From assembly GCF_001194135.2 (NCBI RefSeq), contig NC_068984.1, positions 32,957,090 to 33,005,323 of the forward strand: a stretch of 48,234 bases of DNA, in the 5' to 3' direction. Shown here piece by piece: positions 1 through 48,234 of the stretch (positions are counted from its first letter, which is position 1; the number at the start of each line of letters is the position of its first letter). The notes beneath the pieces are model-generated. The model was not told the DNA's origin. It saw nothing but the letters and a program-made list of their open reading frames with translations, and made no database searches. The stretch comes from Octopus bimaculoides. Taxonomy: Eukaryota. Made by a program: the position numbers and the translations under genes.

Positions 1-58
<58 letters not shown>
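1..58. repeat. (TA)n/(TG)n compound microsatellite
   Basis: Direct reading of the sequence. Confidence 0.95.
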
Positions 59-64
<6 letters not shown>

Positions 65-467
65 CCATGTATAAGTGTGTGTGCTTGAATGTATATGCAT
101 TGTGATAGTGTGTATATGTGTGTGTGTGTGGGAAGAGAGAAAATAAGTAAGATAGATAGATAGACTGATACATAGATAGATATGTACATATATGAACTAC
201 AAAACAGTTAGTGCAACGAAGACTGAGACACATAAAACAATTTTATTCCACGAAACAGTCCATATTCACTTTTGTCCTACCTTCACCAATGTCTCCAAAT
301 GAGTTACTTGTGAATTATCTGAGCAAATGCCAACACACAACTACCAATCTGCTGAATAAATATGATACGATTATTGTTCTTACACTATGATTTGGGCTTC
401 GTCTTCTTCTTGTTGTTCAGTTCGTCGTTTCTATTGTTGTTTCGGTTCATACTCTTGGTGTAATTGT

Positions 468-759
468 TTTTCTTCTGTACTATTTTTATTTTCTTTTGGC
501 TTTTCTATTTACAAACTTTTCATTTATCAGAGAAAGAATAAATATGAATGTACACTAAATACGAAAGGAAAAAATATTTGACCTATATACTCGTCCATGA
601 TTACAAGACACGATGCCAAATAAAAGCTGTAAATGGCCTGTTTCTCTTTATATATTTATTTTATATGTACGTACATAACTGTATGTGTAGACACACAGGC
701 GCACACTCATATATGTACACTATTCATGCACAACGCATATAGGACTATATGCAACGAAC

Positions 760-770
<11 letters not shown>
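468..770 (+). repeat. Segment A: ~300 bp sequence duplicated in direct orientation at 3705-4030
   Basis: ttttcttctgtactat...ttgacctatatactcgtcca(t/c)gattacaagacacgatgccaaataaaagctgtaaatggcctgtttctc...catgcacaacgcatata occurs at both loci. ORFs 548..742 and 3585..4043 share the peptide LTYILVHDYKTRCQIKAVNGLFL. Confidence 0.95.
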
Positions 771-823
<53 letters not shown>

Positions 824-1282
824 TGTGTATGTATGTGTATTATCTATGTATGTATGTGTATTATCTATGTATGTATGTATGTATGTATGTAAGTATGCAT
901 ACATACATATTAATATTTCTTCTTCTTCTTCTTCTTTTCATTTATTTATTTATTTCCCTATTTTTTTTTTTTCATTTCTCTCCTTAGTTTTTAAAGATGA
1001 TAATTGGTTGATTATTGCTGAAAAACCTGCCGAACCATCCAATTAGAGCCACAGTAAAATGGACAAAAGCAAGCAATCAGTAATTTTACTAAATATATTA
1101 TTAAGCCTTTTCAAAAGTAGCATATCGATTAGAAATTGTGTAATGATAAGGACTGTTTCTGTAGTGATAACAAGCAATGCCTTTAACATTGGATGTACAT
1201 ATCAATAAATGGAATACTGTATACTATGGACAATTCTTTGCCGTAAATAGAATTTATCTCTTTCTCTCTCTCCCCTCTCTCC

Positions 1283-1327
<45 letters not shown>

Positions 1328-1480
1328 NNNNNNNNNNNNNNNNNNNNNNNNNNNNNNNNNNNNNNNNNNNNNNNNNNNNNNNNNNNNNNNNNNNNNNNNN
1401 NNNNNNNNNNNNNNNNNNNNNNNNNNNNNNNNNNNNNNNNNNNNNNNNNNNNNNNNNNNNNNNNNNNNNNNNNNNNNNNN

Positions 1481-1539
<59 letters not shown>

Positions 1540-1616
1540 ATATATACATATTTATATGTTTATATTCATGAATATATATACATATAAGCACAAACACACA
1601 TACACACATATATATG

Positions 1617-2038
1617 TAGGGGCAAATGTGGTTGTGTGGTAAGATGATTGTTTCCCAACCATATGGTTCCCTGTTCAGTCCCACAGCGTGACACCATGAG
1701 CAAGTGTCTATTATAGCATAGGGATGACCAAACACGTGTTTGTGGATTCGACAGACTGAAATGGAAAGAACACCGCTGGATATATATGCTTAAGAGTGCG
1801 TGTGTGTCTATGTGTGTTTCTGCGCGTTTTGTTTTTGTAAAGCACACACCACCAGCAGCACCACCAGTTGACAACTGGTGTTGATGTGTTTACGTCCCCG
1901 TACGCTAGTAGGTCAGCAAAATACGTCCTAGTATTTGAAAATATGAAATAAGTATTGTGCGCGATTCATTCTACTGAAGTTCTTCAAAGAGTTGCTCCAG
2001 CATAACCGCAATCCAATGACTGAAACAAGTAAAAGATA
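1617..2038 (+). mobile_element. tRNA-derived SINE (family 1), near full length, diverged
   Basis: A-box-like tggttgtgtggtaag, B-box-like gttcagtcc, then ccatgagcaagtgtc, an internal (TG)-rich tract and tail gactgaaacaagtaaaaga. Homologous to the copy at 14726-15075. Confidence 0.8.
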
Positions 2039-3416
2039 TATATGCGCGTGCAGGTAATACTCATTCTTACTTCCACTCCCTTTTCTCCCTTCGTTTTATC
2101 TCTCACCTTTTCTCTGTCGTCATATAGTTGTCAAATCGTCAAGAGTGGAGGGAGCGCTAAAAATTCCAGCGAATATCTTTTTGGATCAAACGTGGTAAAC
2201 TAAATTGTCCGTCGAAAGCCATTTTAGTCCACGTAAATTTACTTTCCGCTGTCAATTCAATTTGTAAATCCAAAGTTCAAACACCGAATAAATTTAATAG
2301 AAGGTCATAGAATATAGTAGAAAAAGACAGCAGAATAGAGAATTATGCATTATTTAATCAGCTAAGCATGTTTCAGTTAGATTGGTAAATTCCAAATTTG
2401 TGATGCAGTAATCATTCACGTAAGTCTATCTCATATTTCAACGAGCAAGATTCTACAGTTGTAGAAAAATTACACACCTTCTCATCCTTATCAAGGCTAT
2501 ACCACACTATGAAAGAGTGAACATTTTCAAGATGATAGATAAAAAAAAATAATATCTTTCGACTAGTATAATAGGTAGAGAGCTATCTTAGCTGATGAGA
2601 CATCGGTAATTGCCCCATATGCAAACTGGTTAGTGTAATTAATATGTAGACTAGAATTATATAGCGCAACATCAATTCTGTATACTCCTGTAAAGTACTT
2701 CATGTTAAATTTGCGGTTTTGAAATAGTGGTCTCATTAAAATCAATTTATGAATTTTAGAAGAGAAATTCGTATCTGAGATTTCAAAGAGAAATTTCGTA
2801 AAACCAGACCAAACAGTTAACATTCTTTTATGAATGGATCCATTTGTAAAGCCAACATATTCAGTGCTTTGCCAGTGTAGAAGAAACAATCAATCTTACT
2901 AAACTTCTCCCAAAACTTTCGTTGCTAGGCTTTTAGATGGTAGCATATATTCATTAGCAATTTTGATACCAGCATCTGATCTTTTTGGTGCATTAGTGAA
3001 GAATACAGTGTCGCAAGCCTCTTTCTCACGTTTCCAGCTCGCAAAACTCTTGAATTGTGTGTGTGTGTGTGTGCATGTGATTTTTTTTTCATACTACTCT
3101 TAGTTTGGTGCTGCTTATCATTGTCTATGTAATGGAAGCAGCTTTAGAAATAGATACTTAACGGGTATGAACCTGTTGCTTTGTAATATAAATATTAAGG
3201 TAAAGTACGATGTGTAGTCAAAACATATCCGATCGTGATTTCTTTTTCGGACAAAATAATAATGCATGAGCAAAATCCGCATGGGTGTTAGGTGGCGGCG
3301 TTCTTTCTGAGCATGCGTAAACATTTTCGTGGCGGTAGGTTGCGCCATTCGCCCGCAGTGACGCGTTGAGTACTGACGAGAAGATTGTACTGTGCGATTT
3401 TTCTTTTTAAGTCAAG

Positions 3417-4695
3417 ATGAACGAGTGCATTCAGTGATACTGTATCCAATTCTGCCAAAAACTTGGTGATACACAAGCCCAGATTATGGAGAAGATTAAG
3501 AAGGCCTTTGGAGATGATGCTATGGGAAAACACAAATAAAGGGGTGGTACAAACAATTCAAAGATGTCCGCACCTTAGTGGACAGTGAGCCACGTTATGG
3601 CCAGACAATTAACAAAGAATAGTACCTGGGGATTCTTCGTCCTCCACGTGAAGCTGTGCGGCGACGACAACCCGACCTGTGGGCAGCCAAGAACTGACAA
3701 CTCATTTTCTTCTGTACTATTTCTTTTGGCTTTTCTATTTACAAACTTTCCATTTATCAGAGAAAGAATAAATATGAATGTACACGAAAGGAAAATACGA
3801 AAAGAAAAATACGAAAGGAAAAAAAAATTGACCTATATACTCGTCCACGATTACAAGACACGATGCCAAATAAAAGCTGTAAATGGCCTGTTTCTCGTTA
3901 TATATTTATTTTATATGTACGTACACATCTGTATATGTGTAGACTCACAAGCGCACACTCATATATGTACACGTATTCATGCACAACGCATATATGACTA
4001 TATGCAACAATCTATGTGCATATATGTATATATTTTTTGCTGACCTACTAAGGCACGGGGACGTAGACACATCAACACCGGTTGTCAAGTGCTGGTGTTG
4101 GTGGTGGGTATCTTACACAAACAAAACACACACAATCACACATACGCACCCCCCCCCACACGCGCGCGCACTCAGGAGCATATATATTCGGTGTTCATCT
4201 TTCCATTTCAGTCTATCGAGTCCACTTACAAGTGTTTGGTCATCCCTATGCTATAGCAGACACTTGCTCATGGTGTCACGCTGTGGGACTGAACACGGAA
4301 CCAAATGCTTGGGAAGCAAACATCTTAACACACAGCCACATTTGCCCCTATATATATGTGTATGTATGTGTGTTTGTGTTCATATGTGTTCATATGAATA
4401 TACATGGCAACGCACCCACACATTCCACCCTCGTCGTCCAAGCATTCCTCGTGAAGCAAAACACACCACTTGCTTGCCAGGCTTTCTACTACCCAGACTC
4501 GGCTTCAAGTGACTTTTGGCTTTTCCCAAAGCTCAAAAAAAAAAAAAAAACTCTCTAAGGGAGAAAATTTGAGTAAACAGAAGACATGAAGCAAAATTGG
4601 ACGGCACAGCTCTACACCACCTCAAAATCCAGCAGTGGCAGGAACGCTGGCAGAAGTGTGTAGACTCCCAAGGCGAATGTTTTGAATGAAACTAA
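3417..4695 (+). pseudogene. Disrupted mariner (DD34D-type) transposase
   Basis: Manual translation: MNECIQ*YCIQFCQKLGDTQAQIMEKIKKAFGDDAMG(fs)QIKGWYKQFKDVRTLVDSEPRYG (N-terminal HTH); GQTINKE*YLGILR..REAVRRRQPDLWAAKN*QL; after the insert, HGNAPTHS (HDNA motif), YYPDSASSDFWLFPKLK (YSPDLAP.DF motif), QQWQERWQKCVDSQGECFE*N*. Confidence 0.9.
3705..4402. repeat. Insert within the mariner: copy of 468-770 (direct) fused to a copy of ~1557-1923 (inverted)
   Basis: 3705-4030 matches segment A; 4034-4402 is the reverse complement of the SINE plus 5' flank at 1557-1923. The insert separates transposase codons QL from HGNA. Confidence 0.9.
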
Positions 4696-6166
4696 ATCAA
4701 AATGGCGAGTTATTTTGATATTACTTGTGTGTATTTTTTGGGGCGGGGGTGGGGGGCAAAGGTCGGATACTTTTTGACAACACCTCGTACATAACTCTGT
4801 CTACGTTCGTAAAAAAATATTAACAATAAAATATAACTGAAACTTATTAAGAATCAGCGCTTTCTATTTCAATAAAAAAGAAGTGACCATATGTTATTGT
4901 TCATGAAAAACTTTAAGCATGAATATTGGTTATATTTGTAACTGTGCTAGTTTATTGTCTGTATATGAAATTAACATCGTCTAACTGTCAAGTGTCTTAG
5001 AATAAGTGGCAAGTGGAAAAAGTAGGTCTGCTTTGAGTCTGTAAATAACGTGACATCTCTTTAATTAGAACAATAACGAACTCGAACACTCCGTATCTTC
5101 TGCTCTACTCTATAAATACTTTGTGCCTGGAGAAGAAAAAATAATATTCCGTTCTCTGTACGTTATATACCCACGTAATTAATTGTATTTAGACTTTTCC
5201 GGTGTCGACTTTGCATTAATGTTTAGGAGAAATTTATACAGGTCCATGTTCATTAATTAAAACACAGTTTCGTCTAAGCGTTACAGATATTATTTAACTA
5301 ACGTCTATATCGTGAGTTTGGGAGTAGAGGTAATCGCTAGAGAAGGTATCTATTTCTAAAGCCACTTTCATTTAACAGACGTCACCATTAATATACGCCA
5401 TTAATATTATCATCCTTTTATATTCTTCATCACCGGATACCGAAGAGATGTCTTTTATAGTCAGTGTGATAATATTAAATAGAACGGCAAACAATACATT
5501 TGAAACCATTGGAAATCAAATAGAGACATGAATTTGTAATCAATAAAGACCTGAGCAAAGATCTTTCTTAATTGACCTCATATCGATTGCTATAGTTCTT
5601 AGCAGCTGTAGATTAATGTTTGGCTTTTTCATCTTAGTACCATATTAAAATATGTTTGAAGACACGAAAACAGTAACAGGCCATTGCAATTGTTTCTACT
5701 CTTAAATGTGTAATTCTACACATCACTATTTGAAGAGACACAATTCATACGAATTGAGGAAACATACAATACTAAATTGAATGACAAGTGTAGAGATAGT
5801 ATTATAGCTAGATGTTCACAAACACTACTTTATCATGAAATATTCGCGCACATACTATTACTCACAAATATAGACTCGCATACACACATATACACATATG
5901 TAATATATTTTTTTATATGTTTCTTTCTACGTAAGATTACTAATGATATGTAAGAATAAGGTGAACGGAGTAAAGTCTGATCGAAAGAGAGAACTAAACA
6001 AAAAGTATATGTGCGTGTTTAGTTGCTTCGCATTATGTCCAAAACGTAACCTAGGCAACTGTTAGAGAACGGCTACATATATATATATAAGCACAATCGA
6101 ATGAAACACTGGAAGGCATTGCCCCGCTAGGCGTCCACTGACAGGACCATATGAAAGTAAGAAAGA

Positions 6167-6234
<68 letters not shown>

Positions 6235-8921
6235 NNNNNNNNNNNNNNNNNNNNNNNNNNNNNNNNNNNNNNNNNNNNNNNNNNNNNNNNNNNNNNNNNN
6301 NNNNNNNNNNNNNNNNNNNNNNNNNNNNNNNNNNNNNNNNNNNNNNNNNNNNNNNNNNNNNNNNNNNNNNNNNNNNNNNNNNNNNNNNNNNNNNNAGAGA
6401 GAGAGAGAGAGAGAGAGATGAAACCGCCTCACGATAATCTTTACTCCTTATGACAGTGATTTTATTTAACGTTAATGAATTTTCTTCTCATTACTGTTAC
6501 CATTTTAACTGACTAAAAATTATTTTTAGCTGCGCACCGTAAGTATAGTAACCTGCACTTTGCGGCAAAACAGATATATAAACACAATCAAACGAAACAC
6601 TTGAAGACATTCAGGTGGCACTCCTGAGAAATGTTTCAGTGTTAATATTTTAATATGCTCAAACTCTTAATAATTTTACAATCAAAATACTATATGTATC
6701 GGTCATCTAAGTGGTCTTGGTAGCTAGAAATTATGTTCATTGGAGTAGGTCTTTTAAGCTTATTCCATAAAGCAAATATTTGGGGACTTTTTACCATAGC
6801 TGCGAATAAATCACACACTCAACTTATGTCTATCTCTATCTAACAATACGTTCAACTTATGTCTATCACTATTCATTTTCTAATCAATTAAATTTTATTG
6901 AGTATTTTCCTTTCCACCTATCGACAGGAATTTAAATAAAGCCAATGATTTTTCTTTTCTTAGCGTTTCTAACATCAATTGAATAAACAATTATTTACGG
7001 TTGACCACATTAATTATAGTGGCCGCTATATAACAATATGTTATATACACACAAGGCACTCTTCACTAATTATCCGATGATTTTATTTTCGCTTATGTTT
7101 ACAACTGTCATCATTTAAGCAGCTATTGTAATGAAAGTGTAAATATTCCTATTACGTTTATTGAATTTAAACATCCGAATATCTTTGAACAGCTTATTGT
7201 TATAGCAACGATGCTTGATAGCAGGTGTCCTGGATAGCACGATGAGCCATCTTGGGGTAAGTAGTATTCACAGAAGGGGTTACAGAGTGAATGTGGTAAA
7301 GCGGCGATTATTTTATTCTCTGTGTTTTTCCCTTCCACTCTTTCTTCTTTCTGTCTTTTCTGCATCCCTTCTCCTTATTTGTCTGCACTGTGTGTGTATG
7401 TGCAAGTCTGTTTGCCTGCGCACGTATGTGTGTATGCGTGTGTGTATGTGTGTGTATGTAAGTGTGTCTGCATGTGTTTGTGTAAGTATATACATATATA
7501 CAAACATAAAAACACGTAATTATTAATAAATACATAGGTATATATTCATTTATAAATATATACTTATGCAAGCTCACACTCACATTCAAACGTGCATACG
7601 TACATATAAACATACATACATACACGCATACATTCCTACATACAACACACACATATACTTATACACACACACACACACACACACACTCATTTGTTCTGTT
7701 ATTCTCTTGTAGAGTATAGCTGAATTACCTGGTCCTTATATCTCAATGTTGACAGAAGAGAAATCATTCATGGAAAAAGCGAAAGCAGTTACAATATCTT
7801 CAATTCAATTCAATGCTTATGGAGTTACAAGCAGTACTTTATATACTTTGGTCATGAAAAGGAAAAAAAAAATCTAAAAGTGTATATTTCTATAAAGTAC
7901 AACTGTTTTAATAATTTCTCCGGAAGGATGAACAATATCTAAAAATACTTCTCATTATAATGGCGGTGAAGCTTATAATCAATACATATATTAACACTAT
8001 GTTCTGTTGAAATCGCTGCTGTTTTAGTTGCAGGTAGACCTTAACTGACCAAAGCAGTGGTGACAGATGTTAAGGTAAAGACCATTCTGTGTTTTATAAA
8101 TATCTAAAATTTATTTCATGCGGTATCCACTTCCATTGTCGTACAGTATGATTTGGGATAATTGTATTCAGTTAATCGATCGGCGGTGTAAAGATTTAAT
8201 CGTTTGGTTGTCCAACGTACAGGATAACAATGTTACATGGATTCTGCAGCAGGATATTGCTACTAAGGGATCTATGATATAGTGGTGGGGGGAGAAATTT
8301 GTTGGGCTTAACAGTGAGCCGAACTTATCAAATGTAGCTGATCCTCAAAATTGAAATACTATTATAAAGTAACTGGAAATAAGATAAATACTAACAATTG
8401 TTCTCTAATAGATAAATATATATGTATAGTTCTGAGGGAACCTGTATAGGAAGTACGAGAAAAGAATACACATACATCTACACACATATATATTATAAGA
8501 TACACACACATATATGCATAACATTTCAGCATCTCATATTTATAGTTGCTGTTGTTATTTTGCACCGCATGCGCGGCCAAACACACACGCGCCCACGCAC
8601 GCACGTATGCACGCGCACCCACACCCACACGCGCGCACACACACACACATACACACACAATTACTCTTTTTTCCTGACACTCTTTCACATGTGTACACCG
8701 ATAAAAATTCAACGCATACAAACATCAACACACACGTACACACGCACGTACACGCACACATACACACACATATGCACACAAACACACACACACACACATG
8801 CACACAACCAGACACATATACAGAGGACATAATCTCAAAACCTGTGCAGCAAATATCGCCCTCCAAGATTCATGTGTCTCGTGGCAAATTGCCAAATCTG
8901 CTAACCGCCCGTCTACTCACT

Positions 8922-8960
8922 AATTGGCTAGTTTCACGACCATATCGTTCATCAGCAAAT
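8922..8960 (-). ncRNA. Degenerate minimal type I hammerhead ribozyme-like motif
   Basis: Minus strand: ATTTG CTGATGA ACGA-tatgg-TCGT GAAA CTAG C CAATT. Perfect core and stem II. One T short of the canonical palindromic stem III GAAACTAGTC; stem I TTG/CAA. Confidence 0.45.
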
Positions 8961-10156
8961 CATCGACTCACGTGATAGGGCATTGTAATTACTGTCATAA
9001 AGATAGTGAGCCATGACTAATTCCCTCGAGTGTGTTTGTGTGTGAGACTTAAAGTATTGGGATTGCATAGAAAAAAATCACTGCCGGAACAAATAGCTAC
9101 AATATATCTGAATATCAAAGTGGTTTTCATTCGCTCTACCGCCACATCTAAAAACAGATTGCCCGCCAACATATTACACACGCAATCTCTCAGACATGTC
9201 TAAGTATGTGCATACAAATTCTAAATTATAGTGGTGTCTACATACATACATATTCTCGTATATATATACATATATAAATACATACTCACACACACACAAC
9301 ATACACAAGCATACACACACTTGCACATATGTATGGTTATATGTGTGTGTGAGTATATATATATATATATATNNNNNNNNNNNNNNNNNNNNNNNNNNNN
9401 NNNNNNNNNNNNNNNNNNNNNNNNNNNNNNNNNNNNNNNNNNNNNNNNNNNNNNNNNNNNNNNNNNNNNNNNNNNNNNNNNNNNNNNNNNNNNNNNNNNN
9501 NNNNNNNNNNNNNNNNNNNNNNNNNNNNNNNNNNNNNNNNNNNNNNNNNNNNNNNNNNNNNNNNNNNNNNNNNNNNNNNNNNNNNNNNNNNNNNNNNNNN
9601 NNNNNNNNNNNNNNNNNNNNNNNNNNNNNNNNNNNNNNNNNNNNNNNNNNNNNNNNNNNNNNNNNNNNNNNNNNNNNNNNNNNNNNNNNNNNNNNNNNNN
9701 NNNNNNNNNNNNNNNNNNNNNNNNNNNNNNNNNNNNNNNNNNNNNNNNNNNNNNNNNNNNNNNNNNNNNNNNNNNNNNNNNNNNNNNNNNNNNNNNNNNN
9801 NNNNNNNNNNNNNNNNNNNNNNNNNNNNNNNNNNNNNNNNNNNNNNNNNNNNNNNNNNNNNNNNNNNNNNNNNNNNNNNNNNNNNNNNNNNNNNNNNNNN
9901 NNNNNNNNNNNNNNNNNNNNNNNNNNNNNNNNNNNNNNNNNNNNNNNNNNNNNNNNNNNNNNNNNNNNNNNNNNNNNNNNNNNNNNNNNNNNNNNNNNNN
10001 NNNNNNNNNNNNNNNNNNNNNNNNNNNNNNNNNNNNNNNNNNNNNNNNNNNNNNNNNNNNNNNNNNNNNNNNNNNNNNNNNNNNNNNNNNNNNNNNNNNN
10101 NNNNNNNNNNNNNNNNNNNNNNNNNNNNNNNNNNNNNNNNNNNNNNNNNNNNNNNN

Positions 10157-10212
<56 letters not shown>

Positions 10213-10542
10213 CATACATACATACATATATTCTGTAAATAATTTATAAGCTTGCAGCTTATAAGTCACCACCGTGTATTAAATAAGGAAAATGGTGTAA
10301 TATTGTAGCATATAAACCTGCGACGGAAAAAATGTGGGTCTTCCGTACAAATGGGACCCGAAACCACATCTCTTATATTCGCGAAAAGTGTGCTAGAAAA
10401 TTACAGTGCTTAAATCTAACGAGATGAATAAAGTGTGCACATTGGTGTAGTAATTAACACACTTATCGCGAATGAGCTCAAATATTAGATTCTTATCGTA
10501 AGTAAATATATGGTGATCGCTTTAAGCTTATAAATATTATTA

Positions 10543-10589
<47 letters not shown>

Positions 10590-10732
10590 GTGCAGTAGTT
10601 TTATTTTTATAACGTGCTTTCACTTCACTACCGAGCGCAGCTCTGTGCGCCTTGGGTATGTGCTGTGGTTTGCTGTGGTGCTCTTATGTTTACTGTATTG
10701 AAAGTGTTTTGCGTAGAATGTGTGCAGTACCC

Positions 10733-10735
<3 letters not shown>
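10590..10735 (-). mobile_element. R4/Dong-like (RLE-clade) non-LTR retrotransposon, extreme 5' truncation (ORF C-terminus plus 3' UTR)
   Basis: Minus strand reads LGTAHILRKTLSIQ* (stop 10690-10692), a typical R4-clade C-terminus, then ~100 nt 3' UTR ending aaaataaaactactgcac. (TAA)n arrays on both sides. Confidence 0.75.
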
Positions 10736-10798
<63 letters not shown>

Positions 10799-10820
10799 GT
10801 TATTGTTATTAATATAGTTA

Positions 10821-10869
<49 letters not shown>

Positions 10870-11486
10870 NNNNNNNNNNNNNNNNNNNNNNNNNNNNNNN
10901 NNNNNNNNNNNNNNNNNNNNNNNNNNNNNNNNNNNNNNNNNNNNNNNNNNNNNNNNNNNNNNNNNNNNNNNNNNNNNNNNNNNNNNNNNNNNNNNNNNNN
11001 NNNNNNNNNNNNNNNNNNNNNNNNNNNNNNNNNNNNNNNNNNNNNNNNNNNNNNNNNNNNNNNNNNNNNNNNNNNNNNNNNNNNNNNNNNNNNNNNNNNN
11101 NNNNNNNNNNNNNNNNNNNNNNNNNNNNNNNNNNNNNNNNNNNNNNNNNNNNNNNNNNNNNNNNNNNNNNNNNNNNNNNNNNNNNNNNNNNNNNNNNNNN
11201 NNNNNNNNNNNNNNNNNNNNNNNNNNNNNNNNNNNNNNNNNNNNNNNNNNNNNNNNNNNNNNNNNNNNNNNNNNNNNNNNNNNNNNNNNNNNNNNNNNNN
11301 NNNNNNNNNNNNNNNNNNNNNNNNNNNNNNNNNNNNNNNNNNNNNNNNNNNNNNNNNNNNNNNNNNNNNNNNNNNNNNNNNNNNNNNNNNNNNNNNNNNN
11401 NNNNNNNNNNNNNNNNNNNNNNNNNNNNNNNNNNNNNNNNNNNNNNNNNNNNNNNNNNNNNNNNNNNNNNNNNNNNNNNNNNNNNN

Positions 11487-11526
<40 letters not shown>

Positions 11527-12640
11527 TACATACTTACATACATGCATAAATACATACACACACATATACATATACATTCGCATTACATGTATATGAGATA
11601 TAAGTGCGGGTGCATGGAGTGGGTGTGTTATGCCCATCTGTATTTAACCTCGCAGTGAAATGTAAATCTCCTTTCTATAATATAACACAAGCGCAGAGCT
11701 ATCTGTATTCTGTCTTGGATTTCAAACCGAAGCAAATCTTGCATGACCATATCTATCATCTACAACACTTTGTCTCACGTGAATCGTTACACTGTGAAAC
11801 CTTTCCTCTTCTAAGTCTCCATGATTCTATTCTATTTAGGTCTTATGCGGTAAAATGAAACCTGGTCAACGTAAAATTCCTCTGCCACAAAGAAAACAAA
11901 AATAAAAATTCATTTGGTCTAATCACTCGTTCAAATGTCACAGCGAGATGTGACTCTATGTATTTAATAAGATATAAGCCAAAAGTATTGTCTTTGGGCG
12001 AATGGATTTGTAGAAAAATATAAAAAAATAAAAAGAGTGAATATAAAATACATCAATAACAGTTATATGTATTCTCCTAATATAATATTCTAGGAAAATA
12101 TTTTCTACTTGGCAATAAATTAAATTGATTAAAGCGTATGGGAAAAATATTTTAAATGATAAAAAGATTTTAAAATGGTCAAGAAATGTCGATGGAAAAA
12201 CGGCAAACGCGGCGATGTACAAGGAGTGTTTTTAGAGTGTATTAACGTTTTTGATGATCATGAAAATTTAGTCATTTTTAATTCGGCAGTGGCACGCCTG
12301 ATGTCCTATAGTCGTAAAGTCAATCAATAACGAAGAGCATTGAATTTGCTTCCACGCTGTTTGGAGATTTCAACTGAAATAAATCTATAACCAGGAAGTT
12401 TGTTTCAACGAATATTTCAGATTCAATATGATTCTCTTTGAAATTTGAAGACGATGTTACGCAACAGCCCTTCGAAAATCTGGAATGATCAGCGCGGATC
12501 TTATTAGAGAAAATATGGAGATTGTTCAGTAGGTTGTTGAATTTTCAGATCAGCAAATTTAGAATGCATAATCATCTATGAAAAGACTGTCATCATAAAA
12601 GTATTTGAAAATAAAATTAGTTATTCCATAGTATTTGATT

Positions 12641-12710
12641 GCAGTGTGGTATCGAACCTGGCCTCAAGATGGTGAAGGAAACTTCTTACCCACTCCGCCA
12701 TATCTGTGCC
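12641..12710 (-). mobile_element. SINE family 1 head fragment
   Basis: Reverse complement ggcacagatatggcggagtgggtaagaagtttcc...ggttcgataccacactgc has A/B-box-like motifs similar to 14726. Confidence 0.5.
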
Positions 12711-13200
12711 TTACCTTCTTAGATATGAGTGTGTGAGTGTACGTATATGTGTGTCTGTAACTGTATTAGTATGTGTAGGTTTATTACGAAGGCGGCGCAT
12801 TTCGAAAAAGAGACTGGAAATGGGAAAATTCTTTTCGTGGGTGATGTATATTCCTTCTTCGAAATTACATAACTGAATTGATTCAACTTTCAAAGAGACA
12901 GAATTACAGAATTACAAGTAAACATCTTTTATTTATTTTATGACTTTTATTTTCTGGCTACTGCCAATTCGATCGTCTTGTTTCCAAATGAATATAACTA
13001 GAACTTTTGCGTAATTAAAGTGTTATCTCTGGCTAATACCTCAGTACGGCTCTTATATTTTCTTTTATTTTTCGCATCAGTCGAATGAAGGAAACGAAAA
13101 TCTCTGTTCTTTATCCTGCTGCACGCACGTTTAGTTCGGTGCTTTATGTTACTGAAGATGGTGTAATTAAAACACGCCATTTTGGCTGATAACCAACAGT

Positions 13201-13201
13201 G

Positions 13202-13270
<69 letters not shown>

Positions 13271-13411
13271 GTAAGGACGAGGATATTGATGGTCATAGCT
13301 ATAGTAATGGTGGTAATGTTAATAATAACTCTAATGACGCCAGCAATAATACTAGGCAAACGATGAGGTGAAGCAATAAAAGAATCGCAAGAAAACGATA
13401 ATAATGATAAC

Positions 13412-13482
<71 letters not shown>

Positions 13483-13495
13483 TGATAATAATAAT
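13201..13495. repeat. Two (ATA)n trinucleotide arrays with degenerate spacer
   Basis: Direct reading (13201-13270 and ~13405-13495). Confidence 0.95.
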
Positions 13496-13820
13496 GACAC
13501 AAGAAGAGCATCGATATAAAGCAAAGATGACGCAAGAGTGGGAAAAAACCAAATTTAGATGATGCTGATGTTGATGATCATCCGGATCACGATGACTATA
13601 ATGGTTATGAAGGAACAGAAAAGGATGGTGTTAATTAGTGCTTGAAGTCTCACAGAAAATATTCCCTTGTGTTACAGTAGCAAAACTGAAATAGATGGTG
13701 CTAAGATGATCTCGATTTCCTTGCATAATTTACACAATATCTACATTTCAGTGTCACTTTACATCAACACACATATATTGCTGCCCAATATATATATATA
13801 TGTGTGTATGTGTGTGTATG

Positions 13821-13852
<32 letters not shown>

Positions 13853-14693
13853 CGTTCACGTGTATGTGCGTGTGAATGGGCGTACGTGTGTATATGAATG
13901 TGTATGTGTGTGTATGCATAGTCATACAAACGCGCATACACGCACACACNNNNNNNNNNNNNNNNNNNNNNNNNNNNNNNNNNNNNNNNNNNNNNNNNNN
14001 NNNNNNNNNNNNNNNNNNNNNNNNNNNNNNNNNNNNNNNNNNNNNNNNNNNNNNNNNNNNNNNNNNNNNNNNNNNNNNNNNNNNNNNNNNNNNNNNNNNN
14101 NNNNNNNNNNNNNNNNNNNNNNNNNNNNNNNNNNNNNNNNNNNNNNNNNNNNNNNNNNNNNNNNNNNNNNNNNNNNNNNNNNNNNNNNNNNNNNNNNNNN
14201 NNNNNNNNNNNNNNNNNNNNNNNNNNNNNNNNNNNNNNNNNNNNNNNNNNNNNNNNNNNNNNNNNNNNNNNNNNNNNNNNNNNNNNNNNNNNNNNNNNNN
14301 NNNNNNNNNNNNNNNNNNNNNNNNNNNNNNNNNNNNNNNNNNNNNNNNNNNNNNNNNNNNNNNNNNNNNNNNNNNNNNNNNNNNNNNNNNNNNNNNNNNN
14401 NNNNNNNNNNNNNNNNNNNNNNNNNNNNNNNNNNNNNNNNNNNNNNNNNNNNNNNNNNNNNNNNNNNNNNNNNNNNNNNNNNNNNNNNNNNNNNNNNNNN
14501 NNNNNNNNNNNNNNNNNNNNNNNNNNNNNNNNNNNNNNNNNNNNNNNNNNNNNNNNNNNNNNNNNNNNNNNNNNNNNNNNNNNNNNNNNNNNNNNNNNNN
14601 NNNNNNNNNNNNNNNNNNNNNNNNNNNNNNNNNNNNNNNNNNNNNNNNNNNNNNNNNNNNNNNNNNNNNNNNNNNNNNNNNNNNNNNNNNNNN

Positions 14694-14724
<31 letters not shown>

Positions 14725-14725
14725 T

Positions 14726-15075
14726 GCGCAGGCGTGGCTGTGTGGTGTAAGAACTTTGCTTCACCACCACATGGCTCCGGTTTGTCTCACTGCATGGCAC
14801 CTTGGGCAAGTGTCCTCTAGTATAGTCTCGGGTCGACCAAATCCTCGCCAGACGTTTTGGTAGATGAAAACTGAAAGAAGCCTCTGTGTGTATCTCTGTC
14901 GATGTGTGAGTCTGTCTCTGCGTCTGTGTTAGCGAATCGGCAAAATGCCCGATCGAATAAGTACTCGGTTTACAAGAAATAAGTGCTAGTGCCGATTTGT
15001 TCGACTAAAACTCTTCAATGCGGTACTCCATCATGGCAGCAGTTGAATGACTAAAAGAAGTAAAAGAAGAAAAGA
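14726..15075 (+). mobile_element. tRNA-derived SINE (family 1)
   Basis: gcgcaggcgtggctgtgtggt..aagaac, ggcaccttgggcaagtgtc, ggtagatgaaaactgaaagaagcc, tail gactaaaagaagtaaaaga. Confidence 0.85.
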
Positions 15076-15295
15076 CGGTGCTCTGAAATGAACATGTAGT
15101 TATAAGTAATAGTCCATAATACAAGTAGTAAAACACAAAACGTTCCCATCTTTTACGCACCTCTAGAATTTCAGTTGAATTAGTTTGTTATGTTTGTTGT
15201 CGGCGTTTTTACCTTCATCACCTGATGATCTTTTTTTTTGTGTTTGCTCTTTTTGTTAGAAGGTACGTTGTTCCTTCAGTCAGCCAGGTAGGTAT

Positions 15296-15450
<155 letters not shown>

Positions 15451-16168
15451 TTGCCTTTGCACAGTTTCTAACGCTAGCTGTATTCTACTTGTTGGGAAGA
15501 GCCGGTAGCGGCGAGTGCTTGATTGCAATATGGTGCGTGATTATTGAAAATTTCCTCAGTGGAGGAGAGTTCGGATATGCGGGTTGAGATGCCCTTGATT
15601 ATGTTATCGAAAGTAGATTTGTGGTGATTGGAGTGGATGTCAAGTTTTTTAAGATATTGGTTACGTTTGTGATAAGGGGAGTATTGGGAAGTTGATAAGC
15701 TTAGAGTTGCGTCAAGAAATTTAGCAGTTTTGTGAGCGTTTTCGAATGTGATAGGTTTAAGTTAGAGAAGAATTTATGTAGATCCTTTCTAGTTCTTTCT
15801 AAGGAGGTTTTATTTGTTCTTTTGGTAACGAGTAAAGCGTTGTCCCTGTATAGGCCTCCCTTGATGTTAGGGAAATGTATATGAAGCTATTGAAATATAT
15901 ATAGTCCAACTAAGTGAGTGACCTGAGCTGAATCAGATGATCCCATGGTTATGTCGAATAGGTTGCTACGGTTATTGCTATGGTGATTGGCCCGGCACCA
16001 GAGTTCGTTTTGAAAAGAAATCAGGGTTTTGCGGGCATTAAGTATTATATTAATTTCTAGAAGGGTTAGGTTGGCTAGGTTCCTAGCTAGAAGAAGAACT
16101 TTGTTAATCAAGAAGTTTAGGAGAAATAGAAGTGTAGTAATTATTAATGTCGAATTGTAGGAAGCAAA
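15451..16168 (-). mobile_element. Penelope-like element, reverse transcriptase fragment (frameshifted)
   Basis: Minus-strand translation: FLQFDINNYYTSISPKLLD, ILNARKTLISFQNELW, NLFDITMGSSDSAQVTHLVGLYI, GGLYRDNALLV (YRDD motif), FLDATLSL, ISTRISELSSTEEIFNNHAPYCNQAL. Confidence 0.9.
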
Positions 16169-16333
16169 CATATGTAAATATATATGCATATATATATTTA
16201 CATATGTGTATATATATATATNNNNNNNNNNNNNNNNNNNNNNNNNNNNNNNNNNNNNNNNNNNNNNNNNNNNNNNNNNNNNNNNNNNNNNNNNNNNNNN
16301 NNNNNNNNNNNNNNNNNNNNNNNNNNNNNNNNN

Positions 16334-16377
<44 letters not shown>

Positions 16378-16402
16378 GTGTGCATGTGTGTGTCTCTGTG
16401 TG

Positions 16403-16440
<38 letters not shown>

Positions 16441-16594
16441 TCGTATGAGCGTTCATCTTTTATTGAGCAACCTGCACAAATGATTTGTTTATGTTTATAG
16501 TGATCGAATGCTCGTACCAGACATTATCTCACTCTCTCCATCAAATCGACGTCGCCCGAACAAGTGCGCTGTGTGCCACGGGGCATGTGTCGAA

Positions 16595-16720
16595 GGGATC
16601 GCAGAACAACATGAGGTGTATTGTTTTCCTGAAGCACACGATGCACCATGCGATCTAGGGATTGAAACCACCATCTAGAGACTGTGAACGCAACTCTGTA
16701 AGCACCAAGCCATGCTTTGT
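16595..16720 (-). mobile_element. Degenerate tRNA-derived SINE (family 3) head
   Basis: Similar to 21262-21380 (gattgaaaccacc vs gaatggaatccat; aagccatgc shared). Confidence 0.4.
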
Positions 16721-16919
16721 CGCATACCGATATGCATGTACACAGCTAGAAAGATAGATCAATAGAAATAGTCATGCATGCGTAGGTGTTTATAAACCTC
16801 TATATATTTATTCTTGTAAATATAGGCACCTTATGCGTAGACTTATTTACATAGATCGAAATAGTTTCTAATACATATATGCATGCCTGCATACATACAC
16901 ACATACATACATACATACA

Positions 16920-16958
<39 letters not shown>

Positions 16959-17441
16959 CATACACAACTAAATGACACATACATACGTGCATGTGTGTAC
17001 GTTTAAGTTCATTATTGGCGCACGTACGTATATTTTATAGAATTATATTATAGCTGTATCTTTAATTGGACATTTATATAAGCCATCCCTTAATTACCTT
17101 AATATAGCTGCGCTAGTTCACATGTGCTAGTTCTCAGCGAAAACATTTAGATAGTCTTGATTTAATTTATCTATATAAAAGAGATATCCTATTTACTGTT
17201 GTATCATATCAATTGGACAGCCCGCATCTAAATTGCAATTTCTATTGTCTATGCGCTTACGTCCACCAATTTTGTTGTCGCATCAATAAAGGTATAGTTT
17301 CACCATTTTCTCTCCCTACTTGCCTTGAAACTCACACTAATTAGTTAGAAGAGCGATGCTCATAAAATTATGATATTCTTGTCATTCCATGCCGCAATGT
17401 GAAATGCATATCAGCATTAATATGAGCAACTATCCCTGGAT

Positions 17442-17444
<3 letters not shown>

Positions 17445-17501
<57 letters not shown>

Positions 17502-17520
17502 GCCATCATCATCATCATCA

Positions 17521-17601
<81 letters not shown>
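17445..17601. repeat. Compound (TCA)n-(TTA)n microsatellite
   Basis: Direct reading. Confidence 0.95.
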
Positions 17602-17602
<1 letters not shown>

Positions 17603-17603
17603 C

Positions 17604-17715
17604 AAGCTGGCAGAGTTGTTAGCAAACGGAGCAAAAAACTAAGCGGCATTTCGATCGTTTTCACATTCCGAGTTTAAACCCTGCCGAGATCGCTTTCATA
17701 CTTTCGGGGTCGATA
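17604..17715 (+). mobile_element. tRNA-derived SINE (family 2), 3'-truncated
   Basis: agctggcagagttgttagca...gagtttaaaccctgccgag...ctttcggggtcgat; homologous to 45846 and 47972 copies. Confidence 0.75.
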
Positions 17716-18344
17716 TTATGATTATTATTATTGGTATTAAACGTGGAAACCATGCTCTAATCATCGCTGGTGAGTTCTATCTAGTGTTGCTTCCTTATGC
17801 CGTTTTCGGTCGCCGAAATTATGACTATTGTTTTGCAGATGTATCCAGGTGTCTTCTGGAAAATTTCACCTAGTTACAATCACGGAACGCGCTTTCCACC
17901 TGTTCCGAAATCATTTTGAGATATGTATTTACAATTCAACTTTTTTCAAAAGATGGAACAATTTTAAAAAGAGGAGTGGTTGTAGGAGAAAATGTATTAG
18001 CTTTCTCGTGCTCCAACGACCCTACTCAGAGTAGTCAACCATGCGTAGAGATTGCTACTTCCAGTGACAGTAGTAAAAACCTACGAACTCTAACACTACC
18101 TCCAACGTTACCAACAACTACAACAGCAACGTCAACAGCAAAACATGACCCGTGACAGATCCAGCAACTGTAACGGAAGCAGCAACAACACCAGCTATCG
18201 TAGTATAACCATCAGCAATAGTAACGTCATCAACAAAGAAGACAACATTAATGCTTTTTACGAAGACAGTAACGAGAAAACATACTCAAAGGAAAAAAAT
18301 AAACTTTCTTTGCAAGTATTATAAATAAGCGAATCACACATTCC

Positions 18345-19154
18345 TTGCAAGAGAAAGCAGAGGTTATTAAAAAATACCAGAAAGATATCATTCATAGATC
18401 TCCTAGAATAGGAAATGAGTCGAAAACAAAATCAATACTATATAAGCCACAATACCCTTCCTCGGGTGAAATAGAAAAATGTCTGGAAGAAATATGGTCT
18501 TACATTGTTTATATCTGCCGAGGAAGGCAATATGGAACTATGGTCGCTATCTGCAGCAACGAAGGGAAAGTGCAAAGGATGGCAACAGTGACCTGCTTCT
18601 CAGACTAGTTCCCAATACTCACTTTATACATGGGACGTCGAACGACCAAGATCCATGCTAGAGGAGCGCGGGTAGATAATAAATGTAACAAGCCCCCAAC
18701 AAAACAACACAAGACTGTGTATGGAGTTCTAAGGTTTGATATACCATGACACACCAGATTCTCTCTGCTTCGGAGAGTGCAAGCAGATGCATGTGGTCAT
18801 GGAGGGTCGAAAACGGAGATGTTATATTTGTGGCAAAACTGATCACCTAAAAGCTTTCTGCCTTACTTTTGAAGAAATCGCTGCACCACTATTCCCAACG
18901 CATTTCATTGCAATCCCAAAGAGCAAAGCAGCGGCATCTGCCACGACTAGCACTAAAACAGATAGAAAATGGCCAACGAAAATCTTGCTGACTCCTCGGA
19001 TAATGAATGGGCGTCGGGGCAAGACAAAATCATCCGAGGGGGGGGATCATCGAGCGATCCCCCGCCAAAAGAAAGAAAAAGAGTGAGAGCGGGTGAAAAT
19101 ACACATGTAACCCCTAAATCCAAAAGGTTTGTGGGTACGAAGCTGAACCTATAA
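18345..19154 (+). pseudogene. LINE ORF1 (gag-like, zinc knuckle) remnant
   Basis: Frames 18345-18608 (EIEKCLEEIWSYIVYICRGRQYG), 18736-19086 (CX2CX4HX4C) and 18969-19154 (S/K/R-rich tail). Confidence 0.75.
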
Positions 19155-19199
19155 ACATGGCACCTCAACTCGAAAGGAAAGAAAATGACATGCTAGTGA

Positions 19200-21140
19200 T
19201 AAGGATGGTATATAACCCATTTCTTCGACGTGAAACACGAAGGTTGTATTGTCCGAGCTAGTGTTGCGTGTTCTGAAACAACACGGCAACAATCTAGAAT
19301 TCGGTTTGTGACGGACCATATCGGCCGTGTGCTCTCCGATTTGAAAGAGATTTGCATGATGTTTCGGCAGCACTTCACCGACCTCTTTTCCAGGAGTGAT
19401 ACACTTGAGACAACGGGCTCTCAGGACTTCCGTGATGGTATGCCACGCAAGTCAGGCAAGGAGATTGTGCGATGCGACATGGCAATTTCAGTGGTGCAAA
19501 TTGCAGAAATACTCAGCCGCTGCTTGGAACGCAATCCACCAGGATTGGATGGTCTCGCCTATGAGTTATTTATACACATGTCCGATTTATTTGCTCCGGT
19601 TTTGACAGCCGTTTAGAGCACCTGTAAACAAACTGTGGGCATTCCCAGTTGTATGAGTCGAGGAATGGTAACTCTGCTGAGGAAGGACCCGAACAAGGGT
19701 GACAGGGTTGAAAACGACAGATCTGTAACTCTACTCAGCACTGAGTTAAAGGTTTTAGCTGGAGTACTGGCTAAGATACTGGCGCTTGTTGTCCATATTG
19801 TCGGTGGGGGGGATGCACAAATCTCTGAGATCTCTGGTAGGTTTATCCACAACAACCTCAACTTCACACGATACATCGTAGAGCAGATCTAGATTTGGAG
19901 GGGCACTGGTCAATTTGGACCAGTATAAGGTATGTGACAGAGGGTCATCGCTATCTGGTGGCTGTCTTAAAAACTGTCGGCTTCGGTACTGTCATCAGAG
20001 GCTAAATCACCAAAATATATAGTAGCATCTGCTCGGTCGTCAAATTAAATGGCCACCCACCAAAACCCTTCAGTATTGAAATCTTTCTTCAATACTGATG
20101 TCTCTTCTCCCTGTTTTATATGTTTTGTCACTAGAACATTTGCTGCGAAGACTCAAGAAATTGAGGTGCATTCTGCTGGAATTAGGCCACAGGGGTGTCT
20201 GACTCTTCGGATGCAGGAATGTTTGACACTATACTGAAAAATATCAAGTATATATAAGAGTACATATGAAGCAGGTAAATCGGTGGAATTTCAACTAGGC
20301 TTTTGGAGAGGGAAATCCATGTTGACTATCGGCGATTTCTATCGCTGGGCGGAGGGACAGTGAAAGTGCTCAGAGTCTGGTTCGGACCAAATCTCCAGGT
20401 AGATAAGAACTGCGAAGAGGTCATTGTCAGGGTGGCCAAGCTCAGCCAGAAAAAGGCAGAATGAATGTTGCTTCTAAACGGCCAGGCGAAAATAGCGAAT
20501 GCATACATCGATTCGGTAGTGTAGTATCTCCCCTGGCCATCGCAACTTGTCCGAAGAAAACTGGAGCACTTGCTTTTTCGATTTTTATTAAAGGGTCAGG
20601 TCCCGCTGGTTAAAATGCACTCCGTGGTGGTCTTGGGGTGCCATCCTTGATGATGCGGTGCCACGTGTTGACGCTGACGCACCTGCAGAAATATGTAAAT
20701 ATGTTTGAAGGTGTGAACACGGTGACGAAGACAAGGATGAATTGTGCGGAGGTCCATCGTGTGACATGACTTTCTGCAGCTCATCTCATTGACGGAGCTG
20801 TAGTCATGGGTCGAACGTAGACCAATATTAGGTGCTTAATGTTGCCAGGCGCTCACTGCATTGTACCAGGTAGACAAAACACATGGCGTGAAAACAACCC
20901 AATATTTCTATACGGGGCTAGTTGAGGGTATAAGCAACGACGGCCTAGGATTGACTCTGGGCATCAACGACGGCCTAGGATTGACTCTGGGCATCAACGA
21001 GATTAATCTCTGTGGTCTCTTCGGGTGGATTTTTTCTGTCTGAGAAACAAGGTCCATCACCAGAAGTCTCCAGTATAGCAGTGCTATAAGGTTGCATTGC
21101 TTGTTCGAGACAAGCTCTCTAGGCAAGGAAGTGCCAAAAG
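19200..21140 (+). pseudogene. LINE ORF2 reverse transcriptase remnant, no recognisable APE endonuclease
   Basis: ORF track 19230..19616 and 19635..19892 plus manual translation downstream to the start of the C-terminal zinc-binding region. Confidence 0.85.
20935..21000 (+). repeat. Perfect 30 bp tandem duplication (2.2 copies)
   Basis: caacgacggcctaggattgactctgggcat x2 plus caacga. Confidence 0.97.
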
Positions 21141-21261
21141 GCTATCAGATGTTGTTACACATAGCTGGTCACAAACCGTTTTACATTGTTTTAGCCTTCA
21201 AATGACGCTACCCCACTGGTAAGGCGAACAGGCCAACATTCTTCCACTGATCGAAAGCGGG

Positions 21262-21380
21262 ACTGGAGTAACACGAAATGAAGTGTTTTGCTCAATAACA
21301 CAACGCGCTGCCCACTCAGGGAATGGAATCCATGATTAGTGATCGTGAGTATTAAAGCCTAACCACAAAGCCATGCGCTT
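21262..21380 (-). mobile_element. tRNA-derived SINE (family 3) head
   Basis: Reverse complement: aagcgcatggctttgtggttagg...cacgatcactaatcatggattccattccc...gcgttgtgttattgagcaaaacacttcatttcgtgttactccagt. Confidence 0.7.
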
Positions 21381-22157
21381 TCTTATCTCTCTCTCTCTCT
21401 CTCTCTNNNNNNNNNNNNNNNNNNNNNNNNNNNNNNNNNNNNNNNNNNNNNNNNNNNNNNNNNNNNNNNNNNNNNNNNNNNNNNNNNNNNNNNNNNNNNN
21501 NNNNNNNNNNNNNNNNNNNNNNNNNNNNNNNNNNNNNNNNNNNNNNNNNNNNNNNNNNNNNNNNNNNNNNNNNNNNNNNNNNNNNNNNNNNNNNNNNNNN
21601 NNNNNNNNNNNNNNNNNNNNNNNNNNNNNNNNNNNNNNNNNNNNNNNNNNNNNNNNNNNNNNNNNNNNNNNNNNNNNNNNNNNNNNNNNNNNNNNNNNNN
21701 NNNNNNNNNNNNNNNNNNNNNNNNNNNNNNNNNNNNNNNNNNNNNNNNNNNNNNNNNNNNNNNNNNNNNNNNNNNNNNNNNNNNNNNNNNNNNNNNNNNN
21801 NNNNNNNNNNNNNNNNNNNNNNNNNNNNNNNNNNNNNNNNNNNNNNNNNNNNNNNNNNNNNNNNNNNNNNNNNNNNNNNNNNNNNNNNNNNNNNNNNNNN
21901 NNNNNNNNNNNNNNNNNNNNNNNNNNNNNNNNNNNNNNNNNNNNNNNNNNNNNNNNNNNNNNNNNNNNNNNNNNNNNNNNNNNNNNNNNNNNNNNNNNNN
22001 NNNNNNNNNNNNNNNNNNNNNNNNNNNNNNNNNNNNNNNNNNNNNNNNNNNNNNNNNNNNNNNNNNNNNNNNNNNNNNNNNNNNNNNNNNNNNNNNNNNN
22101 NNNNNNNNNNNNNNNNNNNNNNNNNNNNNNNNNNNNNNNNNNNNNNNNNNNNNNNNA

Positions 22158-22455
22158 GGCACCTACTATGATAGGAATTGTTTCTGTTTTTAGATTCCAC
22201 ATTCGAGTTATCTCTATTTCCAGGTCTTTGTATTTTGAAAGTTTTTCCATTTCTTTTAGAGAAACGTTGTCATCTGCTGGTATTGAAACATCAATTAGAA
22301 GGCATTTTTTTCCTTCATGATCTTTGACAACTATATCTGGTCTATTTGCCTTAATTTCTCTATCTGTGTGTATTGGCATATCCCAGAGTATGGTTGCTTT
22401 CTCGTTTTCTGTGACCTTTTCTGGCGTGTGTTTATACCATCTTTTTTCTGTTGCT
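22158..22455 (-). mobile_element. R4/Dong-like retrotransposon, restriction-like endonuclease domain, 5'-truncated; 3' end lost in gap
   Basis: TEKRWYKHTPEKVTENEKATILWDMPIHTDREIKANRPDIVVKDHEGKKCLLIDVSIPADDNVSLKEMEKLSKYKDLEIEITRMWNLKTETIPIIVGA: uninterrupted PD..D..K RLE motif. (TAA)n at 22458-22497 directly 5' on the element strand. Confidence 0.9.
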
Positions 22456-22456
22456 A

Positions 22457-22499
<43 letters not shown>

Positions 22500-23338
22500 C
22501 TTGGATTATCGGAGCGAATTATCAACTACGTAATTTACGAGGGTTTTCACCCGCTAGGTACGTGTAAATTCTCAACTGTTCCGGTTGGTTGGCTACATAC
22601 AGACAAATTCGTGATACCTACAGGCAACGTAGATTACAACGAAAGAGGAGATCGAAGACATTGAAGACTCAACACGTATTTCCCGAGGTTGAATGATCTC
22701 TGGGATGCGAATAAAGTATATATTAAACATCAAGGAAAACGAGAGAATCTCCCACAGCCTAAAAAAGTATGCAATAGAAAAAGAAGAAATTAAAGGAAAG
22801 ACGAATCAATAGATTAGAAAGCAAAGAATAAAGACATTGTTTACTACGTACTCGAAGTGAAAAAGGTCTTTGAGAATTTCTTCGACGAGAAACGCAGAAG
22901 TATTGTACGTGTAACGGCACAATGACAGAAAGGTTAAAAAAAAGTCAGGAAATCAACAAGGCTGGTGCAAGCGAGTGGATTAGGTTCCATTGTCAATAAT
23001 TGTATCCAAGTTCTTAACATTTATTAGCCCTAAAAAATCTTTCTTTAGAATCAAATACGAGCGAAGTTGGCAAAGACTGACAGTTAAATCATTATTGATG
23101 AATCGCAGCTGGATGATGAAACAATTTTACATGTGAGTGAAACATTAAGTAATGAATTATGAATTATGCAATTATAAATATAAACTTTCGAAGGCTACAT
23201 CTGCTTGAAAATTGAAACGTTCACGCATATAACCACACACACACAACACATTATAACGTTTCATAAATACATGCATACATATTTACATACTAACACAGAT
23301 ATACATGTGTGGTGTGTGTATATATATGCGCGTGTGCG

Positions 23339-23377
<39 letters not shown>

Positions 23378-23496
23378 CCATATATATGTGTATGTATGTA
23401 TGTATGTATATATATTTATATACATATATATACACACACATATATATATATATAAATGAATACATACATATATATATATATACATGCACACACCCA

Positions 23497-23538
<42 letters not shown>

Positions 23539-24143
23539 ATGTAATCATTAAGAGAGGAAATTAAATAAAACTAATCAAGCAATAATCAAAGCACATTTAG
23601 GATACCCTCAGGCGTGATTTTACAATAAATTTTTAAACGTCTATAAAATACATTAACTAAGTTTAAATTATTTAAAATATTGTATTTATTTTGCCATCAA
23701 GCTTGTTTTCATGAATATCTTGTAGTTATTACTATCCATACCAACAGAAAGTCCTTTTGATATAGAAAACATTTTCTGGCATAGTTATGAGTTGTAAAAC
23801 TTCGACAAAACAGCTACAGGGTATAAATTTAATGTTTCAGTCTCTCATTAATAATCTGGTTGTTTACATAATCATCTTATTGAGAGAGTCATACTCAGGT
23901 TACTGCTTAGGTGAATACATATATACGAACCGTCATTAATAAAAAAAATAAATAGTTGCAAAATTTGTATATTTATTATTATATTTACAATAAAATTATA
24001 AATATAACTTAGACACGTGCATTGTGTTTTCAGGGACATTACTAAATTCAGGGGGTGTTATTTAATATTCAAAATCAAATTTAAGTATTCTCTCTCCTCG
24101 CTGGTAACTTATCAGTGAGACTTATACAGTAGCAGCTCGATAA

Positions 24144-24466
24144 AGTGATAGATTGTTGCAAACTTAATGTAGCAGTCCCAGGAAAGGGACGAATGCTACT
24201 GGTATTTAGCCCCAGGAAACATCGTTTCCGGTTGGCTATATAACACATCAACGGCTAGCAAGGCAAGCTACTCCAGCGCAATGACACTGAAACTATTCTC
24301 TAGATGCTGGCTTTGCTGGGTGGAAGTGCTTATCTCCCCTATTTGAAAACGTAAGGACACAGAACGCTAGTGTTATATAGCCAACTGGAAACGATGTTTC
24401 CAAGGGTTTAATAGCAATAGCATTCCTCTCTTTCCTGGGACTTCCACATTAAGTTGGCAACACACC

Positions 24467-24472
<6 letters not shown>
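24144..24472. mobile_element. Fold-back / MITE-like element with ~103 bp terminal inverted repeats
   Basis: 24144-24246 and 24370-24472 are reverse complements at roughly 80% by eye (e.g. ggaaacatcgtttcc(g/a)gttggctatataacac). 123 bp spacer, no ORF, (TA)n on the right. Confidence 0.8.
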
Positions 24473-24513
<41 letters not shown>

Positions 24514-25936
24514 CACACATTCATACATGCATACATACATACATACATACATACATACATACGTACATAAATATATAGACAAACAGATAGATACCTACAG
24601 ACATACATTTTTCCAGAGATTAAGGTCTCAATGGAACATGGTGGAACCACATGAAGAACTACTCATAGCATTCATATTACCTATAAACATGTATTATTCA
24701 TATTGGAAGTGTCAAGAGAGTTACATTTTGTGTTCTGAACTCGTCGAAAGTTGGTGATGACAGTGGACTGAAATTTGTAGCTATTTGCACGGTAAAATAT
24801 ATTAAAGCTAACACTAATATCGAAAAAGAAACGAAATCAAAAGTACAAATGTGAAATAAACAGGTAATATGTGCAATGATATGATGAAAATAACAACACT
24901 AACTGCAAAATAAATTACGAATTTATAGCTATATGTAGAGTGATAAATGTTGATAGTAGGACTGAAGTTGGTGAAGATAATGATTATATTGTGAGGATAA
25001 TGCTGATAATTTTGGGATAATAATGACGCTTAGAAAACTCGCATAAAAATAAGTTGTTGTTATATTATCCTTAAGGACCGTCCTAATGCGAGGGCGGAAT
25101 AAATATATTATAGAAATAACGGTAAAGTTATGTCTTGTAGTTAGTTGGAAGCAATGATGACAGAAATTGTATTCATAAAGAATATTTACATTCATAAAAA
25201 AAAGAGAAAACGAAGCTGGACACTTGGTGCTGTGTACAATGAGATTCAGAAGGCGGGCGAAATTAATGAAGTGCTCTAATAGAGGGGGAAAATGAAGCTC
25301 TTCAGTAGGTCAACCAGTAGGCCCCTATAAATGTCACATATAAACCACATATACAAGCACACGTACTCTCACACACAACCACGCATACATACACTCTTTG
25401 ACTCATATATATATATATATATATATATANNNNNNNNNNNNNNNNNNNNNNNNNNNNNNNNNNNNNNNNNNNNNNNNNNNNNNNNNNNNNNNNNNNNNNN
25501 NNNNNNNNNNNNNNNNNNNNNNNNNNNNNNNNNNNNNNNNNNNNNNNNNNNNNNNNNNNNNNNNNNNNNNNNNNNNNNNNNNNNNNNNNNNNNNNNNNNN
25601 NNNNNNNNNNNNNNNNNNNNNNNNNNNNNNNNNNNNNNNNNNNNNNNNNNNNNNNNNNNNNNNNNNNNNNNNNNNNNNNNNNNNNNNNNNNNNNNNNNNN
25701 NNNNNNNNNNNNNNNNNNNNNNNNNNNNNNNNNNNNNNNNNNNNNNNNNNNNNNNNNNNNNNNNNNNNNNNNNNNNNNNNNNNNNNNNNNNNNNNNNNNN
25801 NNNNNNNNNNNNNNNNNNNNNNNNNNNNNNNNNNNNNNNNNNNNNNNNNNNNNNNNNNNNNNNNNNNNNNNNNNNNNNNNNNNNNNNNNNNNNNNNNNNN
25901 NNNNNNNATATATATATATATATATACATACATATA

Positions 25937-26204
25937 TACAGGGTGCGGTGCATAAATTTGCACCATTTTACACTTTTAATCTCGCACATGCGCATTGTTT
26001 CATTCGCATCTTGATGACTACACAGTATAGTAGGTGCAGTTGGGCACCACCTGTGAGAAAAACGGCACCATGACGCAATGCACTCTGCCAGAAATTCGAA
26101 AGCAACATGCTGTTCTACTGGGCATTCGCGCCGCGAGCTCCAATACGAATATTTCAGAGTGTTTAGGTGTCAATCTGAGGATAGTGCAGAGGGTTGGGAA
26201 AGTT
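25937..26204 (+). mobile_element. Tc1/mariner-superfamily element, 5' fragment (TIR plus transposase HTH)
   Basis: TA-cagggtg start; from 26070, MTQCTLPEIRKQHAVLLGIRAASSNTNISECLGVNLRIVQRVGK (HTH-like I...LGV..R.VQR); truncated at (TA)n. Confidence 0.6.
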
Positions 26205-26651
26205 ACATATATATATATATATAAGGGTGTGTGTCCCCACGTTTCCCCGAATGATACGCTTGACCAACCTTGAAAAATCTCAATAATCCTTAGATCGTTT
26301 TTCATTCAAAAGCCATTCTGATATTCACGTTTATTCTTTATATTTGACTCTTTGATTTCTGTACCTACCACTCCCCGAATAATTACAAAACATCCTACCT
26401 CGTTAATGGATCTGTGCACTACTATAAACGCACGCATGATATCAACACCATCCTGCCACAAACTGTAGGGAAATGTACATATTATAACACTGAAAATTAT
26501 GTAACCTTATAAATTTCTTCTGCATTATGGGGTGCATTCAATTCCATTATATCGTTCCCCAACCACTAGGGAGCAATGTAAGTGTAAGCGGAAACGATCG
26601 TCGAGCTAAGTAAAGCTTACATTACTCTCTGTCTTCCGAAATAATTATTTA

Positions 26652-26688
<37 letters not shown>

Positions 26689-26859
26689 NNNNNNNNNNNN
26701 NNNNNNNNNNNNNNNNNNNNNNNNNNNNNNNNNNNNNAAGGTTTTTAAACTTTTAAATTTTCATATTCAAAAGAGACAGAGACTTCAAATTCGATATATC
26801 GATTCATAAGGTTTTTAAACTTTTAAATATATATATAAAACTTATATATATATATAAAA

Positions 26860-28492
26860 AATAAGAAATGTAGTTAAACGCAGGTGTTATTCAAATCTTT
26901 ATACTTCCGACATATGTTTCGAAGAAAACATTGGTATTATTCCTGAGAGAATAAAAAGCTGTAAATCTATGTATTCATCTTGTCAGGGCAAAAAGAGGAA
27001 CAAAACATCAATAGGCCATTTTAACCGAAAGTGATAACCGCTTATGTGAAGGAAGGGAATGCTAGCAAGTTATCATTTTTTAAAGAAAACGTTCATAGAT
27101 CTAACTTCAATTGCATATTTAGGGAAAGAGAAGGAGGAGAAATAAAGAAATTAACAGAAAATGAAGAGTAGAGAAATACAGTGCGATAAATGAGTGGAAA
27201 TAAACCTGAAGGGCGTGTAAATAGATGTATGTAGTTGAAATGAAATGTAAGAAAACAGCTAAATGTAAAATTTTATAGATTGGTTAAAACTAATTATAAG
27301 AACACAAGGTATGTTTTTGTCAATGTTTGCATCAAAAGGATTTCCCTTTATCATATCTAAAGGATCTAGATGGAATATTCCATTCCAAACCAAATTGTTT
27401 ATTATGTTCCTGTAGAGACCAAATTAATTTACTAAGTCCAGTGTTGTTGCGTTTATTGATATGTCTAAATGTAGAGTAATGGTTAGATATTCTTTTGGAC
27501 AACTGAGATGAAGAACTACCAATGTAAAAAAGCGACATCAGAACGGGAAGTAATTTTACATTGATAAACAAAGTTTCTGTTCTTAAAATTTCTGCTAAGG
27601 AGACGAATATGATTCGAATTTATATTAGAAATACTAATATTGCTGTTGTTATTGTTCAAAAAAATGGTTAGTGTTAATAATACCAATGTTATTATTTTCA
27701 CTAGGTGGATTTATATTTAACAACTTATTGTTATGCAAAGAGATGATTTGTGAAAGGTTTTTTTTATATTTAAAAACCCTATTCTAATTCGGTGTGAATT
27801 GATAATGGAATGGTATCTTGAATTTTGGGGGAAATTCTTATGTATAGCTTCACGAAAGGTTGGGTTTTGATCTCCCATACCATATGGAATTATTAACCAA
27901 ACAATTTTACTAGAACATACGGTATTATTAGGGTAATTATCTTTAAAAGTCCTAGATTTACCTTCATAATGTAAAAAAGGGTCTTAAAGAACGGTTATCT
28001 ACCTAATGCTGCAAAACTACATTTTCCGATTTAGTGTTGTTATTCGAACTAACATTTATATTGTTATTACCGTTATGACGTGCTTACATGTTCTCATTAA
28101 TAGAGGTAGAATTAATGTCAATAGGGTTAATATAGGTAATGTTTTCTTTATAGCCTGCATTGAGTAAGGCAGTGTTATAAAATACGGCTTTATGGTTGAA
28201 GATATCAACTTTGGCTGATAATCTAGAAAGTCTAAGTGAAATATTTCTGACTAAATTCCTTGTAATAGCTTTTGAATGATTACGGAAAGGGCTAATATAT
28301 TTAAAATTAGTTGAGGGCTTATGGTATGGGAAATATTAATCATTATATAAGGTAAGATATAACAAGTTGGCTTTAGTTATATCATCGACGAAAACAATGC
28401 TTAACTCCATGTTTCAGAAAAATTTAACCAATCTATTTTTAACCCTTTGTAAGAGGAGCAAGAAGACACGAATAAGAAATGTTGGAAAAAAT
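26860..28492 (-). mobile_element. Penelope-like element: RT C-terminus, GIY-YIG endonuclease, 3' UTR/pseudo-LTR
   Basis: RVKNRLVKFF*NMELSIVFVDDITKANLL, YFPYHKPSTNFKYI, NISLRLSRLSAKVDIFNHKAVFYNTALLNAGY; NFVYQCKIT and FYIGSSSSQLSKRISNHYSTFRHINKRNNTGLSKLIWSL (GIY-YIG). Confidence 0.88.
26904..26991 (-). ncRNA. Degenerate hammerhead ribozyme in the Penelope 3' region
   Basis: Minus strand: TTGCC CTGACAA GATGAA...(47 nt)...TTCTTC GAAA C-ATAT-G TC GGAAG. Palindromic stem III ACATATGT, GUC cleavage triplet, G8 mutated to A. Confidence 0.55.
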
Positions 28493-28494
28493 GA

Positions 28495-28669
28495 GGAGGA
28501 TGATGATGTAGATGATGACGACGACGACGACAACGAGGACGACGCCGACGACGATGATGATGATGATCAGGGGACGAGGGGAAAGAAGAGGGGAGAAGAA
28601 GAAGAAGAAGAAGAAGAAGAAGAAGAAGAAGAAGAAGAAGAAGAAGAAGAAGAAGAAGAAGAAGAAGAA
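28495..28669. repeat. Compound (GAT/GAC)n and (GAA)n microsatellite
   Basis: Direct reading; source of the poly-D/E ORF 28367..28711. Confidence 0.95.
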
Positions 28670-29687
28670 TGTCTATGTCGTAGTTATTTTTATATGTTTG
28701 CTCAAACATAGATTCGGATATCGTAGAATCTATTAGTAAGAATGAGTAGAATTATTGAAAATGCACAGCATTATTTCCTTCGACGAAGGCACAAATTATA
28801 GGGCAATGCAGTTACTTCCTTCGTGCCATTGTCGCTGTATTGATTTATATTTTTGATTAATCTCTGTATCCATTACAGTTGCTTCTAAACACCATGATAG
28901 TTTCACTGCAATGCCCACGTCCTGTAGTACAACACGCCTCATTTACAAATGCCCAAATATCACACTTTGTGCTCAATGCAAATTTCTATTAAAATTTTAA
29001 TCAATTTAAACTTTGGAAGTTCTTCGTTCGTCCTTATTGACAAGAATTTATATTAATGCTAATGATTTATCATCTTAGTACGAATGCAATTTCAATTGAC
29101 TAAATATTATTTTGGCTCATGACTTTAAATATGTCAGCCTTCACTTAGCAATATCCAGTTCATGCAGAAGGCATATTTCGAAATACCAACCTCCTCTCCA
29201 AAAATAAGCAGAGACTGATACACCATCTCACTTCCATTTACAGATATTTCAGCTCAATTGCAATATTCATGCACATCAATAATGCATGACAATCACATTA
29301 TTATTATTTTCAAAATTTTCAAGATATTTTATGAACAGGCATCTCCGTTCTTTGTTATGTTACCTGATTTATATTTGTCTATGGAAGAATATTACTGAAA
29401 TGTAAGACATTCATTTCATCACATTGTCCTTTTCAGCTCTATATGCAAACATATAGCTCCCTACGACGCCTGTCGATGGGTAAATGCGTCAGTTTACTGT
29501 ATCCTATGTCTTTAAAGCCCTATACATATTCGATATGCTAGTGATGGCGTTGATGTTGATTTATATTTAACCTCAAATTTCAAATTAAAAATCACTATAA
29601 TCAGGATTTTACCTTTCATTTCTCAGAGACGTTAAAATATTTGTACTGCTCATTCATATATATTTTCCAATGATTATATTGTCCTTA

Positions 29688-29868
29688 GAGGTGGTGTGCT
29701 GGCAGACTCTTCAGCCCGAAGTGTGAAATGCTTAGTAGCATTTCTTCCGTCTTTACGCTCTGACTTCAAATTCCGCCGAGCTTTATTTTACCTTTCATCC
29801 ATTCGTGATCGATATACTTGACTTACAACCTGTATCGAAATTACTGGCCATTATACCAAAATTTGAAC
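29688..29868 (+). mobile_element. SINE family 2
   Basis: gtggtgtgctggcag...gaaatgcttagtagcatttc...cttcaaattccgccgag...cctttcatcc. Confidence 0.75.
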
Positions 29869-29977
29869 TTATATATTGCCCTTATATTCAAGTGACGATT
29901 ATATAATTTATCACAGACAACACACACACATACACACATACACACACACACACACGTTCACACACACGTGTACATAC

Positions 29978-30010
<33 letters not shown>

Positions 30011-30092
30011 GCCACACACACACCAAGTAAGAAGCACACATGAGTAAATTAATGCTGTATTAACTAATTTGTTTCAATAACAAATTGTTCTA

Positions 30093-30230
30093 CAAATTCT
30101 GCCGAGGTCGACTTTGCCTTTCATCCTTTCGGATTCGATACATTAAGTACCAGTTGCGTACTATGATCGATCTAATCGACTAGCCCCCTCCCCCCAAATT
30201 TTGGGCCTTGTGCCTTGAGTAGAAAAGAAT
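30093..30230 (+). mobile_element. SINE family 2, 5'-truncated, with ~21 bp target-site duplication
   Basis: caaattctgccgaggtcgactttgcctttcatcc...gggccttgtgcc...agaaaagaat. Flanks aataacaaattgttctacaaa (30076-30096) and aataccaatttgttctacaaa (30228-30248) match 19/21. Confidence 0.85.
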
Positions 30231-31125
30231 ACCAATTTGTTCTACAAAATACAAAATAGATTATTATGCAACGCCATGCGTACGCATATCGTATTCATGA
30301 ATTATATATTTGTGGACATAAAAAAGAAGGACTAGACAAATTAAGTTCAATAATGTAATACATTGCCATCATAAGGTTGAACGTAGTCCGACTGATCCTT
30401 CTATTGTAGCAATGAAGATTTTGCTTATACAAACAGGTGTTTATATTTGTCGATACATACTGTAGTGGATTACAACATATATTAGTAAATTTAAACATAT
30501 TGAGACATAGAAACAAATGAAATAATGTATTTCCTGTGAATGTAAATCGTCTTTCATCTTGATGCACTACATATTTCTGCTAAGATCTTGTCTAGATTAC
30601 TACCATTGAAACTAAGACACAGCTCAGAAAATAAGTCGATAGACATTTCTCAACAACAAAAGAATCTCATTTAAGTAGAATGTGAAATTAAGTTTTGGGA
30701 ATTAAACTAACGGAAATGTAAGTGACATTAGAACGTAACATCATAGTGAAAAAGCAAATATAATAAAAGACTTTTGGAAACTGTAGACATTTTGCCAGAG
30801 TTATCGCACGTTCTTTGCCAGTTCTGTTCAATCACACTAATAGCACATACGCAGACTGTAGTCTCAGACATATTGCACACATTCTTTTCCTATTACATGA
30901 CATTTGTACACTTTTTCTTTAAAGACTTGAACTTGTTCATGCCAGGCATGATGATGATGACGCTGTTGTTTAGTCCAACGGCATTCCTAAACGAGCAGAC
31001 TTATTTTGAAACGTGTTCCAGTTGTAGCTATCTTGTTATTCTGCACATGAGAATCTATGTTGTAAAATATATTCTTCTTATTTACGAGAAAGGGAAATGC
31101 ATCCAGTAAACGCATAGAAGATCTC

Positions 31126-31199
31126 TCATGGACTCATATTTTTGTTGTTGTTGATGTTGTTTTGGCTGTTTGCTTCAGGTTGATTCTCATTGAGCAAAG
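31126..31199 (-). CDS. Candidate terminal coding exon of an unknown gene
   Basis: Acceptor ttttattcacag, then xCT TTG CTC AAT... = (x)LLNENQPEANSQNNINNNKNMSP*. No partner exon identified. Confidence 0.2.
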
Positions 31200-32448
31200 C
31201 TGTGAATAAAATTACTCCAGTGTTAAAATTTTGATCCTTTCTTGACTCATAATGTACTTCTGAAAACACTATTCAATAGTTTCTTATTAGTTTTAAATAC
31301 TAGCCAATAATATCACAGATACGTGGCTGATATATCTAGCAATGTGAAAGACTTCATAGTTACTGACTTATGTCGTCTATGTCAAATGTGTTATTGTTCG
31401 AGTAGTGACGTAGCCGAAACAAATTTGTTTTTTGTTTCAAGAATACTGTTGCAGAATAGTCTGCAGTATATTTTTGTTTTGATCAGATTCGTTCTACTAA
31501 TATCATGGCTTGAAAGAGTTTAAGCTGCTATTCCTAATATAGTGAACAACGAGCAAAAGGCTGTCTCGTTTACTTAAGAGCAAGCTATTTAAAAGTATAT
31601 GTAAAACGTTGAAATGGATGAGAGTACATATAACATGAAACTATAGCAGTACGAAATTTTAGGTTATATTTCTGGATAAAATTTACATAATGAGCTTCGT
31701 TCGAAGATATGTAAAGCTACTAAAACGCCAAATAATAGTATTATAAATGGATTTACTTAAAGGAAGTGAAAATACTCTACGAGATACAATAGGTTACTAT
31801 TTCTAATAAATTTTATTTGTTACATTTATTCTGGGAATTGACCTAACAATACAAACGTGGCTACAAATTCAAAGAATGTGTATATATGCGGAGGTTGATA
31901 TTTTCAGTTAAACTTCTTACAACACAGTCAATAATATAACGAGTATGTGACTATACATAGGATGTGGAGGAGCAAATAATGGAAATAAACACGCACACAC
32001 ACATACACACTTGTGCACAGACGTTTAGAATATATAAACCCATGTATGCCTGAAGTAGAATATATGCAATTTTATGATTTACAAAGGTTCATAGACACAA
32101 ACACACATATTATTCGTGCATAAATGCCTTTAGGAATTCTATAAATTTCAATTAAACTCAGAGCGAGGAATACTTGGCAGAATATCTGCATCTTGTACTC
32201 CCACCACAAAACTTTACAATGTATTTGTATACATATGTATGTATTAATGTACACACACACACGTACACACACTCACACACACACACACACACACACAGAC
32301 ACACATATATATACATACATATATGTATGTATACGTACACACACACACATATACATAGATACACGCATACATATATAATACATATATGTGTGTATGTCTA
32401 TTTATATTAGTATTTATGATTTATATGTGTATATGTAGATACACACAC

Positions 32449-32549
<101 letters not shown>

Positions 32550-34019
32550 TATGCATGCATGTATATACTTATATATTTATGTGCGTGTGAGGGTGTATAT
32601 ATGGTGTATGTGTTTATATATATATGTATGCCTGTAGGTATTCAAGTATGTATATGACCATGTTTGTATAAGTGGGAGTATATTCAGATATATATAAATA
32701 TATGTGCATATATATGATTTCTCTTAAACAGTTACACTCATACACGTATACATCTATATTTACTTATATATAGACAGATAGGTATAGAGGAACACAAAGG
32801 TATGACAAATGGTCATATGCATCTATAAATACATTTTAGCACACATACACACACACAGAAGCAAGCACAATGACCTGCTAATACACAAAAATATATGCAA
32901 ACACAGTCACATAGACATACACACGCACGCACACAGTTGCAGACGCATATATCATGCAAGCGTCTTCATATATTCACGCAGAAGCCATTACAGTGATTTT
33001 ATAATCTTCAAATATTAGTTGAGATCGCGCGTCCACTGTAGTCTGCTGTCTACTCCCATCATAGATTTACTACAAGTAGACATTCGGCAATATATTTTCA
33101 TTCAGCACCGATATACCCTTCTTTGTCGCCTCCCAAGCCTAAGCAGCATCGTAAATGCATCCGGCCTCATTGAATGAATTACAGTATTTTATGGCCAATA
33201 AAACGGCCGTGCAGTAAATTTACCAATTCAGCCACTTCTCATTTTATCGCAGCGAGCGACTCTGCTCACATTAAACAAATTCTATTCCTTCCTTTTCTTT
33301 TCTTTGTGAAAATCTCTCCGGTCATCTTCCTTCCGCTGATTTATCGGTTTTTGTGAGCGTTCAGTCTATAACTAAAGCGCCTGGTTGTCCTATAATCTGT
33401 TTGAACAACTGCACAAATCGTCAACTTGATACTAGTAAAATAAATAGCAAAATTAAATCAAATTGATAAATAAATGAAAAGAACGCCAAAAATATGAAAA
33501 GAAGGGAATAATACTTAACAGTAAGTTACAAAGTTCAAAGATAAATGAAAATATTATTAGCAAAATTAAAAACGTTTCATGACAGGAGTAGTCACAGTGA
33601 CTTTTTTAGTGCCTTGTGGAATTTAGTCACATTCCATTACGTTCTGAGTTCAAATTCCGCTGAAATCAATTTTATTATTGCTTATTCTAGAGTTAGTAAT
33701 TACCAGTGAAGTAGATGTGTCAATTGAACGAATATGATACGTTAATTATCTTTGATAATGGACTACACTTCCTGAAAATAAGTGGTTATGTACCTATGTT
33801 CAAAATAATTAACAAAATGACTTATTTCCATAAAGAAGGTGACTGCTGTATTGTGTCAGTAGATGGCGGAAGACATTCAGATCATAAAAGACGAGTTTGT
33901 TTATGATATTGAATATTATACGCATAGGTTTAGATTTCAGTTTTCTTTCCTTTTCTTCCATTTGTTGATTTTGGTGGGAGGGACATTATCTATGCTGTTT
34001 GGAGGGTTTCCAAAACCCA

Positions 34020-34420
34020 TCAGTTTGATGCCATTCATGCTCTATTTAAACTGGCAAGTTTAACACATCCATAACAGTCATGAGTGGAAGAATATTCCAC
34101 AGGGAAGATGCGCAGGTGTGAAAGGCCTGGGTTTTGTAGTTAGTGCTGTGCTGAGGAGGTTGGTTGCACCAAAAGCGAAGAGGTGTAAAGGGAAGGGAGT
34201 CGGGGGTGCATGAGAAGCAGTTCCACGGAAAGTTGACGTCATAGCGATATAAAAGACAGGGAGAATAAACGACATACCAGTTGGCCAAAGGCTGGAGCGT
34301 ATCAATAAATGACTGGATATCGATTCTTTGAGTGGTTCTGGATGTATGTCGATAACACAGTCAAGTAATAGGCTTGATCTCATCAATTTTATATCCAAGA
34401 CAAACACAATAGTAAGAAAT
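34020..34420 (-). mobile_element. CR1/Jockey-group LINE 3' fragment
   Basis: IKLMRSSLL..LHP, LLYRYD, TQAFHTCASSLWNILP...NLPVF resemble the RT C-terminal LFYRYY...SFF.RTS.LWN.LP...NL..FK region. Confidence 0.65.
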
Positions 34421-36034
34421 ATTTGGCATTGCGTATTCGTTGGAAATGAATATACTATACGTTAATGAATGTTATACGTTAATATATAATAGAGTAATTC
34501 AAATCAGATTTACCCTACATACTCTTACTTGATAGCATTAGTTCCAATAATCTACAACGACAAATGCCATAAAAGAAGAATATTATTTTTTCTACACAAA
34601 ACGATCTTGAGTTTAGTCAAAACAAATCAAACGTTTATGAGCGAATTCAGTTTGCATGGATGTTAAACATATTAGCAAGAGCAACTAATTTTCCTTCACA
34701 TGATGCGCAGATTTGCAGATATCAAGACGCATTAGATAACGTAGATGTATATACGAAGGTAAGATGGGGAGGTCACGGTTAGAATGTTATTGATATTTGG
34801 GTTTTAAATCAGGGAATTCCTGGAGCTAAACATCCTCAGCATCAACAAATCAATAGTTTATATATACATAACGAATATTTGTTACCTGAGAAAAAAATAT
34901 CGAATTTCTTTTTTAGGAGATAGAGACTTGTATCGTTTCTAACTTTCAAACTTACCCCAAAGCATTAGCGATTTAAATGAAAGTAAAAACTACCGCTGAT
35001 CACATGCTAAGTAAATACTGATTTCTTGGGTGGGTACAAGCTACTGATTAGAAGATTATAGTTGCAGCCGATTGGATCGATTCGCATGTATTTATAGTTC
35101 ATATTTTATCGAACTTGACATGAAAAAACATCTACTTCAGTAGTATTTCAACTCAGAATGTCGGTTACCTTAACTAATTATAATCCGGGTGTATAATTCT
35201 TTTATCAAGCCTTATGAATATTGCTACACACGCACGTACACACAGATACACAAGCAGACACACGTGTGTGTGTACGTATTTGTGTGTATATGTTTTTGCG
35301 TGTTTATGTATGTGTGTGTGTGCGTGTATGTGTATGTGTGTGTACGTATGTTTATATATGTACACACACATGCATAAGTTTTAGTTTCCTATACGTTGCA
35401 TCAATAACATCCCTCCCAATAAATTCGTTGTGACTTTAGCTACATACGCCGACTGAATTTTCCATTTGATCAGTTACCTTTCGGTTCAGAATTTCAAAGA
35501 TTCTTAGATTTAATACGTAAATGGAAAGTAACATTTTTTCCTTAACACCGGAGCAATAACTCTGACTGGAAGAATTGAACTCAACAATGCAAGCTAACCC
35601 ATGATATGACATGGTAGAGTAGTCCCGGGATAAAACTATAAATTATTCCACAGTTTTAAGGTTTGTGAATAAAAAATATATAGATTCTGTCGTTGATATG
35701 TAGGTGCCTTTTTTGCTTACATATATTAGATAGGTTTGGAACAGGTATATAAACCATTATCACGCCAACTAGTATTTCTTTTGCCTATGGATTTACATTC
35801 CACTCTTTCATATTCATGTGAACTGTACTTGTCAAATACATTGAAGCCAGCTACATAAGAGAATTATGAAAAATGAGAGCAACACTTATTTATCAGCTCT
35901 TGTTTCGCAATAAAATTGTCTAAAACAAGCATAAGTTCTGAAAGAAATAGCTGTTGTAACTGATATTAGTACATTCCCGCATGCCTACGCACGCACACAC
36001 ACAAACACACACATACACACACACGCGCACGCGC

Positions 36035-36073
<39 letters not shown>

Positions 36074-37587
36074 CCATATAATATCATACCAAATATCGTA
36101 TCATGTCATATCAAAAACTGTTAGAGCAAATGCAAAGCCAAACTTAAAGTCATGTGCAATCAGATTCAAGATTAATATCGATTTCCAACAGAAGGACGGA
36201 GCGAAACGTCTTGAGCTCTGCATTTTTCTGTTGCTTCCTTTCATTCTTTGCCAGAGGAGATGAACTCGGAAAGATCTGAAATCTGTATGCAAAGATATGT
36301 GTCGCAATACTGCAAACAATTTTATCCCGCGCTCTATCGATACTGCCATTATGCAGTTCTATAAGTATCCTATTATTGCAAGATATTTTCTTAGCATCAT
36401 TTAGTTCCTAGTAACTCGCCTGTTTCATGAATACTAACGATAGCATTTATTCTCAAACAATATTGGGGCATGTAGTTACTTTGTAGTAGCTGTATATATC
36501 GAGTAATAAGGAAAACAAAGAGAATTTTACAGTTTTTTCTATGGAGAACAAATTATTTGTTAACATTTTATTTGAGATTCCGTTGACAGAACCCCATAAA
36601 ACTTAGATAATTGAAGCAAATCAATAACAACAATAACAATAACATGGCAATAACAGTAAACAAAGCTATTTATGTGAAACCATTATGCATGAAATGAAAT
36701 GCGATGCATGCATCAAAATACTTGTGAAATCAGTAATATTCAAAAGAAACGGTAATTCGTGGAGATTAATAAGTAACTGCAAAACGGGAAAAATGAAGAA
36801 GCAATCTAAATATACATATGTACATATATATGTATATACACGTGGGTGCCACACACACACACACGCATGTGTCTATGAACGTTTGTATGTATATATGTGT
36901 ACACAAACATACACCCGCACACGCTTATATATATATAGAGAGAGAGTAGGAGATAAAAGCATGTACATACATACATGCATACACACATATATACATTTTT
37001 GTGTAAGAAAAAGAGAGACCGGAAAAAAGGAAAGAGAAACGAGAACAATCTCATAAAGGACTTAAAGAAGCGCTGAAAGGGACAAAGAATTTAAAACGAA
37101 AATCGGGAACAAAGTAGAAAAGAAAGAGCATAAAATTAAGAAAGAAGAAATACCGATTATAAAGAATCTCTGTAAAAAAAAAATCATAAACAATGTTGTT
37201 AATCTGAAGATTATTGGATAGCTAGGAATAATTCCTGAAAGTGTATTCAGATATTTTCTTTGTTGCCAGGAAGTTAGTTACANNNNNNNNNNNNNNNNNN
37301 NNNNNNNNNNNNNNNNNNNNNNNNNNNNNNNNNNNNNNNNNNNNNNNNNNNNNNNNNNNNNNNNNNNNNNNNNNNNNNNNNNNNNNNNNNNNNNNNNNNN
37401 NNNNNNNNNNNNNNNNNNNNNNNNNNNNNNNNNNNNNNNNNNNNNNNNNNNNNNNNNNNNNNNNNNNNNNNNNNNNNNNNNNNNNNNNNNNNNNNNNNNN
37501 NNNNNNNNNNNNNNNNNNNNNNNNNNNNNNNNNNNNNNNNNNNNNNNNNNNNNNNNNNNNNNNNNNNNNNNNNNNNNNNNNNNNNNA

Positions 37588-37621
<34 letters not shown>

Positions 37622-38037
37622 CCGAGTGAAATATATTTATATTAATGCATATAGATATATTTCTATACATATGAACGAACACGCGTTTACATTCATATAT
37701 ACATTCGTACTTTATTATGTACGTTTCATTTCAGCACAAGATTGCGTATGATGGATATATTTATGCGAGCAATTTTGTTTGTTTCTATGTTTGTGTGAAT
37801 ATGTGATAACATTTGGGTATTTATAAACGTATATTTCCGTATATATATGTACATGCTTCGAATGCTGAAGTGAAATTGTAAAGAATATATTCACTCCCTG
37901 TAATTTTCTCTTTCCCTCTCATACTTCCTTTCTTTATGGCATACATGTACACTCACTTATGTCTTATGAGTAAACGCACACATGCATGTATACACATATA
38001 TATGCACACACTCATGCACATCGATACATATGTGTGC

Positions 38038-38040
<3 letters not shown>

Positions 38041-38134
<94 letters not shown>
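38041..38134. repeat. Long perfect (TG)n, ~47 units
   Basis: Direct reading. Confidence 0.97.
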
Positions 38135-38136
<2 letters not shown>

Positions 38137-39899
38137 CTGTGTGTGTCAATGGGCAGCTAAATATGATGATAAATGGAATCGAAATGAAGAAAGGAGGGAA
38201 GAAATGAGTTCAATTTTCAGAGAATATTTGCCATTGAAAGTAGAATTATGTGTCATAAAGGATAATAATTCCTCAAAAAACTATTGGCTTTCTTTTTAAA
38301 CGCAAACACTTCATGGCAGGGCTGTGCACGAAACAAAATCGATAGAAACAAACAATGCGATAGAGAAGTAGTACAGTACATGTGCATTAAAAATCCTTGT
38401 AGATTGTGAGCAAATAATGTGTTGTTATATTGTGTCAATTTAAAAAAAAAAAAAATTAAATGAATAATATCTAAGTAAATATTTTAAGATGTGAACAGAA
38501 ACAAGGAAAATAAAATAGTAAGATTAAGAAATACAATACAATGTATAATTCATAATCCGAAGATGACGAAGTTGATACAATGTTATCTCACAGGTTGAGT
38601 GGTAGTACTTACACTGCAACAAATGCATGTATATATTGAAAGTATTGTTAATATTGGAGTCTGATGCATAATACGGATTTATGCTGTGAAAAGGGATGTG
38701 TAATTGATAACATAGATCGTATCTTTATATTTCTATGTTCTCTGTGCCGCTTTTATTGCCCAAAGCATCATTACAAGCGCTGTCGTGTCGACCGAAGGTT
38801 CTGAAGTTAGAAGTGAATGACGCAAACACTGCAATGTGTTTGCATTAATAAGATACATTGTATGTTGAAGCACGTTATCCTTCATCACGATGAGCTGACA
38901 TGTGATCAAATTACTGACTTTGCGTTGGAATTAGGGACACGATACTTCAAATGAGATACTATTCAAATGAATATCCTTTGTCAGTAACAATAACGCGCGC
39001 AATTTACATAGACATTGATTCACTAGTATCTATCAGACTGTAAAAGTCAGACCTTTATTGATAGGTTTGTTGGGCTACAGAACGCAGCATATGGAAGACA
39101 AAAACATTTTCATTAGATCTAGAAGTAACAGGAAGTTCATTATGCATGAATATGTATTGAATTAACCATTTCGGATAGATTAATAGGTATTGCACAACGC
39201 AAATGACGTGTATTAATTCCTAGATTAAAGGGAAAGTAGTCATTTGCGCGCGCGTCCCCCCCCACTCTCTCTCTCTCTCGCTCTCCCTCTCTCACACACA
39301 CATGCACACTTAAATATTTCTATATTAAGAAATAATCCCATTCTTAATATAGATTATACTGATTTGAATTATTTAATATAAGCAGCTCCAGAGTGAAATC
39401 GTCATCTATGTAACATCATAACATATATGTATCATTGAAAAGCCAGCATTTTCCAGAGAAGTAAATATATTTATTGAGGTGTTGTGCTAAAAACACAATA
39501 TATTTTAGAGCTAAGTCAAACAAAAGTGCTCTCGAAATGACTGAGAAAGCGACAAACGTTCGTTTTACTGTTTCTGAATATGACATTCTTGTGTCATTTC
39601 CGAAAGAGGTAGAATTGGTCAGTTGGTCAGTTTGAAGCATACAGAGACAGCGAATACACGATACACTGATTCGGAATGATGTCCTTTAGGCCGAAAAACT
39701 TTTTTATTATGCAAGAATAGCAGCTCTTCAATTATTTATGCACACATACATACATATGTATACATGAATTTAACATCAGAGATGTCTTCCCACGTCCCAA
39801 ACCTGCAGACTAGAGCTATTTATTATTATTGCAGGTACTTCTTAAACCATAACAAAACATCAAACACTTGTGTTGACAGTGGGTATCCCTGTGTCACAC

Positions 39900-40345
39900 C
39901 GTTACGCTCCTTAGTCTGTACGTTTCTCCTGAGAGGGGAAGCATGGACTGAATTCTTTTCTCAATCACAGCCATCTTGAACTGGTTTCATCAGCCATATC
40001 AATAACCTTGGTGGATATAGCGCCTAGATATAGCTGGAAAACAGCGGCTGTCGACTTCAATAGGAAATGAAACCACTTGTTATCAAACAAGTCTAGATAT
40101 TTGGTTTTTAGCTGGTGAAAAATAGCGTGTTTCCTAGCGGAGCACAGTAAGTCTGGCCAAGATTATTGGTTTTGTACTCTTGAAAATCAGAAACACGTTT
40201 AGTTGGAATAATATTGACTCTACCTCCTCCAGGATGACGAGCTTGCTCTTCGAGTCCAGTTGCACCTCCCAGTGTGCGCTTGATGGAAAATAGAAACTAG
40301 GTCTTCTAACATTGACTACATCTAAGGAATCAGACACCTTTAGAT
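39900..40345 (-). mobile_element. RLE-clade (HERO-like) non-LTR retrotransposon, decayed endonuclease and C-terminus
   Basis: SAHWEVQLDSKSKLVILEEV...KSTKPIILARLTVLR*E...SFPIEVDSRCFPAIS...ADETSSRWL aligns by eye with W...VDL..KL.FPEEV...STK.II.ELTVPWE...FPIEVG.RGF.A.S...SRWLW. Confidence 0.6.
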
Positions 40346-40477
40346 TCAGGTGATAGTGGTGGATGTGTTTTGCTAGCTTTAAGCCTGTATATATATGTGT
40401 ACGTGTGCGTATGAGTATGTGTTGTGTGTATGTATGTGTGACACAGAGAGAAATAAATACCTTTGTATGTTTGAGTG

Positions 40478-40525
<48 letters not shown>

Positions 40526-40582
40526 CATATATATATACGTATATATATATATGTGTGTGTATATATATATATATACACGTAT

Positions 40583-40638
<56 letters not shown>

Positions 40639-41028
40639 ATGTATATATCAAAAATCTATGTGTGTCTGTCTTTTTTCACCCGCCATTGCGTTCAGGCTAT
40701 TCGGGCTTACCCCGAGTATTAATTTTTTATAAAATGAACGTGTATTTGAAAGCTCATTTAATGTCTGCTATCACTGACTTTCAATATGTATTTGCAGCCA
40801 ATGACACGGGCTCACAGTTCATTTATTTTAGTTCAGCGTCTGGCGGTCGTCTTAGAGGTGCCCTGTATCAAAAAATATCATTTGTAGCAGACGTTGTCTC
40901 GACACCGTTCACACGCGCCTGATTCGGGCTCGAAAGTTACAGCCCGTGTTGTTATTTATAATCGTAAAAATTAAAAGTAATTGAAATTCAATGTCTACTT
41001 GAAACAAAAAAATCTATAGGGATTAGGA

Positions 41029-41064
41029 TTTCATAGATTAGGATTTAAATTCTAATCTATGAAA
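41029..41064. repeat. 36 bp near-perfect palindrome
   Basis: tttcatagattaggatttaaattctaatctatgaaa; one mismatched (G-T) pair. Confidence 0.9.
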
Positions 41065-41421
41065 AGTTTCCGCTTTACAATATTCGTAAAGGAACGAAAT
41101 ATTATCCAGCAACTCGGGCTAATACGAACGAGCCTGGTATGTATAAAGACTAACTGGCATATCTTGTCAAGTGTACAGGCGACTGTCAGATCGTTGAGGT
41201 GTATTGTACATTCCGCTGTTGCTATTTGATTACTGTTATTCTCTGCGTGTGTGTGAAAATATTGGTTGTGTTTTGTAGGGTTGATTTCTTTTTACCCTTA
41301 ACCTAGAAATGGAGAAAGAATAACCTAGAAACGGAGAAAGTTAAATATAAAAACCGAACTTAATTATTCAAGAACCTGCTTCGCTGAAACCATGAATTCG
41401 TATGTGTGTGTGTGCGTGTGC

Positions 41422-41458
<37 letters not shown>

Positions 41459-43736
41459 TGTGTGTGTGCGTGTGTGTGTGTGCGTGCGTGTGTGTGTGTG
41501 TGTGTGTGTTCTTTAAAAGAAATTCCGCACCAGCAGCCGTTTGAAAGAGACAATATCATACACTCCAGCTGAATTAAGTGCCAAGTTTTGAAATAAACGG
41601 ATTATAGAATAAAGTTAAAATGTTTCACCCGTTTTTAATTGAACGGTAGCTCTGAAACATAAATGTTTCACCGATCGCCATAGATGCCAGAAAATCTTCA
41701 ATAGACGTTGTTTGAATATTTACTTCTCCCGTGCCTGAAGTGAGAATAATATCTTTTTATGTAACACAACCAAAATGGCCACTCCAGAATGCAACTCCGA
41801 AATCTCAGGTACAAACCCACTAGACCATGTAGGTGCGGTTATCTCAGTCTTCAGCGGAAGCAAGATCCGTTTTGCCAAATAACGGGAACGAATGGAGAAT
41901 TGTATTAGACAGTACGAAAGAGACAATAACAAGATATACCAATTATCAGTATTCTTTTAGACACGTCTAGAAAAGAAAATGTCCAAAGCTACCCAAACAT
42001 ATCTGGAATATGGACAGCAATATATCACACAACAGTATGTAGAGCATCGCTGAGAGATCTAGGCCTTGCATCAAGGGGTCACATAAGTGCAAGATCAGTA
42101 TGACCACAAAAATACATATCTTTGTTACCGCACCGACCATCTAAAAATGAGTTTTGAGAGGTTTAAAGGATGTATACATCTCAATTGTTTTCTGGTCTCG
42201 AACTACAAGACGCCTCAGTCACAAGATTAGAGACACAGTTTAACACAACTTACATTTCTCTCTATTCAACTGCCCCCGCAAGATGTAGTTTTTCTTTGTA
42301 ATATGCAAGCACACATTAAAATACCCTTCTTTTAACACGTTAAGTAGACATAACCTAGCTTCCATGTGGGAATTATCCATATTTCTCATAATTTTTTTCT
42401 TAAAGATTTTCAGCATTTATTCTTGCATGTTTTCTTGGATATCTTCGTAGTTCCTCGTAGAGCAGTTACATTATTCAAGCCTGAACGATTGCCGAATGGT
42501 GTACGATAGACTTTCAAATACATAGATTCCAGCACTACGCGCGCATGCAGAAATGAAGTAGCTTCCATATAAAGCCTGTATTCGTTAGATGGTATTTATC
42601 TCGCATTCAATTAAATGCGTTTTTGTTGATCTTATCAATAAGCGAGTAGTACACAATATATGAATGTGTATGTGTGTGAATGTATGCGTGCGCGTGTGTG
42701 TTTAGATATGTATGCATAACGTATGCATGTATGATTTTGTGCACGTATGTATGTATATATATGGGTGTGTGCATGTGTGTATGATTTGTGCATGGATGCG
42801 GGCACATTACTCCGATTTATAGCGCCATAGGACTTCGAATCGGTGAGAAAGTCGAGGAATCGTTATGCTTCTAACAAAGATATTTGCGACATATAAAATA
42901 TATAAATAAAGTAATTGCATGACATTAGTGCGCAACACTATTTTAGTTCAAAATCTAAATAAATGCTTTCGTGCATAACATGAAAGAACAGGATCACCGG
43001 TCATTTGTAAGACCAATCAACGAGTAATGCTGTGATCAAATTAGCTCAGTCCTCTAATTGAAATCGATTTTGAAGTTGAACTGAACTATAACTAAATTCG
43101 TTAGTGCCAGTTAGCTGAATTTCCATTGCAAATGACAATCACATAAATACTGCTTTGTATCACTTTTTGTGAAAGGAAAATACCTAATTATTTGAAACTA
43201 TATGTGTATAATTTTACTCGCTTGCAAATACACGTAGGCTTACGTTTATGTTTATGTGCTAATCTTGAATATTCTCACAAATGTGTTTGTGTATGCATGT
43301 AAATTTCCGCACGTATAGCTTCAGATACTCAGGCATTAAATATGCGCGCTGAGCGTACGCACACACACTCATGATTTCTAATGATTATGCATCTACACGT
43401 ATCTTACCTTCTGCAAATAGCCTCTATACATGTATATACGCAAACAATCACATATGTAGAATCACGGACATGTATATTAGTAGGTACAGACATTAATCCT
43501 TGAGCAATCGCTGTTCAAACAGAATGATACGTATTTGGTGCGCATGAAATAGTTTGCGTACAGCAAATAAAAAATAAAAATAAAATAAAAAAATAAGACA
43601 AGAACGAAAAGGAGAAACAAGCATAAATTTACTCAAATTCATTGACAGTAGGAAATATTTTTACGTTAAGCATAATCAATATTCATATGTATGAATGTAT
43701 GTATGTATATATGTAGATAAACAGAAAGATAGTTAT

Positions 43737-43839
<103 letters not shown>

Positions 43840-44040
43840 CGTGTACAGTAGCGTGCAAAATCTTCGAACACTTTAAACTATTCTAAATTTCTACTAATTG
43901 TCAAATTATAAATAAATGTTTCGGATTGCGTTTTTTTACAGATGAAACATCGGCCCTGTTGGAGTCATTGCCATACCCAATCATTATATTTTGTAGTAGG
44001 GGTTCTGAATGAGAGAGGAAGATGCGAGACGACAACCAAA

Positions 44041-44440
44041 AATGGCCGTGCAAAAGTTTTGGGCCACTTCACATAAACCAATGAAGATACAGTATTTTAA
44101 AGCAAAAAAATGTGTATCAATGAAAATTGATTATATAATGTTCTCTTATATAAATTACAGTAGATTGTTAATATTTCGCGTGGCTTCCATTAGTTGAATA
44201 ATTGCTTCAATGCGCCTGGGAAGATGTGCGTACACATCTTTCACCGTCTTCACAGGTATGAGATGACATTCTCTGTGGCCGAGCGCTCACCACTCTTCAA
44301 AATTGCGTGAGTTCTTCTGAGGAAATTCTCTCTTTAGTTCTGTCCACATTTTCTCGATGATATTTAAGTCAGGGTTCTGAGCCAACCAATCTTTCAATAC
44401 GGTAACGTCTTGATCAGCTAAACTGTCTAATAAGCGAGAG
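44041..44440 (-). mobile_element. Tc1-family transposon 3' fragment with one TIR
   Basis: LADQDVTVLKDWLAQNPDLNIIEKMWTELKR (WP..SPDLN.IE..W motif)...NGSHAKY* (stop 44168-44170). TIR-like atggccgtgcaaaagttttgggccac at ~44042. Confidence 0.85.
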
Positions 44441-44589
44441 TTTGTCAGAAGGCCTCCAGGAAAGCGAACCGATCCACGTATATTTGTTTCAGTCATTAAA
44501 CAGTTCTTGTAGAAGAAACAGACCTTAAAGAGTTCTAGGAGAAAAACCAAACCTCAGGTTTTATTCTTTGTAAGCCTAGTGCTTATTCT

Positions 44590-44765
44590 ACCGGCCTCTT
44601 TGGTGTGAGGAGAGATGCTTGTCAAGGCTACCAAAGGCACTAGTAGACTTGCTGATTCTATACAAAATTTCATCAGGACCAGTAGTGCTCAAAGTACTTC
44701 CTAAATAAATGGATTTAGTTAAAACTGCTAACATTTGACAATACGCAAATATACAAGGTTCCACA
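44590..44765 (-). mobile_element. RTE-clade LINE RT fragment
   Basis: MLAVLTKSIYLGSTLSTTGPDEILYRISKSTSAFGSL matches the RTE-type YLGSTLS...DDEV..RI.KAS.AFG.L. Confidence 0.75.
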
Positions 44766-44800
44766 AAGTTTAGATGTATGTATGTTTTTATGTATGTACG

Positions 44801-44834
<34 letters not shown>

Positions 44835-45555
44835 AATACATACATACATACACACACATGCATATGAATATACACAATGGTTGACGTAAGTAAAAAAAAA
44901 AAGAAGTGATATATTAAGACAATGTGACTATGATATTCCGATAATATTCCTGGATACTGTCAGTTTAAGCAAGCAAGAAAGGATAGTTTGATAACGCATC
45001 AAAGCTAACATCGACATGTAATAAGGATTTGGCGATTACAGTGATAGTTTCGTTCACAGCTACCATTTTACTTTAAGTTACATCGTATTTGCTCCTGTCA
45101 TTTTAAAATAACTTTCTCACAACTATACAGATGCCGTTTCCCATGAATAATCAATATTATGGGTATTGTCATTCTTCCCTACCAACTGAATTGCTTGTTG
45201 TCAAAGAACATGAGACCTCTCAATTTGATTTCGTTATTAATGAGATTATACTAGCTTTAGGCGGTGGTCTTCTATCGTCTCATATTCATTACATGTCATT
45301 CTACGCAACGTCTAAAATCAGTTATAATGGGGATGGAGCATATGTGAGCGTATTACTAAACATTTGTGGCAGAGAAAGGTTGACTGCTTAAAAGGCTCAT
45401 ACGAACATATGAAAGTTTTTAGAGAATGCAAATAATATAGCCGAGAAGTAATGGTATCCATTCTTACTAATATTCTGACTATTCAAACATCATAAATAAG
45501 ACAAAATACTAGTACACATCTTGGTGATGATCGTGGGGGCGGTGGCAACAGCAGC

Positions 45556-45565
45556 AGTAGTAGTG

Positions 45566-45630
<65 letters not shown>
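45556..45630. repeat. (AGT)n microsatellite
   Basis: Direct reading. Confidence 0.95.
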
Positions 45631-45845
45631 CAAAACAACAGTTGTAGCAACAGCAATGAAAGTACGGAGTATGATAACCTTTAGTTTTACAAAGCTACCA
45701 ACACCATTTCTCTAATTTCGTACAATAGATAATGCTGACACTTTCTTATTTTATGGTCTTAAAGTATTTCTGTTTTGGTGATAGTCTGTGGTCAGCTAAT
45801 GATATTAAATTGATATAGACTATAGAGTAGGAGTCGAACTGATAT

Positions 45846-46022
45846 AATCGTTAGCACGCAGGGCAAAATTCTTAGTGGTATTTCGTCAGTATTTATGTTC
45901 TGAATCAACTGTGCCTTTCATCCTTTCGAGGTCGATGACATCAGCACCATTTGAACAAAGGGGTCGATGTAATCGCCTTATCTCTACTCTGAAATTACTG
46001 ACCTTATGCCAAAATTTGAAAT
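45846..46022 (+). mobile_element. SINE family 2
   Basis: aatcgttagcacgcagggcaaaatt...gtgcctttcatcctttcgaggtcgat...ggggtcgatgtaatcg...ccttatgccaaaatttgaa. Confidence 0.8.
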
Positions 46023-46799
46023 TAATATAGAGTACAAAGTTAGAGTCCAAGTGTTTTCCTCCATACTGAGACTTCGAAACTTTAAAGAATGCTTGCAGAC
46101 CAAAAACAGCGAAAATATCAAAAGTAAAACATACAACATTGAAATTATAGACACTGAGCATTTAAATCAGGAATATAAAATTAGTAACTGCAAACATAAA
46201 GAATAATGAACTGCAGCAAAATAAAACAGCAGTTTACTTGCAGAACACAGTTCAACTGAGTATATGGAAAATAATTTAAAATAGTGAATTCTTGAAATGC
46301 TAGGCACGAAAATAGTGATTCGACAGTACTTCCTACAATCCAAGAAAGATTCTCACTCAGATAAAAATTGATGATGAAATCTCGCCAGCAATTACAAATG
46401 CGAGCCTATTAATTGCAACGTTAATGAAGACGGATGCAATCCTCTATACTTCCAGTATAGATCAAACAATCTGTCCAACAGTTACAATAGCAAGATAGGA
46501 TACACTACACTATCAGAATTATTCATATAGGAATACTTAAAAAAAACAAACAACGGTAAGTGATAACACAAAATAATTCATTTCTCAATCTATAAAAAAT
46601 TAAAGAATGCCTGAAAGAAGACATTCTCTCTGGAGCTCGACCAGTTTAACTTAATTTAAAGCTACGATGAAGTTGAGAATGAAACAACCTCTACCGTAAG
46701 CAAATGATTCGATGAAAATCTGTGAAAAGCCCAACATAATTATATGATGCGCTAAATGCTATAACTGTAAACGCATATTTTAAAGGGTCTCGTGAGAAC

Positions 46800-47060
46800 A
46801 TTCACTCTTCTCCAAACCATTGATCTGTCCACCAGTCATTTAATTTTCTCCCATCTATGAACGTTCGTACAGGTGTGCAAATAGGCATTAATATGCATTT
46901 TATCTACTCATTGCAGCTACTTATGCCTTGTCTTCTTTATTTTTCTTCGTCTTTTTTTCATCGAGTCCTAATAACGTTTTCGTCTAGTTACCTGATTAGT
47001 GCTTTTACCTCTTCCTCGAAAACATTCATGTCCAACAAACCTATTATCTCAATGTTAATA
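46800..47060 (-). mobile_element. Possible very old LINE RT N-terminal remnant
   Basis: VFEEEVKALIR..(fs)GLDE ... G..LNDW weakly resembles EEV..AI..L..GK..G.D.I ... G.IP.DW. Confidence 0.3.
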
Positions 47061-47779
47061 TACACATTTAAACAATGATTTCTCTCCGTTGAATGTATTT
47101 TCTAGAAACAGCAAAATTTGTTCTCAATGTAAACACATTACTTAATGACTTTTATATTCAGTTACTCTGATTATTATTCCCATAAAGAATAGTGGTTTTC
47201 AGAATGATATAAAAATATTGATACCTACATGATGAGAATCTCGAGAATAATATTCATAATTTATATCCAAAGTAAAAAACACATTTAGTGTCCATCAATG
47301 TTTCTTTCTTTTATAGTTGTCCGAAAGCCTGGTAGCAGCTCTTCCACACTTTTACAAGTTATATATTTAATCTTACTCAGTAGCCAGACCTCCTAATCAT
47401 TCAAGGTACAGAGGAGGTACGGTTTACTCACTCATCACCAAATCGTCGGGCAGCATGTTTAGTTTTCCACATTGCTAATAGCAGGTAAATGCCTGAGATG
47501 ACCAAAATACACATAAACAACATGTAGGAATATCCCTGTGTGTTGTGTACTTATATTAAACTTGGATGAAATGCGTCTAAACACATTGTTACATTCACAT
47601 CAGAGAGAATAAGTAAGACGCTTCTCGAACAAGAGAATCGATGTCGCTAAGGCACGATCATACATTACTAAAAATGATGTTGAGAGATTGTTATATTTGG
47701 GTATGGTTATCTTTTGCCAATTTAACACACGCATTATTTATTTGGTCATCGGCTTATTATTATTATTATTATTACAATT

Positions 47780-47940
47780 AGATTACATTGACCCCAGTAT
47801 TTCACTACTACTTATTTCATGGACCCCGAATGGATGAAAGGCAAAGTGAACCTCGGCAGAATTTGAACTCAGAACGTAAAGACCAACCAAATGCCTCTAA
47901 ACATTTTTCCCGACGTGCTAACGATTCTGTCAGCTCACCG
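47780..47940 (-). mobile_element. SINE family 2
   Basis: ggatgaaaggcaaagtgaacctcggcagaatttgaactcagaacgtaaag...gctaacgattctgtcagctcaccg. Confidence 0.85.
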
Positions 47941-47971
47941 ATATTATAAAAGTAATAATAATGATAATAAT

Positions 47972-48185
47972 CATTTCTGATATAAGCGCAAGGCCTGAAA
48001 TCTTGCGGGGAGAGGACTAGTCGATTACATCGACCTCAGTGTTTCACTGATACTTAATTTATCGACTCCGAAAGGATGAAAGGCAAAGTGAATCTCGGCG
48101 GAATTTGAACTCAGAGCGAAAGGATCGGTGAAATGCCGCTAGACATTTTTCCCAACGCGCTAACGATTCTGCCAGCTCACCGTCT
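47972..48185 (-). mobile_element. SINE family 2, near full length
   Basis: gcgcaaggcctgaaat...gtcgattacatcgacc...aaggatgaaaggcaaagtgaatctcggcggaatttgaactcag...gctaacgattctgccagctcaccgtct, next to (AAT)n at 48186-48234. Confidence 0.9.
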
Positions 48186-48186
48186 C

Positions 48187-48234
<48 letters not shown>

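What the first reader, a model, noticed from the sequence alone, without database searches (positions are those of the whole stretch)
3206..4789. Mariner transposon carrying a two-part insert copied from its own upstream flank
Seen: both TIRs and TA ends are intact, but between codons QL (3704) and HGNA (4403) the transposase contains ~700 bp of non-element DNA. The first part (3705-4030) is a direct copy of 468-770. The second (4034-4402) is an inverted copy of ~1557-1923. The inverted SINE copy shares private variants with the 1617 SINE (ggggcaaatgtgg, cacagcgtgacaccatgagc, atagcatagggatgaccaaacac, gactgaaatggaaaga, tagtaggtcagcaaaa) that the family member at 14726 lacks, so the donor is this locus and not the family at large. 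Inference: a break inside the element was repaired by synthesis with two template switches onto neighbouring DNA (abortive gap repair / FoSTeS-like), giving a Pack-mariner-like unit that a trans-acting transposase could still mobilise.
Basis: partly seen in the sequence, partly recalled or inferred. Interest (0 to 1): 0.75.

Follow-up and report, generated by a model that had tools for sequence, protein, structure and literature searches.

The report
Dead mariner that captured neighbouring DNA
An old, broken mariner transposon in an octopus genome carries a 699-bp filler copied in two pieces (one flipped) from DNA 1.3-3.2 kb upstream of it. This is a clear but ordinary example of the break-repair "sequence capture" already catalogued in hundreds of animal transposons.

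Summary
Window 3206-4789 is a TA-flanked, Mos1-like mariner relic. A 699-bp block (3704-4402) sits between codons QL and H(G)NAP, where relatives read QLHHDNAP without a break.

The block has two parts:
- 3705-4033 is a direct copy of 468-780.
- 4035-4402 is an inverted copy of 1561-1921. That donor is 58 bp of 5' flank plus the first ~300 bp of a ~420-bp SINE.

Against 11 other copies of the SINE family (window, O. bimaculoides, O. sinensis, Argonauta, one Logan contig), the two local copies are sisters: 300/300 bootstraps, 88% identical to each other versus at most 75% to any other copy, with many shared derived states and indels. The insert copy lacks the SINE 3' end, so it was not retroposed.

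The best explanation is a break inside an already old element, patched by copying nearby DNA with one internal template switch. This is a single-copy "Pack-TIR" made by transposition-independent gap filling (Tan et al. 2021 list 115 TcMariner cases).

Not supported:
- the "abortive gap repair after excision" label, because only 3 bp of element were lost at the site;
- present mobilisability, because the left TIR is decayed, the catalytic core is deleted and no second copy was found.

Genome-wide copy number of segment A is untested. Verdict: a new member of a known kind, of low to moderate interest.

The parts
3206..3207 (.). Left TA target-site dinucleotide of the mariner
   Evidence: Sequence. 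Other family copies also have TA before CGAGGTG.
3208..3236 (+). Left terminal inverted repeat, decayed (CGATGTGTAGTCAAAACATATCCGATC...)
   Evidence: Including the TA, the ends match at 24 of 29 positions. There are 4-5 changes from the family consensus TACGAGGTGTWGTCAAAAAGTATCCGACC, derived from L001, L002 and L003.
3208..3703 (+). Mariner left arm: 5' UTR, HTH N-terminus (FCQKLGD...WYKQFKD...EPRYG), then, after an internal deletion, TINKE*YLGIL...WAAKN*QL. Stops and frameshifts are present.
   Evidence: Translations, Mos1 alignment, homologues, DNA matches to L001 and L002.
3599..3606 (+). Junction of an older ~460-bp internal deletion (about aa 63 to 218 of the transposase), lying in a 7-8 bp microhomology GGC(C)AGAC
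   Evidence: Window 3591 to 3599 corresponds to L003 9591 to 10058. The deletion is not shared by the L001 or L002 copies.
3704..3704 (+). Orphan base A at junction 1; it matches neither the element (C expected) nor the donor (T)
   Evidence: Junction print-out.
3705..4033 (+). Filler part A: direct copy of 468-780. It ends about 10 bp into a TA run and contains a private 14-bp tandem triplication (3784-3822).
4035..4402 (-). Filler part B': inverted copy of 1561-1921, i.e. 58 bp of SINE 5' flank plus SINE positions 1 to ~303. The last ~115 bp of the SINE are absent.
4403..4787 (+). Mariner right arm: HGNAPTHSTLVVQAFLVKQNTPLACQAFYYPDSASSDFWLFPKL... to the right TIR (4759-4787). The second catalytic D reads G.
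4788..4789 (.). Right TA dinucleotide
468..780 (+). Donor of part A. It is unannotated AT-rich DNA and its right edge runs into (TA)30.
   Evidence: No other copy was found in the window or in about 100 kb of other loci (about 62 kb of it octopod). There was no protein-level relative.
1561..1921 (+). Donor of part B'. Its left edge lies inside a degenerate TA/TG array (1481-1586).
1619..2036 (+). Full-length old SINE (tRNA-like head, internal TA/TG tract, conserved ...GACTGAAACAAGTAAAAGA tail). Candidate 8-bp target-site duplication TATATATG at 1609-1616 and 2037-2044.
   Evidence: Alignment with family copies; element ends.
760..1586 (.). Microsatellite-rich interval, not copied, that separates the two donors: (TA)n/(TATG)n at 760-897, (TC)n at 1257-1327, N gap at 1328-1480, (TA)n(TG)n at 1481-1586
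   Evidence: gap list.

Best explanation
A mariner inserted at a TA and decayed. Long afterwards the relic suffered a break, or a stalled or collapsed fork, between the codons for L and HH of the transposase remnant. The break was patched by copying nearby DNA rather than by simple rejoining.

Proposed path:
1. One end primed synthesis on the region ~2.9-3.2 kb upstream and copied 468 rightwards until it entered a (TA)n array at ~775-780.
2. It switched, at a 2-3 bp TAT overlap, to the opposite strand ~1.8 kb upstream of the break, at position 1921 inside an old SINE.
3. It copied leftwards through the SINE head and 58 bp of its flank, until it entered the degenerate TA/TG array at ~1561.
4. 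It was then joined back to the element 3 bp from where it left.

The result is a single-copy 'Pack-mariner', that is, a Pack-TIR produced by transposition-independent gap filling, with a two-part direct-plus-inverted filler.

Shown: the structure, the local origin of both parts, and the near-absence of element loss.
Inferred: that synthesis rather than ligation of fragments was used, the direction of synthesis, that both parts came in one event, and that the dinucleotide arrays acted as stop points.
For: 1. Both filler parts match only the upstream flank (E 3e-116 and 5e-101). Nothing else in 1-6234 is duplicated.
2. SINE sisterhood. In a 7-copy alignment there are 37 shared-derived positions against 16 flank-only and 15 insert-only, of 243 columns. 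A 3-bp deletion and a ~10-bp insertion are also shared. In a 13-copy alignment of the SINE head there are 19 shared-derived positions against 8 and 6, of 133 columns. The local pair is 88% identical, and at most 75% to any of 11 other copies. No other copy carries more than 4 of the 19 local states. NJ bootstrap support is 300/300 in both data sets.
3. The insert copy carries the donor's 5' flank. That flank is the best-scoring match among 16,166 tiles, though only narrowly. The insert copy also lacks the SINE 3' end. This is the opposite of what retroposition produces.
4. The donor SINE is complete and has a candidate target-site duplication, so the direction of copying is flank to element.
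5. Only one His codon of the element is missing.
6. Both inner donor boundaries fall inside dinucleotide arrays.
7. The pattern matches the published class: cis bias mostly under 5 kb, microhomology with a median of 2 bp at one or more breakpoints, a gap with a median of 4.6% of the TE, old inactive elements, and 115 TcMariner cases (PMC8277862).
8. Rough dating. The filler and its donors differ by 4-10%, or 2-5% per lineage. The SINE had already accumulated about 15% change before the copy was made. Mariner copies differ from each other by 16-20%. The capture is therefore much younger than the SINE insertion and probably younger than the mariner insertion.
Against: - No reads or second assembly could be examined. 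The window is a gap-rich scaffold with 10 N runs.
- Segment A's donor is on another contig, so its orientation and distance depend on scaffolding.
- Genome-wide copy number of segment A and of the three junctions is unknown. Only about 62 kb of other octopod DNA (about 100 kb of other loci in all) could be searched.
- The outer junctions show no microhomology. This fits end-joining as well as template switching.
- Part B is about twice as diverged from its donor as part A (9.7% v 4.2%, Fisher p = 0.019, not CpG-driven). A single event does not predict this.
- The shared 5' flank is low-complexity sequence (score 39 v 30 for the next best tile; 33 v 30 once 6 SINE bases in the query are discounted).
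Confidence: 0.75

Rival explanations
1. Excision-coupled abortive gap repair. The element excised, the gap was re-copied from the sister chromatid from both ends, and synthesis wandered onto flanking DNA before rejoining.
For: - The same element carries a ~460-bp internal deletion with 7-8 bp of microhomology only 95-105 bp to the left of the filler. That is the classic product of this pathway (Rubin & Levy 1997, as cited in PMC4678618).
- One multi-switch event could in principle have produced both the deletion and the filler.
Against: - At the filler itself only 3 bp of element are missing. The model predicts large deletions with breakpoints biased towards the ends (PMC8277862).
- The filler looks several per cent younger than the divergence among mariner copies.
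- There is no evidence that the deletion and the filler arose together.
Confidence: 0.1
2. Non-replicative capture. Two loose DNA fragments from the neighbourhood (sister chromatid or homologue) were ligated into a double-strand break by end joining.
For: There is 0 bp of microhomology and one orphan base at junction 1, 0 bp at junction 3, and two extra T at junction 2. These are end-joining-like signatures.
Against: - Both sources are still in place, so the fragments would have to come from another chromatid.
- Both pieces end inside dinucleotide arrays. That is more easily explained by polymerase stalling.
- 4-10% later divergence may have erased short microhomologies.
Confidence: 0.08
3. 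Assembly artefact: a chimeric contig or a misplaced repeat copy in a short-read scaffold.
For: The window has 10 N gaps, all next to microsatellites. Junction 2 lies in a TA run. Junction-spanning ORFs are not on record elsewhere.
Against: - The copies differ from their donors by 4-14% and have private indels and tandem duplications, so they are not collapsed or duplicated reads.
- Junctions 1 and 3 join unrelated unique sequences with no shared k-mer.
- Removing the insert restores the transposase reading frame to within one codon. A chimera would not do that.
Confidence: 0.04
4. Independent insertions. A SINE of a local subfamily retroposed into the mariner, and an unrelated repeat 'A' landed beside it. 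The resemblance to the flank would then reflect family membership.
For: SINEs make up about 12% of Octopus genomes (PMC13282606). Only 11 other copies were available for comparison.
Against: - The insert SINE is truncated at its 3' end and carries donor flank.
- There is no target-site duplication or tail at the insert ends.
- Sister grouping is 300/300.
- A has no other copy in the data.
- Both partners would have to lie within 3.2 kb by coincidence.
Confidence: 0.03

Closest known systems
Single-copy Pack-TIRs (Pack-TcMariner) made by transposition-independent gap filling (Tan et al. 2021, Nat Commun, PMC8277862)
   Same: - Both TIR ends of a decayed TcMariner element enclose foreign DNA whose parental copy lies under 5 kb away on the same chromosome.
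- Element loss at the site is tiny.
- Short microhomology is present at one breakpoint.
- There is no sign of later transposition, and the capture appears to be later than the element's insertion.
   Different: - The filler has two parts, one inverted.
- Half of it is itself a repeat (a SINE plus its flank) rather than unique host or genic DNA.
- The host is a cephalopod; no Octopus or mollusc is named in the paper or in its held supplementary files.
- The outgroup 'empty' element could not be shown here.
Abortive gap repair / filler DNA in Ac-Ds and internally deleted mariners (Rubin & Levy 1997, cited in PMC4678618; Ds filler DNA in PMC3260210)
   Same: Foreign filler lies between transposon ends. 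The neighbouring ~460-bp deletion with 7-8 bp of microhomology looks like this pathway.
   Different: At the filler only 3 bp of the element are lost, and there is no evidence that excision triggered the break.
FoSTeS/MMBIR complex rearrangements (own knowledge: Lee, Carvalho & Lupski 2007; Hastings et al. 2009), and the FoSTeST variant of PMC8277862
   Same: Short templated segments from nearby DNA are inserted in direct and inverted orientation, with serial template switches.
   Different: Microhomology is seen at only one of three junctions. The scale is sub-kilobase. There is no accompanying copy-number change of the flanks beyond the copied pieces, and no subsequent transposition step.
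Pack-MULE / Pack-TYPE (including plant Pack-mariner) elements (PMC8903248, PMC6379663)
   Same: The architecture is TIR - captured DNA - TIR.
   Different: Those are typically multi-copy, mobilisable and carry gene fragments. This one appears single-copy, carries no recognisable gene fragment, and has a decayed TIR.
Ordinary nested TE insertion (a SINE retroposed into a DNA transposon)
   Same: A SINE sequence lies inside a mariner.
   Different: The SINE lacks its 3' end, has no target-site duplication or tail at the insert ends, brings its donor's flank with it, and is fused to a second non-SINE segment.

Membership tests
mariner (Tc1/mariner superfamily) element | TA target-site duplication flanking the element | tested here: met
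   TA is at 3206-3207 and 4788-4789. TA also precedes the TIR in L001, L002 and L003 copies.
mariner (Tc1/mariner superfamily) element | Terminal inverted repeats of about 28-30 bp | tested here: met
   The ends match at 24 of 29 positions. The right TIR is close to the family consensus; the left has 4-5 changes.
mariner (Tc1/mariner superfamily) element | Encodes a Mos1-type transposase (HTH plus DD34D catalytic domain) | tested here: inconclusive
   Homology is clear (Mos1 E 4e-12; Pfam HTH_48 and Transposase_1 in relatives). However, about 155 aa including the first D are deleted, the second D reads G, and there are several stops. It is a relic, not a functional gene.
Pack-TIR (Tan et al. 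2021) | Both TE termini retained, with an internal non-element sequence | tested here: met
   699 bp at 3704-4402 is absent from the relatives that retain this part of the element, L003 and L004.
Pack-TIR (Tan et al. 2021) | An identifiable parental copy of the internal sequence elsewhere in the genome | tested here: met
   468-780 and 1561-1921. The direction of copying is fixed for B by the complete donor SINE.
Pack-TIR (Tan et al. 2021) | Captured sequence is non-TE host DNA | tested here: inconclusive
   Part A has no repeat or protein relatives in the data. Part B is mostly an old SINE copy plus 58 bp of flank.
Gap-filling origin (transposition-independent) | Cis bias, a small gap in the TE, and the element pre-existing without the filler in outgroups | tested here: inconclusive
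   Cis bias is met (donors 1.3-2.7 kb from the element) and the small gap is met (3 bp). The outgroup or orthologous empty element could not be tested, because no DNA search of Octopus genomes was available.
FoSTeS/MMBIR | Microhomology at every template-switch junction | tested here: not met
   Junction 1 has 0 bp plus an orphan A. Junction 2 has 2-3 bp (TAT) plus two extra T. Junction 3 has 0 bp. Later divergence of 4-10% may hide short overlaps.
Abortive gap repair after excision | A large internal deletion whose breakpoints coincide with the filler | tested here: not met
   Only one codon is lost at the filler. The 460-bp deletion lies 95-105 bp away.
SINE retroposition (for the insert copy) | Complete 3' end or tail, target-site duplication, and a flank unrelated to other copies | tested here: not met
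   The copy is truncated at about position 303 of 420, has no duplication at the insert ends, and shares the donor's 5' flank.
Active non-autonomous (MITE-like / mobilisable Pack) element | Additional transposed copies with their own TA duplications | not testable with these tools
   No whole-genome DNA search or reads were available. None was seen in about 62 kb of other octopod DNA, about 100 kb of other loci in all. Junction ORFs are not on record.

The most novel reading that the evidence does not exclude
The ~460-bp deletion and the two-part filler record one multi-switch repair episode with four switches, in which hairpin-prone (TA)n arrays terminated each synthesis tract. Alternatively, or in addition, the composite was mobilised or is co-transcribed with the upstream SINE, so that the 236-369-nt inverted SINE pair about 2.1-2.4 kb apart forms a long dsRNA. 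That would be a possible ADAR substrate in a lineage known for heavy RNA editing.
Probability: 0.07. Interest if true: 0.5.

Novelty: new member of a known kind. Interest (0 to 1): 0.3.

Why it matters
This locus is a well-resolved natural record of how a break in 'junk' DNA is patched by copying nearby sequence.
- It has two templated tracts, one inverted, and each stops at a dinucleotide array.
- It extends the animal Pack-TIR / gap-filling phenomenon to a cephalopod, a lineage not named in the published 100-genome survey.
- It creates an inverted SINE pair.

It does not reveal a new mechanism, gene or mobile family. Its main practical value is as a caution for repeat annotation, because a 'SINE nested in a mariner' here is not a retroposition. 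It could also serve as a dated marker if the orthologous locus is compared among Octopus species.

Tried and rejected
No runs could be found and read laying could not be used, so there is no read-level check of the junctions and no depth-based copy number.
- Exact look-ups of junction-spanning ORFs (3979-4512 and 3585-4043) found nothing on record.
- A protein search with the SINE-plus-mariner ORF 4082-4555 gave no hits.
- A full HMMER scan with the junction-1-plus-A ORF hit only one protein, through the out-of-frame mariner part, and nothing for segment A. This is a weak negative, because octopus repeats are barely represented in those protein sets.
- A six-sequence SINE peptide profile found only 2 proteins. 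These were used to fetch extra outgroup loci L005 and L006.
- Rfam gave only sub-threshold mir-297/466-type hits on TA/TG microsatellites. ARAGORN found no tRNA, so the SINE head is too decayed to be recognised.
- A first NJ bootstrap that counted terminal gaps as characters broke the sister pair (2/300). This was an artefact of the truncated sequences. Pairwise-deletion distances give 300/300.
- Searches for a target-site duplication or inverted ends around the 699-bp block, as expected for a transposing insert, found none.
- CpG decay as the cause of B's higher divergence was rejected: at most 1 of 10 transitions is in CpG context.
- Rubin & Levy 1997 (PMC232480) is not held. It is cited only through PMC4678618.
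Full report
WHAT IS THERE

The window is AT-rich (35% GC), microsatellite-laden scaffold sequence with ten N gaps. Its repeats identify an octopod:
- The mariner family matches copies in O. bimaculoides (L001, GCA_001194135.2; 84% identity) and O. sinensis (L002; 80%).
- The SINE family matches copies in both species, in Argonauta hians, and in one Logan contig.
The exact species was not determined.

THE ELEMENT

TA dinucleotides lie at 3206-3207 and 4788-4789. They flank terminal repeats that match each other at 24 of 29 positions. Four other family copies show the same TA plus CGAGGTGT(T/A)GTCAAAAAGTATCCGACC ends. Against that consensus the window's right end is nearly intact and the left end has 4-5 changes.

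The conceptual protein aligns with Mos1 transposase residues 206-342 (E 4e-12) and with mariner transposases carrying Pfam HTH_48 and Transposase_1. It is a relic:
- It has several stops and frameshifts.
- The second catalytic D reads G.
- About 460 bp (roughly aa 63-218) are missing. Window 3591 to 3599 corresponds to L003 9591 to 10058.
- The deletion junction at 3599-3606 lies in a 7-8 bp GGC(C)AGAC microhomology and is not shared by the L001 or L002 copies.

THE INSERT

The left arm ends with codon CTC (Leu, 3701-3703) and the right arm resumes with CAT (His, 4403). Relatives read WAAKNFQLHHDNAPAH. L003 and L004 read CAG CTY CAC CAY GAY AAT at the site. L003 has 19 bp where the window has 715 bp. 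The window therefore has 699 bp of foreign DNA (3704-4402) and lacks one His codon. There is no target-site duplication and there are no inverted ends around the block.

ORIGIN OF THE INSERT

Self-BLAST, the repeat finder and global alignments agree:
- 3705-4033 is a direct copy of 468-780 (E 3e-116).
- 4035-4402 is an inverted copy of 1561-1921 (E 5e-101).
- Base 3704 (A) and two extra T at 4034-4035 are unassigned.
Nothing else in 1-6234 is duplicated, either in the window or in the first four fetched loci.

The upstream SINE runs from ~1619 to 2036, with a candidate TATATATG target-site duplication (1609-1616 and 2037-2044). The insert holds only its first ~303 bp, preceded by 58 bp of its 5' flank. 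A 3'-truncated copy carrying the donor's flank is not a product of retroposition. Because the flank copy is the complete one, copying went from flank to element.

ARE THE TWO SINE COPIES SISTERS?

Seven full copies were aligned:
- 37 positions where the two local copies share a state that differs from a clear consensus of the others;
- 16 flank-only and 15 insert-only positions, of 243 columns;
- a shared 3-bp deletion and a shared ~10-bp insertion.

Thirteen copies of the SINE head were aligned, with 11 outgroups from four sources:
- 19 shared-derived positions against 8 and 6, of 133 columns;
- 88% identity within the pair, and at most 75% to any other copy;
- no outgroup carries more than 4 of the 19 local states.

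NJ with pairwise deletion groups the pair in 300/300 bootstraps in both data sets. An earlier run that scored terminal gaps was an artefact.

The shared 5' flank is the best of 16,166 tiles, but only narrowly (score 39 against 30 for the next; 33 against 30 once 6 SINE bases in the query are discounted). It is low-complexity sequence, so it is supporting evidence only. The sample of family copies is small, so a genome-wide tree is still desirable.

IS SEGMENT A A DISPERSED REPEAT?

No other copy was found in 44 kb of window sequence, about 40 kb of Octopus loci or 20 kb of Argonauta. No protein-level relative was found among 1.84 billion representative proteins. This excludes a SINE-like copy number but not a mid-repetitive family.

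JUNCTIONS AND TRACT ENDS

- Junction 1 (element to A): 0 bp of microhomology plus an orphan A.
- Junction 2 (A to B'): a 2-3 bp TAT overlap inside A's terminal TA run, plus two extra T.
- Junction 3 (B' to element): 0 bp.

In donor coordinates, A's copy stops about 10-20 bp into the (TA)30 array at 760-820. B's copy stops at 1561, inside the degenerate TA/TG array at 1481-1586. Both tracts therefore end at the borders of the same uncopied microsatellite-rich interval, approached from opposite sides. If synthesis ran left to right in the composite, each tract stopped on entering a hairpin-prone dinucleotide array. That is an inference.

TIMING (ROUGH)

- Filler against donor mismatches are 4.2% for A (12/286) and 9.7% for B head plus tail (22/226), or 2-5% per lineage.
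- Using the scale in PMC13282606 (JC 0.065 ≈ 18 My, 0.09 ≈ 25 My), this is roughly 6-14 My.
- The SINE had already diverged about 15% from its family before being copied.
- Mariner copies differ by 16-20%. This is near the ~25-My TIR burst reported for O. vulgaris.
- The capture therefore probably happened in an already old, inactive element.
- The two-fold difference between A and B (Fisher p = 0.019, not CpG-driven) is unexplained. Possible causes are rate heterogeneity, later gene conversion between the direct A copies, or two events.

MECHANISM

The best-supported reading (confidence 0.75) is a break or fork collapse inside the relic, repaired by copying nearby DNA with one internal strand-switching template change. 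The product is a single-copy Pack-mariner.

This is the pattern Tan et al. 2021 documented for 370 animal Pack-TIRs, 115 of them TcMariner:
- parental copies mostly under 5 kb away;
- microhomology with a median of 2 bp at one or more breakpoints in 68% of cases;
- gaps with a median of 4.6% of the element;
- origin long after insertion, independent of transposition.
Octopus and molluscs are not named in the paper or its held supplements.

The rivals are:
- excision-coupled abortive gap repair (0.10), disfavoured because only 3 bp are lost at the filler, although the nearby 460-bp deletion is of that type;
- ligation of loose fragments (0.08);
- misassembly (0.04), disfavoured by 4-14% divergence, private indels and the restored reading frame;
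- independent insertions (0.03).

MOBILISABILITY

There is no evidence that the unit can be mobilised. The left TIR is decayed, internal sequence is deleted, and no second copy of any junction was found. From own knowledge, and from the title of Lohe & Hartl 2002 in the reference list of PMC4678618, mariner mobilisation is sensitive to internal sequences and to element size.

VERDICT

It is a new member of a known kind. Interest is 0.3.

Noticed in passing
window 3591-3606: The mariner has a separate ~460-bp internal deletion (about aa 63-218, removing the first catalytic D). Its junction lies in a 7-8 bp GGC(C)AGAC microhomology. The deletion is 95-105 bp left of the filler and is not shared by the O. 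bimaculoides or O. sinensis copies.
   Followed up: partly
window 1572-1807 versus 4160-4395 (also 1849-1921 versus 4035-4107): The capture created an inverted SINE pair, 236 nt at 86% complementarity plus 73 nt at 88%, about 2.1-2.4 kb apart. If co-transcribed it could fold into long dsRNA. Transcription was not checked.
   Followed up: no
window 468-760 / 3705-4013 versus 1617-1921 / 4035-4343: Part A differs from its donor by 4.2% but part B by 9.7% (Fisher p = 0.019). The excess is not in CpG context. This is unexplained if both parts were copied in one event.
   Followed up: partly
window 3784-3822 and 4375-4396: There are private tandem duplications inside the filler that are absent from the donors: about 2.9 copies of a 14-bp unit ACGAAAGGAAAAT in part A, and 2.2 copies of TGTGTTCATA in the flank portion of part B'.
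   Followed up: yes
window 14734-15067: A third copy of the same SINE family, 66-69% identical to the two local copies, abuts the N gap at 13950-14693 through a (TA)n run.
   Followed up: yes
window gaps at 1328, 6235, 9373, 10870, 13950, 16222, 21407, 25430, 26689, 37283: Of the ten N runs (4,152 N in all), those whose flanks were read (1328-1480 in sequence; about six others through ORF translations) are bordered by TA, TG or TC microsatellites, as expected for a short-read scaffold breaking at simple repeats. Order and orientation across the gaps rest on scaffolding.
   Followed up: partly
window 18736-19616 (+) and 22160-22379 (-): These are retroelement-like ORF fragments. 19230-19613 weakly resembles the region between the endonuclease and reverse transcriptase of LINE-1 ORF2 (E 0.08-0.2 against PDB). 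The 22379-22160 ORF (…RPDIVVKDHEGKKCLLIDVSIPADDN…) looks like the C-terminal part of a non-LTR retrotransposon ORF (own recollection, not tested).
   Followed up: partly
L002 (O. sinensis) 9772-10170 and 14123-14328: A related mariner copy there is split by about 4 kb that contains an integrase (rve) gene at 12700-13170. This looks like an ordinary nested LTR-retroelement insertion, in contrast to the templated filler in the window.
   Followed up: no
window 13-75, 842-907, 1480-1617, 4352-4435: Rfam E-value hits to mir-297, mir-466, mir-3149 and similar families are all far below gathering scores. They sit on TA/TG microsatellites and are low-complexity artefacts.
   Followed up: yes
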